The notes: generated by a model not told the origin, from the letters alone. 64,000 nt of DNA from an uncultured virus (IMG/VR IMGVR_UViG_3300046692_000581) (IMGVR_UViG_3300046692_000581); one strand, 5' to 3'; positions 1 through 64,000 are shown, counted from the stretch's first letter. A program made the numbers and translations.

Positions 1-594
1 ACAAGTTCTCAAAGAGATATCGGTCACATGTGGGAGATAGATCAGTTTTTTAGAAAAAAGCGCATCAAATTGTTCGTTTTTATTGATTATGGCAGGCACA
101 TAAGTGACGAACGGAAGTTTGAGTAAGTCATTCAGGTGATCGAACAACTCTTCGCTGCTTCTCAGGGCCGCTGGGGGGATGACGGATATGACCCAGGAGG
201 CAAACTCTTTGTGAAGATTTCCGAGGTCATCGATGAGCAACTCAGCTAATTGAACGGATTGAATGGCGTCGATTTGCTCTTGGGTAATGCCCGGAGCGTG
301 CAGCTGGATTAGGTAGGAGATTTCGCCGACCATCAGCGTCACCATAATCTTTTCTTCGCTTGTTTGAACGATCCCTTCAATCGAAATGGGGCCCCGTTCA
401 ATTTGCGTATGGCTTAAGATGATGATTTGAAGTTGATTGCCATGCAGGCTGGCCAGTGTAAACGCGGTGCTGTACACGCGAGTGATCCTGTTCATGTCAT
501 GGATATATTCCAGCGACCATGAGCCTGCGTGATTAATGAGCTTTTCTGATTGATGTAACCATTCGCCATGAGGGATGGCTTCGATATCGAACAT
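1..594 (-). CDS. hypothetical protein, 3' end runs off window
   Basis: Manual translation: ATG at 594 (MFDIEAIPHGEW...) open for 198 codons to the window edge; AGGT SD upstream; absent from ORF track because truncated. Confidence 0.75.
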   Translation of the reverse strand, partial: MFDIEAIPHGEWLHQSEKLINHAGSWSLEYIHDMNRITRVYSTAFTLASLHGNQLQIIILSHTQIERGPISIEGIVQTSEEKIMVTLMVGEISYLIQLHAPGITQEQIDAIQSVQLAELLIDDLGNLHKEFASWVISVIPPAALRSSEELFDHLNDLLKLPFVTYVPAIINKNEQFDALFSKKLIYLPHVTDISLRTC

Positions 595-697
595 AAACTA
601 CCTATTTTATTGTTATATCTTTAAGGTAAGTTTACATCAACGCTTGGGTATTTCCAATGACAAAGAAAAGGCGCTACGAATAGCGCCTTTTAACTTA

Positions 698-1483
698 TCA
701 AGTTCTTCGCATGAATGGCACGACTTTGCCGGTGGCGTACATTCGTTGCTGCTCAATACGCTGTAGGTAGTCTTTTTCACGAAGATCAATGGCGTCAATC
801 TGGCACTTGAGATAGCTCACGGCCCTGGAGACTTTGGATTCACCAAAGATTGGGCAAAGTGCATTCAGTCGATCAAGTGTTTTTTGGCAGGCAACTTTAA
901 CGCTGGCCATGGTTGAAACAACGTTTCTCATGGCATCACGAAGTGAATAGCCATTGAAGTAGAGTTCTTCATCAGATCGAATGCCCAGGCCTGTCAGGAA
1001 CTCTTTCACGTCGTCTTGCGTCGTTTCTGGATGACCGAATACTTGTGACAATGGACGGATTGCTTCATTTGGATCGCGCTTTGGCAGGGCGTCCAGAGAT
1101 GGGTCTTTTCGCAGGAGGAAAACGTTTGCGTTTCCAGCGACTAGAGAGCGCTTCTCGGCAATTGTCTTAGCATATTGAGCTTCTAGATGGCTCGTATGCT
1201 TATTGACCTCTTGGAGGCCTTCAAGAGCGACTTTGGCGAAGTGGCAATCGTCCGCCCGGACGGCCAGTTCTTCTACGCAGGAGTCGGTATAGTCACGAAT
1301 GATGAAAACGTCGCCAACTTGCTCGAAGATGGTGTCGATATTCTTCAAACCGTCAATTTTCGTTATGTCCAAACCGGTGACAATTCCAATTCCAGTCAGA
1401 AATTGAAGGGTGCCCTTCTCCGATGTGTCATAACCGGCTTTCGCCATTTCATCTACTGTGTTGGCCCTAGCTGCACAATTCAA
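698..1483 (-). CDS. hypothetical protein with internal repeat
   Basis: 261-aa ORF; FLTG(I/L)GI motif occurs twice; start uncertain. Confidence 0.65.
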   Translation of the reverse strand: MNCAARANTVDEMAKAGYDTSEKGTLQFLTGIGIVTGLDITKIDGLKNIDTIFEQVGDVFIIRDYTDSCVEELAVRADDCHFAKVALEGLQEVNKHTSHLEAQYAKTIAEKRSLVAGNANVFLLRKDPSLDALPKRDPNEAIRPLSQVFGHPETTQDDVKEFLTGLGIRSDEELYFNGYSLRDAMRNVVSTMASVKVACQKTLDRLNALCPIFGESKVSRAVSYLKCQIDAIDLREKDYLQRIEQQRMYATGKVVPFMRRT

Positions 1484-2043
1484 TGTTTAATCCCTCGAAC
1501 AACAAACCGGCTCAATGCCGTAGTGCCTGTTGCGCGCAAGCTCAAGTCCTCCCCAGGACTGGATGGGTTTAGCATCCGGCAAGCAGCGTGACAGCATTTC
1601 GCAGATAGGTGCTGTAATCCTTGAACTCCATGCCCTACCTACGTCTACTTCCTATGTTTCGTTACGGGAAGATGATACTGACAAGAATCTGAAGTGTCAA
1701 TTAAAAGTACGTCAAAAAGTTATTTTGACACGACGGTACATAACCCCTGCTAAATTATGGTCATTGAGCGTGAAAGGTCTTGTAATCGTGCAATTTGCCT
1801 TGTCATGTGACGTCAACCGTGCATTTTGCAATTGAGGTTTCCCGTAGATAGGAAGTCTGCGCCAGCTTTACGTCCGTCAATTCAATGGCGCTCCTCTAAT
1901 AAAAAAACCTATACAAGCATGCTGAGTTTGTACTGCTTTTCTTAAGATGACACTTGAAGGCGGTGGATTGCCCCCCTCCGTTTGTGCCAGCTCAAGAAAC
2001 ACAGTATAATAATAAGAAAGAAACCTGAGGGAGATTACCTGGG

Positions 2044-2685
2044 ATGGGTATTATTTACGCAATAAAAGGCCGGTCTAAGGATGGCGTCGATATTCAGTTA
2101 GCGACATTCGACAATAATAAAGAAGGTGCCAAGGGCTTCTCTGGGAAATTGACGATTGGTCAGGATCCCAGCAGAATGTGTACGGTTTATTACAACGAGA
2201 CGGCTGATGGTTCCGTCATTGGAAATATTTATGGTCCAATTCCCAAGAAGGATGAAAGTGGCAAGCCAATTCTGAACATCGTTGATGGTCAGGAGCGCTA
2301 TGACTGGATGACCTACACAGACCGCCAGTCAGGAAAGGAGCGTTGGGTGGAGGCTCCATTAGGCACCATTGGTGTCAAACAAGGTAAGGAGTCTGGTGCG
2401 AACTACATTTTCGCGAAATTATATCATGAGGAAGCATTGCTCCCTATGGCTCGCTTGAAGTATGAAATCAGTAACGTGCCTGAGACCAAGGATGAAGCCC
2501 TGGTAAACCTGAACAAGCTTCAGTCGGAACACGGCAATTCAATGCTGCTGAGCTTGTTCCCTGCCAGTCCTATTGCAGCCAAGAAGCTTGAAACCGTGTT
2601 CAAAAAGGAATTTAAGTTCACGCCACAACCTTCGTCGGCTCCAAAAGCGGACAGAAATCAGTCGTCCTCGTCTCCTTCGCCTTAA
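2044..2685 (+). CDS. hypothetical, possibly DUF736-like nucleic-acid-binding protein
   Basis: SD GAGGGAG, TATAAT upstream; EAPLGTIGVKQGKESGANYIFAKL resembles DUF736 motif; Ser/Pro tail. Confidence 0.5.
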   Translation: MGIIYAIKGRSKDGVDIQLATFDNNKEGAKGFSGKLTIGQDPSRMCTVYYNETADGSVIGNIYGPIPKKDESGKPILNIVDGQERYDWMTYTDRQSGKERWVEAPLGTIGVKQGKESGANYIFAKLYHEEALLPMARLKYEISNVPETKDEALVNLNKLQSEHGNSMLLSLFPASPIAAKKLETVFKKEFKFTPQPSSAPKADRNQSSSSPSP

Positions 2686-2698
2686 TCGGGTGATTTCA

Positions 2699-2737
2699 GG
2701 CAAACAAAAGCCCGGTTAGCCGGGTTTTGTTTTGTCT
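2699..2737. terminator. intrinsic terminator between convergent units
   Basis: aaaagcccgg-ttag-ccgggttttgtttt hairpin. Confidence 0.8.
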
Positions 2738-2742
2738 GTGTT

Positions 2743-2969
2743 TTATGCAACCTTTTCTGGTGAGAGCAGCAGGTTCTGGTCGACATCACTGATTGTTGTC
2801 ATGGAAGAATCTGTGGGTGAGCCAGAATCAAAGCTGGCAATGCCTTGAATCAGCAAATCGAGGCGTTGGTTGCTGCTTGGCTCGACATCCAGGCGGCGTA
2901 GGTTGGCAATGAAGCTATATCAGCTGCGCTGATGACCTGCCCATCGTTTAGCTCGAATGCCTCCTCCCT
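2743..2969 (-). pseudogene. frameshifted remnant of RTX/T1SS-substrate C-terminus
   Basis: One frame reads EEAFELNDGQVISAADIASL, an adjacent frame reads NQRLDLLIQGIASFDSGS...EKVA*; both typical of RTX protein ends; no start. Confidence 0.6.
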
Positions 2970-3195
2970 TATTTGAGGGTTGTTCCAGTTTGTGAATGTG
3001 ATTAAAAATTGCACAAACCGCAAAGGAAATAGCTAGGATATGCAATTTGTTCCCGGTGAAATATTTTTCTTCTGTCATCTGCAAGCCTACATGAAATCTA
3101 TAAATTAACGTCAAGCCATGGACTTGAGTTGGTTGCTTAACACGGGCACTATTGTAGGTGCCCGTAGATTGCGGTCATGCTATTGATTAAACTCA

Positions 3196-4110
3196 CTAAA
3201 TATCTGTCTTCAAGTCCTTGTTTGTGAAATCTTTATCAATCAATTGCACAGTACTAACTGTTTCACTTCTAGTGAAAAAATCCATGACCGTGATTTTATC
3301 TTTCGTGCCATAACTGATGATCAAATTGTTTTTGTCTTTGTCGACGCCTCTTTTAATCGACACATTTTTTTCTACATCGTTGATGCTGATTGAGTCTTTG
3401 CTGCTGCTGGAGATAATAATGTCCTGGCCATCACCAGCTTTGAAATTGTAGGTATTGCTTCCAGCGTCTCCAGACAGGAAGTCATTGCCTTGGCCACCGT
3501 CAATGACGTCATCGCCCTCTCCGCCCTGGATTGAATCGTTTCCAGCATCCCCGTAGATTGTGTCAGCGCCTGAACCGCCGACGAGAATGTCATTTCCATC
3601 TCCACCGTGCAGCGTGTCATCCCCGGATCCGGCAACCACATGGTCATCATACGCACTCAGCAAGTAGCTTTTGCTCAATGATGAGCTGTCGCTAATAGAT
3701 GCTTGGCTGTCGATATGCATGTTACTAATGTTGTGTTTACTCAAATAATCGATTGCATCCTGAATGGACGTAAGATTATGCTCGGGCGAAATATTGTACG
3801 CAATCGGGCCTCCATCTTTACCGCCTTGATCGTAATGAGCCGTCAAAGAGACTTGTAACGTGTATTTTTCATCAGGCTTGGATGAGACAATTATTGTTTG
3901 GCCTGTGGTTGGAAGAGAACTTATGTTGGTGGAAGTAATTGAGTCAGTGGTTTCCTTGGCTGTTACTACGCTGGTATTTGGAACGGACGGAGCTGCGACA
4001 GCCGAGGTAACATCAGGAGTGGTTGGAGTGACTGGCTGTGGAGCGTAGAATACATAGATTGCAGCTATGGCAACCGCCAATATGGCTAACGGAAAGATCT
4101 TATTTTTCAT
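3196..4110 (-). CDS. RTX-repeat calcium-binding protein with N-terminal hydrophobic segment
   Basis: Seven GGxGxDxxx-type nonapeptides (AGSGDDTLH...GDAGSNTYN); N-terminal MKNKIFPLAILAVAIAAIYVFY. Confidence 0.85.
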   Translation of the reverse strand: MKNKIFPLAILAVAIAAIYVFYAPQPVTPTTPDVTSAVAAPSVPNTSVVTAKETTDSITSTNISSLPTTGQTIIVSSKPDEKYTLQVSLTAHYDQGGKDGGPIAYNISPEHNLTSIQDAIDYLSKHNISNMHIDSQASISDSSSLSKSYLLSAYDDHVVAGSGDDTLHGGDGNDILVGGSGADTIYGDAGNDSIQGGEGDDVIDGGQGNDFLSGDAGSNTYNFKAGDGQDIIISSSSKDSISINDVEKNVSIKRGVDKDKNNLIISYGTKDKITVMDFFTRSETVSTVQLIDKDFTNKDLKTDI

Positions 4111-4395
4111 TTAGGTAGACTCATTTTAATAGATATGAACAATGTTGGGGAAAATCATTGAATGCCAGAATTTTTACGATCAGGCGGCGCCAGTTGTTAT
4201 TTTTAAAATAATATCATATTGATTGCAGTATTTTAGTCTTTTGGCGCTTTGTTGTCGAAATCTTCGAGTCATCATTCGCTGCCACCGATAGGGATTTGCT
4301 TGGCAATGCTACCTGACATGATGAGCTGGCGAGCCACCTCTCTTACTCCAAGTAGACATTATTTTTGGTGTCTCTTTGCACTCAGCGAGAAAATG

Positions 4396-4423
4396 AAAAA
4401 AACCCGGCACATGGCCGGGTTTT
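4396..4423 (-). terminator. intrinsic terminator after recA
   Basis: aaaacccggc-catgt-gccgggttttttt on minus strand. Confidence 0.8.
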
Positions 4424-4440
4424 GATGCTGCGTAGTGTCT

Positions 4441-6006
4441 TTACGCTGCCGCCGCAGTTTCACTTTCCTGAATCTTGCGCAGGATCGTTGCTTTCAATGC
4501 CGGATCGTTTTCAATCACGGTGCGGGCGTTTTCCTTGCCCTTTCCAGGGAGCGACTTGCCTTCGTACATGGTGAAGGCGCGCTTCTGCTCCAGGATGTTG
4601 TGCCAGAAGGCCAGTTCAAACCAATTGTCGGCATCAGGCTTTGGCCCACGATCCTTTGGCACCACGATTTCTGGCTCAGACGGCGTGGTGGCCACCGGGC
4701 GCACAGCGCTCACGGCAGTGACGGGTGATTCAGAGCGAAAGGCTGGCTCATCCGGCACAGGTTTGCTGTGCGAGGCGTTCAATACGTTGGCTGTCGCCCG
4801 TGTAATGCTGTTCGCCTCTTCCTCGAATGGATCCTCTTCCACATCCGCAAAAGAATTCTCCGCGCCGTGTGTGTAGCTGTCTTCAAGCGCGGGCTCTGGC
4901 TTGCGCACTGGCGTCGGAACCTGTGCCGCAGGAATGAACACTTCGGGCTCAATGGTGCGGGCCATCAGAGCATTGGACACTTCTTTCGGCTTGAACTCTT
5001 CGACCTTCTCAGCCTGAACATCCAGCAGTTTGACGCGAAGCTTCTTGTAGATCTCATCAAAGATCTCTGGATTTTCCATCAGGAATTTTTGCGAGTTTGC
5101 CTTGCCCTGACCGATCTTGTTGCCGTTGTAGGCGTACCATGCGCCAGATTTTTCGATCAGGCCGTTGGCAACGCCCAGGTCAACAACCTCGCCGGAAAGG
5201 TCGATGCCTTTGCCGTAGATGATTTGGAATTCAGCCTGTTTGAATGGAGCGGCCACTTTGTTCTTGATGACCTTGACCCGTGTTTCGCTACCAACGACTT
5301 CATCGCCCACTTTGACCGCGCCAGTACGGCGGATATCAAGGCGAACGGAGGCATAGAATTTTAGTGCGTTACCACCTGTGGTGGTCTCAGGACTGCCAAA
5401 CATCACGCCGATTTTCATGCGGATCTGGTTGATGAAGATCACCAAGCAGTTAGCATTCTTGATGTTACCTGTTATTTTTCGCAGTGCCTGGGACATCAGG
5501 CGTGCTTGCAGGCCGACGTGCATATCGCCCATTTCGCCTTCAATCTCTGCTTTTGGCACGAGAGCTGCGACAGAATCGACAATCACAATATCGACAGCAT
5601 TTGAGCGAACAAGCATATCGGTGATTTCGAGTGCTTGCTCACCGGTATCTGGTTGAGATACCAGAAGATCATCGACTTTAACGCCAAGTTTGGCGGCGTA
5701 TTCAACATCAAGGGCATGCTCAGCGTCGACAAAGGCGCAGGTTGCCCCCATTTTTTGAGCTTGAGCAATCACAGAAAGGGTTAGTGTCGTTTTGCCACTA
5801 GACTCAGGGCCGAAAATTTCAACGATTCGACCGCGTGGAAGTCCGCCAATTCCGAGAGCGACGTCCAGGCCCAAAGACCCTGTCGAAATCGACGGGATTT
5901 TTTCGCGCTGTTGGTCGCCCATGCGCATCACTGCGCCTTTGCCAAACTGGCGTTCAATTTGACTCAGAGCGCTCGCAAGCGCCTTTTGTTTGTTGTCATC
6001 GCTCAT
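4441..6006 (-). CDS. recA: RecA recombinase with ~170-aa C-terminal extension
   Basis: GPESSGKTT Walker [28 protein letters not shown]; Pseudomonas-like core; GGAG SD before ATG 6006. Confidence 0.97.
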
Positions 6007-6042
6007 ATGAAGCTCCACACGGAATTACTGGGATTTGGTGTT

Positions 6043-6070
6043 AATATAGCGCGTATAATAAAAATGTCAA
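6043..6070 (-). promoter_or_regulatory. sigma70 promoter of recA
   Basis: TTGACA-N16-TATATT; no CTG-N10-CAG LexA box seen nearby. Confidence 0.7.
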
Positions 6071-6199
6071 TAGCAAAAACATTATTACGCCGTAGTTGTA
6101 CACCGCTATTTTTCGATAGGCAGATTTTGGTCAAATCATATCGTTACAAAGCGCCGTGGTACATTCAGACTTATTATTGCCTGAATGTGCTCGCCAATT

Positions 6200-6460
6200 T
6201 TAAGGTCTTGGTGATCCCTGACATCTCGCGCATGATATGTCATCAATGACGTATCCGAGACGGCGTCGTGGTCGACCGGCCTCGTACTGGCCATCGGGAT
6301 GTCTCATCACGACGTACAGGGTATCGCCCTCAAATGGAATCTCGACGTAGATGTCATCGTTGATCTGCACCCATCCAGGCTGTTCAGCGGTTGGCTCGAT
6401 CACGTCAACGGAAGAGACTTTTCTCGCGGCCAATTTATCCGCTACGGTTTGTGCATGCAT
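6200..6460 (-). CDS. hypothetical protein
   Basis: 86-aa ORF, GAGG SD, co-oriented with neighbours. Confidence 0.6.
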   Translation of the reverse strand: MHAQTVADKLAARKVSSVDVIEPTAEQPGWVQINDDIYVEIPFEGDTLYVVMRHPDGQYEAGRPRRRLGYVIDDISCARCQGSPRP

Positions 6461-6554
6461 GCCATGACCTCATAATTTGGATGAGCATCAAGCACAATGC
6501 ATTGACCTCTCTCGATGGGGCTGCATCTTAGGCACCACTTCCATTGGCGTCAAT

Positions 6555-6920
6555 TCATGTGGCTTTAAGGCAGCTTTGCTGGATGCTTTTATACAATTCG
6601 CTCAGATGATGGCGCGCTATCTCTTCAGATTGCCCTGTCTGGTCAGAGATGAGTCGAGCTATATCGGAGCAGCGGCGGTCTTTTAGCAGGCCAATTGGCA
6701 GCAGATGCATTTCTGACGCATCAACATCATCCTGATGCACGCCCTTAGCAATGAGCGCTTTGACTTCATCCTGAGCCTCTCCGGGCGTTAGAAAGAGATT
6801 AATGCCATCGTAGTAGTGTCCATTATTGAGCGTTAGATTGGTCAGTTTGAAGGAGCGCAAGCCCAAGCCCAGATCCGCGAATTCGATGGCGTATAGCTTA
6901 ATCGCTTGCTGCATGTGCAT
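6555..6920 (-). CDS. hypothetical protein
   Basis: 121-aa ORF, GGAGG SD. Confidence 0.7.
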   Translation of the reverse strand: MHMQQAIKLYAIEFADLGLGLRSFKLTNLTLNNGHYYDGINLFLTPGEAQDEVKALIAKGVHQDDVDASEMHLLPIGLLKDRRCSDIARLISDQTGQSEEIARHHLSELYKSIQQSCLKAT

Positions 6921-6938
6921 TCCTCCAGTGAAGGTGAT

Positions 6939-7340
6939 TTAGGTGGCCGAATCGTTGCGATGCTTGGCGATATCTTTCCAGGCACCCAGCGCCTCATCAA
7001 TGTTTCCTTGTCCATCAGCTGCCGATGCGATACTCAGTAGCGCGCTCAATTCAGCTTTGCTGATCAAGGTCAGGCCTGTTTCGGTCATTACTTCATTGAT
7101 GGCGGCTTTAATCTGACCTTCGATCCCAGCAGCGTCAATGCGCAAGGATTCTGCGCCTTTGTTTGCTGCCCCAACCGACATGCCAAAAAATGCCTTTCCG
7201 AGATTCCCAACGGTACTGGATAGGCCTTCGGAGGCCGCATCAATCGTAGCGCTTACAAGGCGTTTTGAAAGACTCGTCGTAAAACGGTCAATGGCGATAT
7301 CCGCTAGAAAATCCAGAGCCATAATGGCTGCAACAATCAT
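6939..7340 (-). CDS. hypothetical protein
   Basis: 133-aa ORF, AAGGA SD. Confidence 0.65.
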   Translation of the reverse strand: MIVAAIMALDFLADIAIDRFTTSLSKRLVSATIDAASEGLSSTVGNLGKAFFGMSVGAANKGAESLRIDAAGIEGQIKAAINEVMTETGLTLISKAELSALLSIASAADGQGNIDEALGAWKDIAKHRNDSAT

Positions 7341-7367
7341 ACGTTTTCCTTTTTATTGGTAAATGGG

Positions 7368-7559
7368 TTACCGAGCATTGGTTTCTTTCTTGAGCCTTTT
7401 GTTGCCTTCAATAGCGCCGCAAGTTCGACACTTCTGTCCCGGATAAACCGCATCACGGTCACAGTTTCCGCAATAGAAAGATCCGCCGCTTTTGGGGGCC
7501 CTTGCTGTTTGCCTGTTCGTTCTTTGAAACTGGAAGTCTTCGTATTTTTCAGTATCCAT
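7368..7559 (-). CDS. small zinc-ribbon protein
   Basis: CGNC...CRTC; ATG 1 nt after upstream stop. Confidence 0.6.
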   Translation of the reverse strand: MDTEKYEDFQFQRTNRQTARAPKSGGSFYCGNCDRDAVYPGQKCRTCGAIEGNKRLKKETNAR

Positions 7560-7560
7560 T

Positions 7561-7872
7561 TCAGCCCTCGGCACTGCGCTCGCATCGCGTTTTTTCACAC
7601 TCTTCGCACCACCTCTCATTCAGGTGAGATACAACGCCCCAGGCACTCAGTGGAATGGAGGTTTGCATGGTGCGGGCGCCGCAAATGGCCCCAGCCTTAC
7701 CGATCTGCTGGAGGTGGTAGTGATGATGGCCACCAACGCCCTCAGAGATGCGATACGGCGCTACATTGACTGCAAGTGCTGCGGTTGCCTGCGTCGATTT
7801 GTTGCCGCTCAGAAGCGCCAGCAGTGCCTTTATCATGTGATGTTCGTCCCTTCGAATTCTTGATTGATTCAC
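7561..7872 (-). CDS. hypothetical His/Cys-containing protein
   Basis: HHHYH...ICG...WCEEC; start uncertain. Confidence 0.55.
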   Translation of the reverse strand: MNQSRIRRDEHHMIKALLALLSGNKSTQATAALAVNVAPYRISEGVGGHHHYHLQQIGKAGAICGARTMQTSIPLSAWGVVSHLNERWCEECEKTRCERSAEG

Positions 7873-7905
7873 GCTGTAAATTACGTCGATTGCTGTGTGT
7901 CTGTC

Positions 7906-8460
7906 TTATTCCGACAGGTAGTGCACAGGCACCGCGTCCACCAGCCAAACGCCATTTTCGGACTGATAAAATGCATGACCATCTTTAAGCATGCGTGCCG
8001 CATCCACCTTAAAAATCACAGGCTCTTTGTGGCGGCGTTTGCCCACATCAATGGCCGTCTCCAAATTGTCAGAGAGGTGGACGTGGTGACGTTTCTGCTT
8101 TTGCAGGCCTTGCTTGACGATTGAGGCCTTGAAAGCAGGCGTTGTTCCGTGAAAAAGAATCACGGGCGGCACTTTGCGTTGATGTTTGATCTCAATCTTG
8201 CCGTTGGAATGCCCTTGGGCGGCTCGAATGCTTTGGCCGTCGTCAGAGAAGCTGTAGCGACCTTTGGTGTCGGTGGCGACGATGTGCTTGAGCTTGTCCA
8301 GGTCGAGCATCGGCCATTGGATCTGACTTTTCTCTAGCAGTTGATCGACCCGCGCCCACCCGGACTTGTCCAATTCCAGGCCGATATTGTCTGGCCTGTG
8401 GCGAAGCACATAGCAAAGGAATTTGCTGAGAGTTTGGTCCGAAGGAGGTGTAGACATCAA
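7906..8460 (-). CDS. kptA: RNA 2'-phosphotransferase KptA/Tpt1 family
   Basis: LSKFLCYVLRH, IRAAQGHS, LFHGT, RHHVHLS, SENGVWL motifs. Confidence 0.93.
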   Translation of the reverse strand: MMSTPPSDQTLSKFLCYVLRHRPDNIGLELDKSGWARVDQLLEKSQIQWPMLDLDKLKHIVATDTKGRYSFSDDGQSIRAAQGHSNGKIEIKHQRKVPPVILFHGTTPAFKASIVKQGLQKQKRHHVHLSDNLETAIDVGKRRHKEPVIFKVDAARMLKDGHAFYQSENGVWLVDAVPVHYLSE

Positions 8461-8486
8461 CTGGATACCTGAGGCCGACAGGCCTG

Positions 8487-8975
8487 TTAAAGACTATTGA
8501 GCAAGGGGTTGGGTAGCAACTCGGCATCCCACCGCATAATACGCCACATGAAATGGGTCAACTGAAGGAGTTCATGCACATTGCTTTCGACATCCAGCGT
8601 GTACAGGCTCCCCTTGTGAACAAAAATCTTGGTGTAGCCGTCAATACTTATAAGAGAATGGTTTGGCAGCACAATGATTTTATCAATGGCTTCTTGCGTG
8701 CTGATATTTCCCGTCAACAATCTTTTGTCTTCAAAAGCATTGAGGCGGTACGCAATCTCTTCGCAATATTTCTGCTTCTGCTCAAGGGAGCCAAAGTCAC
8801 CAAAGACTTTGATGGTCGCGTCATGGGTAAAGTCGTCGCTGTTAATGACGACATTGGGCTTCTCGACATTATCCTGTCCGGACAGCTGAACGGCTTTAAC
8901 CGTCCAGTGGACATTTTCTGAAATCTTATCGGTATGCGACATCTTCATTTCCAATGGGTGTGATGACCGCCACAA
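8487..8975 (-). CDS. hypothetical protein
   Basis: ORF between tdk and kptA; start probably near 8948. Confidence 0.6.
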   Translation of the reverse strand: MWRSSHPLEMKMSHTDKISENVHWTVKAVQLSGQDNVEKPNVVINSDDFTHDATIKVFGDFGSLEQKQKYCEEIAYRLNAFEDKRLLTGNISTQEAIDKIIVLPNHSLISIDGYTKIFVHKGSLYTLDVESNVHELLQLTHFMWRIMRWDAELLPNPLLNSL

Positions 8976-9002
8976 GTGGCGAAGGGTGCCAGTGGGGTCT
9001 TT

Positions 9003-9665
9003 CTACCCTGCCTTGGGCAAATCGACCACTTCGCTTGTATCAACCCGACGCAGAAAGGCGATGTCAGGCAGGCGCTTACTGCGTTGTGATTGAAGCCAGT
9101 GCTTGCGGCACAGGGCGGCGTAGCGGTCATTCCCGCCGACTTCGACCTGCACCCCTTCTGTCACGACATCGCCTTGCATGTCGCAGCGGGCGTTCATTGT
9201 TGCGACGGCGCCACAGAAGCACATCGAGTGCAGTTCAATGAGGTTGTCGCAATAGGACAGGAGGTATTTGCTACCTTCAAAAAGCTCGCCAAAGGCGTCA
9301 GTGCGCAAGCCATACGCATAAACAGTATGACCACCGAAGTCTGCCAACTCGGCCAGCTCAAGGACTTGGGATTTGGTCAAAAATTGAGCCTCGTCGATCA
9401 TAATGCAGGCCGTTTTGCCATTGGCCTTGATGTCATCTTTGATCAACTGGGCCAGGGAATCTTGTTCGGTGAAATTAATGCAGTAGCGGCTGAAGCCCAT
9501 CCGAGATTTCACCACATTGGGGCCATCTCGGGTGTCCTTCACAGATTTCAGTACCAACGGGCGCATGTTGCGCTCTTCGAAATTGTGGGCTTTTTGCAGC
9601 AAATCAAAGGATTTACCTGCATTCATGCTACCAAAATAGAAGTTGAAAACGCTGGTTACGCCCAT
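9003..9665 (-). CDS. tdk: thymidine kinase (type II)
   Basis: GSMNAGKS P-loop, IDEAQFL, YGLRTD, CFCG...LCRKHW zinc site. Confidence 0.95.
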   Translation of the reverse strand: MGVTSVFNFYFGSMNAGKSFDLLQKAHNFEERNMRPLVLKSVKDTRDGPNVVKSRMGFSRYCINFTEQDSLAQLIKDDIKANGKTACIMIDEAQFLTKSQVLELAELADFGGHTVYAYGLRTDAFGELFEGSKYLLSYCDNLIELHSMCFCGAVATMNARCDMQGDVVTEGVQVEVGGNDRYAALCRKHWLQSQRSKRLPDIAFLRRVDTSEVVDLPKAG

Positions 9666-9691
9666 TGGATAAGTCCTCTGTAGATGTGTAA

Positions 9692-9720
9692 ATTATATCC
9701 ACAGAACGGTGAATAGTCAA
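9692..9720 (-). promoter_or_regulatory. sigma70 promoter of tdk unit
   Basis: TTGACT-N17-TATAAT. Confidence 0.8.
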
Positions 9721-9874
9721 CCAAAATGACACCCAGCCATAATAAAAGATCAATATTATATATTTGCACGCCAACCCCCTTCTGCCTTTATAGGGTTGAG
9801 GGGGTGACTCAGTTCCCTGGATGCGTAGCATTTATTCGAAATGTGAGCGGCGTCATCCGTACTGTACGATACGC

Positions 9875-9895
9875 ATTACGTATTACGTATTACGT
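9875..9895. repeat. 3 x ATTACGT tandem repeat in TACG-rich intergenic region
   Basis: attacgt attacgt attacgt read directly. Confidence 0.85.
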
Positions 9896-10091
9896 GCCAT
9901 GATGTGCATTTAGCACTCGCGCTATGGATAGAACACTAATGAACACGGGGAGACTACGAGCGCACCGACGACACAGAAAGCTGCAACGTACGTGTACTAC
10001 CTCCGTAAAAGCATCTCAACAGAGTAAGAGAAATGAGTTTCAGGTGGGTTGGCTTACGTGCAGCAAAGACTGGATTGAGTTATTTTAACGA

Positions 10092-10277
10092 TTAATCACC
10101 TTGCCAGTTTTTTTTGACCTTTGAAGGGTCAGTGACGGCCATGTAGGCGTTGTAGGCCCTGAAATAATCTGCGTAGAAAGCGCCTGCCTCACTCGATCCT
10201 TTGTTGTCGAGGTAGTCTACTTTTGTCCGGATAAGTTCAGCTTCCAATTGTGCGATGTTTTTTTGTGACATGGTCAA
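10092..10277 (-). CDS. small hypothetical protein
   Basis: 61-aa ORF, AAGGA SD. Confidence 0.55.
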   Translation of the reverse strand: MTMSQKNIAQLEAELIRTKVDYLDNKGSSEAGAFYADYFRAYNAYMAVTDPSKVKKNWQGD

Positions 10278-10360
10278 GTCCTTTGCGTGAATTGCGCAGC
10301 TTAAAGCGCTGATATTTTAACAGAAAGTGTTTTCTGACGGGTGCCTAAGCGCCCTCCTAC

Positions 10361-10591
10361 TCATCGCTTGTAGGCGCCAATGTTCGTCCTCAATTGAAGC
10401 TTTCTTTCCATCCTCTGCCTTGCATAAGCAAACCGCACATTAATCGACCCCAATTGGCATCGGGCATAGCTATCCATCGCGAAGTTTTGTGGTGGAATGG
10501 CGGTGTTATGTTTTTGTGTCCGTCCGTGCGCTGAAAACAAAGATCTGAGGATCGATTTGGAAATGGTTTTGAAGAGCAATTTCATCGGCAA
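10361..10591 (-). CDS. small basic hypothetical protein
   Basis: 76-aa ORF, AAGGA SD. Confidence 0.45.
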   Translation of the reverse strand: MPMKLLFKTISKSILRSLFSAHGRTQKHNTAIPPQNFAMDSYARCQLGSINVRFAYARQRMERKLQLRTNIGAYKR

Positions 10592-10611
10592 TCCTTTGTT
10601 AGTTTTTGAGA

Positions 10612-11040
10612 TTACATGGCGCAGTGGGGTTCATTCACTGGTGTTGAGCCAGAGGTTGGCAGGCCATCAGGGAGGTTTATTGAGCGCAGGGCCATATAAA
10701 GGCAGTGAACGATAAAGCCGTGTTGGCGTCTGGCTTCACTCAGATTTTTAAGTGATGTGTCATTGTAATAACCCGGCAGGTCTTGGAGGTAGCTGTTAAT
10801 AGTTTCAGTTGCATCTTCCTTCATGTTTCTGCTGAATGCAACGAAGCTGCTAAATCGCAAAAGTTCGACCAGACGGGCAACTGAAACTTCCTCGTCGCAT
10901 TCGTGCTCATAAGCGAGAATGTCCATTGCCGCGCTGAGCGCCAGTAGCGGTCTGGCAGTCCAGTCACCCGAATGGTTATCAATGAGATATTGCGCCACTT
11001 TGGCGCTCGTTTCCAGTCGGAATTGTTGAAAGTCTTTCAT
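10612..11040 (-). CDS. hypothetical protein
   Basis: 142-aa ORF, AGGTG SD. Confidence 0.65.
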   Translation of the reverse strand: MKDFQQFRLETSAKVAQYLIDNHSGDWTARPLLALSAAMDILAYEHECDEEVSVARLVELLRFSSFVAFSRNMKEDATETINSYLQDLPGYYNDTSLKNLSEARRQHGFIVHCLYMALRSINLPDGLPTSGSTPVNEPHCAM

Positions 11041-11074
11041 GAATCACCTGTTTTTTATTAATGGAGAGTTGCTG

Positions 11075-11749
11075 TTAAATTCTTTCGCCTTTTTGAATGA
11101 CGGTGCATCCTTGGTTTAGATGGCCCATCAGGCTTTGGGCTGGGTCTTTGTGAACGGTAAATTGAGTGCGTGGCAAGGCAATTGCGTAGTACGCCAAGGC
11201 GTCATCGAATGATGCCCAAACCTCACCCAGCACAAAATGAAAGTCATTGCCCAGGTCGAAAGCGGAAACCGTTTGCGGGCCGCTATTTCGTGCCAGCATT
11301 TGACGGTGTTCATATTCATAGCCGCCGAGACGCTTATAGATTTTCTTGATTCCAGGGTTGCCATAGGAATCCAGGAATTCCGTCTCAATGCGCTTACTGA
11401 TTTCAACGGCGCACTGATAGCTTTGAATGATCAGCTCGGTCGATGGAACATCAATGTAATGATTACTTTCGGCACGATGATTTGAGTCTCGGGCCATGCG
11501 AGAGATGCGGTGACACACTTTCCGTGCGTTGATTACGGGATCAGATGACGCCACTTTAAAGCCGTGTGGGTGCATAGGATCAACCCAGTCAGTCTTTATA
11601 AAATGTGTCGAAAGATAAATCCCGCCTTGCCAAAGGTGTGGGCTTTGATTGCTGTAATCGATGTTTTTCGGGCGGATATTAATACCCAGCACCGTGTGCG
11701 AATCATCAAATCTGCGGTAAAACCCGTACTCAAATTGCTCATTCAGCAT
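11075..11749 (-). CDS. hypothetical protein
   Basis: 224-aa ORF in co-directional run. Confidence 0.7.
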   Translation of the reverse strand: MLNEQFEYGFYRRFDDSHTVLGINIRPKNIDYSNQSPHLWQGGIYLSTHFIKTDWVDPMHPHGFKVASSDPVINARKVCHRISRMARDSNHRAESNHYIDVPSTELIIQSYQCAVEISKRIETEFLDSYGNPGIKKIYKRLGGYEYEHRQMLARNSGPQTVSAFDLGNDFHFVLGEVWASFDDALAYYAIALPRTQFTVHKDPAQSLMGHLNQGCTVIQKGERI

Positions 11750-11775
11750 GTTTTGCTACTCAGCTATGCGTGACT

Positions 11776-12267
11776 TCAGATGTCAAAAGTAACCTTGTGT
11801 GCCGTGATGCGCAGCACTTGGTTGATGGCAAATTTTCTCATGGCCTCGACCGGCTCTGCCAAGATCATTTGGTCAATCAACGCCTTCACTTCCCTGTTGG
11901 TGTTCAGCATATACGTGATGGACGGGTATATGGCGTGAGTCAGGTAAGTCTCGGGTGACTGAATGCCTTTCTCGGACAGTGAGTCCAGGTGGTGGTGGAC
12001 TACGAGGATGAGGCGGCTGTCCTGCTTTTTCCCGATCTGAATTTCAATTTTCTTCTCGGGCAGCTTGAAGGAAATTTTGTTCTCACTGTTTTTCCAGTTC
12101 TTCGCAATCATGGTGCTGATGCGTTTGTAGCTCAGCGCGATCTTCATGCCTGCTGTGACGGGGTTGATTGGTTCGGCATTCAACAGCCCAGCTTCGGCCA
12201 TTAGCAGTTTGATCAGCAGATCATGCGTGTTGGTAGCGTTATCCAATGGATGGAGGGAAGCGATCAT
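11776..12267 (-). CDS. hypothetical protein
   Basis: 163-aa ORF, ATGA overlap with upstream gene. Confidence 0.7.
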   Translation of the reverse strand: MIASLHPLDNATNTHDLLIKLLMAEAGLLNAEPINPVTAGMKIALSYKRISTMIAKNWKNSENKISFKLPEKKIEIQIGKKQDSRLILVVHHHLDSLSEKGIQSPETYLTHAIYPSITYMLNTNREVKALIDQMILAEPVEAMRKFAINQVLRITAHKVTFDI

Positions 12268-12743
12268 GCCAGCTCTCCATCCAGAACGATTCGTTTGAGT
12301 TCATGCAACTCGGCGAGGGTTTTTTGCCAATCGTACGTGAAGGTGATGATTTTCCCTGGAAAATGGTCGGCGTTTGCCCACTCGGGGTGATCATCAACCA
12401 GAATGTCGCGTTCAGTGCCGACACAGCCCTTGTCTGACGAAATAATCACCCGGCCATGCAGGCTCGGGAAATCACGCTTGATCGAGAGCAGCTTCTCAGA
12501 GGCTGCATATGGATTTGAATCTGGAGCCTTGGTCAGCACAAAGACTTCAAAGCCCATCGCCCAGATCTCTTTGACGGCTTCTACAGCGCCATCCATAAGG
12601 GGGAGTTCGATGTAGGCACCAGCCATTCGCTTGAGGTGACCGATATCGGTATCGTAGTTCTTGGCGCCCTGCTCGAAATTGTAGAGTGGACCATCTTGAT
12701 CCAGGTAAACGCGAGGGGTCTTGGGATAGTGTCTTACGCCCAT
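12264..12743 (-). CDS. HAD-family 5'(3')-deoxyribonucleotidase (NT5C-like)
   Basis: VYLDQDG, VLTKAP, ILVDDH motifs; AAGGAG SD before ATG 12743. Confidence 0.85.
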   Translation of the reverse strand: MGVRHYPKTPRVYLDQDGPLYNFEQGAKNYDTDIGHLKRMAGAYIELPLMDGAVEAVKEIWAMGFEVFVLTKAPDSNPYAASEKLLSIKRDFPSLHGRVIISSDKGCVGTERDILVDDHPEWANADHFPGKIITFTYDWQKTLAELHELKRIVLDGELA

Positions 12744-12805
12744 ATTAATTCTCCTTAAATATATGGCGACTATAGCTATATATTTAAAATATTGAAAGAT
12801 GTAAA

Positions 12806-12837
12806 AAGAAAAACCGGCCATAAGGCCGGTTTTTCTT
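12806..12837. terminator. intrinsic terminator
   Basis: perfect 14-bp stem aagaaaaaccggcc-ataa-ggccggtttttctt. Confidence 0.85.
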
Positions 12838-12846
12838 GAGATAAAA

Positions 12847-13509
12847 TCAATTCTTATTTCCAGATGTGATCGAAAGCACTCGGACAAACAGGTTGATGAT
12901 GTCCAGGTATAGAGAGCCCGCGCTGTCAATGGCGTTATCAACCGTGCGCTCAATGCTGTTTGCACGACCCCAATCGACACCGATATAGCCGCAGAAAATG
13001 GCTGCAACGATCCAGTCCATAATGCCCAGTTTCACCTTGAAGATCAGGGATTGCACAAGCTCAACAATGATGGCGATCAAAAGGGCCCAGAACAGAGCGC
13101 CCTCAATACGTCGGAAGAATGCCGGGAAAAGAGTGCCTAGCGCCATCATGCCCACGGTAAGCATGGCAGTGGTCTGCACGGCAGCAACAATGTTAGCGTG
13201 TGAGTGACCAGGAATGAACATCACCAGCACCAAGCCGATGGGCACAACAATGAGGTTGTAGCCAATGAAGCTGACAATGGGTTTCTTGGAGCCATGCATC
13301 AGGAATATGCCCGCGAACGCACTGATGAGATAGCCGATAAAAAAGACGATGGGGTTGATTGCCTTAACCGTGGCAAGGGGAACGGTCGTGACCATCCACC
13401 AGTTCAGCGCAAAGCCCCAAAGCAGCACGGCACCGAGAATCAGGTTGTAGGTGTTGGCACTGACCTGATGGTTACTGCCAATTCGACTGAACGTATCATT
13501 CTTAAACAT
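12847..13509 (-). CDS. Bax inhibitor-1/YccA-family membrane protein
   Basis: ~7 TM segments, C-terminal LYLDIINLF motif. Confidence 0.88.
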   Translation of the reverse strand: MFKNDTFSRIGSNHQVSANTYNLILGAVLLWGFALNWWMVTTVPLATVKAINPIVFFIGYLISAFAGIFLMHGSKKPIVSFIGYNLIVVPIGLVLVMFIPGHSHANIVAAVQTTAMLTVGMMALGTLFPAFFRRIEGALFWALLIAIIVELVQSLIFKVKLGIMDWIVAAIFCGYIGVDWGRANSIERTVDNAIDSAGSLYLDIINLFVRVLSITSGNKN

Positions 13510-13581
13510 GGGTATTCCTTGAAATTAATGGTTTAAAGCACTGTTTTAGCGACTGATCGATCTAGTTGAAGATGCGCATCC

Positions 13582-14019
13582 TCATTGCCATGTCACGGTT
13601 GGTGTAAGGCCGGAGTCATCAAACATCAAGACGTTTGGTGCGATACTTCCTGACTTGATCATGTCATCTACTTTTTTGGCGGCAGCCGTCGCCAAAATCA
13701 GGGCGTTTTGTGCATATTTGATTTGATTGGTTTTTCGCATCAAATACGATGTTAGCGCTGCCTGAATGTCTGGGTGGCAATAGCTTCGCCGTGAATTCTT
13801 GAAGACGCGTTTGCGGTTGCTGATGACCACGGCTTTTGACTCTTCGTCATCCCTGCCTACGTGATGGGCAAAAAAGTCAGGAACCACCCAGTAGCACTGA
13901 GGAGTTTCTGATGATACGACAAAACGATCACGGACAATTTCAAAGCCTTCCACGCCGTATCGTTCGGTGTATCTATAATGATCGGGACCAATCGATGTCA
14001 TCGGGTAATTCTCAGTCAT
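13582..14019 (-). CDS. hypothetical protein
   Basis: 145-aa ORF in co-directional run. Confidence 0.65.
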   Translation of the reverse strand: MTENYPMTSIGPDHYRYTERYGVEGFEIVRDRFVVSSETPQCYWVVPDFFAHHVGRDDEESKAVVISNRKRVFKNSRRSYCHPDIQAALTSYLMRKTNQIKYAQNALILATAAAKKVDDMIKSGSIAPNVLMFDDSGLTPTVTWQ

Positions 14020-14049
14020 TCAATAACAGGGATAATATACCACAATCAA

Positions 14050-14352
14050 TTAGTAGACGCGAACAGTCTCGGAATCGCGGTCGTGGCGATCAGGGTCAAC
14101 CCAGATACCGCGCTGGCGCTCCACGTTCTTCATTTTGTAGCCCCATTCATCCGAGAAATAATCGCGGACTTCATGAGGCGGTGCCGAAGGCGTTCCGGTG
14201 TATTCTTCAATCAAACGCTGGGCGTCAGTGCGTGAATGTGCGCAAATGTAGATTCTGGCCTTTTCCGGGCCGGTCTTTTCCCAAATGGGATCGTTGGAGC
14301 TTTGAACGTGATTGGCGCGACCAGCAAAAACCGACAGTTTACGAGTATTCAT
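14050..14352 (-). CDS. hypothetical protein
   Basis: 100-aa ORF in co-directional run. Confidence 0.6.
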   Translation of the reverse strand: MNTRKLSVFAGRANHVQSSNDPIWEKTGPEKARIYICAHSRTDAQRLIEEYTGTPSAPPHEVRDYFSDEWGYKMKNVERQRGIWVDPDRHDRDSETVRVY

Positions 14353-14406
14353 GAGATATTCTTCGAATGGCTGTGGCCTTGTCTCATCCTGAGTAAGGCC
14401 AGCAGA

Positions 14407-14646
14407 TTAGCTCTTTTTGAGCAATTCCAACTCTTCTTTGAGCTGGTCGATTTCAAGCTGCTTATCCTCGGAGCCCTTCTTCAATCCGGCGTCGTAAGCC
14501 GCACTGGCGAGCATCCACTTATCCTCTACCAGGACATTTTGCCGACCTTTCTCAAGGCCACAAAACCAAGTGTTCACATCACTCATCAGATAAATCCTGT
14601 CACTGGAGAATGTGTGCAGATTAGCAAAACATGATAAATATGTCAA
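14407..14646 (-). CDS. small hypothetical protein, coiled-coil end
   Basis: short ORF; start uncertain. Confidence 0.45.
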   Translation of the reverse strand: MTYLSCFANLHTFSSDRIYLMSDVNTWFCGLEKGRQNVLVEDKWMLASAAYDAGLKKGSEDKQLEIDQLKEELELLKKS

Positions 14647-14732
14647 TCACAAAATCATTTTTACAAGTGTTATTTTCATTATTTAAACAAGAAATGAACG
14701 AAACTGTTGTTTTGTCTGTGTGTAATCAGCCT

Positions 14733-15140
14733 CTAGCGAAACTTCCGCACGTACGAAAGGCATGCCTGTATGGCTTCTTCTTCGGTGTCAGCGTGCCACC
14801 AGCCGTAATGAGATTTGATTTGGGCTCTCCATCCCCAATAGCTGGGGTGGCTCCAATGAATGCCATAGCCCACCCGAATATTCTGATGCGGAACTTCATA
14901 ATGAGTATTGGCAGCTTGTAATACTTCACTATGCCCGCAGCTATGGCATTTCAGGCAGTCTGTGAGCCGAATGGGCCAGTGCCCTTCATACGTGATGCCG
15001 CGTGGAGCGCCGATCAACGCAGCGCCGAGAGACATTTCATTGAAGCACTTAGGGCAAATGTCCAAGGATTCGCTTTCAGGCAATTGGGGCTGTCTGCCAT
15101 TATCTGAAGAATTATCTGGGGCCAAAACGAAATAAATCAT
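14733..15140 (-). CDS. zinc-finger hypothetical protein
   Basis: CPKC...CHSC; ATGA overlap with upstream gene. Confidence 0.65.
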   Translation of the reverse strand: MIYFVLAPDNSSDNGRQPQLPESESLDICPKCFNEMSLGAALIGAPRGITYEGHWPIRLTDCLKCHSCGHSEVLQAANTHYEVPHQNIRVGYGIHWSHPSYWGWRAQIKSHYGWWHADTEEEAIQACLSYVRKFR

Positions 15141-15787
15141 GAGGGTCTCTTGGTGATTTGCCAGGTTTTTTCAATGTCATCTGGTGAAAGTCGTTTCAAG
15201 ACTGGTGCGGGTTTGTCGCCATTGAGTCGGCTTTTATTCACGACATCCAGCATGTTGCTGACTTTTTCGATCAGGTAGGCTGGATACGCGTTGTCATAGG
15301 CAGACTCAAACGTTTTCTTTGGCGCGCTGACGGTCCAGGAGTTATTGGATTTATCGCCGACGACATTTTTAACCAGGGTAAATTTTGCCAGCGAATGGTT
15401 ATAGACGCAATTATTGTCTACGGTGCTGAAGGAATAGCGGATGCCCTCGTTGGATACAATAACCCCGTCCTCAATCCCATAACGGGTGCGACGATTGGAA
15501 TACTGCCAGCACTCGAAATATACCTTTTTCACATCTGAAAAGGTCAATACGTTTTTTTCAGCACTGTTAACCGCTGTATTTTGAATCAACGAACTGACTT
15601 CTTGACTGAGCTTTTCATTGCTGACGAACGAATTTGCCATGCCATAGCGATCAGCCCAGTTGTTTGGATTGGCGGGGTCTTTATCATGAACGGTTGAACC
15701 GCATTTCACAGCGATAAGCAACACGGCGGTGCAGGCTATAAATGCGATCACCGGGTAAGGGATTATGGGTTTTTCGGGGCGAATCAT
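15137..15787 (-). CDS. membrane-anchored paralogue 1 of 4
   Basis: N-terminal TM; WxVSAP..F.SAY...YP.Y shared with next gene; ends EKTWQ. Confidence 0.75.
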   Translation of the reverse strand: MIRPEKPIIPYPVIAFIACTAVLLIAVKCGSTVHDKDPANPNNWADRYGMANSFVSNEKLSQEVSSLIQNTAVNSAEKNVLTFSDVKKVYFECWQYSNRRTRYGIEDGVIVSNEGIRYSFSTVDNNCVYNHSLAKFTLVKNVVGDKSNNSWTVSAPKKTFESAYDNAYPAYLIEKVSNMLDVVNKSRLNGDKPAPVLKRLSPDDIEKTWQITKRPS

Positions 15788-15816
15788 AAAATTTCCTTTT
15801 ATTCAAAGCATGGCTG

Positions 15817-16389
15817 TTAGCGGTACGATTTTGTTTCTTGATTCACGACATCTACAAGCAATTGTAAATGATCAACGACATACTTTGGATACACCGCGTT
15901 ATATGCGGATGGAAATTGATCTCCCGGCGCGCTGACAAGCCAAAATTGCGATTTCAACTTTTCGGGTTCGCTGTTATCAATGTCGAGTTTTACTAGAACG
16001 TCATTGAAATAACGGTAATCGCAATGAAATCCGGTTTCGACAGTATGTTTGAGCCCATTGACAGTAATGAGTACCCCTGTAAGGAGTTTTTCGCCATATT
16101 TGGAGACGCACTTGATGTCGGCGCTCTTCAGCTGATTGAGTCTCAAGTCATTTGGTCGCTTAAGATCATAGTCAGTCAGTGTTTTGGCAAAGATGGCTTT
16201 TGTGACTTCAACGCTCATTTCTCTGTCGAGCAAATAACGGTCGGGCAGTTTATAGCCGAAGGGGTTGGTTACTAAAGCAATGAATAAGCCAAACATAATC
16301 AGCACGATCAGCACAAGAATCTCTGCCCCTCCACCTCCGGCGTCCGTTCGAGGTGCTTTGGAACCATGACTTTTTTGATAATTATTCAT
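15817..16389 (-). CDS. membrane-anchored paralogue 2 of 4
   Basis: N-terminal TM; WLVSAPGDQFPSAYNAVYPKY. Confidence 0.75.
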   Translation of the reverse strand: MNNYQKSHGSKAPRTDAGGGGAEILVLIVLIMFGLFIALVTNPFGYKLPDRYLLDREMSVEVTKAIFAKTLTDYDLKRPNDLRLNQLKSADIKCVSKYGEKLLTGVLITVNGLKHTVETGFHCDYRYFNDVLVKLDIDNSEPEKLKSQFWLVSAPGDQFPSAYNAVYPKYVVDHLQLLVDVVNQETKSYR

Positions 16390-16432
16390 CTATATACCTT
16401 GTTGTAAGTATTTTATTGTCGTCGGCAATGAG

Positions 16433-16996
16433 TTAATTCTTTACCTGCCACGTTTTTTCGGTCTCTGCGATATCAACTTCCTTCGGAATAGACATCAGTA
16501 CTGCATGCAGGCCGTCAAGAAAGTTAGAGACGGTTTCTGGTGTGTACGCAGTGTGAGTTTCACGACCATTTGTATATGCCTTAATACTGTGATCATCTTG
16601 ATGTTTAACGAGTGTTATTTCTGAAAATGGTGAAAAAACGTCATAGTATGTCCTAAAGCTTTTGGTCTGATTGTCATCCGTGAGGAACGTGAGGGTGCAA
16701 TGCCTTAGAAAGCAATTAATATTTATTTGTTGCATTTCTGTGAGTTTATCGTCACGCGAAGCGATTTTGTCCATCTCACCATTTTGGAGTTTTTTAGTCA
16801 GCTCCTGACTCATAAGTTTGTTTTCATTCAGCACGAGTCTTGGAGTGTTAAAGCCGTCAATGACGTAGGCTAAGTACATTACGCCTACTACTAAGAGTAC
16901 CATCGCACCGATGAGCAATCTTTCGCATAAGCTTAGGAAAGGCCCTGATTGACGAGTAGGCGTGTCGTTGAGATTGCTCATTTTTTGTCTTCCCAA
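16433..16996 (-). CDS. membrane-anchored paralogue 3 of 4
   Basis: N-terminal TM; LTDDN, PF..IT..K, AYTxG shared with next gene; ends EKTWQ. Confidence 0.75.
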   Translation of the reverse strand: MGRQKMSNLNDTPTRQSGPFLSLCERLLIGAMVLLVVGVMYLAYVIDGFNTPRLVLNENKLMSQELTKKLQNGEMDKIASRDDKLTEMQQININCFLRHCTLTFLTDDNQTKSFRTYYDVFSPFSEITLVKHQDDHSIKAYTNGRETHTAYTPETVSNFLDGLHAVLMSIPKEVDIAETEKTWQVKN

Positions 16997-17544
16997 GAGA
17001 GTTTTCGTTCGACCTCATCGGTCATGGCTTCCAAGCCATTATTCATGGCCTTCAAGAGGTCTTGCATAATATATTCAGAGAAGGTGTTCTCTTTCTCCTT
17101 GCCATCGGTGTAAGCCGTGAGCACGGCACCGTCATCACTTTTTATAATTGTGATGATGTTAAATGGACGGAGTCGATAACACTCTACTTGCATGCTATTT
17201 CTGTAGTTGTCGTCGGTCAGAAGCTCCATCTTTCCAAAATAGCTGCTGCAATCAAAACTTATTTTCTTGATCTTGCTCAGTTGGAAAAGCCCACTTTCTG
17301 CTTGTGGCAATGTATTTTCGCGAAACTGCTTGGTCAAGCTTCGACTAATCACCGGATTTTCTTTCAACAAAATTGTTGGGTTATTAAAGGGCGTCAGAAC
17401 AAAGCCATAAATATAAAGTTTCAGGCCGAACAACAGCACGGCAAGAATGATACCTATCGGAATAAGCATTTCTATGGAAGGAAGTAAGCGCGCAATTGAT
17501 TTTCGGGTCATAGGAATACCATGCTTGGATGTTTTATCGTTCAT
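16978..17544 (-). CDS. membrane-anchored paralogue 4 of 4
   Basis: N-terminal TM; LLTDDN, RPFNIITIIK, AYTDGKE; start 17544 or 17511. Confidence 0.72.
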   Translation of the reverse strand: MNDKTSKHGIPMTRKSIARLLPSIEMLIPIGIILAVLLFGLKLYIYGFVLTPFNNPTILLKENPVISRSLTKQFRENTLPQAESGLFQLSKIKKISFDCSSYFGKMELLTDDNYRNSMQVECYRLRPFNIITIIKSDDGAVLTAYTDGKEKENTFSEYIMQDLLKAMNNGLEAMTDEVERKLSWEDKK

Positions 17545-17584
17545 TGCAGTGATCGGCGGTGAGGCGAATGGTTGTGAGGCATTC

Positions 17585-18010
17585 TTAATCGTAATTAACC
17601 GTGACACGCATTCGAGGCTGATCAGCGTCAAGCGCCAGTCCAATGAGCCAGGAAAGATTGCTGAGGGAATGCATACGAATAAGATCAAGCTGCACAGGAG
17701 CGCAAGTCACGACTTCATCGGTCATAGTCTTGGCATTGAAAATGTCATCAGAGCGCATGCAATAGGCATGAACGACAAAATGAGGGTTGTCGAGGACAGT
17801 GATAAAGGACCACTGGGCAGCTTCGGTGCGAAGCCCGGTCTCTTCTTCAAATTCACGGATCATGCAATTGATGGGTAATTCGCCGGGTTCGACTTTACCG
17901 CCAATGCCATTCCATTTACCGGCCTGCCATGCAGGTCTATTTTTGGTGATGAGGAGGATATTTTCTTGTTTGCTATCAAAAGCAAATCCTAATGCGTAGA
18001 CCTGAGTCAT
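17585..18010 (-). CDS. Nudix hydrolase
   Basis: GGKVEPGELPINCMIREFEEETG Nudix box. Confidence 0.92.
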   Translation of the reverse strand: MTQVYALGFAFDSKQENILLITKNRPAWQAGKWNGIGGKVEPGELPINCMIREFEEETGLRTEAAQWSFITVLDNPHFVVHAYCMRSDDIFNAKTMTDEVVTCAPVQLDLIRMHSLSNLSWLIGLALDADQPRMRVTVNYD

Positions 18011-18160
18011 AAATGAGTCCGAATAAATTTTTCTGTCGACAATCTATATAATATCAATAGAAGTGTCAAATTCGAAAAATTACATGGGGACTCATTTTAC
18101 CTGTGGATTGGCTTTAGCGAGGTAATTCGATCACAAGTGATCGAGAGGGTGGCCAGCGCT

Positions 18161-18772
18161 TTACTGGTCGCCCCCATCGAGCACGCTTTGTGGATTGACC
18201 AACTCCCAAGGCATCAGCACAAGGTCTACATCGATCATGGAGCCTCGCATAGCGCCAGTTCTGCCTGGAACAGTGCGAATTTCCCCCTCTTCAACGACCA
18301 TCGCCATGAAGTACCCCTTCCATCGCGTTGGTCGCATCCATAGCTGTGATTTGGTCAGCGCCGCCATTGCCACGATGTCATTCATGGTGCCTTGGTGGGA
18401 AAAGTCCTCAAATCGTTCTTGTCGAAAAAAATTGGCATTCATTTGCTGTACGGCCACATCAGTATGTGCGCATGCGCTCACCCACTGCGCTTCATCGAGC
18501 GATGGCGCGAAACCAATTTTTACGAGCCTCTCGTTTTTTGCCAGGGCAATCAGCAATGCTTGAAAGGTTGCGTGGCTGTGAAGATCGCTCGCCAAGATTT
18601 TCGGGCTATTAACGGCGTACATCAGAACCTCACCGGCCTTCATCAGTGGGCAGGAAATGTTTGGCCCCAATGGCTCGGCAGCGAACCAGCCATTTTTGAG
18701 ATCATGAAAACGGACGGTTTCGGTATTTTTGATGTCGGTGTGACTGTCGGTCATGAGGGGGCTCGTTAGCAT
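18161..18772 (-). CDS. hypothetical protein
   Basis: 203-aa ORF below TTGACA-N17-TATACT promoter (18788-18816). Confidence 0.65.
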   Translation of the reverse strand: MLTSPLMTDSHTDIKNTETVRFHDLKNGWFAAEPLGPNISCPLMKAGEVLMYAVNSPKILASDLHSHATFQALLIALAKNERLVKIGFAPSLDEAQWVSACAHTDVAVQQMNANFFRQERFEDFSHQGTMNDIVAMAALTKSQLWMRPTRWKGYFMAMVVEEGEIRTVPGRTGAMRGSMIDVDLVLMPWELVNPQSVLDGGDQ

Positions 18773-18905
18773 TTTTAGTAGTGGGATAGTATAGGTTCTT
18801 TATTCTTTTGTGTCAATAGCATAATCATTTCTTTGCGTTGACATACCTTGTTCCGATATATAATATTTGGCAAATACACAAAACATTAACAAAGGATAAT
18901 AAAAG

Positions 18906-19511
18906 ATGAAGCTTTCTTATCTGGCCGTGGCGGTCGCTGCTGCAATTTCGTTAGCCGGTTGTGATGATTCTCCCTCCCCTGAGGAGGAGCAAGCGTACGT
19001 CGACCAACAAGCGCAAATGGCAGTTCGTGCGCAACTCGCGACGGACGAAAAGGAGCTGAAAACAGCTGTTGAGGACATGAAGAGGAGTGACCCAAGTATC
19101 AAAGATGCGTATTACGGTGTGGATTCCAACAATCAGAAGGAATTGCATGTGGTCCATCAGAGTGCCGAAGGCACCAGCGGATTCTCGGAAATGGTCTGGC
19201 CAATGGTGGGTGGCATGGCGGTAGGCGCCATAGCGGCTAACATGATGAGTTCTGGTGGTGGATTGAAAGGCTATGCGGCCTCCCACCCTCCCCGTTCCTA
19301 CGCGTCGTATGACGAAGAAGAGCGTAAGCGTCGTCGCAACGTTGGATCTTCGGGTTACACGGGCATGCTGATGAGCAGTTCTCGTGGAAATATTTATCGC
19401 TCGCCTAACTTCCAATCGTCGATGCGTGAGTCGGTGATCACTACGCGCAGCACGGGTGGTTTCCGTGGGGTAACTTCGGCACGGGGCGGTGGCTACAGCT
19501 TTGGCGGTTAA
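18906..19511 (+). CDS. YgiB/DUF1190-like lipoprotein
   Basis: Lipobox LAGC, Gly/Ser/Arg-rich tail (RGGGYSFGG), upstream of GSP synthase. Confidence 0.7.
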   Translation: MKLSYLAVAVAAAISLAGCDDSPSPEEEQAYVDQQAQMAVRAQLATDEKELKTAVEDMKRSDPSIKDAYYGVDSNNQKELHVVHQSAEGTSGFSEMVWPMVGGMAVGAIAANMMSSGGGLKGYAASHPPRSYASYDEEERKRRRNVGSSGYTGMLMSSSRGNIYRSPNFQSSMRESVITTRSTGGFRGVTSARGGGYSFGG

Positions 19512-19557
19512 TTTGATCGTGTGTGGGTAATTTTGAAGTCACTTTTTTCATTTCAAT

Positions 19558-20880
19558 TTGGAATTTAACGTGAAAGCAGTTTTGAAAGACATTGGTTTTG
19601 AACTTGAGCAAATGGTGGTCGAAGAGCTTCCTCTAATGAGTGCTTTTCATGCGGAATTGGATGGCACTCCACGATGGGATGTTCAGGATCTGTTTGCATA
19701 TTTTTCTGAATATAGTCAGGAAATGCCGTTCTATACCTTGAAAGAAGAAAACGCTGAGAAAGTTGGTTTCGTCTTTGAAGATGCGTATCACATGCTGATT
19801 GACGCTGCTGATCGGGTATTTCGAGATCGGGTGGCATTGAACAAGTATTTTGACTGCGCATTCTTGCGCAAGCATGGCAGGTACTTTACTGATTTCGCTG
19901 AGTTTACTTTCCGCAGCTACGGGATGCCGGGTCAGGCCATTTATGGTCGATTTGATGCGGCAATGGATCCTGAAAGTGAAACGGTCACCGGAATTTACGA
20001 ATTCAACGGCAATACTCCTGTGATGCTATTTGAATCGGTAAACTTGCAGAATCATTTGACCATCAAAGTTACTGGCGATAACCACGCTCAGTACAACAAT
20101 TATTACCCCTGGATTCAGGAAACCCTGGCGGCTTACCCTCATAGTTCGAGTACAAAGTTCGCCGTAGTCCTAGATACTCAGTATGTTGATGATGCAGCGA
20201 CGTGTGAGACCATGACCCAGCTGATGGGTGAGGATCGCTGCGCCTTTTTCTCAGATCTTGATGACATTACTTACGAATATCAGTGCCGGGACAAACCATT
20301 TTTCCGGGGTGAAGACCAACTGGACGCCCTGTTTGTGCTGTTGCCATGGGAAGAGATTGTTGAGAACTGGACGGCGCCATTCATGGACTGGGAGCACTGG
20401 TGCCGAAATGTCTCTTTCATGGAGCCCGCATGGCGCTGGTTCATCTCGCACAAAGGGATGCTCGCCTACGTCACTCACCTGCTTGAAACCGATGACGAGT
20501 TCCGTTCCAAGTGGGGTCATGTCCCTACCCTGAGAAGCTACCTGTCGCCCGATGTTTTTGTGAGCAATGGCCTGCCGTATGTAGCCAAGCCAGTTCTGGG
20601 TCGCCTGTCTTCCAACGTTCGCATTTTTGACGAAAATAACGTCCTGCAAAATGAAAACGAAGGCCATTATGGCGACTGTGAGTGCGTGTATCAGGAGTTT
20701 CATGCGCCAGGGCGAGTCGAGGGGCGCAATAACTTCATCGTCGGTATGTGGATGGCCCCCAAGTCTCGATATGGCTCCAAAACTCACGAGGCGCAAGCTG
20801 CGACGTTCTGCATTCGTGAGTTCGATGAGGCGATTCTGCAACTGAAAAATGAGCGATTTATCCCGCACTTGATTGTGTAA
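19558..20880 (+). CDS. glutathionylspermidine synthase-family ATP-grasp ligase (YgiC-like)
   Basis: YGRFD, YEFNGNTP..LFES, LPWE, EPAW...SHKG, KPVLGR, CVYQEF, RFIPH motifs. Confidence 0.9.
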   Translation: MEFNVKAVLKDIGFELEQMVVEELPLMSAFHAELDGTPRWDVQDLFAYFSEYSQEMPFYTLKEENAEKVGFVFEDAYHMLIDAADRVFRDRVALNKYFDCAFLRKHGRYFTDFAEFTFRSYGMPGQAIYGRFDAAMDPESETVTGIYEFNGNTPVMLFESVNLQNHLTIKVTGDNHAQYNNYYPWIQETLAAYPHSSSTKFAVVLDTQYVDDAATCETMTQLMGEDRCAFFSDLDDITYEYQCRDKPFFRGEDQLDALFVLLPWEEIVENWTAPFMDWEHWCRNVSFMEPAWRWFISHKGMLAYVTHLLETDDEFRSKWGHVPTLRSYLSPDVFVSNGLPYVAKPVLGRLSSNVRIFDENNVLQNENEGHYGDCECVYQEFHAPGRVEGRNNFIVGMWMAPKSRYGSKTHEAQAATFCIREFDEAILQLKNERFIPHLIV

Positions 20881-20951
20881 ACGTCACAGTTATTGGCGTT
20901 ACCAAAGGCGCATGGTCTTGTTGAGACCATGCGCCTTTTTGTGTGCGTCAA

Positions 20952-21521
20952 ATGAAAGCTCATCAATATTTTTCTATCGCGGATGAAAAACCACATAGTA
21001 AAAGAAAATCATCGCAGGAGGATTGGCGTGATCTACTTCAGGTCATTCCCCCTGCGATGAGGTTCAGCGCGATGACTGTACTATTTTTGGCGATAGGCTG
21101 CTCGGTCGGATTCCTGCTTTGGCGCTACTCCCGTCAGGTGGGTTTGATTGCAAGAAAGTTCTTGGCCTATCTCGTCACCTATATTGGATTGACCATGGCG
21201 TTGGCTATCGGCATTGAAACTCATCTTGTATTGCCTGGAATCGGCTCTGTCGGCGCAGGCGCCGCTGTAGGCGCTTTTGTCGGATGGTTGCTATGGATGA
21301 TTGTCGGAACGCTCGGAGTGGTGCCTATGGGCATTGCAATTGGCTTGTGGAGCATGGTGAGCGCAGCCATGAGCCTGTCGGCGCTCGGCAGTCTTGTCGG
21401 TGGAATCGGGTTTAGAACCGTGCTGGTCCCTTATGTGCCTGTCGCACTGTGGCTGCCTTTGCTGGTAACCGGTTATGTGATGCATCGAGGCAATCGTAAA
21501 CTGGAAGGTGCCAACGCATGA
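20952..21521 (+). CDS. multi-pass membrane protein
   Basis: Several Gly-rich hydrophobic segments. Confidence 0.6.
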   Translation: MKAHQYFSIADEKPHSKRKSSQEDWRDLLQVIPPAMRFSAMTVLFLAIGCSVGFLLWRYSRQVGLIARKFLAYLVTYIGLTMALAIGIETHLVLPGIGSVGAGAAVGAFVGWLLWMIVGTLGVVPMGIAIGLWSMVSAAMSLSALGSLVGGIGFRTVLVPYVPVALWLPLLVTGYVMHRGNRKLEGANA

Positions 21522-21559
21522 GAATGGATGAGTCCCGACTGTTGCCGGGACTATGCCGC

Positions 21560-22918
21560 TTATGACATGTCCATCGAAGGCGAAGATGTCTTGGTTTTCT
21601 GTTGTGGGTTCAGCAGGCTATTTACGTCAACCGTTTTTGAGGACAGGTACATGACGTCGCTGGCGGTGCCCTGGACGCAAGCCGCGATCAATTGATGAAT
21701 GCACGGTGCATCGCCTGACTTCAGGTTGTCTGCAAATTTCAGTGGACGCTCTTTGGTTTTACGCAGCATGGTCTGCAAGTGCGAGTCCGACGTTACCAAG
21801 TTGAATAGGCGATCAGGGCTGATGACAAGGTTGTTCACTTCACGGATCATGGAGCCTTCGGTGTGCTTGACCACGATGTTGTAGGCACGCTCCTCACCTA
21901 CTGTGAGCTGCTGGCCATGGTGCGGAAGCAGTTTTGTGATTGCGGGAGCGTCTTCTCCAGTATGAATTCGCTTGCCATCTGTGGTTCTGTACGTCGAGAC
22001 CGGATCCCATGAGATGAGCAGTTCGTACTTTTTATCGCTGGTTTCCATTTTAATAAAGCGGTTATGCCTCAGGTCTTCTAGCTTTTCCTTGAGTTCATCG
22101 GCTGTCTCTGGCTCGTAGGTGTCGGCCATTCTAAACAAGTGATTGGTTCCGTCGTCATCAAAAGCAAATTCCTGAATGTGCTCTTCTACGAAGTTGGGGT
22201 CATGCTTCAAATTAAACAGCACCTCGGCCCGCACCAGCGATGACGAGAGGCATTGTTTGAACTGATCCATGATGTGCACTTCGCACAGCTGGTATTTCTT
22301 GTCGCCCTCTATATCAGTGATCAGTTGAATCTCAGCTTTGTACTGCTTTTTACTACCAGCATGGCTGGCGAATGGCATGAATGTGACCTCTTCATAGCTC
22401 AGTGGTGGCAAGAGTTCCTCTATGTCGCCGTCCCCATAGATCCAAGCTTCTGCCTCGTCCAACGAATAGGCTTGGTGTGCGATGCAGTATTGTTCAACAT
22501 CGCTATCCCAGCACATGACATTGAACACGTCATCGCCCATGCCTGGATGTTTTTCGTTTGCTTCAGGTGAAGAAATAAAAAACTCAACAGCAAGATTTGG
22601 ATCTTCGGTAAACACCAGGAACTCACCCATGGTCTTTGCTTTTTCCACCCAGTCAAACTGAGGATTGGTAAAGGGCACCCGGTGACTCCACAGGGGGTTT
22701 TTAGAGTCTTGCAGCAAGAAGAATCTGCCTGACAGGTCGACGGAAGCCGACTCAATCGCCCTTAACCTCTCGGCCATCACTTTGTTTGATTCAGAGCCAT
22801 AGAGGATCCTGGCCATTGGCTCTGTCAGTGCGTAGGAAAGGCCGTTGGCATTCGATGTGACGCTACCCTCCTCGACGACCCAAGTGTCGCCGAGGCAGCT
22901 TGTAATTTCCTTTTTCAT
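21560..22918 (-). CDS. unknown ~450-aa tandem paralogue C
   Basis: LGDxWxV N-terminus; YELLISW.P...RT.DG...GE..P; GxERxY; shared with next two genes. Confidence 0.85.
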   Translation of the reverse strand: MKKEITSCLGDTWVVEEGSVTSNANGLSYALTEPMARILYGSESNKVMAERLRAIESASVDLSGRFFLLQDSKNPLWSHRVPFTNPQFDWVEKAKTMGEFLVFTEDPNLAVEFFISSPEANEKHPGMGDDVFNVMCWDSDVEQYCIAHQAYSLDEAEAWIYGDGDIEELLPPLSYEEVTFMPFASHAGSKKQYKAEIQLITDIEGDKKYQLCEVHIMDQFKQCLSSSLVRAEVLFNLKHDPNFVEEHIQEFAFDDDGTNHLFRMADTYEPETADELKEKLEDLRHNRFIKMETSDKKYELLISWDPVSTYRTTDGKRIHTGEDAPAITKLLPHHGQQLTVGEERAYNIVVKHTEGSMIREVNNLVISPDRLFNLVTSDSHLQTMLRKTKERPLKFADNLKSGDAPCIHQLIAACVQGTASDVMYLSSKTVDVNSLLNPQQKTKTSSPSMDMS

Positions 22919-22960
22919 TGCTGAAGATTGCCCCTAATTTATCGTTAATACACGGTTGAA

Positions 22961-24271
22961 TCAGTCCAAGTTCATTTTGAGAAAATTATCTTCAGCGCGG
23001 CGATATTGGTTTTCAATGCGCTTTTGCATTTCTTTGACTGTCACCACATGTTTGGATAAATACTCAACGTGATGATGGGTGCCTTGCAGCGACGCGCCAA
23101 TCAGCAAATTCTTGCTGAAGGAGTCCAGGTAGTTTGGTTTCCTCTCTTCTGTGAATTTGAGCATCGGCGCCAGCGCAGCTTTGTCGGTGACTAATGCAAA
23201 CAGTTTCTCGGTATCCAGGGGAATTCGGTGCACGGCTTCTACCAGTACACCTTCGGCTTTTTTGACTTGGATGACATAGCCACGTTCCTTGCCGGACGTG
23301 ACGGTGGGTTCATGCCAGTTATCAAACAGGTGCGTAGGTGGAATTTCTTCACCTGCGTACAGCTTTTTGCCCGAAACGCTCCTGATTGAATTGAGCGGCA
23401 GCCACGACACCAGCATTTCATATTGCTTGTCGGCAGTTTGAAATTTCATGGCAGTGTTTTGAGTAAGATTCTTGATCGTTTCATTGAGTTCTTCAAGGTT
23501 ATTGGGGGTGTGAAGGTCAATTTGCTTAAAGGCCATCACTTCCTTATTCACTTGTTTGGTGCCGTGTTCATCGAGCATTTTCTGGAAAAAAGAAACATTG
23601 TCCCTAAGCTCAAGCAGGGTGGTGAGGTCAGTCCTTAATGACATGCATAGATTGCCTGACTGGTCTGTGACGTGGGTTTCAAATTCGTGGAAAGTCGTGT
23701 CATTGATGGTTGACTGGGTGCGAATGACTTCAGCTTTGCAATCAAATGGCAAGTCAATGATGCGGGAATCAGTGGTATTGAGGTGCGGCAGTGGCTGAGG
23801 AAGATTTCCCTCAGCAATGAAAGATTCGCACTGTTCAAGCGAATCGCATGACTTCATCAGGCCGTATGCTTTTTCATGCGGAATAAATTTCATGACTTCC
23901 CAATCGCCGTAGAGGTTGCCGGGTTCGATGACACTTTCGGAGACCGCGATGCTGTGATCATTGGTTTTGACAAGCGTGGCGCCCCAAAAATAATCCACGG
24001 TGCCAAAATCCAGCACTGGCTTTTCAAAGCTAACCGGCCTTGACCAGCCAGGATGATCTTTGTCTTGTATAAGGACGCAGGTTTTATCGTAATTTAGAGG
24101 CGCATTATCCAGTGCACGCAATGCTTCACTGGAATCTTTGTCATTACTTGCTGCTTCCAGCACCATCTCCAATTCTTCGGAGTAGCCAAAAACCCTACGA
24201 GACTTTGATGATGTTGCTTTTTCGTCCTCCACAATCCATTCGTCGCCCAACGCTGTGATAATTGTCTTCAT
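22961..24271 (-). CDS. unknown ~440-aa tandem paralogue B
   Basis: same motifs; ends KEMQKRIENQYRRAEDNFLKM. Confidence 0.85.
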   Translation of the reverse strand: MKTIITALGDEWIVEDEKATSSKSRRVFGYSEELEMVLEAASNDKDSSEALRALDNAPLNYDKTCVLIQDKDHPGWSRPVSFEKPVLDFGTVDYFWGATLVKTNDHSIAVSESVIEPGNLYGDWEVMKFIPHEKAYGLMKSCDSLEQCESFIAEGNLPQPLPHLNTTDSRIIDLPFDCKAEVIRTQSTINDTTFHEFETHVTDQSGNLCMSLRTDLTTLLELRDNVSFFQKMLDEHGTKQVNKEVMAFKQIDLHTPNNLEELNETIKNLTQNTAMKFQTADKQYEMLVSWLPLNSIRSVSGKKLYAGEEIPPTHLFDNWHEPTVTSGKERGYVIQVKKAEGVLVEAVHRIPLDTEKLFALVTDKAALAPMLKFTEERKPNYLDSFSKNLLIGASLQGTHHHVEYLSKHVVTVKEMQKRIENQYRRAEDNFLKMNLD

Positions 24272-24342
24272 TGAAATTTATCCATTTTCTTTTATTATAT
24301 CAAAAATAAGGAGTGAACATGGCGAGCTAGGCCTATCATCGA

Positions 24343-25689
24343 TTAGCTCATCTTCAGGTAGCTCTCTTCGGCGCGCTCGTATTGTTTTTCAATACGTTTT
24401 TGCATTTCTTTTGGGGACACTTCGCTTTTGCTGATGTATTCGAGATTAAAGAAGCCGCCTTTTGCTGCAAAACCAATCAGGTTCTGTTCAGTAGGATCCT
24501 CAAGCCCGGAAGGGAATGTCGAGCGCGCTTGTTCAACCGTCTTCTCAAAAAAGCGTTGATTGGTGATCAATTTGAATAGCGTATCGCGATCAATGACGAT
24601 GTCTTCTGTCGAAAAAATCATGCTGCCTTCAGGTCTTTTAACGTGGACGTCGTATTCGCGTTCTTTGCCGGTTACAAGGCTGTCCAAGTGCCAGTTTTGG
24701 AATAGCGTGACCGGAGGAATTTCATTTCCTTTGTAGATAACGTCACCATCCAGAGTGCGCAATGAATTGACCGGTCTCCAGGTCACCAGCAGTTCATATT
24801 CCTTTTCGGGTGTTTCCAGATGAAGCATGTCGTTTGGCTTGAGATTGGATAGCGCGTTGTTGAAGGCTTCATAGCCCATTGGGGCGCTGATTTTGATCTC
24901 TTTGAAAGCCGTTAGCAGCTTGTGCTGACTTTTTTCATATTCGTTGCCCATCTGAAGTTCACGTTCATCACGCTGATTTTGTTCAATGACGGCATTCATG
25001 ACTGCTGAGCTGTCTCTCACCTTAAGAATGGTGTTGGCACCGGTCAGGACATCGATCACTTTGTTGCCATTGCAATCGATTATATTCATCAAAAAATGCT
25101 GTGTAATACCGCCATCCATATCGTTTTGAGGCGACCTGAGGATCTCAGCGGTATAGCCGTCCTGTAGATCAATAATTCTTGTGACATCTGTCCATAGTGG
25201 CGGCAATGGGTCCGGAAAATCACCCTTTTGAATATACTCTTGAACATCTTCGTATTTTTTCACGACTCCAATGATTCCATACATTTTTTCAGAGGGAATG
25301 TAGCGTGAAATTTCCCAGCAATCATCGTAGGCTCCTGGTTCTTCGACGTACAGGCGAGCGCTGATAGAATGGTCGGCGGCAAGCATAAGGATTGGTCCCA
25401 ATACCTCATCCTGGCCTCTCCAATCGAGTACCGGATCATCCATGTCAATTGGCCTTAGCCACCCTTCATGCTCGCGGTCAGGTAGCAGGAAATGCTTGCC
25501 ATTGAGGCCAATAGGAGCTTCTTCAATCAATCGCATACGGTTGGCGTAGCGAACATCGGTGGTGGCTTTTTCCAGAAAAGACTGAATATCCTCACTGTAT
25601 CCAATGGTTTTTTCAGTGTTAGAGGACGTGGCGAGGCCGTCAAGAACGATCCATTCATCGCCTAGAATGGTTTTGATAGTGGTCTGCAT
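24343..25689 (-). CDS. unknown ~450-aa tandem paralogue A
   Basis: same motifs; AGGAG SD; ends KEMQKRIEKQYERAEESYLKMS. Confidence 0.85.
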   Translation of the reverse strand: MQTTIKTILGDEWIVLDGLATSSNTEKTIGYSEDIQSFLEKATTDVRYANRMRLIEEAPIGLNGKHFLLPDREHEGWLRPIDMDDPVLDWRGQDEVLGPILMLAADHSISARLYVEEPGAYDDCWEISRYIPSEKMYGIIGVVKKYEDVQEYIQKGDFPDPLPPLWTDVTRIIDLQDGYTAEILRSPQNDMDGGITQHFLMNIIDCNGNKVIDVLTGANTILKVRDSSAVMNAVIEQNQRDERELQMGNEYEKSQHKLLTAFKEIKISAPMGYEAFNNALSNLKPNDMLHLETPEKEYELLVTWRPVNSLRTLDGDVIYKGNEIPPVTLFQNWHLDSLVTGKEREYDVHVKRPEGSMIFSTEDIVIDRDTLFKLITNQRFFEKTVEQARSTFPSGLEDPTEQNLIGFAAKGGFFNLEYISKSEVSPKEMQKRIEKQYERAEESYLKMS

Positions 25690-25793
25690 ATGATCTCCTA
25701 TTTAGTTCTTATTATATCATAGCGACGGGCTGTGCAATGCAGATTTGGATCGCTATAATAAGAACAATTAATCAAGCGGCGGCTCTCGTCAAA

Positions 25794-26264
25794 ATGAATA
25801 CACTTATTGGAAACCCCTATCAATTTTTTTCATCAGGCGATGCAATTTGTGTGACCACGAACGGAATCGTCATGCGGTCGAAAAAAGCTGTGATGGGGGC
25901 AGGTAACGCGGAATTTGTCAGGGACAATTTTGCCGGAATTGATACAAAGCTGGCGAATTACCTGACCCGGTTCGGTAACCGTGTTTTTGATTTGGGTGGC
26001 TACGAGTACGGCGGTAAAAAGCTCAACATCATCAGCTTTCCGACCAAATTTGACTGGAAAGACAATTCTGACCTTGAGCTGATTACCAAGTCGGCGATTG
26101 AATTGCGTGATTTGCTGCTCAAGCGTGAGTTTCGCAAGGTTTACCTGCCCATTCCAGGGTGCAGTAACGGAAAGCTGAAGTGGTCGCAGGTGGCCCCGGT
26201 TTTGGATGTGCTGGGCGACTCAGTGACGGTGTTCACCGAGAAGGCCAAGCTTTTCGACAAGTGA
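25794..26264 (+). CDS. macro-domain (ADP-ribose binding/hydrolase) protein
   Basis: AICVTTNG...VMGAGNA, FPTK.DW, PIPGCSNGKLKW motifs. Confidence 0.85.
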   Translation: MNTLIGNPYQFFSSGDAICVTTNGIVMRSKKAVMGAGNAEFVRDNFAGIDTKLANYLTRFGNRVFDLGGYEYGGKKLNIISFPTKFDWKDNSDLELITKSAIELRDLLLKREFRKVYLPIPGCSNGKLKWSQVAPVLDVLGDSVTVFTEKAKLFDK

Positions 26265-26371
26265 TTGACGGAATTCCTGTGTCCGTTCTTATTTCTCCGG
26301 ACGGCGCCATGGGGCATCATAGGCGCATACCAAATCTGATATAATGGAGGGAATAATCGGAGAAGAACAAG

Positions 26372-27100
26372 ATGTCTAAAGACGAATACACCCTAGAAAA
26401 AACCATGCTATTTGATCAGATCGCACAGGTCGCCCTTCAATTCGAAACTGCGAAAAACCCTAGTCACGTTAAACGTCGTTTAGAATCTATGCTTGTTGAG
26501 TGGGTTGATTCGATGTTGGCTCGCGGGATGACTTCGGATAGACCGCTCATTGGCGGTATAACAGGAACTGGGCATATAGCTTCGATGGACGATCTAATTG
26601 AATCCAGTGAGGAGTGGTTGGGTGAACGCCAGGATGACGTTTTTAACGAGTTGAAGAAAAACCTCGCACAACGCGTAGCGGTCAACGCTGAAGGTTACAA
26701 AGGTGATTACTCAGCGCAAATGACAAGGTTGCTAGAAGAAAATGATCGTTTGATACGGCAATGCAAGGGCTTGGGTATCTCGTTGGTAGATCGCAGCATC
26801 AAATTTGAAGCGGATATCAGAGAGGCTATCTCTTTGAAGTCTCAATTGGAAGCAGTTGAACATCCGTTGGCGCCTTATGCCGATCTCGATCTTAAGACAT
26901 CTACGCTGTATGTCCCTCAGAAGCATCTGAAAGAAGCCCTCGCGCTCTTGAAGGAAGAAAAGTTTGTTGTGAAGGAAATTAGTGCTTGTGAGTTGGCCAT
27001 TCCAGGCCTGAAGAATGCGGATGACTTGGAGCAAAGTATTGCGGTCAAAGCGGACTTGGATGTGCGTATGAAGGGCGACAACTCTGGGCCATCGATTTGA
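26372..27100 (+). CDS. hypothetical coiled-coil protein
   Basis: 242-aa ORF, GGAG SD, TGATATAAT upstream, ends DNSGPSI. Confidence 0.75.
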   Translation: MSKDEYTLEKTMLFDQIAQVALQFETAKNPSHVKRRLESMLVEWVDSMLARGMTSDRPLIGGITGTGHIASMDDLIESSEEWLGERQDDVFNELKKNLAQRVAVNAEGYKGDYSAQMTRLLEENDRLIRQCKGLGISLVDRSIKFEADIREAISLKSQLEAVEHPLAPYADLDLKTSTLYVPQKHLKEALALLKEEKFVVKEISACELAIPGLKNADDLEQSIAVKADLDVRMKGDNSGPSI

Positions 27101-27151
27101 TGGAAAGACCTCCGGGCCCTGAATACGGCCATACGGGTTCCAAAGGGCTGT

Positions 27152-27183
27152 AAAAGGAGGCTAGCTTAACTAGCCTCCTTTTT
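27152..27183. terminator. bidirectional intrinsic terminator
   Basis: aaaaggaggctag-cttaa-ctagcctcctttt between convergent genes. Confidence 0.85.
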
Positions 27184-27463
27184 AGTTCGCCTCGCTCAGT
27201 TTCGATTCGAGAGTTTCAAGTCGCTCAAACATCCATCCCATCAAATCTTCCTGTGAGACGGTACAATACGCGCCAAGGCACTTTTCATATGAAATGTCGA
27301 AGGCCCAGTCGCCCTCATCAGTTTTGCGAAGATTCATTATTCTCTGAACTTTCCCGGTTTCAGCTACCCGGTTTTCATTTGCGTTGTCGTTCAAATACGC
27401 AACAATCAGATCATTGAAACGATACATGTCAGATTCCTTATGTGAAGTGGGTATCGCAAACAT
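27182..27463 (-). CDS. hypothetical protein
   Basis: short ORF; likely start at MYRFND. Confidence 0.6.
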   Translation of the reverse strand: MFAIPTSHKESDMYRFNDLIVAYLNDNANENRVAETGKVQRIMNLRKTDEGDWAFDISYEKCLGAYCTVSQEDLMGWMFERLETLESKLSEAN

Positions 27464-27803
27464 GGCACTGCATGGAGTTGGGGCCTTGTTTTACGCCACA
27501 ATATGGACAGAAATTACAGATCGCTGGGCCGTCCTCTTGTGCGTAAATCAGAACGATGTCGGACACTCCGACCACTCGGCTGAAGTAACGGAACTTACCG
27601 TCGATCCAGTTCCAGTCGTGAATTTTATCTTCGATAAAAATGGTGTCGCGTTGAATGAGTGCGCCTTTGGTTTCAATAAAGCGCTTTTCGTTCATTAGTG
27701 TGGCAACCGCAATAGGTTCGCGCTCGACGGAAAGGTTGATCCTGGGATCGGAAACAACCTTCCGGAGAATGATAAAGTCAGTGGCTCTCAGCATTGTGAT
27801 CAA
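27438..27803 (-). CDS. hypothetical with C-terminal zinc ribbon
   Basis: CPYCG...CHVC; TTGACA-N18-TATAAT at 27821-27850. Confidence 0.7.
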   Translation of the reverse strand: MITMLRATDFIILRKVVSDPRINLSVEREPIAVATLMNEKRFIETKGALIQRDTIFIEDKIHDWNWIDGKFRYFSRVVGVSDIVLIYAQEDGPAICNFCPYCGVKQGPNSMQCHVCDTHFT

Positions 27804-27879
27804 CCTTTTTAAGTGGGTTGATTATAACCATACCCATCGATTAATGTCAATATCACTGACCATTCATAAGTGCGGCCAT

Positions 27880-28206
27880 TCACTCTTCAGCTTTTGCCCA
27901 ATCTTTGCTGTAAGACGGCACAAAATTCTGAATTTTTACCGGCTCCAGGGCGCCTATGGAGAGGCGTGAAAGCCAGTCACCCAGTTTTTCACGCAGCTGT
28001 TCCATGCCTTCGCATTGCAGGCCTTCCACCACCAGTTTGGCGTCCAGAACTCGACCGTCGTGTTCGCTGATATAAACGTCCATCTCGGCGGTCAGCGTTG
28101 TCTTCCCGTTATTGTGCTTGAGGTCGTACCGGGCGTGATAAAGATCTTCCCGAGGAGCAAGGTGTTCAGGAGCTTTGGTCAATTGGCACGATTTCAATTC
28201 AAACAT
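27880..28206 (-). CDS. hypothetical protein
   Basis: 108-aa ORF, TAATG coupling to upstream gene. Confidence 0.65.
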   Translation of the reverse strand: MFELKSCQLTKAPEHLAPREDLYHARYDLKHNNGKTTLTAEMDVYISEHDGRVLDAKLVVEGLQCEGMEQLREKLGDWLSRLSIGALEPVKIQNFVPSYSKDWAKAEE

Positions 28207-29006
28207 TAGGCGGGCCGTCCTGCTCTGACTTTGATGATGGTTGAGTACCCTGCCCCTTCGGCCAATTCCCTGATCATTAGAGCGTCCAGGCTCGGGCTCT
28301 TTGCCTTGTCAGGATCATCATTACGAAGCAATGCAGCCTGCTCAACCTCGTTGAAATTAAACGCTTGGGACGGCCATATCTCGGTGAAAAACACGTACTT
28401 TGACATCAAAACGACCAAAGCCTGACCGGCTTTAAAGGTGCCCAGTGGTTTGATGCCTTCCCCTGTAGCGCTGAAGGTTCTGAGTCGGATTTCCTTGTAT
28501 CGGCAGTAATGCGCAATATCCTCCATTACATGAGGATTTCGTTCCAAGGCATTGAATTGATCCGTAAACAAGCCGAACACTGAATAGGCTTCCCCTGTCA
28601 GCCGAGGGACGGGGTCAGCTTTGCGGTTTTTGACCACGCTAAGGCGTTGCTGGCGCGCATTGAAGCGCAGAGTGGCGATATGTGCCTCAAGCCCCACCTC
28701 ATCTTCTTGACCGATCTTGGCGCCAGCCAGGAAGTTTGCAAAGGTCATGCTTTGGTTGTTGATGTAGAAGAGGGTGTCGCCAGCAGCATGGTGATAATGG
28801 GACACCAGCAGGTTGTCGCTAAGGCCATAAAACTCAATAGCCTCAGGGCTGTAGCCGTTGGCATCCAGGTCAAAGCGCTTTGGGCTGGCATCAGAAAGAT
28901 TGATTGCGCTCGAAACACTCTCAAACGTCATTTTTTCGATGCGTTCGAGGTCTTTATGTCTTACGGCGACAATCACCATATTTCCCATTTCGTAAAATCC
29001 TGTCAA
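28206..29006 (-). CDS. hypothetical protein
   Basis: 266-aa ORF; TTGACC-N17-TATAAT at 29049-29077. Confidence 0.7.
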   Translation of the reverse strand: MTGFYEMGNMVIVAVRHKDLERIEKMTFESVSSAINLSDASPKRFDLDANGYSPEAIEFYGLSDNLLVSHYHHAAGDTLFYINNQSMTFANFLAGAKIGQEDEVGLEAHIATLRFNARQQRLSVVKNRKADPVPRLTGEAYSVFGLFTDQFNALERNPHVMEDIAHYCRYKEIRLRTFSATGEGIKPLGTFKAGQALVVLMSKYVFFTEIWPSQAFNFNEVEQAALLRNDDPDKAKSPSLDALMIRELAEGAGYSTIIKVRAGRPA

Positions 29007-29162
29007 TGTTCGGTCGACCGCTTATGCGGCGTATAAATTTAGGTATTTATTATATGACTTGATCATTCAATGGTCAATGACAATAACGTATTAATTCGCT
29101 AGTGATGGGAATTTTCATTAAACGGTGACATAATAGGCGAATAATAAAAATAAGAGATAAAG

Positions 29163-29621
29163 ATGCATATGAAATACTTATTGGGCGAATTTGATTATCA
29201 TTTTTTTGACATTTCGGAGTCTACTCCAACTCGACTTGTGTATTGCACCACGCTCAGGCGCCTTTTGGTGGCTGAATTTAAGCTGGGTGGTCAATTTTTC
29301 AAGGCAACTCAGGATCAATTGGCTGATTTGGAGGCTACCGCCCTCACCCACTCGGCAATCGAGACGCTTGAGCCCGCCAGCTTGATGCCCGGCTGGGCGC
29401 GTCGGCACTTCATGTGGATTCCCGTCGATGATGGAGACGGAGGTGCGATGAGCTTTTCGCTGCATGACATCATCAATGGCATTGAAATGCAGAAGACTTC
29501 CGGTGGCCAGACCGCGACGGTAGATGCGGCCCTGGCCACCGCGCTGACGAACACGATTGAAATGCTCATGGAGATTGTTGAGCGCCTTGGTCGACCGAAA
29601 AAAGAACCGACGCTCCATTAA
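29163..29621 (+). CDS. hypothetical protein
   Basis: 152-aa ORF after A-rich leader. Confidence 0.6.
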   Translation: MHMKYLLGEFDYHFFDISESTPTRLVYCTTLRRLLVAEFKLGGQFFKATQDQLADLEATALTHSAIETLEPASLMPGWARRHFMWIPVDDGDGGAMSFSLHDIINGIEMQKTSGGQTATVDAALATALTNTIEMLMEIVERLGRPKKEPTLH

Positions 29622-29947
29622 TGAATGATGGTGGCCTCAATCCAGCTAATGCCTTGGCCGGATGACCGAATTTCAAGCTCCGTTCCATCGGTAAAGGCGA
29701 TGTGCATGATGGACGAGCAGAGTTCATCGTCATAATCGACCGACGAGATCTCTTTTCCGGCAACGACTTTGGCTGACTTTTCATGGCCGAGCGCGGTTGA
29801 GATGACAGAGTCGTTACCTCCAGCAATGATCGAGAGTGTTGTTCCATACGAAAGGTGGAGGTTTAGAGAGCACTCCTGACAATTGTTTGGAGTTTCAACC
29901 GATTCTACGTGCAGCCCCACAATGCTGTCGATTTTCTCATAAATCAT
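29618..29947 (-). CDS. hypothetical protein
   Basis: 109-aa ORF. Confidence 0.55.
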   Translation of the reverse strand: MIYEKIDSIVGLHVESVETPNNCQECSLNLHLSYGTTLSIIAGGNDSVISTALGHEKSAKVVAGKEISSVDYDDELCSSIMHIAFTDGTELEIRSSGQGISWIEATIIH

Positions 29948-30047
29948 AATTTAAACCTTAATCCGATGCCCCGATCATACGATTTTAAGTCGCTCGTGTC
30001 AATGTGAGTGACATGCGTAAATCCCATGTTTTTAGCTGAATGCACTC

Positions 30048-30142
30048 TTGAGTTATGATCGAGTGATTCATGAGTCGATGCTGAGTGGAATTCGAGTGTG
30101 ATTTGAATGAGTGCTGAGTGTTGACTCAAGCGATTCTTGAGT
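30048..30142. repeat. 11-bp-periodic GAGT array plus ACTCAAG-N5-CTTGAGT palindrome
   Basis: GAGT/GAAT cores at 30050, 30061, 30072, 30083, 30094, 30105, 30116; palindrome 30124-30142. Confidence 0.85.
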
Positions 30143-30149
30143 GTAATTT
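30121..30149 (+). promoter_or_regulatory. candidate sigma70 promoter overlapped by palindromic operator
   Basis: TTGACT-N17-TAATTT upstream of 30173 ORF. Confidence 0.55.
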
Positions 30150-30172
30150 CGGCGCATCAATAACGACAGGGA

Positions 30173-30694
30173 GTGCCTGCGATGCCGAAGACAGTCAATG
30201 AAATTGCCCGCGAGCTTCGAGAGTTCATGGACAAGAACAAGCGAAATGTCGTGACGTTCCCATTGGATGAGTTCTATACCTTTGTGGATCGCATGGTGAT
30301 CAAAGAGGCGTTTGAAGCTGAACTCTACAATGCGCTATTTGACCTTCAGTTGATCTATCAGCGCGGAGCTTCCTGCTTCATCGTTGTGCGTGACTACAAC
30401 TTCTCCAGGGATCAGCAGGACAAACTTCCAGCGGCAGGCAAGCGCAGTGCAGAGCAATGCGCCGAAACCGTGCGAAACTTCCTTGATCTTCAGGTCATGC
30501 CGCAGCCTGTGCTGTCCATGCGCTGGAAACCGGACATGTACCAGTTTGTGGGCAGAACGATCTGGCGTGACAAGTTCACCGAAGATCTGCAACACGCCTG
30601 TCATGCCTATGAAATGCAATTTCTGGTCGGTTCAGCCTGTGGCATTTTCGTGTGGGATTACAACTTTGCCTCGGCCAAAGGCGAACTCTACTGA
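30173..30694 (+). CDS. tandem-duplicated-domain protein, possible DNA binder
   Basis: Two ~75-aa halves each with A...R.F.D...Y.FV.R...F...L...G...V.DYNF; GGGAG SD. Confidence 0.75.
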   Translation: MPAMPKTVNEIARELREFMDKNKRNVVTFPLDEFYTFVDRMVIKEAFEAELYNALFDLQLIYQRGASCFIVVRDYNFSRDQQDKLPAAGKRSAEQCAETVRNFLDLQVMPQPVLSMRWKPDMYQFVGRTIWRDKFTEDLQHACHAYEMQFLVGSACGIFVWDYNFASAKGELY

Positions 30695-30704
30695 GGTCGG
30701 CGCC

Positions 30705-31085
30705 ATGAAAACCATGCAGTTTCGACACACAGCTGATCGCATCAAAGATCGAAGTCAAACCGTGACTAGACGTCTGAGCGCCAAGGGAATCAAGGTCGGC
30801 GACTTGCTGGAGGCGATCAATCAGAGAACGCCAGGGGGTAGTGGTTCCCCTGCCAGAATCGAAGGGTCACTGACCGTCGTGCAAGTCACTGACGTGCGCC
30901 AGGAGCCGCTTAAGACGGTTACTGACGACCTTGACTACGGTTTTGAAGAAACGTCAAAGGAAGGCTATCTGGAGGGCCATCCGAGGCACTGGCCCAGCGA
31001 GTTCGTGGAGTTCATTTGCGCGAGCAATAGTGGATGCACGCCAGACACGATAGTCACTCGGATTGAGTTCAAATACATCGACTAG
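30705..31085 (+). CDS. ASCH/PUA-domain protein
   Basis: QTVTRR..KVGDLL, VTDVRQEPL, EG, terminal RIEFKYI pattern; GAGG SD. Confidence 0.75.
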   Translation: MKTMQFRHTADRIKDRSQTVTRRLSAKGIKVGDLLEAINQRTPGGSGSPARIEGSLTVVQVTDVRQEPLKTVTDDLDYGFEETSKEGYLEGHPRHWPSEFVEFICASNSGCTPDTIVTRIEFKYID

Positions 31086-31107
31086 GATTGCCTGCCGGGA
31101 GCGCTGC

Positions 31108-31593
31108 ATGAACAAACCTTTGAGTGGTAAAGAGATGATGCAGCTGCGCATTGAGCAGCGCAAAGACGCGAGAAATCTGTACCTAAAGCAAGTCCGAAGC
31201 TTTTTGCAGTTGGGCATCGATTGTGATGAGAAGCTGATTGTTCTCGTGGATTTCAATGCACGCACTTCAGTCAAAATCAGCATCTATCGAAGTGGCACGA
31301 CGGCCACCAGGGAGCGGGTGCTGGAGCGGATTAGGGCCACAACCGGCGATCTGCCGGAAGTGCATTATGACCTTGTCTCTGGCCTCCAGGAGGACTTGCT
31401 GAAAAACAATCGCTTTTGGTTGGTCGCCGCCCCGGCCAGGGTGGGAGGAACTACTGCTGTGCGAAAATTCGTGCCGCCAAAGTTCAAGGATTTTCTGTCG
31501 GTTCATCCACTGGATCACTTTATGTCCATCAAAGAACTGGCCATCAGCGAATACCCTACAGAAGAGGAATTTAAGCGATTGTTCCGCCGTTGA
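31108..31593 (+). CDS. hypothetical protein
   Basis: GGGAG SD; third gene of unit. Confidence 0.65.
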   Translation: MNKPLSGKEMMQLRIEQRKDARNLYLKQVRSFLQLGIDCDEKLIVLVDFNARTSVKISIYRSGTTATRERVLERIRATTGDLPEVHYDLVSGLQEDLLKNNRFWLVAAPARVGGTTAVRKFVPPKFKDFLSVHPLDHFMSIKELAISEYPTEEEFKRLFRR

Positions 31594-31677
31594 TGCGAGC
31601 TAAGAAGAAAAGCCGCCAGTGATTGGCAGCTTTTTAGTGGCTGTATGATTTAGTCATAAGCGCAGCGCGATTAACCA

Positions 31678-31902
31678 TCATCCTCTGCGACGACGTTCAA
31701 AACGATCAAAGATTATCGCCTCGAAATGTCTAGTGAGGGGCTCTCTCAATTCCGCTGCAAAATCGCCGGACAGGGCGATAGCGCATCGGTTATCAACCCT
31801 ATCCGTTTCCAACGTAAAGCTCAGTTTCAATCCACGCGGAAGCCGGTTTTTATGGCTTTGCTCGACAAGGCGAAGGGCCCAAGTTTGTTGTGAGATTTTC
31901 AC
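31678..31902 (-). CDS. small hypothetical protein
   Basis: 74-aa ORF, GAGGA SD. Confidence 0.45.
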   Translation of the reverse strand: MKISQQTWALRLVEQSHKNRLPRGLKLSFTLETDRVDNRCAIALSGDFAAELREPLTRHFEAIIFDRFERRRRG

Positions 31903-31932
31903 GCTAATTTCCTCTGTTGACCTAGGCTCATT

Positions 31933-32598
31933 TCAATCATGTTTTTTGCAAAGGGGTTTGCCGTTGGCATTGAGGATGGGGGTGGTATACACCTCGCGAC
32001 GGTCCTCTTGCACCCACCAAACACAGCCATCGGAGCTGGACAGCATGACGCCCTCGCCAACAGGTTTGGCAGTAGCCAGGGCAATTCGAGCGAACTGGTC
32101 AGCGTTTGGCCCTTGGCCAGCGCGATTCATGCCGGTCACTGTAACCTTGAGCACATGTGTGTCTTTAGGAATAATGCCAAGATGAAAGATGATTTCTTTG
32201 CCGAGCGTGGCGACCTGATCTCCCTTGTAGATTGTATTTTCACCCAATTTTGCGGTGAGGCGCACAAGAACGCTGCCATCGTCATTCAGCCTGGGATTGA
32301 TCTCAAACTCATAACCACTGCCAGTTCCGCGTGCTCTACTTGTCAGGTCATCAAACTTGTAGGGCTCATCTGAGCGAAAAGTGGTGGCGAGGAGTAGCTT
32401 CTTATAATCATCATTTTCAGTAGCCACAACTGCTACGAGAGCGACGCTATTGAACTGCTGTACGCCGATTGAAGATTCGACAGGTTTTACTGCGGGGGCT
32501 TCCGAAGGTTCTGGGCTGGAGCTGTTTGCGACGCAGTAACCGCTGAGCAATCCAACATAGGCTGCAACGGCAATAGATCGAAAGAAAAGGCGTTTCAT
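31933..32598 (-). CDS. exported protein with DUF6440-like C-terminus
   Basis: signal peptide; DGCVWW...TPILNANGKPLC. Confidence 0.6.
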   Translation of the reverse strand: MKRLFFRSIAVAAYVGLLSGYCVANSSSPEPSEAPAVKPVESSIGVQQFNSVALVAVVATENDDYKKLLLATTFRSDEPYKFDDLTSRARGTGSGYEFEINPRLNDDGSVLVRLTAKLGENTIYKGDQVATLGKEIIFHLGIIPKDTHVLKVTVTGMNRAGQGPNADQFARIALATAKPVGEGVMLSSSDGCVWWVQEDRREVYTTPILNANGKPLCKKHD

Positions 32599-32684
32599 GA
32601 ATCATCCTATTTTTTGAGAGGGTTGAGTCCAACGCGCAATGGGTGTAATGACCGTAAGGGCGCTTTTTAGGGGCAGAGCTGTGA

Positions 32685-32915
32685 CTACCAATTGGTTTCT
32701 TTGATGGGGGTTGGACGCTTCCCGCCTTTCAATTCCCGCCAGGAAATGAGCGATACCGTTGTAAATTCGCCCTCACGGTGTGACGAAGCCAAATCATGCT
32801 CGATATCTTCAATATCGCTCTCAAATTCAATGGGATTGTCACAGACGATGGTGTCTGTTTGCTGTGTGCTTCCATTGAGTGAGTTTTTCAAAAAATGAAC
32901 GTGGTAAAGAGGCAA
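32685..32915 (-). CDS. small acidic hypothetical protein
   Basis: 76-aa ORF, GGGGA SD. Confidence 0.5.
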   Translation of the reverse strand: MPLYHVHFLKNSLNGSTQQTDTIVCDNPIEFESDIEDIEHDLASSHREGEFTTVSLISWRELKGGKRPTPIKETNW

Positions 32916-33041
32916 GGTATTTCCCCTAGATTGTCATGTACTGAATGTTTGAATAATAAATAGAAATGCCGAGCGACGATGAGTCAACTCGACATTTCCC
33001 AAGGCAACGTGACACGTTGACCGCACGCCAGAGAGGCTTGT

Positions 33042-33890
33042 TTACTCTGGATGATTGACCGTGGTGAAGATTTGGTAATCAACGGCCAGTTCCTGAATCA
33101 GGATGGCCATGACGTGCCAGTCAGTGCTGTCGTGCAGTTCGGAGTTCTGGAAATGCACTTCGACAGGACGACCTTCTTGTTTAGCCAGGAAGAGACGCTC
33201 ATACAGCTGGTTGAGAGCCTGCGAAACGGCCCAATAGCGGGTCGAGCTGACGGTTTCGCCTTCAGACACATCCTTCACCAGCGCGTTGACCACGATGACG
33301 TTTGGGGAGGCCTTGAAGTTGGCGAGCTGAATGTTTCCCAGCTCAAAGCTCACGTCGACGTTGTTTTTCGTGTCGGCATATTTGCCATTCTCAAGCCACT
33401 TGTTGTATTGCGCTTGTGGGACCCCATCCAGAGAAGCGAGCTGTTGACCCAGGTCCTCGTCCCATCCACCCTTCACCGAGCACGGGTTAAAGACAAACAC
33501 ATGGCTGTCTGCAACCTGACGATCAGGGGACGAGGCCAATCCGGTAAAATCACGAAAATATTCAGGTTTATTGCTCATATTCGATTCCTTTTTAAAGGGT
33601 GTTTTAGGTTGAGGTTCATGTTGAAGCAGGTTCCCTTCAGGCGCAGCTCTGACTAAATCAAATAGATCGTGCTGCGTGATGGAGAAGTTGTTGCCGGTAA
33701 AGCGGATGGCCATACCGCCCTGCTCTACCGTGACGGGATTCAATTTGTCTCCCGCAAGGTCATCGAGTTGTTTCAATGACCTCAGTGGAATGCCCACAAA
33801 TACTCCATTGGTCAGCCAAACCATCAGCTTTCTGTGTTCAAAGCTGTAGCGCGTAGACTGAATGAATATTTGGGGGGGATTCATCTTCAT
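33042..33890 (-). CDS. DUF2442-like domain fused to degenerate macro-like domain
   Basis: N: LMVWLTNG...IPL...L..V.VEQGGMAIRF; C: NPCSVKGGW, LGNIQL, VVNAL, Y.AVSQAL..L, VHF, DW...LIQE. Confidence 0.6.
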   Translation of the reverse strand: MKMNPPQIFIQSTRYSFEHRKLMVWLTNGVFVGIPLRSLKQLDDLAGDKLNPVTVEQGGMAIRFTGNNFSITQHDLFDLVRAAPEGNLLQHEPQPKTPFKKESNMSNKPEYFRDFTGLASSPDRQVADSHVFVFNPCSVKGGWDEDLGQQLASLDGVPQAQYNKWLENGKYADTKNNVDVSFELGNIQLANFKASPNVIVVNALVKDVSEGETVSSTRYWAVSQALNQLYERLFLAKQEGRPVEVHFQNSELHDSTDWHVMAILIQELAVDYQIFTTVNHPE

Positions 33891-34090
33891 TCGCCGATAT
33901 TAATGACTTCAGGCTCGATGCCCAAATGAGTGCGAACGTAATCAGCACCCTGCCCTTTTGCTACTTCAAAGCGCGGGGTCGCGTTTTCCTTGTAAGGGAA
34001 AACGGTCGGAGGTAGATCTGTTTCAACAATGACCAAATCAGGACCATGTTTGGCAATCAGCACCTTGGCGCTTGTTACGTTAATCTGCAT
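33887..34090 (-). CDS. small hypothetical protein
   Basis: AAGGA SD before MQINVTS; ATGA overlap downstream. Confidence 0.6.
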   Translation of the reverse strand: MQINVTSAKVLIAKHGPDLVIVETDLPPTVFPYKENATPRFEVAKGQGADYVRTHLGIEPEVINIGE

Positions 34091-34155
34091 TAGGGTGTCC
34101 TTTAAAAACTCGTTATGGGGTGACATTGAATCCGTGCATCGTATTGAGACGGTGC

Positions 34156-34362
34156 TTAGGCCGTGATCATACAAGAAGTTTCATTGATGCTTCGCAGGAG
34201 TACAATGGCTTTATCCAAGTCCTCCGTTTTCACTACATTCGTTGCCGCCATCCTTTCAGGATCAATTGCGCCCTGTCCGCGATAAAGATCAACCAACAGG
34301 CTGGCATTGGCAACTTCCGGCCAAAGAAAGCGGTACTTCTGGTGAAAGTCAGTAGCGCGCAT
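34156..34362 (-). CDS. small hypothetical protein
   Basis: 68-aa ORF, GGGAG SD. Confidence 0.5.
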   Translation of the reverse strand: MRATDFHQKYRFLWPEVANASLLVDLYRGQGAIDPERMAATNVVKTEDLDKAIVLLRSINETSCMITA

Positions 34363-34507
34363 AAAACTCCCTGGACAAATTACGAATTCGGCTTGCCGAA
34401 ATCGTGTTTCAATAAAAACGCTAAGGCTTCAGGTAGCATCCATCAACCATTTGTTGTACGTGTTAATTCTAGCATGACCAAAAGCTGGTTGTAATCAATG
34501 CTGCTCT

Positions 34508-35836
34508 TTACCAGACCAGTTTTCCATCCGTCAGTTGGGTTTGCCCTGCTCCCATTTTTGGGGGCAATAGAGAAGGGTCAATGAAGGTCACCTCATCTTC
34601 ATCAATCAGATAGACTTTAAACACGAAGTTCACCACATTCACCGAGTGATTGAACATGAACTGTTCCGCCAAATCAAAATCGTCCTTGCTGAAGAAATTC
34701 ATTTTTTTGCCATTAATCACTGCTTTATGAGGCCTGACGATGACCAATCGATTGTTCAGTGAGATGTTCTTGTTTCCCTTGACGAGCAATTCATTCGCAA
34801 AACCAATCTGAATGCTCTTGTCACTGATCGACTTAAGTCGTTCACCGAAAAAAACAGCGACTGACTGCTCAATGTTTTGCAACACGATGGAGGCAGGTTG
34901 GGCGGGTTTTACTACGCCAAACAGGTGGCCAGCCTTATGTTTCTCTTTGTGATAAAAAGACACAAGGTCACCGGCTTTGCCGAATTTATCCAGCGGATTC
35001 TCTTCGTCTTGCATTCCAATCAGCTCACGCAATTCGGCTTCGTCCATGCTGACGTTTTTGGTGAAGGCGTCGAGGTTTTTCTGAATGGCATTGTCGATTT
35101 TGGCCAGTTCATTGCCACTTCTAACAAAAAACTCGGTCACGACAGTCAGTTTGCAGCAACGGACTTTTGAGTTTTCATAATCAACGGGAACGCTGACGAT
35201 GTCTCTAGGGTTCACTTTTACCAAGACAATGCGACTCTTGTGATCACCACCAAACAGTTGATTCTTCAAGTAGTTGATCGAGCAGACATGAAGGCCTGCT
35301 GAGCAAGTCTTGTTTGGGTCACTGCACACATCTTCCCGATTCATCTCCGGGCTGTTTCCAGGGAGATAATGCACACTTTTGCTGTAGTGATCGTAGAAAT
35401 CCAAGCGCACGGATTTATACGCGAGCAAATAGCCGTCATTGGTAATCGGCAGCGTATTTTTGTCTACAAACCCGTACAGCTCCATGATGGCGCGGTCATC
35501 GGGGTTTTGCAGGAGATTTTCCATAAAACGAATGAATTTCGAGGGATCTTCATTGCGTTTGATCATCTCCACAATTTTCGATGACAGGCTTGTGTGCACC
35601 TCGACATTATCGAAGTAAAGACTGCTATCAACGATATGAAGGCGCCCATCTTGTCGGTCACAAAAAGCTTTTAGAGGGTTCAGCAGTTCGGTGACGGCAG
35701 CCCAATCCTTCTTTTTAACAGCATCAACGACGCTGTTGAATGCAGGCTGATCTGATCTCATCATGGTAGGCGTGGATTTGCCCGGCTCCATGAAGGAAAT
35801 CATGTCGTGACGCAGAACGTACTGAGATGTGGTCAT
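34508..35836 (-). CDS. rIIB: rIIB-like protein
   Basis: FMENLLQNP, ELYGF, LPITNDGYLLAYKSV, CSAGLHVCS, VKVNPRDIVSVP.DY...KVRCC. Confidence 0.9.
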   Translation of the reverse strand: MTTSQYVLRHDMISFMEPGKSTPTMMRSDQPAFNSVVDAVKKKDWAAVTELLNPLKAFCDRQDGRLHIVDSSLYFDNVEVHTSLSSKIVEMIKRNEDPSKFIRFMENLLQNPDDRAIMELYGFVDKNTLPITNDGYLLAYKSVRLDFYDHYSKSVHYLPGNSPEMNREDVCSDPNKTCSAGLHVCSINYLKNQLFGGDHKSRIVLVKVNPRDIVSVPVDYENSKVRCCKLTVVTEFFVRSGNELAKIDNAIQKNLDAFTKNVSMDEAELRELIGMQDEENPLDKFGKAGDLVSFYHKEKHKAGHLFGVVKPAQPASIVLQNIEQSVAVFFGERLKSISDKSIQIGFANELLVKGNKNISLNNRLVIVRPHKAVINGKKMNFFSKDDFDLAEQFMFNHSVNVVNFVFKVYLIDEDEVTFIDPSLLPPKMGAGQTQLTDGKLVW

Positions 35837-35882
35837 AAATACTCCAGATATGACGATAATATATCAAGATCAAAGCTGTATG

Positions 35883-36143
35883 TCAATGGTATTGGCGTGC
35901 TTCGACAAGGCGGATCCAGCGCACGTAACGCACAAACTCGTGCAGCTTGCCCTTTTTATCTGTGTATTCACACTTGGTCACGACACCTTGGTTGCCAACC
36001 CGATCTTCAAAGGACTCTTCCCATGTACGAACGATCTGACACCCTGGCATCGCAAAAAACTGAATGAAGGGTGTGGCTTTACGCGTAGGCGTGTCCGTTT
36101 CTTCGTCCGACCAATCCTGGAATTTGTTGTCTTGTTTTTTCAT
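35883..36143 (-). CDS. hypothetical protein between rIIA and rIIB
   Basis: 86-aa ORF, TAATG coupling to rIIA. Confidence 0.65.
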   Translation of the reverse strand: MKKQDNKFQDWSDEETDTPTRKATPFIQFFAMPGCQIVRTWEESFEDRVGNQGVVTKCEYTDKKGKLHEFVRYVRWIRLVEARQYH

Positions 36144-38461
36144 TATTTTACGACTCTGAGTGTGGTGGATTTGTCACCAAGGCGCGTGTTGGACGCGTTG
36201 TCCGGTGACACATAATTGCGCAGAACTTCTTTCGTTTGTTTGTGCTGGGCATGAGCTGGATGAAGCAGATTCTCATCAATCAGATTGAGAATTGGATGGG
36301 GTTGCAGGGCTTTGATCGCCTTCGAATGACGGGAGATAAGGCGCTGAATTTTTTCGCTGGCGGCGGCATTGGCCCAGGTATATTTCACCCAATCGTCCGC
36401 ATCGATTTTTGAGCCTTCCAGCGAGGCGTTCTTTTCAAGTCTGTGCTCAAGCTTTCTCAAGCGCGTCAGAACATTGAGTTGCCACTGTGGTTGTGCCAGC
36501 AGGTCGCCAACCATTGACAGCAGGCGAGCTGTTTTTTGCAGTTTGAGTGAGGAAAGCTCTGCGCCTTTACCGGTACGATAATTGGCTATGGCCGTTACCG
36601 CCTTATCAAACAGGGGGTGACTTTTGTTCGAGGTGATGCCCCGGAGTTCCTCGTCGATATTCGTTAGGCAGGTGTAGTTATTAAGCAGATCAAGGGTCCT
36701 TTGGGGTATGCACAGTATGTCAACGAGATGCATGCCACTACGTCGAGACACTGGAGCGTCAACCAGTCCCAGCGAAAGCGCCATGTAGACGGTTTCGTGT
36801 GACGGTGCGGCGTATTGTTCATAGACTGGTTGAGAAAAGTAATAGACCTTTTCACCCTGCTTTTCAGCGCATTGAAGTCGCTCTTCGACTTCTGGGCGAC
36901 TGGTGGAGGTGGTACTGGAATAATTGTACGAGCTGAGTGCTGTTTGACGAATTTTTTCCACAGCAGGCGCTATCGCCGCGTTGCGAATGCTCAGCTTAAG
37001 CTCTTCTTTTGCTCGTTGAGCATCGGCAAGAATGATGTCCGCAGTGAGCACCTCGGGATTCCCAAGCCACTCAAGAATCGGCTGCGCCTGATCCATGGAA
37101 ATTGGACGTCCGCCATTGGATTCAATGATCAGAATGTTTTTGTTGATCCTGTTCAAGTGGCCGCTGATGACTTCGCGATTTAGACTGCGATCAGTTTTGA
37201 CCATCACTATCAGGCGCTTGGTCGGTGTAATGGCTGAGAAGACGTTGTTGCCAGAGGCTCCTTTGACTTCGTGTGAAAATTTATCAGTGCGCAGGGCCAA
37301 GCTCTTGCCATCAAGCGATAGCAGCTTGATCTCTGCGTTGAACTTGCCACGGTAATTGTCAAAGGTGAGCTTTCGAGACTCGCCCTTTTCAGTGGCCAAG
37401 CTCAGGATGACGTCACCGTTCAGCTCGTCGTTAATGACGCAGCGTGTTTCCCACTCACTCAGGCCTTTGCTGTGCTTGTCGAAGTAGTCTTTGGCATAAC
37501 TGATCACACGCTGAATCTTTTGTGAGAGGACGGTGCAGGTCAGCTCACTGTACTGAAGCTTTTCGCGCCCGGTATCCAGGTTGATGGGATCAACGGAAAT
37601 GTCCAGTTCCAGCACAAGGCCGTTGATCCAGGAGAGGTCAATAGAGCCGAGGGTCGACCATTTGCTGGCGCAGAGAATTTCCAGATCAAGGGGGTAGCTG
37701 ACGCTGCCCATGACCACGCTGTTGCCATCTTCGTTGTTGTAGTACTCTTCGAAATGGTCGTCGATTTCAAAGTACTTCCAGCCAACCTGAGCGTGCTTGA
37801 TCAGCTTTTTGACGCGCTTCTTGCGTTTTTTGATTTCGCTGGTCAGGTCAAGGCCAACGAATTTCGGAATGCAGTTGAAGTGCTGGTACAGCAAAAGCGC
37901 GGCCTCTGAAAACAGCTCTACGTCATCGACTTCAACAGGGATGTTGGCAATAAATCCGTTTGCATGGGTCGTGGGCTCAGAGACCAGCAGCGTCAGGTGA
38001 GGTTCGTCTTCAGCGTTTTTATAGCACTGATACAGGCAGCGCATGCCGTCTTTGAAGGCTTCGACGGTGAACATGCTTGTGTAGGCAAAGGGAGACTTGC
38101 TGCCGACTCCGAAATAGCCGTTAGCATGTGGGTTTTTCGAGGATTCGGATCTGAAATAAATGCCAATGAGTGTTTTGACTTCTTGCGCGGTCAAACCAAC
38201 GCCCGAGTCCTCAATGATCAGAAAGGGTTCAAAGGCAGTTGGCAAATGAACGCTGATTGGAGTTTTCCCACGCCCCGCCTTCTCCATCGCGTCTTGGGCG
38301 TTGGTCGACAGCTCACGCAACACGGCTTCAGCGCGGCGATGGTGAGAGTAGATGTTTGAGGACAGGACGAATGCCGCCATGGCGGAATCTTCAATGCCAT
38401 AGGCGTCGCCCTGACCAATGTTATTGAGTTCGACATCATTGACTTTGCGTGTAATCTGCAT
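36143..38461 (-). CDS. rIIA: rIIA-like protein (GHKL ATPase N-terminus)
   Basis: NIYS...LRELSTNAQDA, EDSGVGL, GYFGVGSKSPFAYT, REKLQY; adjacent to rIIB. Confidence 0.88.
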   Translation of the reverse strand: MQITRKVNDVELNNIGQGDAYGIEDSAMAAFVLSSNIYSHHRRAEAVLRELSTNAQDAMEKAGRGKTPISVHLPTAFEPFLIIEDSGVGLTAQEVKTLIGIYFRSESSKNPHANGYFGVGSKSPFAYTSMFTVEAFKDGMRCLYQCYKNAEDEPHLTLLVSEPTTHANGFIANIPVEVDDVELFSEAALLLYQHFNCIPKFVGLDLTSEIKKRKKRVKKLIKHAQVGWKYFEIDDHFEEYYNNEDGNSVVMGSVSYPLDLEILCASKWSTLGSIDLSWINGLVLELDISVDPINLDTGREKLQYSELTCTVLSQKIQRVISYAKDYFDKHSKGLSEWETRCVINDELNGDVILSLATEKGESRKLTFDNYRGKFNAEIKLLSLDGKSLALRTDKFSHEVKGASGNNVFSAITPTKRLIVMVKTDRSLNREVISGHLNRINKNILIIESNGGRPISMDQAQPILEWLGNPEVLTADIILADAQRAKEELKLSIRNAAIAPAVEKIRQTALSSYNYSSTTSTSRPEVEERLQCAEKQGEKVYYFSQPVYEQYAAPSHETVYMALSLGLVDAPVSRRSGMHLVDILCIPQRTLDLLNNYTCLTNIDEELRGITSNKSHPLFDKAVTAIANYRTGKGAELSSLKLQKTARLLSMVGDLLAQPQWQLNVLTRLRKLEHRLEKNASLEGSKIDADDWVKYTWANAAASEKIQRLISRHSKAIKALQPHPILNLIDENLLHPAHAQHKQTKEVLRNYVSPDNASNTRLGDKSTTLRVVK

Positions 38462-38540
38462 GGTGACGCCTATAGATATAATTAAGGCATAACATACAGT
38501 TATTCAGCTGTTCTGTCAATATTACTGTCTATTCTGAAAA

Positions 38541-39758
38541 TCAGTCTGCGTTCGGGTTCCAGCGTTTAATGCTCTGCATTTTGTCCTTGATTTGTTGATC
38601 CACGTCACCGGGGTGTTTTTTGTCCAACACCTGCTTGATTCCGGCAAGGGCCTTGAGTTCTTCGGTGGCCAATTCGTTTCCGGACTTTTTGGCAACGGCG
38701 AACCAGATGTAGGCCTCAAGTTCTTTATTGCTGCTTGAGATTTTCCCGATATTAATGTTGTTCGCCAGTTTATACATGGCGTCTACGTTTCCGCCCTGCG
38801 CACTGGCCTCAAAGGATTCTCGGGCCAGCAGTGGGTTGCCTGCTTTCAAGGCGTTCTCAGCCTGCATGAGCAGCGCTTTTGGATGGCCGTGCTGGCTGGC
38901 AAAGCGTAGAGCTTCGTTGCCCTGTGCAGTTTGTGGACCCATCTGCTTGGCGAGTTGGAAGGCTGCTTCGGCATCACCATTTTGGTAGGACTGCTGAAGG
39001 TACTGGTGGCCGGTAGCTGGATCCGCCAAGTCTGGCTTGTAGACGCCCAGGTAAAGCAGTCCAAGGTCGCGCTGTGCTCGCACGCTGGTTTTTGCAGCGC
39101 GCTCCATCATTGTCTTACCTTCGTCGATTTTGCTATCCAGCAACAGGTTCCAGGCAATGACGCGGGTTGCTTCGCTGTAGCCCATGCTATCGGCCAGTTG
39201 CAGGTAGGCGTCAGCCCGCGCTTCATCTTTGGGAACGACATCGCCTTTGGTGTAGTGCTTGGCCAGCAGGTAGTTGGCTTTGGCGCTGCCCTCAGAGGAT
39301 GCTTGTTCCAGCAGCATGATCATCGATCCCCAGCCTTCCTGTTTCTCAGATGCTTTAGCTTGCGCGAGTGAGGCGGCGCCATGATCGGCGGTGACCGAAT
39401 CCAACGGGGCAGGCGCAATGGTGATAGTTTCTTGAGGAGCCCCTGCTGGGTAGTAGCTCTGACCATCTTCTGACACTCCGCCCATCTCGTAATGGCCAGA
39501 GAGCGATTGATCAGTGGTGGTGCCTTGAACGGACGTGTAATCGTAGGTCGCGAGCGGTTCGGGCTGGTCACTGATCATCGTGGCGTTATTGATTGAGTTG
39601 GTGTCAATCTGAGTTGGAGTAGATGGTTGATATGGAGTGTTAATTATCGACGTATTTCCATACGAATAGCCTTCCCGGTGAGAGGTCTCGAAAGGGTCGA
39701 TGGAGGAGCAGCCGCTGACGATGGAGGCAATGAGAATAACCAGGACGTTCTTGTGCAT
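38541..39758 (-). CDS. Sel1-repeat lipoprotein (paralogue of 54238-55239)
   Basis: Lipobox VSGC; Sel1-like repeats; EATRVIAW, SVRAQRDLGLLYLG, EAYIWF. Confidence 0.85.
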   Translation of the reverse strand: MHKNVLVILIASIVSGCSSIDPFETSHREGYSYGNTSIINTPYQPSTPTQIDTNSINNATMISDQPEPLATYDYTSVQGTTTDQSLSGHYEMGGVSEDGQSYYPAGAPQETITIAPAPLDSVTADHGAASLAQAKASEKQEGWGSMIMLLEQASSEGSAKANYLLAKHYTKGDVVPKDEARADAYLQLADSMGYSEATRVIAWNLLLDSKIDEGKTMMERAAKTSVRAQRDLGLLYLGVYKPDLADPATGHQYLQQSYQNGDAEAAFQLAKQMGPQTAQGNEALRFASQHGHPKALLMQAENALKAGNPLLARESFEASAQGGNVDAMYKLANNINIGKISSSNKELEAYIWFAVAKKSGNELATEELKALAGIKQVLDKKHPGDVDQQIKDKMQSIKRWNPNAD

Positions 39759-39872
39759 GAATGGCTCTTTTGTGAAAAAAATGCAGCCTGGATTGAGCCC
39801 AGGCGCTGTCGTTTTGAATGATATTGGGTGATTATGCTATAATATCGAAATAATGACAAAGGATAAGCGCCC

Positions 39873-40136
39873 ATGGCCAAAGAAATATTGTTGACAGAAC
39901 AGGAGCTGGATGAGGCGATCAAGAGAACTGAGAAACACAATGGCGTGGTTGAAAATCACTGGATAAAAGCTGATTCCGACAATCCAGATCACGAGCGAAG
40001 ATCCTGGAAAGTTGTTCATAACGGCGTGGATAAGTTCGCATTCAGAATCGCAGATCGTAACGATGCAAATAGGTACGATGACAACCTTCGTGATATTAAG
40101 GTTGTCCATGCTGAAGAAGTGCCAAGTGAAAAATGA
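39873..40136 (+). CDS. N-terminal half of split paralogue of 40853-41986
   Basis: MAKE...TEKHNGVVENHWI matches MAVKE...TEKENGFIETYRI; AAGGA SD. Confidence 0.65.
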   Translation: MAKEILLTEQELDEAIKRTEKHNGVVENHWIKADSDNPDHERRSWKVVHNGVDKFAFRIADRNDANRYDDNLRDIKVVHAEEVPSEK

Positions 40137-40722
40137 CCGTATTTATTATCGACCGGGAATTGATCCTGATGTTATGAGTTCAGACATACTGTACGGCATA
40201 GATCAGCTGAGCTACAAAATATTGTACAAGCATGATGTAAAGGTCGAATTTAAGGATGAGAATGTAGAAGTAACGATTCAAAGTGCACAAGGAAAGGTGT
40301 TGTCAAAAGGATTATTTCAAATAGTCGAAGGTGAATCCAAAAACTTTGAAATACCGAATGCGAGCCGGTCCATGGATTCTGCGATTCTTCCTTGGGTCGA
40401 TATTATTCCTCACTTTATGAAAACTCATTTCCATAGCAGGGTTGCAGAAATGGGGCGTTTTATTGGATCGGAAACATCGAAATTCCATGAGCTGTATGGT
40501 TCGTTGGAGACAATAGCTCTACTCAATGAAAACCACTTGCGCGATTCTTTGAGTCGCGACTATAAACGTGAATGGGGAAATTTTTCACACTTGGGTAATG
40601 CCGTTGAGCTGCAAAATACGATCCGCGAGAAATTGGAAGCCACTGGCTTGGCTCAGAAAATAGCCACATTCTTGACTGTTGATCGGACACTGAATGTCGA
40701 TGGCTCATCTGTAAGTCGTTGA
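40126..40722 (+). CDS. C-terminal half of split paralogue of 40853-41986 (+1 frame)
   Basis: DP...S.D...G..QL.Y...YKHDV...GKVLS, S.F...Y.SLE, TG.AQ..A.FL shared. Confidence 0.7.
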   Translation: MKNDRIYYRPGIDPDVMSSDILYGIDQLSYKILYKHDVKVEFKDENVEVTIQSAQGKVLSKGLFQIVEGESKNFEIPNASRSMDSAILPWVDIIPHFMKTHFHSRVAEMGRFIGSETSKFHELYGSLETIALLNENHLRDSLSRDYKREWGNFSHLGNAVELQNTIREKLEATGLAQKIATFLTVDRTLNVDGSSVSR

Positions 40723-40852
40723 GACGGATAACTGGCGCTAAGCTATTTTAAGTTTTGATTCATTGTCGGTTAGCTGTTACTTGGATTTCGCCCAATGAAT
40801 TGGATCGATATCCATTTCATGTTAATATATATAAAAATAAGAGAGCGCAATC

Positions 40853-41986
40853 ATGGCCGTTAAAGAATCCATTGAGCATATTGAGTCTAAAAGACTCCTT
40901 GAGGTAACCGAAAAAGAAAATGGTTTTATTGAAACCTACCGCATTCAGCTCAAGCATGATTTGAAACCGGGTGCGTGGCTGGATCTGCCTGAAGGCGATA
41001 TATCAGCCGTAAAAGTCAAGGTGGATGGTATTCCGAAGTATATGTTCAACAATCCGATGGACAACTACTTCCGTGCCACGTTGGTTGATGTAGAGGACGT
41101 GAATGAAGGCGCTGAATTGATTCAAGTTGACACGCCTTATGCGCATGCAGAAGCCTTGGCTGATGACAAGATACGTGATCGAACGTTGTCTAATGAGCGG
41201 GCCATGGCCAAAGCCAATGAGGATGCGCGTCATCGCCTTGTCGGTCTGAATGCCCTGTCGGAACATTATGGATTTGAGCCAGTCGAAAAATACTCTATTC
41301 GTTTCCAACAGCTTTCCAACATCATTGAGAAAATTGCAGAGTTCCAGGGCGGAAAACTCAATTTCAGTTCATTGCCCAAGGCTCGTACGTACAACGAGTT
41401 GCCAATCAATGAGCAGCAGCAATTTAGTATCTTTGACCCTAAGCTATTCAGTCCAGATGTGATGAAGGGACTGCGTCAGCTGGCCTATCGTGCTCAGTAC
41501 AAGCATGACGTGGGCATCACGCAGCATGACGACCATGTTGATGTGAAGATATTTGATGCGAAGGGTAAGGTGTTGAGCAACGCCAGCTTGCCGTTCTGTT
41601 TGGGTGAAGAGGAGTTCCATTCGCACAAACGTGAAGATATCGAAGATGTTGTGCCTTTGAATTTCTCGTTTATCCCAGAAATCATCAAAACGAAGGCGCA
41701 TGATGAAGCTGATTTTCAGCCAATGTGCGTAGAGCGTGGCCGACCTCTGAAAGTGGAGGATTCTCGCTTTGCGAAAGTGTACGAATCACTGGAGTTCATG
41801 ACCTTCATTCCGGGTGATTTTTTGGATGTGGTTAATGGCTTGTACACCGAGAAAGGCTTGGGTGAACGCTTTGAGTCACAAGTTCGCTATAATTTGTCAC
41901 GAACTGGCATCGCCCAGGAGGTTGCTGACTTCTTGAAGCCCAAACGCGAAGCGAAGCTGGAGTCGGGCGTCTCACTCTCCGCGTAA
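40853..41986 (+). CDS. hypothetical protein (intact paralogue)
   Basis: 377-aa ORF followed by terminator 42001-42027. Confidence 0.8.
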   Translation: MAVKESIEHIESKRLLEVTEKENGFIETYRIQLKHDLKPGAWLDLPEGDISAVKVKVDGIPKYMFNNPMDNYFRATLVDVEDVNEGAELIQVDTPYAHAEALADDKIRDRTLSNERAMAKANEDARHRLVGLNALSEHYGFEPVEKYSIRFQQLSNIIEKIAEFQGGKLNFSSLPKARTYNELPINEQQQFSIFDPKLFSPDVMKGLRQLAYRAQYKHDVGITQHDDHVDVKIFDAKGKVLSNASLPFCLGEEEFHSHKREDIEDVVPLNFSFIPEIIKTKAHDEADFQPMCVERGRPLKVEDSRFAKVYESLEFMTFIPGDFLDVVNGLYTEKGLGERFESQVRYNLSRTGIAQEVADFLKPKREAKLESGVSLSA

Positions 41987-42032
41987 TATCGTAAATAACT
42001 GCCCCTTCCGAGGGGCTTTTGTTTTTTCTACA

Positions 42033-42060
42033 TTGACAGTTTTTGCTTATTATATATAAT
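42033..42060 (+). promoter_or_regulatory. sigma70 promoter
   Basis: TTGACA-N16-TATAAT. Confidence 0.8.
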
Positions 42061-42083
42061 AAAAATAATGATTGAGGTGTTTT

Positions 42084-42971
42084 ATGGGTGAAATTAATGA
42101 CCTGAAGGTGTCCTGTTGGAGCGACCTTCATTTGGATTATGGTTATGATGGGCTATTGGCGCTGCCTTTGCCGGATGTCGATGTCCTGATCATTGCTGGT
42201 GATCTGGCCTTTAATTCTGAGTATCAGGAAAGGGCCTTGGCTTATCTCGCCCAAAAATACCAATACGTGCTTTATGTCCCTGGAAATCATGAGTATGAGT
42301 ACAAGGATATTCATGAGCACCGAAAGCATCTGGCTGGTCTGAAGATCCCTAACGTGTATGTGCTGGACGATGGGTTTATTGATATCCAGGGTGTCCGTTT
42401 TATTGGTTCAACCTTGTGGACTGATTGTGGAAACGATAAGCATCAGGAAATCTTGAATGAACGCATTTTTCAGCACTGGAAGATCAGTAGTGATGGCAAG
42501 CCGTTTCTCGCTGGTGAGTCGACTGAGATGCACCATCGGATGCTGGATTATGTGGGGTTTCAGCTGGGTGAGGCGCGGCGCGCAGGACTTCAGTCCGTTG
42601 TGATCAGCCACCCTGCCCCCTTGTTCAGTAGCGTCCATCCGGCTTATCAGAACTCGATGAACAACGAGGCGTTTTACACTGACTTGCGCGATTTCATTGA
42701 CTTGCACCAACCTGCCTATTGGTTTCACGGCCACATGCACCATAGCTCGCGCTATAGAAGGGGCCAGTCGGTTGTCGTCTGTAACCCACTCGGCAATCCG
42801 GCCAACCCTGAGCACGCCAATCCAAAATTTGATCCGTTGCTGACCATTTGCATTCCGCCTCTGGTTGATGATGGGGATGCAGATTGGTCAGCTGAATTAC
42901 AGATGGCTACTCCCGAGCTTCATGATGAGTGCCTTGCTATAGTCTCTCAACGCTTGGATGTGGAGGTTTAA
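42084..42971 (+). CDS. calcineurin-like metallophosphoesterase
   Basis: SDLH, AGD, PGNHE, SHPAP, HGHMH motifs; GAGGT SD. Confidence 0.9.
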   Translation: MGEINDLKVSCWSDLHLDYGYDGLLALPLPDVDVLIIAGDLAFNSEYQERALAYLAQKYQYVLYVPGNHEYEYKDIHEHRKHLAGLKIPNVYVLDDGFIDIQGVRFIGSTLWTDCGNDKHQEILNERIFQHWKISSDGKPFLAGESTEMHHRMLDYVGFQLGEARRAGLQSVVISHPAPLFSSVHPAYQNSMNNEAFYTDLRDFIDLHQPAYWFHGHMHHSSRYRRGQSVVVCNPLGNPANPEHANPKFDPLLTICIPPLVDDGDADWSAELQMATPELHDECLAIVSQRLDVEV

Positions 42972-42972
42972 C

Positions 42973-43125
42973 ATGAGTGATAAGCCTAAAAAGCCAGCTG
43001 ATGAAAATTCTCAGCCACAAGGTACGGTGGTGGTTGTGGGTAATTTTGCTGAAGCCAGGAAAAAGAAGGAATACGACGAGGCGCTCAAGAAAATTCTTGA
43101 GCGCGCCTCAAAACTCGATTGGTAA
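42973..43125 (+). CDS. 50-aa hypothetical protein
   Basis: manual translation MSDKPKK...ASKLDW*; GGAGG SD. Confidence 0.6.
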   Translation: MSDKPKKPADENSQPQGTVVVVGNFAEARKKKEYDEALKKILERASKLDW

Positions 43126-43181
43126 TGTTGCTTAATTAATCCTGGTACAGCGCCGATTGGTCTGATTAACAATGGGAAAGG

Positions 43182-43820
43182 TCACTTGGTTTCTAGTGAT
43201 GCCTTATCATTGATGAACATATTGGAGATTGAAAAGATTTCATTTAGAGGTGTAGATGGAAGGTATTCTTTGTCTTCTATGGTATAGCCATACATTTCAC
43301 TAGCATCCCACACCTCTTTGTTTATCTTACTGATGCATAGCTGGCCATCCATTATAATTTTGATGGTGTTGTGGAATGGATGCTCCGCGCCAATTCCGTA
43401 ATACTTAGCGACATTGACTTGTTTAGTGTTTATGTTCGCGACAACAGAGCTGACTTTGCCATCACCGAACCAGAAGTGCAGGGTTTCTTTGCACTCCAAT
43501 ACTTTGGCGTTAACGTTGGCAAAAGCAGTTGGAAAAAGTTTCGATTGAGCATGAAGATTTTGATATTCCACGTAGCAATATTTAGTTTGTCCGGATGCCA
43601 AAACAACACCTGTTTTCCGATGCGCAACAGAAAATTGGCCAAAGAAGTTAAATCGGATGCTGTAGTCATTTGCGTTATAATTTGGATGTTCAAGCAAGCC
43701 ATTGATGACGCGAATTGTTTCATTTGTGATATTTTCCAGGCCATATAACTTTCGCAGAGCGTAGTTCAATGGCCACAACAATTGCACTGGTTTAAAGCTT
43801 ATCAATGTATTAACCCTCAA
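43182..43820 (-). CDS. hypothetical AT-rich protein
   Basis: 212-aa ORF; start uncertain. Confidence 0.55.
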   Translation of the reverse strand: MRVNTLISFKPVQLLWPLNYALRKLYGLENITNETIRVINGLLEHPNYNANDYSIRFNFFGQFSVAHRKTGVVLASGQTKYCYVEYQNLHAQSKLFPTAFANVNAKVLECKETLHFWFGDGKVSSVVANINTKQVNVAKYYGIGAEHPFHNTIKIIMDGQLCISKINKEVWDASEMYGYTIEDKEYLPSTPLNEIFSISNMFINDKASLETK

Positions 43821-43888
43821 AATCTATATTGTAAGCAATTTAACTTCCACTGTCTTCAGAATAAACAAGTTCTATGGCGGAATGCTTA

Positions 43889-45031
43889 TTAGATGTTGCA
43901 TTCATTTTTAAGCCGCTCATACAAATCGGCAATGCATTCAGGATCGCTTGAGCTGTTGTCGAATTCAACTAGATTGCCAAAATGAGAGTTTGAAATGGAT
44001 TCTTCGATTTGTACCTTCTTGGCGCTATTGCTTTTCATGTGTTTGATGCGGTTTTCAGCAACCACGGGGTCTATTTTCCTGAATTTTGCCAGACGCTCAT
44101 GGCGTACGTAATCATCGGCATTGACCAGAATGACGTGATTATTGCAAAGATTGAGGAGATCGCTCTCCACGAGCAGAGCGGCGTTAATCAGCACAATTCC
44201 TTGCTTGCCACGAAGTTCTTGCCGCAACAGCACCATGACTGGGTCTTTAAAAATATTGTTCAAAAAGTCCACATGTTCTTTGCTGTTTGCGGAGCCGAAG
44301 GCAATCTGACCAATTTTTGAGCGATCCAGTGTGCCGAAGTGGTTTTGAATTTTCTCGCGAATGTGCTTATACCCTGGCTTATTCGAGTCGTAGACTTGAT
44401 GGGCCAATTTATCGAGTTCAATGTTGTGAACCAGCGGGTTGCTTTCTGATGCGGCGTGTTGTTTCTCAGCATAAATAGCCAGCTGGTCAGCCACATACGA
44501 TTTTCCGGATCCCATTACGCCTGTCACTCCGTAGACAAGCTGATTTGAGATCTTGCGTTCGAGCATCTTCTTAACTGGGAGCGGCACGTATTCGTGAATG
44601 AGTCCATTCTCAGCCTGAAGTGCTTTTACGTTACTGGAACTCACATGGGCGAGTTTGGAGCGCGAAAACATGAAAAAGGTATCAATGTTCATCTGAGAGC
44701 CATTGATCTGATCAAGGGCCTGCTCAGCCACTGCATCCGAGGCATTTCGAATTCCACGGATAATGATGGTGGCACCTTGTTCAAATGCGAAGTCCACAAG
44801 CAGCCCTTCGAAGAACATCACTTCAACATTGTTAAGGTGCGACATCGATTGTTTGGCAACAGCTATCCGCTCGGTAGGGGTTAGCGTGTATTTTTTGTTG
44901 GGATTTACACCAAGACCGACAATGAGGCGATCAAACCCAGCGGCAGCACGGTTGATGATATCAATATGGCCAAATGTGATTGGGTCACCAGAAAGTGCGT
45001 AAACGGCAGTAATCATGCAGTGTTTCTCCAT
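43889..45031 (-). CDS. coaD: phosphopantetheine adenylyltransferase fused to dephospho-CoA kinase (CoaD-CoaE)
   Basis: DPITFGHIDII, IIRGIR, VSSSNVK (PPAT), then GVTGVMGSGKS, D.LAH, LDR..IG...F, LLVE (DPCK). Confidence 0.88.
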   Translation of the reverse strand: MEKHCMITAVYALSGDPITFGHIDIINRAAAGFDRLIVGLGVNPNKKYTLTPTERIAVAKQSMSHLNNVEVMFFEGLLVDFAFEQGATIIIRGIRNASDAVAEQALDQINGSQMNIDTFFMFSRSKLAHVSSSNVKALQAENGLIHEYVPLPVKKMLERKISNQLVYGVTGVMGSGKSYVADQLAIYAEKQHAASESNPLVHNIELDKLAHQVYDSNKPGYKHIREKIQNHFGTLDRSKIGQIAFGSANSKEHVDFLNNIFKDPVMVLLRQELRGKQGIVLINAALLVESDLLNLCNNHVILVNADDYVRHERLAKFRKIDPVVAENRIKHMKSNSAKKVQIEESISNSHFGNLVEFDNSSSDPECIADLYERLKNECNI

Positions 45032-45147
45032 TCAATGCTCGAAAAGTGCCATGGGCGGCATGGTGGTCGTACCGTGACCTTGGTCACGAGCGACGCAGTG
45101 GTGACGAGGCTGGAAATTTCGGTTTTTCATGAGCTTTATAGGTGGTA

Positions 45148-45222
45148 ATTATATGGTGGAAGGTAAACTTGTCAATTATTTTTGTTATCGTGATTGACAC
45201 GCAGTAGAGATCAATCTATAAT
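45148..45222. promoter_or_regulatory. back-to-back divergent sigma70 promoters
   Basis: minus TTGACA-N16-TATAAT 45148-45175; plus TTGACA-N17-TATAAT 45194-45222. Confidence 0.85.
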
Positions 45223-45252
45223 ATAGCCACATTCATTTTAGAGGTTTCGGTA

Positions 45253-45438
45253 ATGGCTCTCAGCCAATATAAGTTCGTTGGTATCCGTAAAAACGGTTCT
45301 GTGGCTACGATTGTGGAAAATGGCATTAATGAAAAGGATGCCCGAAAAAAAGCAAACAAAGTTTTCAAGACCATCACAGAATGTCGCCGTATTACAGATG
45401 TGATCAACGAACCAGCCGAAGTCCAGGCAAGCTCTTAA
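45253..45438 (+). CDS. small hypothetical protein
   Basis: GAGGT SD, own promoter and downstream terminator. Confidence 0.65.
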   Translation: MALSQYKFVGIRKNGSVATIVENGINEKDARKKANKVFKTITECRRITDVINEPAEVQASS

Positions 45439-45602
45439 AGTCACCGTTATTCGGTATAAGCGCGCACCATTCACTTGGGCGCATCTAAACAAAGCCCTTC
45501 TCGTAAGGGTTTTGTTGATTTTCAGCTATAGTTTTTGTATGAGTTAAATCCTGCCATCGCCATGAGCGTGGCATTTTTGTAGTCCTGAGTAGGAGAAGCA
45601 CG

Positions 45603-46136
45603 ATGAGTTTGTATCAGAAAGCAAAACAGCTGCGAGCGGAAACCCGAGGCAAGCCTGAGCAAGTGGTTGCTTGTGGCATTATCACCATGCTGCTGGGTGA
45701 TCTTGAAAAAGACGCCATTAACGGCAAAGAATTTCGGGAAAAGCTCATTCCGCTGACTGAAGACATGGAGCGCCCAGAGGATCCACAAGCCACCAAGACA
45801 GTCGATGGCGTGGAATACCTGATTACGTTTGAGCTAGTCAAAGATGACAGCGAGATCACTGACGAAAAGGTTGAGTCCAAAGTCCGTAAATTCATCAAAA
45901 GCAACGTGGAATCGATTAAGTTCGGTCACAAGCAGAGTGAAAAATTCGCGGCTGAGAATGAGGTTTTGAAGCAGTTTCTTCCGGCCATGATGGACGATGA
46001 CACTCTGCGCCAGCACATCGCTTCCTCGCAGGCGACCAACCTTGGCGGGGTCATGAAGCACCTGAAGCAGTTCCAGGGCCTCTACGATGGCGCGTCGGCC
46101 AAGAAGTTCGCCGAAGAATACCTTGCCTCCAAATAA
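45603..46136 (+). CDS. GatB/YqeY-domain protein
   Basis: ENEVLKQFLP, NLGGVMKHLK, YDG motifs; AGGAG SD. Confidence 0.75.
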   Translation: MSLYQKAKQLRAETRGKPEQVVACGIITMLLGDLEKDAINGKEFREKLIPLTEDMERPEDPQATKTVDGVEYLITFELVKDDSEITDEKVESKVRKFIKSNVESIKFGHKQSEKFAAENEVLKQFLPAMMDDDTLRQHIASSQATNLGGVMKHLKQFQGLYDGASAKKFAEEYLASK

Positions 46137-46183
46137 CCCATTGCTGCTGACCAGAAAGTCTGGTCAGCTTTAGGAGTAGTTTC

Positions 46184-46525
46184 ATGATGAAAATAATTTT
46201 TACGGCTGCGGCTTTGCTGCTTGCTGGCGCCGCTTACGCGGCTGATGAAGTGGCTGTGAATGTACTTCCCGACAATGTTATTAGTGAGTCCGGTCATGAG
46301 ACCACCTATCTTTCCAAGGCCGAGACGCTGCCCAATGGCGACATCGAGTTGACACCGGGAACCATGTTTACGGGTGTGCGAAAGATCAAAGAAGGCGATA
46401 AGTGCTTTAACGTGACGATCAAGGGTTTCTTGAAGGACAAGAAACAGGGAGATAAGAATGTACAGGAGCCGGTCACCACCGAATCCCGCGAGGTCATCCC
46501 TTGCCCTACTGACAGCTCGGTTTAG
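46184..46525 (+). CDS. exported hypothetical protein
   Basis: signal peptide ending AYA; AGGAG SD; terminator 46541-46572. Confidence 0.7.
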   Translation: MMKIIFTAAALLLAGAAYAADEVAVNVLPDNVISESGHETTYLSKAETLPNGDIELTPGTMFTGVRKIKEGDKCFNVTIKGFLKDKKQGDKNVQEPVTTESREVIPCPTDSSV

Positions 46526-46815
46526 AACTTCAGTTGATCAAAAGAAGGCCGACATTGTCGGCCTTTATTTTTGTGTGATATTATCGCCATATCAATTGAC
46601 AAAAAACATGAATGTCAGTATGATTGACACATGCAAGATTGATTGCGACAAATCCCATATTCATCGGCTATATATGTCGTTGAGCTGCCCCGACTTTTGG
46701 CAGTCCTGAGTTGTTGATTTGATGCGCACTTGTTCTTGGTTTTACGTGTGAAAAAGCGTCGAGCTAACGCGTTCTGCGCTCAACAACTCAATTGAATGAC
46801 AACAAGGATTGAACA

Positions 46816-47277
46816 ATGAAAACAAAATCTCTACTGATCGCGATGTTGCTGGCAGTCACTTCATTGACTGGCTGCGTTTCCAGTCAGTCCTCCGGGGTCT
46901 ATTCACGAGCGGATGCTCAGCGTGCCCAATCGGTCGAAGCCGGGACTGTTCTCGCACTGCGTGCGGTGACCATAGAGGGTACTCACAGTTACATTGGCGC
47001 TGGCGTCGGTGCATTGATGGGTGGTATCGCGGGTACGGCCATTGGTGGTGGTCGCGGCATGTACCTCGGGGCTATCGCTGGTGCCGCTGGTGGTGGCGTT
47101 GCAGGGGCCTACGGTGAAGAGCGTTTGACGCGGGCCAATGGAGTTGAAATCACCGTTCGTGAAGACAGTGGATATCGACAAGCATTCGTCCAGGAAGTTG
47201 ACGATAAACAGATTTTCCGCGTAGGTGACCGCGTACGCATCCTGACGATTAACGGCAAGTCCCGCGTCTCCCTGTAA
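46816..47277 (+). CDS. slyB: SlyB-like glycine-zipper outer-membrane lipoprotein
   Basis: Lipobox LTGC, glycine zipper, GVEITVR.D.G, FRVGDRVR. Confidence 0.88.
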   Translation: MKTKSLLIAMLLAVTSLTGCVSSQSSGVYSRADAQRAQSVEAGTVLALRAVTIEGTHSYIGAGVGALMGGIAGTAIGGGRGMYLGAIAGAAGGGVAGAYGEERLTRANGVEITVREDSGYRQAFVQEVDDKQIFRVGDRVRILTINGKSRVSL

Positions 47278-47439
47278 TAAATCATGACTCAAAAGGCCGG
47301 AATTGCTCCGGTTTTTTGCGTTTTGATAGTGCGATTAGTTCACTCCCCTACACTGTGCATTTTGACGCGAGCCTCCCTATTGACCCTAAAAGTCGGTAAG
47401 ATGCCGCTCGAAATTCCATTGTTCAGGAGACAGTGCTTA

Positions 47440-48270
47440 ATGAACACCGAAAATCGGCAGGTTGAAGAGCAGCCTGTGACGCCAATTGATTACAAAGACC
47501 GCTATGAGGCGGCGATTGGTCGGTCTGAGCACAAGGAGCTATCCCAGCAATGCTCGGAGCTGGTTATTGCTCGCCTGATGTCCATCAAGCCAAATACCCA
47601 GGCCACGCTGCTCACCAAGCAGATTGAAGCCTTCGCGGCGAAGGGTGACGTCGACAAGATTCTTGAATTGTCCCTTGAGCTTCGTCAATACAAGGATGAG
47701 GAAAGCGGTCGCCTGGAAAGGCTTGCGACAATGCGCAGCGAATACAGCTTTGAGGATCTTCTGTCGGCGTTCCCGGAGGAGTTGCAGTCCTTGGCTTACG
47801 AGCTTGCATTCGACGTCCTGGAATGCACGGAAAGGGGTTTGAAAGCCCCTGTGGCCAAACGCCCTACCCGCCTGCGCACCAAGCCAGCTAAAAAAAGCTA
47901 CGTGATTGCCAAAGGCGATCAATCCATCACAGTAGTGGCCAATACTGGTCGGCCAAAATCTCCCGGTGAAGAGCGTGATTTTTATGCCTTCGTTGGCTTT
48001 GAGGTGTCCGAAGACGGCAAGTCTTTGTCGCCCGCCTCTTTTACTAGCAAGGCTGGTGAGCGGATCGAGGGGGCCAAAATATCCAAGCGATCCATCATTG
48101 AAGATCTGCTGGCAAAAAACGCCTACTGGCTGGACATGGGCTTGAGCATTACCGAGGTCGCTGAGGTTACTGAGACCAAGAGCGATGCGCCTGCTGCTCA
48201 AGCGCCTCAGTCCGTAACGGGCACGGAAGCGTCTGAGAACCGCGATGAACGTCACGCGGTAGCCTCTTAA
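47440..48270 (+). CDS. hypothetical protein, coiled-coil plus basic linker
   Basis: AGGAGA SD; loosely MvaT/H-NS-like layout, not established. Confidence 0.65.
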   Translation: MNTENRQVEEQPVTPIDYKDRYEAAIGRSEHKELSQQCSELVIARLMSIKPNTQATLLTKQIEAFAAKGDVDKILELSLELRQYKDEESGRLERLATMRSEYSFEDLLSAFPEELQSLAYELAFDVLECTERGLKAPVAKRPTRLRTKPAKKSYVIAKGDQSITVVANTGRPKSPGEERDFYAFVGFEVSEDGKSLSPASFTSKAGERIEGAKISKRSIIEDLLAKNAYWLDMGLSITEVAEVTETKSDAPAAQAPQSVTGTEASENRDERHAVAS

Positions 48271-48353
48271 TCAAGCAGAGTACGCCGAGTGTGGTTGGGT
48301 GAACATGAACACTTACCACACTTGGCAGTCTTAATTTAACGCGTAGTCTTTGA

Positions 48354-48941
48354 TTAGGCGGAAACTTGCGCCTTGGCTTTTCGTTGCTTAATAACTGTAT
48401 AGCCATTGTCATCGTATTTAATGATCGATTTTGATGTTTTGACCATCAGTGCACGTGCCTTGCTGAATTCAAGCGGCTCTTCAGACGTCATGATCATCGA
48501 AAGGCCGTCCGGCTTGACGAAGATAAACATGCTGATGCTGTCAACCTTCTCAAAAAAGTAGCGACCAGGGTCGTAGAGGTTTACATAGTTTTTATTGAAG
48601 CGGTATTGAAGCCAGATCTCTTTGTTTGTCTCTTTCTTGCTCTCTCTAACGCGGCATGTAAATCGGTCGCCGACTTTAAAAGAGCTGCCCTGCATGTCGT
48701 CATAGACAGGCTCACTGCTAGGGTCGATGGTGCCGTAATAGTTGTCTTCTTCGTCCTCATCATAGATATAGGCAATCGACGCAGACCGAAAGCCCTTTAG
48801 AATATCGAGACGTATATCGCCAAAGATGAATAGCGCCTCTGATATTTTGAGCTGTTGATCTGCGACTTCTTTTGCGAGCTTCACTTCTTTGGCTTCGCGA
48901 GCGAGGCGATCCCCCCTCGACTCAAATAGATCATCGAACAT
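48354..48941 (-). CDS. hypothetical protein
   Basis: 195-aa ORF, GGAGG SD. Confidence 0.7.
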   Translation of the reverse strand: MFDDLFESRGDRLAREAKEVKLAKEVADQQLKISEALFIFGDIRLDILKGFRSASIAYIYDEDEEDNYYGTIDPSSEPVYDDMQGSSFKVGDRFTCRVRESKKETNKEIWLQYRFNKNYVNLYDPGRYFFEKVDSISMFIFVKPDGLSMIMTSEEPLEFSKARALMVKTSKSIIKYDDNGYTVIKQRKAKAQVSA

Positions 48942-49069
48942 CTTGGTCCTCCCAACGAATGAGCGAAGGCTAGCACATCGCTAGCTTCCGAAGAAGCCTG
49001 AAGCGATGAGCGTACTGGGACAGAGTTCATATACCTGTCGAATTCCTTAACGGCTGGCCAAAAGCCACT

Positions 49070-49825
49070 TCAGTAGCGAGAAAACGTGGCTTGAAGGTTG
49101 CGATGCTGCTGAAGTTGAATCGATGAGAAGCTGAAATCTTGGATTACGGTCTGTCCTCCAATAAGCTTCAATTCGTACTTGGGTGAGCTGATCTCAACGC
49201 CGAGGGTTTCTTCCATCAGTTTGATTAGCGCCTCGGTATTGCGCTGCGTGTAAATCATTGAGGTGGAGTTGCTGATGTGTTCTTCAACGATCCATTCAGT
49301 ATCGAAATGGCCTTTGAATCGCTCAATTTGTTGTTCATGCTCAGAGGCTGCTTGTGCCGCTTCAGCCTCACTCTTGATGCCGAATTCAAACGCGCTCGCT
49401 CGATGCCCGTAGACAGTCAGGACGCCTTCCAGGGCCGTACCCACGCGCAACCTGAAATTGCCGGACAATCCAACAGCCTTCAATTGAGCGTCAACTTTGT
49501 CCTCCATGGTATTAACGAATTGGCACAGCGATTCAAAGCTGAGCCCTTGCGCTGAACCCAGCTTTCGCTCCAGCTCCCTGACTTGTTGATTGAGGCTTCG
49601 GACTTGTTGCGTGCGTTCGTCCATGTCCATGCCCATGTCTTGCAGCAGGTATTGATTGGACGCGTGCTGTGACTTGAGCATGCGCAGAACTTGGTCTTTA
49701 TCTTTGTCGCCTTCCAAGTACCCTTTTACCAGTGAAAACCAGAGGGACGTGTTGTCCATAAACTTGATTACGTGCTTTCTAAAAACTTCGTCCATGGTTA
49801 TCCCTCGTTGGTTACAGAGTAGCAA
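49070..49825 (-). CDS. hypothetical coiled-coil protein
   Basis: likely start MDEVFR with GAGGG SD. Confidence 0.7.
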   Translation of the reverse strand: MLLCNQRGITMDEVFRKHVIKFMDNTSLWFSLVKGYLEGDKDKDQVLRMLKSQHASNQYLLQDMGMDMDERTQQVRSLNQQVRELERKLGSAQGLSFESLCQFVNTMEDKVDAQLKAVGLSGNFRLRVGTALEGVLTVYGHRASAFEFGIKSEAEAAQAASEHEQQIERFKGHFDTEWIVEEHISNSTSMIYTQRNTEALIKLMEETLGVEISSPKYELKLIGGQTVIQDFSFSSIQLQQHRNLQATFSRY

Positions 49826-50553
49826 ATCGTAAATTCAAGCTGATCATTGGATAGCTTGGCGGCTCGCAAATTTCTTCGGTGAAAAGTGCTGCCGAGCACT
49901 GACAGCAATGCGGCTGGTTTCGGCGTCGTGACTCTTACTTTAAGCTCATAAACAGCGATCAGTTTACCGCCAGTGCTTCTAAAATTTTGAAGGACGCCCC
50001 GGCGAGGTCGGTTAGCAATCTTGGTGTTGGTGTCACCGCTTTCTAGGTTCACTTTTCCAATGGCGTCATTGACCTTGGCCATCATCTCTTTGAATTCAAG
50101 ACTTTCTCGCTCGTCCAATTCGGGTGAGTTGATGGCTTTGGGGAACGCAACGTCAAAACAAATTTCTGACACATGTCCATTGCTAATCTTGATGTCTTCA
50201 ATGAAAGCCGTGGGCTCCAAATCGTCGTTGGAGATCAGTCCGTTTTGCTCAAGAGCGAACCTCATGAACGGATTGGGATTTGACTGAATGTAATCGGTGA
50301 TACGCCGGATATTTTCAGGGGTGGCATGAACATAGCTATCGTAATCATCCCGGCGTGCATCCAGCGTATCCAAAAAGTCTAGAAACCCGTCCAGCGCTGT
50401 ACTGGATTCAAACCAATAGGAGCGGCTATGAGGCGCTAGACGAAGCTTAAATGAAGCCTGAGTCGGAGTAAGGGATTTGAGCATAAGACCTGCTGGATCA
50501 TTTCCCTGGCATCGCCAGGGCTGCAATGATGAGAATGAATGTTGAGGTGGCAA
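49798..50553 (-). CDS. hypothetical protein
   Basis: long ORF; likely start MLKSLT. Confidence 0.65.
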   Translation of the reverse strand: MPPQHSFSSLQPWRCQGNDPAGLMLKSLTPTQASFKLRLAPHSRSYWFESSTALDGFLDFLDTLDARRDDYDSYVHATPENIRRITDYIQSNPNPFMRFALEQNGLISNDDLEPTAFIEDIKISNGHVSEICFDVAFPKAINSPELDERESLEFKEMMAKVNDAIGKVNLESGDTNTKIANRPRRGVLQNFRSTGGKLIAVYELKVRVTTPKPAALLSVLGSTFHRRNLRAAKLSNDQLEFTICYSVTNEG

Positions 50554-50758
50554 TGGCGTAGCTGTGATTTCTCCAGATGCGCCAATCTTTGTATTCCGGA
50601 GCTTCCACCTGTGTCGGCCTGCCAGCCTTTATCCAGAATTGCTTTAACCATTTACTGTGGTGTGCGCATAAGCCCGCGCCAATCGCTGTGAAGACGCAAA
50701 AGATGAGAAGCCCTTGTGCGTTTGGGCTCAAAGTGTCCAAAAAGATCATTGAGGGCAT
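50498..50758 (-). CDS. small two-TM membrane protein
   Basis: two hydrophobic segments. Confidence 0.55.
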   Translation of the reverse strand: MPSMIFLDTLSPNAQGLLIFCVFTAIGAGLCAHHSKWLKQFWIKAGRPTQVEAPEYKDWRIWRNHSYAIATSTFILIIAALAMPGK

Positions 50759-50823
50759 TCCAACATTTCATGGTGGCCATCGTACCCATGAGGTCGCGAT
50801 CAGTCAATATTATATTTCGCTGA

Positions 50824-51519
50824 ATGATTGCCACCTTGACATATTTTCATTTTCAGCCTAGGATTACCCAATCATATTCTAATTGCGCAAAGGTCGTTCT
50901 AATGATTTATTCAAGGCCAGAATCAGTGCTTGAACATCATCGTTTTCTGGATAAATTCCCTTTTCTGAGTGATGTCCCTCCAGTCCAAGCGATGCTGTAT
51001 CTATGGCGAGGGGCTTCATTGTATACAAGCCAATCCCGTGTAGTACCAGCCGACATGAGCCAAGTCTTTGTTGAAGGGCTTCTGCAAACTCGGATTATTG
51101 AGGCGCAAGAGCGCCTGACTGAAATTAATCAAGTCCGTCGAACCACATTTGATCAATTCGCTGAAGCTTTTGTGGATTATGAAAAATGTAAGGGTGTTCA
51201 GGACTTTGTAGTGAACGGCTCCATGGGCAGTCAACGGTTCAAAATGGAGCGCAGTGAAAAGCATGGCTTTATCGAACTCTACGGTCAGATCGCCAGCAAT
51301 TTCGCAAAGGTAGTGTTCCGCCCTCTCGCACGTATTTATTACGGCGAAGAAAAGCGCTTGTCTATAAGGGTGTCCCAGGAACTCCGTGTTGAATTTAAAA
51401 TGGCGCGGAAAAATCCAATTGTTACCTGTGTCGCTTGGGAAAGGGAGCTTGAAATCAATGCTACACCTTATGATCTCTTGATGGGCGCATTGATTGCCAG
51501 TGGTAATTTTGATGACTGA
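50824..51519 (+). CDS. hypothetical protein
   Basis: long ORF; likely start MIYSRP. Confidence 0.65.
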   Translation: MIATLTYFHFQPRITQSYSNCAKVVLMIYSRPESVLEHHRFLDKFPFLSDVPPVQAMLYLWRGASLYTSQSRVVPADMSQVFVEGLLQTRIIEAQERLTEINQVRRTTFDQFAEAFVDYEKCKGVQDFVVNGSMGSQRFKMERSEKHGFIELYGQIASNFAKVVFRPLARIYYGEEKRLSIRVSQELRVEFKMARKNPIVTCVAWERELEINATPYDLLMGALIASGNFDD

Positions 51520-51825
51520 CAAGAAGCTCGGATCCGCTTCGCGTGAAGACCCAGCGGGGGCTTTCTCCCTGCTTTTGCTTAAGGCGCTCCATCGGGCGCT
51601 TGTGAGTGAAGTCATTCAATTGAAGGAGGCTGAAGTGCAGAAGGATGTCGGTGAGTCCACGAAAGTGGAAAATTCTGGGCTTGGTGTTTGAGTCGATAAT
51701 CAGGTTGAATTTCAGTGTAATGTTGTTGAGGGAATCCCTCTTCACTGCTTTTCCTAGATAAGCTGTAATCACTGCAAGTGGTGTACACTGCCTCCAGCGG
51801 TGAGTCTAAAAATGAAGGATGAGTA

Positions 51826-52305
51826 ATGAATGAACCTATCGTGCTAACCATAAGTGATAGCGAAAGTTATGGTACATACTGGATGGAGTGTGTGGGTGTT
51901 GTTGATTTTCTAGACATTATTCGTACCCAGTCCATTGATGCCTACATGAGCTGGTCGGAACGGTTTCATCCACTGAAATATTTTCTCGGCGTAGTGCTTC
52001 AAGACCTTCATTGCCATGTTGATAAGAACGGATCGAATGCACATGCCGGTCGTGTTGCTGTTTTTGCAGGAACAGCCAGGGTGAACGCAAATTGGGATTT
52101 CAAGGGCAGCAAGTACGGCCAAAGCATTGGAGGCCGCAAGCGTGCTATGCCGCTCAATCACAGTGAAAAAGTGATTGAGAAATGGCAAAATAGCCTACCC
52201 AATCGAATTCTGGTGCCTCAGTGGCTTGAAGGCTGCACCACTATGGAAGATGTCGTTAGGGCAGACAAACTCAATGCCATTGACCCCTGCCCTCATTGTC
52301 GATAG
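51826..52305 (+). CDS. hypothetical protein
   Basis: 159-aa ORF, AAGGA SD, terminal CPHC. Confidence 0.65.
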   Translation: MNEPIVLTISDSESYGTYWMECVGVVDFLDIIRTQSIDAYMSWSERFHPLKYFLGVVLQDLHCHVDKNGSNAHAGRVAVFAGTARVNANWDFKGSKYGQSIGGRKRAMPLNHSEKVIEKWQNSLPNRILVPQWLEGCTTMEDVVRADKLNAIDPCPHCR

Positions 52306-52387
52306 CTGTATCCTGATGCGTTCTGTTTAATGAGTTGCTCGGCTGCTGCTAATTATCAGCCGTCATCAAATTTACTGTGAGAAAATT

Positions 52388-52861
52388 ATGTCGCAAAGTG
52401 TAGGCTCTAAAATTGGGCACTTTTTTAAAATAAACCTCGACCTTATTGATCAAAAAGAAGACTTTACACGGTGTTCGGGGATCAATTGTTCCAATCATCA
52501 TCAGTTTATCACCGGACGTTATTGTTCTGAATGTGGCTCTGAGATAGAGAAGGCTTCTCGATCCAAAGAAACAAAATCAGATTCTCAGTATGACATTTTG
52601 CCGAGGGAACTTGCTGAATGCGTTGAGCGGGGCTATAGAGGAAGCGGTGTCTGGATTATCAATTTCAGTATCGAGGACGTTAAAGACAGTGATGAAGATC
52701 ATGAGTGTGGCATTACTTTTCTTGATCCCCATGTGATTATAAAGGAGCAAGAGTTGGTCCGAGAAAATCCTGTGGTTAAGCAAATTGTTCAGTACATGAA
52801 CGACACTTATGGGGTCGGCTCAATTGAATTGAAATATGGCGTTTACGTTTACATTCATTGA
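52388..52861 (+). CDS. zinc-ribbon hypothetical protein
   Basis: CSGINC...YCSECG. Confidence 0.7.
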   Translation: MSQSVGSKIGHFFKINLDLIDQKEDFTRCSGINCSNHHQFITGRYCSECGSEIEKASRSKETKSDSQYDILPRELAECVERGYRGSGVWIINFSIEDVKDSDEDHECGITFLDPHVIIKEQELVRENPVVKQIVQYMNDTYGVGSIELKYGVYVYIH

Positions 52862-52987
52862 CTTCGCTTTAGTTTCCATCTGATGGATTCAGCGCGATGG
52901 CCAACGGCATATATTGATGGGGTCATTATTTTCTGGAGGTCGAATGGTTTTTTCGACCTCCGCACAGGCTCCTCCGGAGGCATGTCG

Positions 52988-53467
52988 TCAGATATTCATG
53001 TTCATCTCAAGAGCCTGTTTCTTTCGAATGAAAATTTGCTTCTTTCTATCCAATACTTCCTTGTCAATATCCCCAATGTCATGGCCTCGTTTTTCATGAG
53101 TAATCAGTGCTGCAATCATTGCATTATTCAGTTTTGCAAATGAGCCAATGTGCGTTGACTCTCCTTCGTCGTTAGATAGGTAGGGGACAGACTCTTCATA
53201 ACTCACTGAAAACACATTTGGGTTATGGAACATTCGATAAACTTCAGCGTGCCCGCCATAATTTTCGCCAAAGTTATTCCCCTGAGTTGGTGTAATGCAA
53301 ATGCGTACGCCAACTAAATCTCCGTCATCGTTATTACGATAATTGTAAACACCGTCATACACAGAAAATCCGACAAAATCGGCTGCTGACTGCACGGAGA
53401 CGAGTCGCAAAAATTCTTTGTCTTTGAGCATTTCGTCCATTTGGATATCGCTGACTAACTCCGCCAT
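52988..53467 (-). CDS. hypothetical protein
   Basis: 159-aa ORF, GGAG SD. Confidence 0.65.
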   Translation of the reverse strand: MAELVSDIQMDEMLKDKEFLRLVSVQSAADFVGFSVYDGVYNYRNNDDGDLVGVRICITPTQGNNFGENYGGHAEVYRMFHNPNVFSVSYEESVPYLSNDEGESTHIGSFAKLNNAMIAALITHEKRGHDIGDIDKEVLDRKKQIFIRKKQALEMNMNI

Positions 53468-53648
53468 TTATCAACTCCGCGCCAGTAAAAGCTTCTTAAT
53501 ATCCAATAATTATACATTAAAAGCTGTGTTTTTTGATGAGCGAAATAAAATGCTCACTTGAGTTCCCATGGATCGATGAGATGGTTTTTCATGCAGCATA
53601 CCTGAATAAGATCAGTGGCTTGGCGACAATTCCATTGACATTTTTCTA

Positions 53649-54203
53649 GTGTCGCGCTATATTAAAGCCATTCCAGTAAGGCCCGCTCCAGGGTCTTCCA
53701 GCATGATTAGGATTATCGCGATGAGAAATGACAACGGGCGGGAGGTCAAAGACTTTATCTCCAAAATTACGCCAGAGATGGTTGACTCCTTTTGGAAGTC
53801 CTTGAGGGAAAAGGCTGAGTGGCGCGAAGCTTGGTTCAAAACTGACCTTTGTCAGCGCATGATCCTGGACGTTTCGAAGTCGGACCATGGCTTGGATGCT
53901 GAGGACTTCTCGTACTTTCCCGATAGGGTGCGTAATCGCCTTGGGTGGGGTGATTTGTCCGATGACACCATTGAGCAATTCATCGAGACGATGAGCGATG
54001 CCAGTTTTGGGGTTGAGGCGTTCATTCATGAACCTAATCCTGAAAACCCGTTTCCACATTGGGTGTATTTGAAAGCCGGACTGCTTGTCTTTACCATGAG
54101 TGGCCAGGGAACCATTCATTGGTTTCAGTCGACCGATCTTGATCCTGAAATGCACGAGCGGCTAAAAGCCGTGGCAAAAGAACAGCCCCAGGAAAAAGCC
54201 TGA
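53649..54203 (+). CDS. hypothetical protein
   Basis: ORF upstream of Sel1 gene; start uncertain. Confidence 0.6.
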   Translation: MSRYIKAIPVRPAPGSSSMIRIIAMRNDNGREVKDFISKITPEMVDSFWKSLREKAEWREAWFKTDLCQRMILDVSKSDHGLDAEDFSYFPDRVRNRLGWGDLSDDTIEQFIETMSDASFGVEAFIHEPNPENPFPHWVYLKAGLLVFTMSGQGTIHWFQSTDLDPEMHERLKAVAKEQPQEKA

Positions 54204-54237
54204 GTCATTCGCCAAACCCGCCAACAAGGATTTTACG

Positions 54238-55239
54238 ATGAGCAAGTTTGCCTATTTGTTGATTGCAGCGACGGCACTTTTGAGTGGCTGTAGCGGTATG
54301 AAAGAGAACCCATACGCGCATCAGGCCGGGAGTGTTCAGTCGTACCCCACTGCTCCGGCTCAACAGCTCACGCCTGCCGAACAGCAAGCTGATCTATTGG
54401 AAGGTCAGTCCCGAGCCCTGTTTGCTCAGGGGCAAACCACGCAGGGCATGGCAGTGCTGAAGCAGGCGGCTGACCTTGGCGGTGGCAGTGCCAATTACCA
54501 GATGGCTCGCCACTATATCCAGGGCGTTGATGTTCGTCAGGATAATGCGCTGGCTCACGCCTACTTGGTGCGTGCTGATGCGGCTGGTTATGCTGAAGCC
54601 ACGCGGGTACTGGCATGGCAATCGTTGCGGGGATCAGGCACAACTCAAAACATTGCACTGGGCAAGCAGCTTTTTGATAAAGCTTCGCAAACCAGTGTGC
54701 GCGCTAAACGTGAATCAGGGCTTCTATATTTGGGTCAGCTGCAACCTGACTTGAAAGATCCAGTCAAGGGCGCTCAGCTGCTCCAGATGGCCTATAAGGA
54801 AGGTGATGCAGAGTCGGCTTACTACTACTCAAAAGCCATTCTCTACGTCTCTGAGAGTGATGCGCGTAATGCCCTCCTGTTCGCTGGTAAAGCTGGATAT
54901 CCCAAGGCGCTGATGGATGTCGGTAAGTATGCCATGCAGCAAGGTGACGCTGAGTACGCCAGTGCCTGTTACATGAAGGCGGCTTTGGCTGGTGACTCCG
55001 AGGCGATGTACCAGTACGCTAACAACGTGTTGATCGGCAAATTCAAAAGCCCCAATCGTGAGCTGGTGGCCTATACATGGTTCAGCATTGCCAACGATTA
55101 CAAGCAGCCTCAAGCCAGGGGCGACTTGCAGGCTTTGGACGGAGTGCGCCGGGTCTATGACTCGCGTCAGCCGGGCTATTTGGCCAAGATCAAAACTGAA
55201 ACCAAACGCATGATCAGTCCGTGGGGTAGCGAAAGCTAA
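54238..55239 (+). CDS. Sel1-repeat lipoprotein (paralogue of 38541-39758)
   Basis: Lipobox LSGC; EATRVLAW, SVRAKRESGLLYLG, VAYTWF. Confidence 0.85.
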   Translation: MSKFAYLLIAATALLSGCSGMKENPYAHQAGSVQSYPTAPAQQLTPAEQQADLLEGQSRALFAQGQTTQGMAVLKQAADLGGGSANYQMARHYIQGVDVRQDNALAHAYLVRADAAGYAEATRVLAWQSLRGSGTTQNIALGKQLFDKASQTSVRAKRESGLLYLGQLQPDLKDPVKGAQLLQMAYKEGDAESAYYYSKAILYVSESDARNALLFAGKAGYPKALMDVGKYAMQQGDAEYASACYMKAALAGDSEAMYQYANNVLIGKFKSPNRELVAYTWFSIANDYKQPQARGDLQALDGVRRVYDSRQPGYLAKIKTETKRMISPWGSES

Positions 55240-55304
55240 TCACTAGAAAAAATCTGACGATCCAGGTTCTGCATTAGGCCTGGATCGTTTTAACTTTTGA
55301 GGGA

Positions 55305-55688
55305 ATGGCAATGCAGTTGAGCGAGTATGCAAAAGAGCGATTTGACATGTTTTTGAGCGCCTTGCCGGGATGGAATCATGGAACGGGTGTCCCGACGACA
55401 CAGGCGCATGTCGACGAAGCCTCTCGTCTGATAGATGCCATGTTTGCCCTCGGTCTTGAAGAGCCAAGCTTGTGCATGGGAGAAGGAGGAGAAATTGCGC
55501 TGATTTGGAGTAAAGGTGAAATGGTCAAGGGAAGTGACGACCTTTACATTTGTATCGACTGTTTTGCCACTGGTGAGTACACAGCGATGTCGTGCCGTGG
55601 CGACGATGAATTTCGAACTGGATTTTTCGCAATTGATTCGGTGCCTGAATGGCTGGTGCAGGAAATTCGTTCCACCTCGCATGCTTGA
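55305..55688 (+). CDS. hypothetical protein (family shared with 59024-59407)
   Basis: L..GW...P...A..L...P.....G...L.W...LY pattern. Confidence 0.65.
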   Translation: MAMQLSEYAKERFDMFLSALPGWNHGTGVPTTQAHVDEASRLIDAMFALGLEEPSLCMGEGGEIALIWSKGEMVKGSDDLYICIDCFATGEYTAMSCRGDDEFRTGFFAIDSVPEWLVQEIRSTSHA

Positions 55689-55761
55689 TCGCCCGAAAGC
55701 AGCCCTTTCTGGCTCGGTTTGATAGATAATAAACAACTTCCATATTTTTAGGGGTCGAGTT

Positions 55762-56070
55762 ATGCGCTATACATTTCTCATCAGCCACAACTGCGGTATG
55801 TCCTACCAGAAGGCGCTGGAGTCTGATTCGCTCGATGATTCTGAATTCAAATCAATGGCCGAATATTGCAATCAGAATTACCTGCGCTATGTCATTGAAG
55901 ATGAGCAAGGCGGCAATGTAGGTCTTTCTGATATTCACAAGGCAACGCTGGCTCTATTTGGACCTTCTTCGCCCTACAAATCGCGCTCTGTCGATGAGAT
56001 GGTTTCAGACCTCACCGCTCATTTTGGCTGCAAAACCAAAAAACGATCTGGTTCAATCGCTATGCGATAA
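55762..56070 (+). CDS. hypothetical protein
   Basis: 102-aa ORF. Confidence 0.6.
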   Translation: MRYTFLISHNCGMSYQKALESDSLDDSEFKSMAEYCNQNYLRYVIEDEQGGNVGLSDIHKATLALFGPSSPYKSRSVDEMVSDLTAHFGCKTKKRSGSIAMR

Positions 56071-56137
56071 GGTGCGATCATTGACTTGGTTTGGCTCAAT
56101 GCTTATAAGTCAGAAATCAATTCAAGGAAATTTCAGC

Positions 56138-56599
56138 ATGAGCGAAATCCACACGAGTATCATTGAAGCGTCTGGTGATCAGTCCGCTGCAACGGGCTTT
56201 GGAACATTCCAGGAGCTGCTGGATGAGTACTCTCTTGATCTCCAGCAGCGGGGCAAGGTCAAGGCTCGTGAGATCAAGCGCATTTTTGAAATTCATGTAA
56301 CTGCGCACTTTCCTGATCTAATGATCAAGCCAGCTCGTGAAATCACTCCCTTGGAGATCGCAGCAATCCTCAAGCGCTTGCTCGCGTCAAAGCCAAGCAA
56401 GCGAGGCATCAATAATACGACCCCGAATCCTGAGAGCAATATGCGGTCTGCGACGAATACGCTTCATACTTACCTGCGCGCAGCCTTCAAGAAGGCTAAA
56501 TGTTTCGAGGTCTGTATTGACGGTGAAGCCGTGCAGCCGAATCGCTTTGCCCTGACGTCGAACCCGGCTGAAGCTGTTCGGGCGTTGGATGAGGGATGA
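56138..56599 (+). CDS. stand-alone tyrosine-integrase core-binding domain, no catalytic domain
   Basis: TFQELLDEY, KPAREIT..EI..IL, N.L..YLRAAF..A, SNPA; stop just after; AAGGA SD. Confidence 0.65.
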   Translation: MSEIHTSIIEASGDQSAATGFGTFQELLDEYSLDLQQRGKVKAREIKRIFEIHVTAHFPDLMIKPAREITPLEIAAILKRLLASKPSKRGINNTTPNPESNMRSATNTLHTYLRAAFKKAKCFEVCIDGEAVQPNRFALTSNPAEAVRALDEG

Positions 56600-56676
56600 A
56601 GTGTAGTCCCCCGTTAATCGACAAGCCTACTGAGCTTAATTGATTTATTTTTCGATGTACATGCATGTCAATTTAG

Positions 56677-56705
56677 TTGACACTCATGACGTGGGTGTAT
56701 ATAAT
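56677..56705 (+). promoter_or_regulatory. perfect-consensus sigma70 promoter
   Basis: TTGACA-N17-TATAAT. Confidence 0.88.
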
Positions 56706-56738
56706 TAGCTACAAATTAAATGATTGTGAGATTGTCTC

Positions 56739-57182
56739 GTGCGCCAAGTCACCTTTCTTCCAAAGCAAGCCGCTGGTGCTCTCACCCAGCCAGCCAATGT
56801 AATTTCGATCTGTTCTCCCGGCGAGTTTCAGAAGTTCGCGTGTGAGCACAAACGTCTGCTTCGTCTATCGTTCTATCCAAACGACTTTGGTGATCTGAAG
56901 TACAACATCCCGACCGAAGAAACCGCCAAGCAGATCATCGATTTCGTAGAGTCCTGCCAAGGTGAAAACATCATTGTGCATTGTGGTGAAGGCAGTGTTC
57001 GCTCGACCGCCGTTGCCTGCTTTATGGATTGTGACATGGACTACAAATTGGATTACAAGTTTCCTGGTTGCAAACGTTCGATCAGCAATCGCAGTCGCAA
57101 TTTGTTCACGCTCCTGCGTCACGAGTATGCCAAGCGCTACCCTCGCACACACAGTGTCCCATCAGAACAAGGCGCGGCTTAA
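56739..57182 (+). CDS. protein-tyrosine/dual-specificity phosphatase-like protein
   Basis: IIVHCGEGSVRSTAVA (HCX5R). Confidence 0.82.
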   Translation: MRQVTFLPKQAAGALTQPANVISICSPGEFQKFACEHKRLLRLSFYPNDFGDLKYNIPTEETAKQIIDFVESCQGENIIVHCGEGSVRSTAVACFMDCDMDYKLDYKFPGCKRSISNRSRNLFTLLRHEYAKRYPRTHSVPSEQGAA

Positions 57183-57202
57183 TAAGCCACCCAGGAATTT
57201 CC

Positions 57203-57625
57203 ATGAAGCCAACTCGACAAGAATACAAAGAATTTTTCCAGCGCCAGCAGCCTCTGATCAAGCAGTTGCGTGACGATCTTGAGCATATTTCTATCCATGC
57301 GTTCGGGCGTGACATGATCTTTGAAGGGACATTCCACGAAAGTCCGTGTGACGATCAGTTGTTCACCCGCAATGTGGTGATGAAGGCTCAGTTCGATGGT
57401 AAAGGGTGGACCGTGGGTCCGATCAAGGGTGAGTTGGACTTCGGCGATGAGGGCGTGGTTGAGGACCTTGTGGTTAATGAGATTGGGGACTCGATTGAGG
57501 AATCTCGCCTAAAACTGAGGGGCATGATGACGGAGTGGCGGTTCCCGGAAGTGGCGCTGGAGCAAGCGAATCTGATTATTGATCAACTGATCGAAGCTCG
57601 CACCCGGATCTTGGCCGTAAACTAG
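57203..57625 (+). CDS. hypothetical protein
   Basis: AGGA SD before MKPTRQ. Confidence 0.65.
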   Translation: MKPTRQEYKEFFQRQQPLIKQLRDDLEHISIHAFGRDMIFEGTFHESPCDDQLFTRNVVMKAQFDGKGWTVGPIKGELDFGDEGVVEDLVVNEIGDSIEESRLKLRGMMTEWRFPEVALEQANLIIDQLIEARTRILAVN

Positions 57626-57716
57626 AACGCACATGTCAGTGGGTAATTCTTGTCGAATTGACCAGCAATACCTTTCATATGGCGGAAAATAAACATTTAT
57701 TTAGTCAAGGTAGACC

Positions 57717-58109
57717 ATGAAAACTGCTGTGTATTTCGTTAAAAATAATAAAATCGTTGGCGTTGGGCAAGGCTACATAGCCTGGGAACTCGTCAATGGC
57801 GTCTCGATTCTTGAGAGCATGAGGCACGGCTGGGACACTGCTCAGTCATACTATAAAGACCTGAAGCGTGGCCGGTGGTCTCAGTGCGATTTGTTCTGGA
57901 AAGAACAAATGAGCAAATGGTTTACCACTGAGGAAGACTTTGCGACTTTTGACTATGCCATTGTGATGGACTACAAAATCCCGAGTGATTGGTTCAGAGA
58001 ACTGAGAGACAAGAGCCTGAATTCGATGGTACTAACAGATCGGAAACAGGCAGGCCAGTTGGTGACGATGCCAGATGACGAGCTGGAAAAGCTTTTTGCT
58101 CATCAATGA
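57717..58109 (+). CDS. hypothetical protein
   Basis: 130-aa ORF, AAGGT SD. Confidence 0.65.
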   Translation: MKTAVYFVKNNKIVGVGQGYIAWELVNGVSILESMRHGWDTAQSYYKDLKRGRWSQCDLFWKEQMSKWFTTEEDFATFDYAIVMDYKIPSDWFRELRDKSLNSMVLTDRKQAGQLVTMPDDELEKLFAHQ

Positions 58110-58226
58110 TCTAGCATTCAACGGCGCGGTTCAATTGCTGCGATGCGTGGTCATGAAGCTGATTTTGCTTAATTGACATTTGGCCGTCGTCATATATAAT
58201 AAATCCAAATCTATAGGAAGCAGTAA

Positions 58227-58793
58227 ATGAGCATTAAGTCTGACAAGTGGATCCGCCGAATGGCGCAGGAACATGGCATGATCGACCCTTTCGTGGAGCG
58301 CCAAATTCGGGGCGACGTGAATGATCGGAAGATCTCCTTTGGCGTTTCAAGCTACGGCTATGACGTGCGCTGTACCAACAAGTTTAAGGTGTTCACGAAC
58401 ATCAACAGCGCTACCGTAGATCCCAAAAATTTTGATGAAAGCAGTTTTGTCGAGGTTGAAAGTGACGTGTGTATCATTCCGCCAAACTCTTTTGCGTTGG
58501 CGAGCACCGTTGAGTATTTTCGAATCCCGCGAAACGTACTGACCATTTGCCTTGGCAAGAGCACCTATGCTCGGTGCGGTATCATCGTCAACGTCACGCC
58601 GCTTGAGCCTGAGTGGGAGGGGCACGTAACCTTGGAATTTTCCAACACCACTACCCTGCCAGCTAAAATCTACGCCAATGAAGGTGTGGCTCAGATGCTG
58701 TTCTTGGAGTCGGATGAAGAATGTGAGGTGTCTTACAAGGACCGGGGTGGAAAATACCAGGGGCAGCGCGGCGTAACGCTGCCGAGGGTTTGA
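58227..58793 (+). CDS. dcd: dCTP deaminase
   Basis: [37 protein letters not shown]; Pseudomonas-like; TTGACA-N16-TATAAT at 58173-58200. Confidence 0.97.
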
Positions 58794-59002
58794 TCATGGA
58801 TGCAGAACAGTTGAAAGAGCTGCAAAAGCTGGTCAGAACCTTTGGCACATACAAGGTGGTTTCTGTTATTGCTGACATGGCGTCGGAAGCGGTGCAGGAT
58901 TACAAAAATAATCCCGATGCCGTCATTCATCGAGACCTGCCTGTGGTGAGAAATGCTGTCGAGCAAATGAAGCAAAATCACGAAATCCGGCGTTTCGATT
59001 GA
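58790..59002 (+). CDS. small hypothetical protein
   Basis: coupled to dcd stop. Confidence 0.6.
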
Positions 59003-59023
59003 ATAAGGTTTCCGGGGGTAAGC

Positions 59024-59407
59024 ATGGGTGATCTCAGTGCAGTACGAATTCAATACCAGCAGTACAAGCTGTTGGAAAAAGGTTGGTGTGGCGATGAAGA
59101 TGATCCTTGTCCAGCTCCGGCGCCTGAGAGCCTTGCGCTGGGTGAGGCCTTCTTGGCGCACATTGAGTCGGTGAGTAATTTTCGTACCCCTGTCGCCTTT
59201 CTTGACCATGAAGGCATACCCGGACTGGTATGGCCCTCTGATGATCATTACTTGTACCTTTCGGTCGCGTTCTATCCTGATGGTGACATCGTGTATTACT
59301 CTTGGAAAAAGGCTGATGCATCGCAAGAGTCAGGGCTTTTCAAGATTGAGAACACTACAGAGCTTGAAAAGCTCGTTGAGCTGATCAGGAAAGTGAGTGC
59401 CAGTTAG
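59024..59407 (+). CDS. hypothetical protein (family shared with 55305-55688)
   Basis: LEKGWCG...P...FL...P....EG..GLVW...LYL...DG. Confidence 0.65.
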   Translation: MGDLSAVRIQYQQYKLLEKGWCGDEDDPCPAPAPESLALGEAFLAHIESVSNFRTPVAFLDHEGIPGLVWPSDDHYLYLSVAFYPDGDIVYYSWKKADASQESGLFKIENTTELEKLVELIRKVSAS

Positions 59408-59464
59408 GGTACTTTGAAAAATCGAAAGCTGAAGCTTGTGCTTCGGCTTTTTCGTTCGTGAGGT

Positions 59465-60046
59465 TTGACGATGAAAAAGACTGTGTTGATACAAGTGCCT
59501 TCCAGTGAAGCCATGTCCGATCATGAACTCAAAGACTTGCTCTATCGTGCCAGTGAGGCTGGCCTAGCAGCAGAGCGCGCTGTTTTGAGCGACATTACCG
59601 CTTACGACATCCTCAGGCTTGCTGCGCGTGAGAAGGCACTACAGGCGCGGCTACAGGAGCTTGAGGATAAGCTGATGGACATTGCTGATACTCTGAGCCC
59701 TGCCCCGGCCATTTATGGCAACGCATCAAAACTTGGTGATACTGATGTGATTCGTCATGCGTGGGCGCTGGTACGAGAGCATTCTGCGTCTGAATCTTCC
59801 AGGCAGAGAACTTATGTTACAAAGATTCCTGATGTGCCTATGAAGCACTTCAAATGGTGTCATCCAGGTGACCAGAATCGGCAATTGTGGATGCTGATGT
59901 TCGATGATGCTGATCGTGGGACGGCCATTTATTACGATGAGCCTGAAGCGCTGGCGGCATTTTCCCGTGCTGAGGGCATTGGTTTCAATTGCCATCTATT
60001 GACCAGTGTTCCAAGGACCAAGGAAAGTCAGGAGAGTCCAGCATGA
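59465..60046 (+). CDS. hypothetical protein
   Basis: GAGGT SD; 193-aa ORF. Confidence 0.65.
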   Translation: MTMKKTVLIQVPSSEAMSDHELKDLLYRASEAGLAAERAVLSDITAYDILRLAAREKALQARLQELEDKLMDIADTLSPAPAIYGNASKLGDTDVIRHAWALVREHSASESSRQRTYVTKIPDVPMKHFKWCHPGDQNRQLWMLMFDDADRGTAIYYDEPEALAAFSRAEGIGFNCHLLTSVPRTKESQESPA

Positions 60047-60639
60047 AAATACATATTGATCCGATCAAGGTGCACACCGCAGAAAGCCTCGTTAATGCAT
60101 CGTCTGGGGCTGAGCTGGTAGTCAGTGCCACGGACTACTCAACGTTGATGGATGCCTACCGCGAGCTGCAACGCTCAAACGATAAAACTGAGCGCGTGGC
60201 CAAACAAAGCGAGGCCATTCTGGCTAATGCGATGGCAATCATTGATGGTCCTGACAGCAAAAATTCGGATACTTTCTGGAGCCACCCTCACCCGCTGCTG
60301 ATACAGGTATGTCGCTTGGTTAAAGGACTCCGTCCGCACCATGCTGATGTCGCTTATGAAAAAGAGCTTGAGGTGCTGCACAGCATTGCCACGTTTGAAG
60401 TGCAAAATTTTAGCGGTCAACATTCGCCCATTCAGCTGAAGCAGGCGATAAATCGTGCTGCCACCGTCATTGAATTGATGCCTACGGATGTTCGGGTGAT
60501 TACACCTGCGATGGCATCGCTTAAATCACTGACAGATGATCTGCGTGATTTTGTTGAGGAAGCGGATATTTATACGACTCATGTGGAATTGAAGCAGGTT
60601 CTGGAATCGAACACGTCATGCGCTCATTTTCAGTATTGA
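60043..60639 (+). CDS. hypothetical protein
   Basis: ATGA overlap, GGAG SD. Confidence 0.65.
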   Translation: MKIHIDPIKVHTAESLVNASSGAELVVSATDYSTLMDAYRELQRSNDKTERVAKQSEAILANAMAIIDGPDSKNSDTFWSHPHPLLIQVCRLVKGLRPHHADVAYEKELEVLHSIATFEVQNFSGQHSPIQLKQAINRAATVIELMPTDVRVITPAMASLKSLTDDLRDFVEEADIYTTHVELKQVLESNTSCAHFQY

Positions 60640-60698
60640 TCCATCACTTGAGTGCAGACACAAACAGAAAACTCAGATGAAACAAACGTGGAGCTAAC

Positions 60699-60965
60699 AT
60701 GAGTGAGACAAATGCTACAAATGCTACAAATGCACAATTGATCAAGCTGGACTGGAAGGCTATCAACAAAAATATTCGTGTAGCGGACAGCTCAATTGAG
60801 CGTGGAATCGCCGACTGTGAAAGAAAATGGGGAGTGTCCGGTAGCGATGGCTGGTGCACGGTGTCGCCAAATTGGCTGCTGTCTGTTTTGGCTGAGGTCC
60901 AGGAATATCGGAAATTTCATGGCGTTGCCATTGCGGACCCTTTTACAGGTCAGGAGCCGGTATAA
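60699..60965 (+). CDS. small hypothetical protein
   Basis: GGAG SD; 88 aa. Confidence 0.55.
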   Translation: MSETNATNATNAQLIKLDWKAINKNIRVADSSIERGIADCERKWGVSGSDGWCTVSPNWLLSVLAEVQEYRKFHGVAIADPFTGQEPV

Positions 60966-61004
60966 TCTGCCCAAGAAAGCTGCGCTCACACTGAGGATGC
61001 GTGC

Positions 61005-61838
61005 ATGAAAGTCAAAATACTGCTCGATCAGCACATAATTGATCATGGGGTGCAGCCCGACCTTGCAGAAATAGTGAAGTCTCTCGGTTACGAGGTGGTG
61101 GTGGCTCAGCGCGACCCGAGTCGGACAGTCCCTGCCAATCCGGTGTTTAATAATGGGGATTGCGTCATTATGTACGGAAGCACGGCATTTCTGGAGCAAT
61201 ACCAGAAAAATCGCGACTTCCATCCAGGCGCATATTATTCATCAACAGCATTCAAGTGTTCAAACTACATGCCACACATTGAACTGTCTTTGCTGGCCAA
61301 TCCCGATTACCTGATGCTGCCTTATGGTGATTTCAAGCGACGTTACCAGCAGTTTTTCGACTATTTCGGCACAGAAACGCTGTTTGTAAGGCCTGACTCC
61401 GGAGGGAAGGTGTTTGCTGGTCAGGTCATAAAGCGGGCAACCATAGACTTCCACCTTGAGACGTTGGACAAGCTGACTGGGGCCTCCTCTAGCACCATGA
61501 TTTTGATTTCAAAAGCCAAAAATATTTCAAGGGAATATCGATTCTTCATTGTTGGCGGCAAGATAATTACAGGATCTATGTACATGCGCCGAGGCAAACC
61601 GTATGTTTCACGGGAGCTGGATGCGGATTGCATTAAAGTTGCAGGCCAAATCGCAGCGGCGCCGTTTCAAATTGATCGTGCTTATTGCTGTGACGTCGGG
61701 ATTGTGGACGGCAAGCCGAAAGTCATTGAACTCAATTCATTTTCGGCAGCCGGGCTGTATGCGTCTGATGTCGAGAAGTTGTTTTCAGCAGTTGCGATAG
61801 AGTCGATGCTCGACTACCAGGAGGTCATGAGCGACTAA
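61005..61838 (+). CDS. ATP-grasp domain protein (R2K/DUF4343-like)
   Basis: FVRPDSGGKVFAG, EYRFFIV, CDVG, KVIELNSFSAAGLY. Confidence 0.8.
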   Translation: MKVKILLDQHIIDHGVQPDLAEIVKSLGYEVVVAQRDPSRTVPANPVFNNGDCVIMYGSTAFLEQYQKNRDFHPGAYYSSTAFKCSNYMPHIELSLLANPDYLMLPYGDFKRRYQQFFDYFGTETLFVRPDSGGKVFAGQVIKRATIDFHLETLDKLTGASSSTMILISKAKNISREYRFFIVGGKIITGSMYMRRGKPYVSRELDADCIKVAGQIAAAPFQIDRAYCCDVGIVDGKPKVIELNSFSAAGLYASDVEKLFSAVAIESMLDYQEVMSD

Positions 61839-61878
61839 CCGCCTTTGGCGCATTGGCCACTGTCCTCTTTGTTTCTTC

Positions 61879-62346
61879 CTATTCGCCGTCATCGTCATCG
61901 AAAGGGACGGCCTGATTCTCAGGCGTATCGAACGCGTTCATGGCGTGAATGCCGACAGTTTTTGCGTGATCCTTATGAAAAGCCAGTTGGCGCCCACCTT
62001 TCACGATGAAATTAGGCTCAGCTTCAATCACCAGGATCTTGCCGTCGAATTTTGCACCGGCATTGCGCTCATTGAGATAGAACCAATTCTTGAGTGCGTC
62101 AATGGATTCAAAACCGAAAAACCAGTCATCCCCCAGGGCATCGATGTCAATGCCATCATCTTTTGGCAGTGGGCGCCGTTCTTCATAGCCCCGCCATTCG
62201 ATGCAGGTGACAGAGCCGATGTCGCTATCAAGCGTGCGCTTGTAGCCGTAACCCTCAGCATCTTCAACGCGATATACAATAGCATTGTTGAAACTGCCGG
62301 GATGAATCATGTCCTGAAAAGGACTTTTGCAACGTGAGGAAGCCAT
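61879..62346 (-). CDS. phage-type hypothetical, possible ADP-ribosyltransferase-like fold
   Basis: VYRVE, PLPKDD, FGFES...WF, GGRQLAF; recalls a T4-like early protein family; start may be MIHPGS. Confidence 0.55.
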   Translation of the reverse strand: MASSRCKSPFQDMIHPGSFNNAIVYRVEDAEGYGYKRTLDSDIGSVTCIEWRGYEERRPLPKDDGIDIDALGDDWFFGFESIDALKNWFYLNERNAGAKFDGKILVIEAEPNFIVKGGRQLAFHKDHAKTVGIHAMNAFDTPENQAVPFDDDDGE

Positions 62347-62419
62347 AATATAAGCCTATATGAATGTAGTTACATTCAGGCCTCCCGCGCATATGATGCG
62401 GTGTTCATAAAAACTCCAA

Positions 62420-62476
62420 TAAAAAACCCATCAGCCGCCACTTCCTTCCTGTTATGGAGGGTGTAACGTTGATGGG
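62420..62476 (-). terminator. long imperfect hairpin with U-tract after tRNA
   Basis: cccatca...tgatggg followed by T-run on minus strand. Confidence 0.6.
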
Positions 62477-62486
62477 CCGTATTGTA

Positions 62487-62562
<76 letters not shown>

Positions 62563-62583
62563 ATATGTGTTTTGATGGAATCA

Positions 62584-62612
62584 ATTATATTAAGTCGGAA
62601 GTAAGAAGTCAA
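62584..62612 (-). promoter_or_regulatory. sigma70 promoter of tRNA-Thr
   Basis: TTGACT-N17-TATAAT. Confidence 0.8.
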
Positions 62613-62634
62613 TACTTAATTCAACATTTTTATT

Positions 62635-63001
62635 ATTCCGTGCCTTTAATTCGGTGCCCATTACGCCGGGCCAGCGGGCGGTTCCTCGGTACTGTTGCTT
62701 CCCTTAATCTCCGTTAGCCGTCATCAAAAATGACGTCGGCCCTTAGAAGCTGGAGACGTTACCGCCAACTAACTGGTTTAAATTGTAGGCAGTGCAAAAG
62801 CGGCCCACTCGGGCGATCTTCAGCGCTCTGCTGATGCGTTAAGCCTCGGCTTGCCTCCCCATGACCTACTCCTAAACCCGTCAAGCGCTCTCAAGGAATG
62901 TTTTGGCCATCGAGACGTACAAGCTTACGCAATCCTCATGGGTCGCAATTAACCCCCCCTGGATTAACACTCCGCTACGCTTTTGCACTGCCTACAACTT
63001 A
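62635..63001 (-). ncRNA. candidate structured non-coding RNA(s), unknown family
   Basis: 20-bp perfect inverted repeat 62783-62802/62978-62997, many internal stems, G-U pairs favour minus strand, no credible ORF. Confidence 0.6.
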
Positions 63002-63005
63002 TATA

Positions 63006-63431
63006 TCACTTTGCAACGTGGGTAAAAAACAATTCCACTTCACGACGGATGATGGCGAGTTGATCATCGGTTGGACCTTTGGCCAAAATTTCGGCAATTG
63101 AGGTCCATTCATCTCCATCAGGAAGAAATCTGTCCAGCATAAAGCTGCAAACCGAAATGTCGCTGGCTTTATCCAGCAAAATTGGCATTAGCTCTTCGAC
63201 GTAGGGCAATACAGCTTTATTTGAAATGAGGAAGGCAGGAACCTGTCCATCAAATTCTTTAAGCGCAAAGAGCTTTTTGTCGGCAATCATCATTTTGACA
63301 CTGTCATTCGAAATGCTTAGTTGCTGAGCAACCTCTTTGATGGTCAGAAGGCCTCCATGGTTATCCAGGTAGCTTTGCATAGCCAGCAATGCATCTTTAC
63401 GCTTCTGAAGCTTTTTGGCTTCTAGATCCAT
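63006..63431 (-). CDS. helix-turn-helix domain protein
   Basis: LLTIKEVAQQLSISNDSVKMMIADKKLFA (HTH_17-like) then G..PAF. Confidence 0.7.
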   Translation of the reverse strand: MDLEAKKLQKRKDALLAMQSYLDNHGGLLTIKEVAQQLSISNDSVKMMIADKKLFALKEFDGQVPAFLISNKAVLPYVEELMPILLDKASDISVCSFMLDRFLPDGDEWTSIAEILAKGPTDDQLAIIRREVELFFTHVAK

Positions 63432-63545
63432 CTTTCACTCACCTAAATGTTGTTTCACTGGCTGCTACTATGCCACAGGCTGTACCGAAGAAGTTGAAGC
63501 TTGTGCCGACTGTTGATGCATTCACATCAAATCTGCCGAACTGGC

Positions 63546-63809
63546 TTAGGCTTCCGGCAAGCTGCCCAATGGGGTCGTAACGTTCTGAGTCAGGAAATCG
63601 AACTCTTTTTGCTTACCCTGTTTAACCCAGGAGTCCAAACCTAGCCTTCTCAAATCGTCCAGCAATTGATGGCGGCGATTCATCCGAGAGAAAGCGGTAT
63701 CTTTATTGCCGGACTTTACAGATCGACTTGAAACACGCGCAGCTTCACAGCGTTGACGAATTTCGTCTATCGCTGCTGTGTTGCTTGGGCGGATAGCTCT
63801 CACAGCCAT
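63546..63809 (-). CDS. small basic hypothetical protein
   Basis: 87-aa ORF, AAGGGG SD. Confidence 0.55.
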   Translation of the reverse strand: MAVRAIRPSNTAAIDEIRQRCEAARVSSRSVKSGNKDTAFSRMNRRHQLLDDLRRLGLDSWVKQGKQKEFDFLTQNVTTPLGSLPEA

Positions 63810-64000
63810 TCATTTCCCCTTTGAAGCATGTCCGGAGTTGATTCTCCCTAACTCCCCTTGCCAGAGAGTCACCGCCGTGGGCGATGCCTGTCAATTCAGG
63901 TCCTGTAAAAGTCCTTACGAGACTTTTGGACATATTCGTTTGCAGTTCTCACTGCGAATTCAATATTCAAATAATATAGTCGTGGCGCACATGAAAGTCA

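Follow-up and report, generated by a model that had tools for sequence, protein, structure and literature searches.

A RecA with a long linker and a second, diverged C-terminal domain on a megaplasmid-like element

The window analyzed here is a stretch of 64,000 nucleotides of DNA filed as an uncultured virus (IMG/VR IMGVR_UViG_3300046692_000581), and the open reading frame (ORF) at 4441-6006 on its minus strand encodes a RecA of 521 aa that begins with an ATG. The same frame is open for 525 aa if translation is begun at a GTG at 6018 (4441..6018). The ATG at 6006 was favored over this GTG because a GGAG lies 6 nt before it, and the N-termini of related proteins, which begin with MSDDNK or MDDNKK, start at the same place. 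The gene is preceded by a sigma-70-type promoter that is near-consensus, as a preliminary description made from the sequence alone had proposed, and a strong terminator stands directly after the stop of the extended ORF (Table 1). The preliminary description had also read the protein as a normal RecA followed by a long linker and a duplicated C-terminal domain (CTD). The first two elements were borne out, since residues 1-328 form a complete RecA and are followed by a linker of 133 aa. Its coordinates were likewise correct, with W462, the first residue of the second domain (CTD2), encoded by codon 4623-4621 and the stop at 4443-4441.

Table 1. Features of the extended recA gene and two further genes of the window
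Feature	Position	Strand	Evidence or detail
Sigma-70-type promoter, TTGACA-16 nt-TATATT	6043..6070	-	11/12 consensus matches
GGAG ribosome-binding site	6013..6016	-	6 nt before ATG at 6006, from sequence
RecA N-terminal helix and ATPase core, residues 1-269	5200..6006	-	Pfam RecA 8-269, 467.9 bits; pLDDT mostly >90
CTD1, canonical RecA C-terminal domain, residues 270-328	5023..5199	-	Pfam RecA_C 272-327; modelled helix, three strands, two helices
Disordered acidic Pro/Ala/Glu-rich linker, residues 329-461, 133 aa	4624..5022	-	pLDDT <50; net charge about -13
CTD2, second, diverged RecA C-terminal domain, residues 462-521	4444..4623	-	RecA_C 26.3 bits; AF2 pLDDT 92; Foldseek RecA matches
Stop codon TAA	4441..4443	-	read from sequence
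Intrinsic terminator	4399..4423	-	10-pair stem, 6 G-C pairs, then T-run
rIIA-like gene	36143-38461		
rIIB-like gene	34508-35836		

The RecA ATPase profile PF00154 matched residues 8-269 over the profile's whole length (1-262 of 262) at 467.9 bits against a cutoff of 27, and the Walker A P-loop GPESSGKT was found. All 61 columns that are invariant across an alignment of 25 RecAs, the window protein being one of the 25, are kept as in canonical bacterial RecA of about 350 aa. The match of CTD1 to the RecA_C profile covers positions 1-56 of 57, and this domain was modelled with pLDDT above 90. Identity to Pseudomonas-type RecAs is 78-86%. To judge from these sequence features, the window protein appears to be a catalytically intact RecA with the N-terminal helix, the ATPase core and a normal CTD. 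It differs from canonical RecA in that the short acidic C-terminal tail has been exchanged for the 133-aa linker and a second CTD.

In a Pfam scan of the whole protein, two RecA_C stretches were returned. When the last 69 aa were searched alone against RecA_C (PF21096), as the preliminary description had advised, the tail aligned with positions 5-54 of the 57 in the profile at 26.3 bits and an E-value of 7.9e-6, which is 0.7 bit below the curated cutoff of 27. BLASTP aligned the tail with the protein's own CTD1 at 24% identity over 50 residues (E 4e-5). The relationship was also recovered in the reverse direction: a profile made from three CTD2 sequences only found ordinary single-CTD RecAs among 5.8 billion proteins through their normal CTD (42-43 bits, E about 1e-5). 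A profile of 13 CTD2 sequences scored 23-48 bits in the first 60 of the 72 members of a RecA panel, with 35-48 bits for the CTD1s of the family itself. When the 181-aa tail was compared with the chain sequences of the PDB, 4/4 matches were RecA, and in E. coli RecA the aligned part is the CTD. For fold prediction, the 69-aa tail was modelled by AF2 from an alignment of 11 rows whose query columns held only CTD2 sequences. The model reached a mean pLDDT of 92 and a pTM of 0.78, and its helix, strands and two helices are ordered as in CTD1. Foldseek comparison of the model with the PDB gave RecA chains in all 49 matches listed, 48 of which superpose at an rmsd of 1.1-1.4 A over 53-54 columns with a TMq of 0.67-0.70, and one at 11.1 A. 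With so short a domain, the Foldseek E-values stayed modest: among the matches listed the lowest is 2.7e-3, and none reaches 0.001. By profile match and predicted fold, CTD2 is a real, folded RecA_C homolog and an old, diverged duplicate of CTD1. The proposed homology of the tail to the protein's own CTD is upheld by the HMM match, the reciprocal profile search, the predicted fold and conservation in the family described below, and the word "duplicated" holds only in the sense of an old duplicate that is now 24% identical to CTD1. We are highly confident of this anatomy and of the family membership.

The linker between the two CTDs is predicted to be disordered in the full-length model. Its residues 331-460 contain 18 Pro, 17 Ala and 18 Glu with a net charge of -12 to -13, and a strongly acidic patch contains EEDPFEEE (residues 393-400). 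Linkers in the 13 full-length family members are 61-133 aa long with net charges from 0 to -14. One sister group carries a conserved linker motif with four PDB matches, the top three of which are YefM-family antitoxins, all to the same helix, at weak E-values of 0.08-0.5. A Pfam scan of the sister-group proteins gave no match to PhdYefM at E up to 1, and the linker of the window protein lacks the YefM-like motif.

The same layout was found in 12 other full-length proteins and 2 fragments. CTD2 aligns to CTD1 nearly gap-free across the 13 full-length members, the reading frame is unbroken in 13/13, and two RecA_C stretches were detected by Pfam in 7/7 full-length relatives scanned. The unusual length of the window protein, together with a CTD2-alone Pfam score slightly under the cutoff, could indicate that read-through, a frameshift or mis-assembly fused recA to unrelated downstream DNA. 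We consider the probability of such an artifact to be negligible, because the same 521-aa ORF is present on an independent contig, the architecture recurs in four finished plasmid records and in further assemblies, and the terminator lies directly after the extended stop. The preliminary description had allowed that a homolog might stop after about residue 350. The second 521-aa sequence (P0002), on a separate contig of 1,591 bp, has no early stop and shows 10 differences to the window RecA, which are distributed as 1/269 in the core, 2/61 in CTD1, 7/130 in the linker and 0/61 in CTD2.

Wider searches showed that the two-CTD RecA family is rare. With the tail as query, HMMER gave two matches among 1.84 billion representatives, both N-terminally cut RecA fragments that contain CTD1, linker and CTD2. 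The CTD2 alignment, searched among longer proteins, gave 14 matches from 1,608 candidates, namely ten two-CTD RecAs or fragments (P0002-P0011, E 1e-35 to 4e-27) and four ordinary RecAs, and the two-CTD RecAs amount to 10 clusters in 5.8 billion proteins. In metagenome contigs, 0/378 pattern matches to the window's tail were confirmed, and a second metagenome scan found a two-CTD RecA in 1/44 loci, the other 43 being ordinary single-CTD RecAs that fit the pattern. When species-representative genomes were searched with the CTD2 alignment, one of 96 pattern matches was confirmed, in a candidate-phylum MAG at 30% identity. Proteins of 32-121 aa that resemble CTD2 and stand alone were sought in a word-index search of limited sensitivity, and none turned up.

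The annotation of one relative assigns it to a Pseudomonas plasmid of 948,989 bp as its RecA, and tblastn of plasmid records placed extended RecAs on pMPPla107 (971,889 bp), pBASL58 (904,163 bp), P. silesiensis pPL1 (1,168,067 bp) and a plasmid of Pseudomonas sp. FeN3W (909,734 bp). Translation of these four genes showed that each protein has a core and CTD1, continues in a low-complexity linker of 81-112 aa and ends in a CTD2, so the layout is kept on related plasmids, a check that the preliminary description had put forward. Other Pseudomonas plasmid RecAs among the matches listed, whose replicons measure 168-527 kb, stop matching at residues 328-348. The window RecA shares its layout with the four proteins, whose replicons measure 0.9-1.2 Mb, but its CTD2 is only 13-45% identical to theirs, and their linkers show no sequence kinship to that of the window and are mostly not acidic. 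A further difference is that a sigma-70-family gene lies divergently upstream of recA in 3/3 annotated megaplasmid records, and none was seen in the window. In the sections cited here of the paper that defined the family, both founding plasmids, pMPPla107 and pBASL58, are said to encode RecA in addition to Mfd, Rep and DnaB, and the protein is named simply "RecA", with no remark on its architecture (PMC6482414). A full-text search, with subscription journals and database annotations outside its reach, found no publication that describes a two-CTD RecA. The two-CTD RecA seems to be a conserved, previously unremarked architecture that marks a megaplasmid family.

The replicon that carries the window was examined in the same light. 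Most window ORFs have no Pfam or PHROG match, and the recognizable genes include those for thymidine kinase, Tpt1, glutathionylspermidine synthase and ATP-grasp proteins as well as one tRNA-Thr. From the rIIA- and rIIB-like genes and the orphan genes, the window was first read as a jumbo phage, a reading overturned by the size of the contig on which the window's RecA sits, 876,603 bp, and by the megaplasmid relatives. In its full form, this reading would assign the window to a phage of very large size and would make the gene a UvsX/RecA-type recombinase that serves phage replication and recombination, which would suit the thymidine kinase, Tpt1 and tRNA genes, the mostly orphan ORFs and the match of the core to phrog_97, "UvsX-like recombinase". 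We regard it as very unlikely. To our knowledge, 876,603 bp is larger than any known phage genome. The phrog_97 match is limited to the shared RecA core (residues 3-228), which does not place the protein among the phage UvsX-like recombinases, and the core is that of a bacterial RecA of the Pseudomonas type. A PHROGs scan of 27 proteins revealed no structural phage gene. The tail had no match at E up to 1 in 50,697 phage records, and the full protein had 1,745 matches there, of which 4 cover at least 80% of the query; on viral contigs, 80/80 loci kept match no further than query residue 377. Shared gene content was assessed by searching six window proteins in the four megaplasmid records. Two of the six, an ATP-grasp protein (34-42% identity) and a 405-aa protein (28-35%), match all four megaplasmids, one matches two, and one matches only pPL1, at 90% identity, so that 4/6 match at least one. 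The rIIA-like protein and a 452-aa orphan have no match in any of the four. The best reading is that the window belongs to a megaplasmid-like element of about 0.88 Mb, distantly related to the pMPPla107 family, and the plasmid setting assumed in the preliminary description fits the contig size and the two-CTD RecAs and shared genes on Pseudomonas megaplasmids. That the recA paralog is real and expressed and lies on such a pMPPla107-related element can be regarded as demonstrated, or nearly so, as far as sequence can demonstrate it.

To compare the rates at which the parts of the protein change, mean pairwise identity was calculated over 10 representatives: the core averages 85.6%, CTD1 66.1% and CTD2 34.5%, with a mean of 23.2% between CTD1 and CTD2. 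The fraction of changed residues rises in the order core, CTD1, CTD2 and linker in 6/7 close pairs. The exception is the pair P0005/P0008, which has 0/272 changes in the core, 13/98 in the linker and 9/51 in CTD2. Based on this order of divergence, CTD2 is constrained relative to the linker and much freer than CTD1. In all DNA pairs pS is 0.57-0.87, which means that synonymous sites are saturated, and therefore dN/dS is not estimable; with that saturation, pN is lower than pS in CTD2 in 5/5 pairs. The tail might be a nearly neutral relic of an old partial tandem duplication of the recA 3' end, harmless and of little function. A linker that is hypervariable in length, charge and sequence, a CTD2 that is the least conserved folded part and the rarity of the family would all be expected of such a relic. 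We consider it decidedly unlikely, since the frame has stayed intact in every full-length member despite deep divergence, CTD2 evolves more slowly than the linker in most close pairs and still folds confidently in the model, and the excess of pS over pN in CTD2, saturated as the synonymous sites are, points the same way.

A tree of core plus CTD1 was built from 33 rows, comprising the 13 two-CTD proteins and 20 ordinary RecAs chosen from the 80 viral-contig loci, the other 60 being left out. The two-CTD proteins all fall inside the Pseudomonas-type radiation in three groups, with starred branches that force at least two label changes. The RecA of pPL1 groups with an ordinary RecA (support 97/89), yet it retains the tail, and retention of the tail on a core that looks recently exchanged with an ordinary recA also argues against a relic. 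The simplest reading of the tree is that the tail arose once, long ago, and was retained while cores were exchanged with chromosomal recA; independent origins of the tail are a less simple possibility. We also weighed, and abandoned, a foreign origin of CTD2 in the P0012-P0014 lineage, as the family's own CTD1s score equally high on the CTD2 profile and the P0012-P0014 matches had been selected by shared words.

The preliminary description had seen no LexA box before the gene and had suggested expression independent of the SOS response. We scanned the 300 bp upstream of each start for CTGT-N8-ACAG, the LexA-box consensus, with up to 1 mismatch. As a control, a box was found 55-80 bp upstream of 11/12 ordinary recA genes. 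The 6 two-CTD recA genes with DNA examined have none in the 300 bp before the start, the window gene being one of those that differ from ordinary recA in this respect. Across the entire window, 17 matches with at most 1 mismatch were counted and 19.9 were expected by chance, none of them upstream of recA. On the difference between 0/6 and 11/12, escape from LexA control looks like a family trait. The strong sigma-70 promoter and the lack of a LexA box suggest that expression is probably independent of the SOS response, as the preliminary description held, and that the window recA paralog is probably made whether or not that response is induced.

How might the extra domain act? The preliminary description had named altered homology search, filament regulation or SOS co-protease activity, or a decoy role, as effects that it could have. 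The loop of CTD2 that aligns with G-Q-G-K of CTD1, which we take to be the DNA-touching residues of the CTD, keeps a Lys or Arg in 13/13 members and reads G-K-G-K-E-N in the window protein. The canonical G-x-G-K loop is degraded in the CTD2 of pMPPla107 (GQTLKE) and pBASL58 (GASRLD). The CTD of RecA is described as a dsDNA "gateway", the entry for duplex DNA, in the portion of the work cited here (PMC10954442). Because the CTD is such a gateway and because a basic residue is kept in the aligned loop of every CTD2, we tentatively favor, at somewhat short of an even chance, that CTD2 is a tethered extra dsDNA-capture domain. The window RecA would form filaments and could co-polymerize with host RecA, as expected from a core that is about 85% identical to Pseudomonas-type RecA and from an N-terminal helix and core that are nearly identical to those of host-type RecA. 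Each protomer would hang one CTD2 on a flexible tether outside the filament, the tethered domains would widen the reach of the filament for duplex DNA in homology search, and such extra duplex capture may serve the repair of a large, low-copy replicon. A complex prediction with two copies of RecA(1-330) and CTD2 scored 0.01 against a mark of 0.32 and was run without controls, so it has no bearing on docking either way.

The fast evolution of CTD2 and the degraded G-x-G-K loop would also fit a protein partner that co-evolves with the domain. CTD2, tethered to every protomer, could then be a protein-binding or decoy module that binds a RecX-, DinI-, LexA- or UmuD-type partner, which would otherwise recognize the RecA CTD or the filament groove, or one encoded by the megaplasmid; a variant of this proposal has the linker act as a brush that sterically screens the filament groove. 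In either form, the plasmid RecA would recombine without triggering the host SOS response, or while damping it. We think this, the main alternative, somewhat unlikely, but it draws on several observations. Mean identity is 34.5% in CTD2 against 66.1% in CTD1, and the lopsided change in P0005/P0008, with 9/51 in CTD2 and 0/272 in the core, looks more like diversifying change than like a plain DNA-binding role. The G-x-G-K loop is lost in 2/13 members, and LexA control has been escaped in 6/6 members examined. The weak YefM-like motif of the sister group hints that these linkers can hold peptide-binding motifs, and the cited part of one study describes the normal acidic tail as setting the balance between recombination and LexA cleavage (PMC13076628). 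Against a partner or decoy stand the basic loop residues kept throughout the family, the lack of the YefM-like motif in the window's linker and the failure of the limited word-index search to find a free-standing CTD2-like protein, and no partner was identified.

A bolder version of these ideas, which we rate as unlikely, is that tether and CTD2 together form a filament-decorating module that uncouples recombination from SOS signaling in a protein that is constitutively made and co-polymerizes with host RecA. If so, the module would block or retune how LexA, UmuD or RecX-type regulators reach the filament, or it would recruit a plasmid-specific partner, and a 1-Mb conjugative plasmid would manage recombination and repair by itself in whichever Pseudomonas served as host. 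This would be a plasmid strategy to take over the host's central DNA-damage switch.

RecA is among the best-studied proteins, yet how its CTD works as a "gateway" for duplex DNA, and its C-terminal tail in autoregulation and LexA cleavage, is still under study, the tail being addressed as recently as 2026 in the part of that study cited here (PMC13076628). The two-CTD RecAs are a natural, conserved variant in which the tail has been turned into a long tether with a second CTD, on plasmid-borne genes without LexA control, and comparison of full-length and truncated alleles would give a direct readout of how homology search and SOS signaling respond to an extra CTD. The two-CTD RecA may also help to explain the costs and the DNA-damage-related phenotypes of megaplasmid carriage; nalidixic-acid sensitivity accompanies carriage in one report, the cited part of which does not mention RecA (PMC8544880). 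In addition, the layout provides a simple sequence marker for the pMPPla107-type megaplasmid family.

Known recombinases offer partial parallels. The N-terminal domain of Rad51/RadA binds dsDNA, and by functional analogy CTD2 would be a putative accessory duplex-binding domain placed outside the recombinase filament. The Rad51/RadA domain differs from CTD2 in having another fold, another position and a single copy. The autoregulatory acidic C-terminal tail of RecA resembles the window's extension as a C-terminal appendage after the CTD, with an acidic patch in the window linker as a further likeness; as described in the cited part of the source, the known tail has about 17-25 aa and ends the protein, whereas the window linker continues into a folded domain (PMC13076628). 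Unlike the RecA acidic tail, the acidic character of the linker is not conserved across the two-CTD family. RecA1 and RecA2 of Myxococcus xanthus are alike in that a paralog exists beside another RecA and the two may divide labor, but according to the cited part of that work they are separate genes with divided functions (PMC7029660), and the window paralog is plasmid-borne and marked by its added domain.

The recA gene of pPL1 (NZ_CP143488.1), one of the four related megaplasmids encoding a two-CTD RecA, looks like a mosaic. In the tree, its core and CTD1 cluster with an ordinary Pseudomonas RecA (support 97/89), but its linker and CTD2 belong to the megaplasmid type. This combination suggests that the core was replaced through gene conversion while the tail was kept. 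Another pPL1 gene is 90% identical to the window's gene for a cytidylyltransferase-like / dephospho-CoA kinase fusion protein, whereas the remaining genes common to the window and the related megaplasmids show just 28-43% identity, and this difference hints at a recent exchange of the fusion gene.

In all three annotated megaplasmids (L081, L083 and L084), the two-CTD recA has a sigma-70-family sigma factor gene immediately upstream, in divergent orientation; none was seen beside the window's recA. The 304-aa protein encoded on the other side of the window's recA combines a hydrophobic leader at its N-terminus with calcium-binding repeats of the RTX type (Pfam HemolysinCabind, E 9e-21).

Features of the window beyond recA
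Feature	Position	Strand	Remark
304-aa protein gene	3196-4110	-	immediately downstream of recA; own promoter-like site
Three tandem paralogous orphan genes (452/436/448 aa)	21560-25689	-	
rIIB-like (442 aa) and rIIA-like (772 aa) genes	34508-38461	-	
Cytidylyltransferase-like / dephospho-CoA kinase fusion protein gene	43889-45031	-	

The tandem orphan proteins share 25-29% identity with each other (E 7e-54 and 1e-42), and none of the three was matched in Pfam and PHROG scans. Neither the plasmid collection nor the four megaplasmids yielded a match to the 452-aa paralogue, the one searched further. The rIIA- and rIIB-like genes are carried here by an apparently megaplasmid-like element, and the rIIA-like protein has no counterpart in the four related megaplasmids.

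A sister group of two-CTD RecAs, 445-450 aa in length (P0003, P0007, P0009-P0011 and the locus L087:2816-4177), carries a conserved linker motif, SETEHLLSSPANAQRL, which is absent from the window's RecA linker. When the motif was compared with PDB sequences, the top three of the four hits were YefM-family antitoxins (YefM 2a6q, RelJ 3oei/3cto), all at the same helix, though these matches are weak (E 0.08-0.5).

Unusual recA genes of other forms were found on viral contigs. In L016, L017 and L019 (recA at 3001-4651), the recA frame ends at ~174 aa, right after MHVGLQ, and the recA match extends over ~1,650 bp versus the usual ~1,050, which together suggest an internal interruption by a ~600-bp insertion; the recA of L021 is broken at an earlier point. 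A 111-kb viral contig (L064:3001-4221) encodes a 407-aa RecA with a long Pro/Ala-rich C-terminal extension in which a second CTD is not recognisable; this is an extended RecA of another kind than the two-CTD RecAs.
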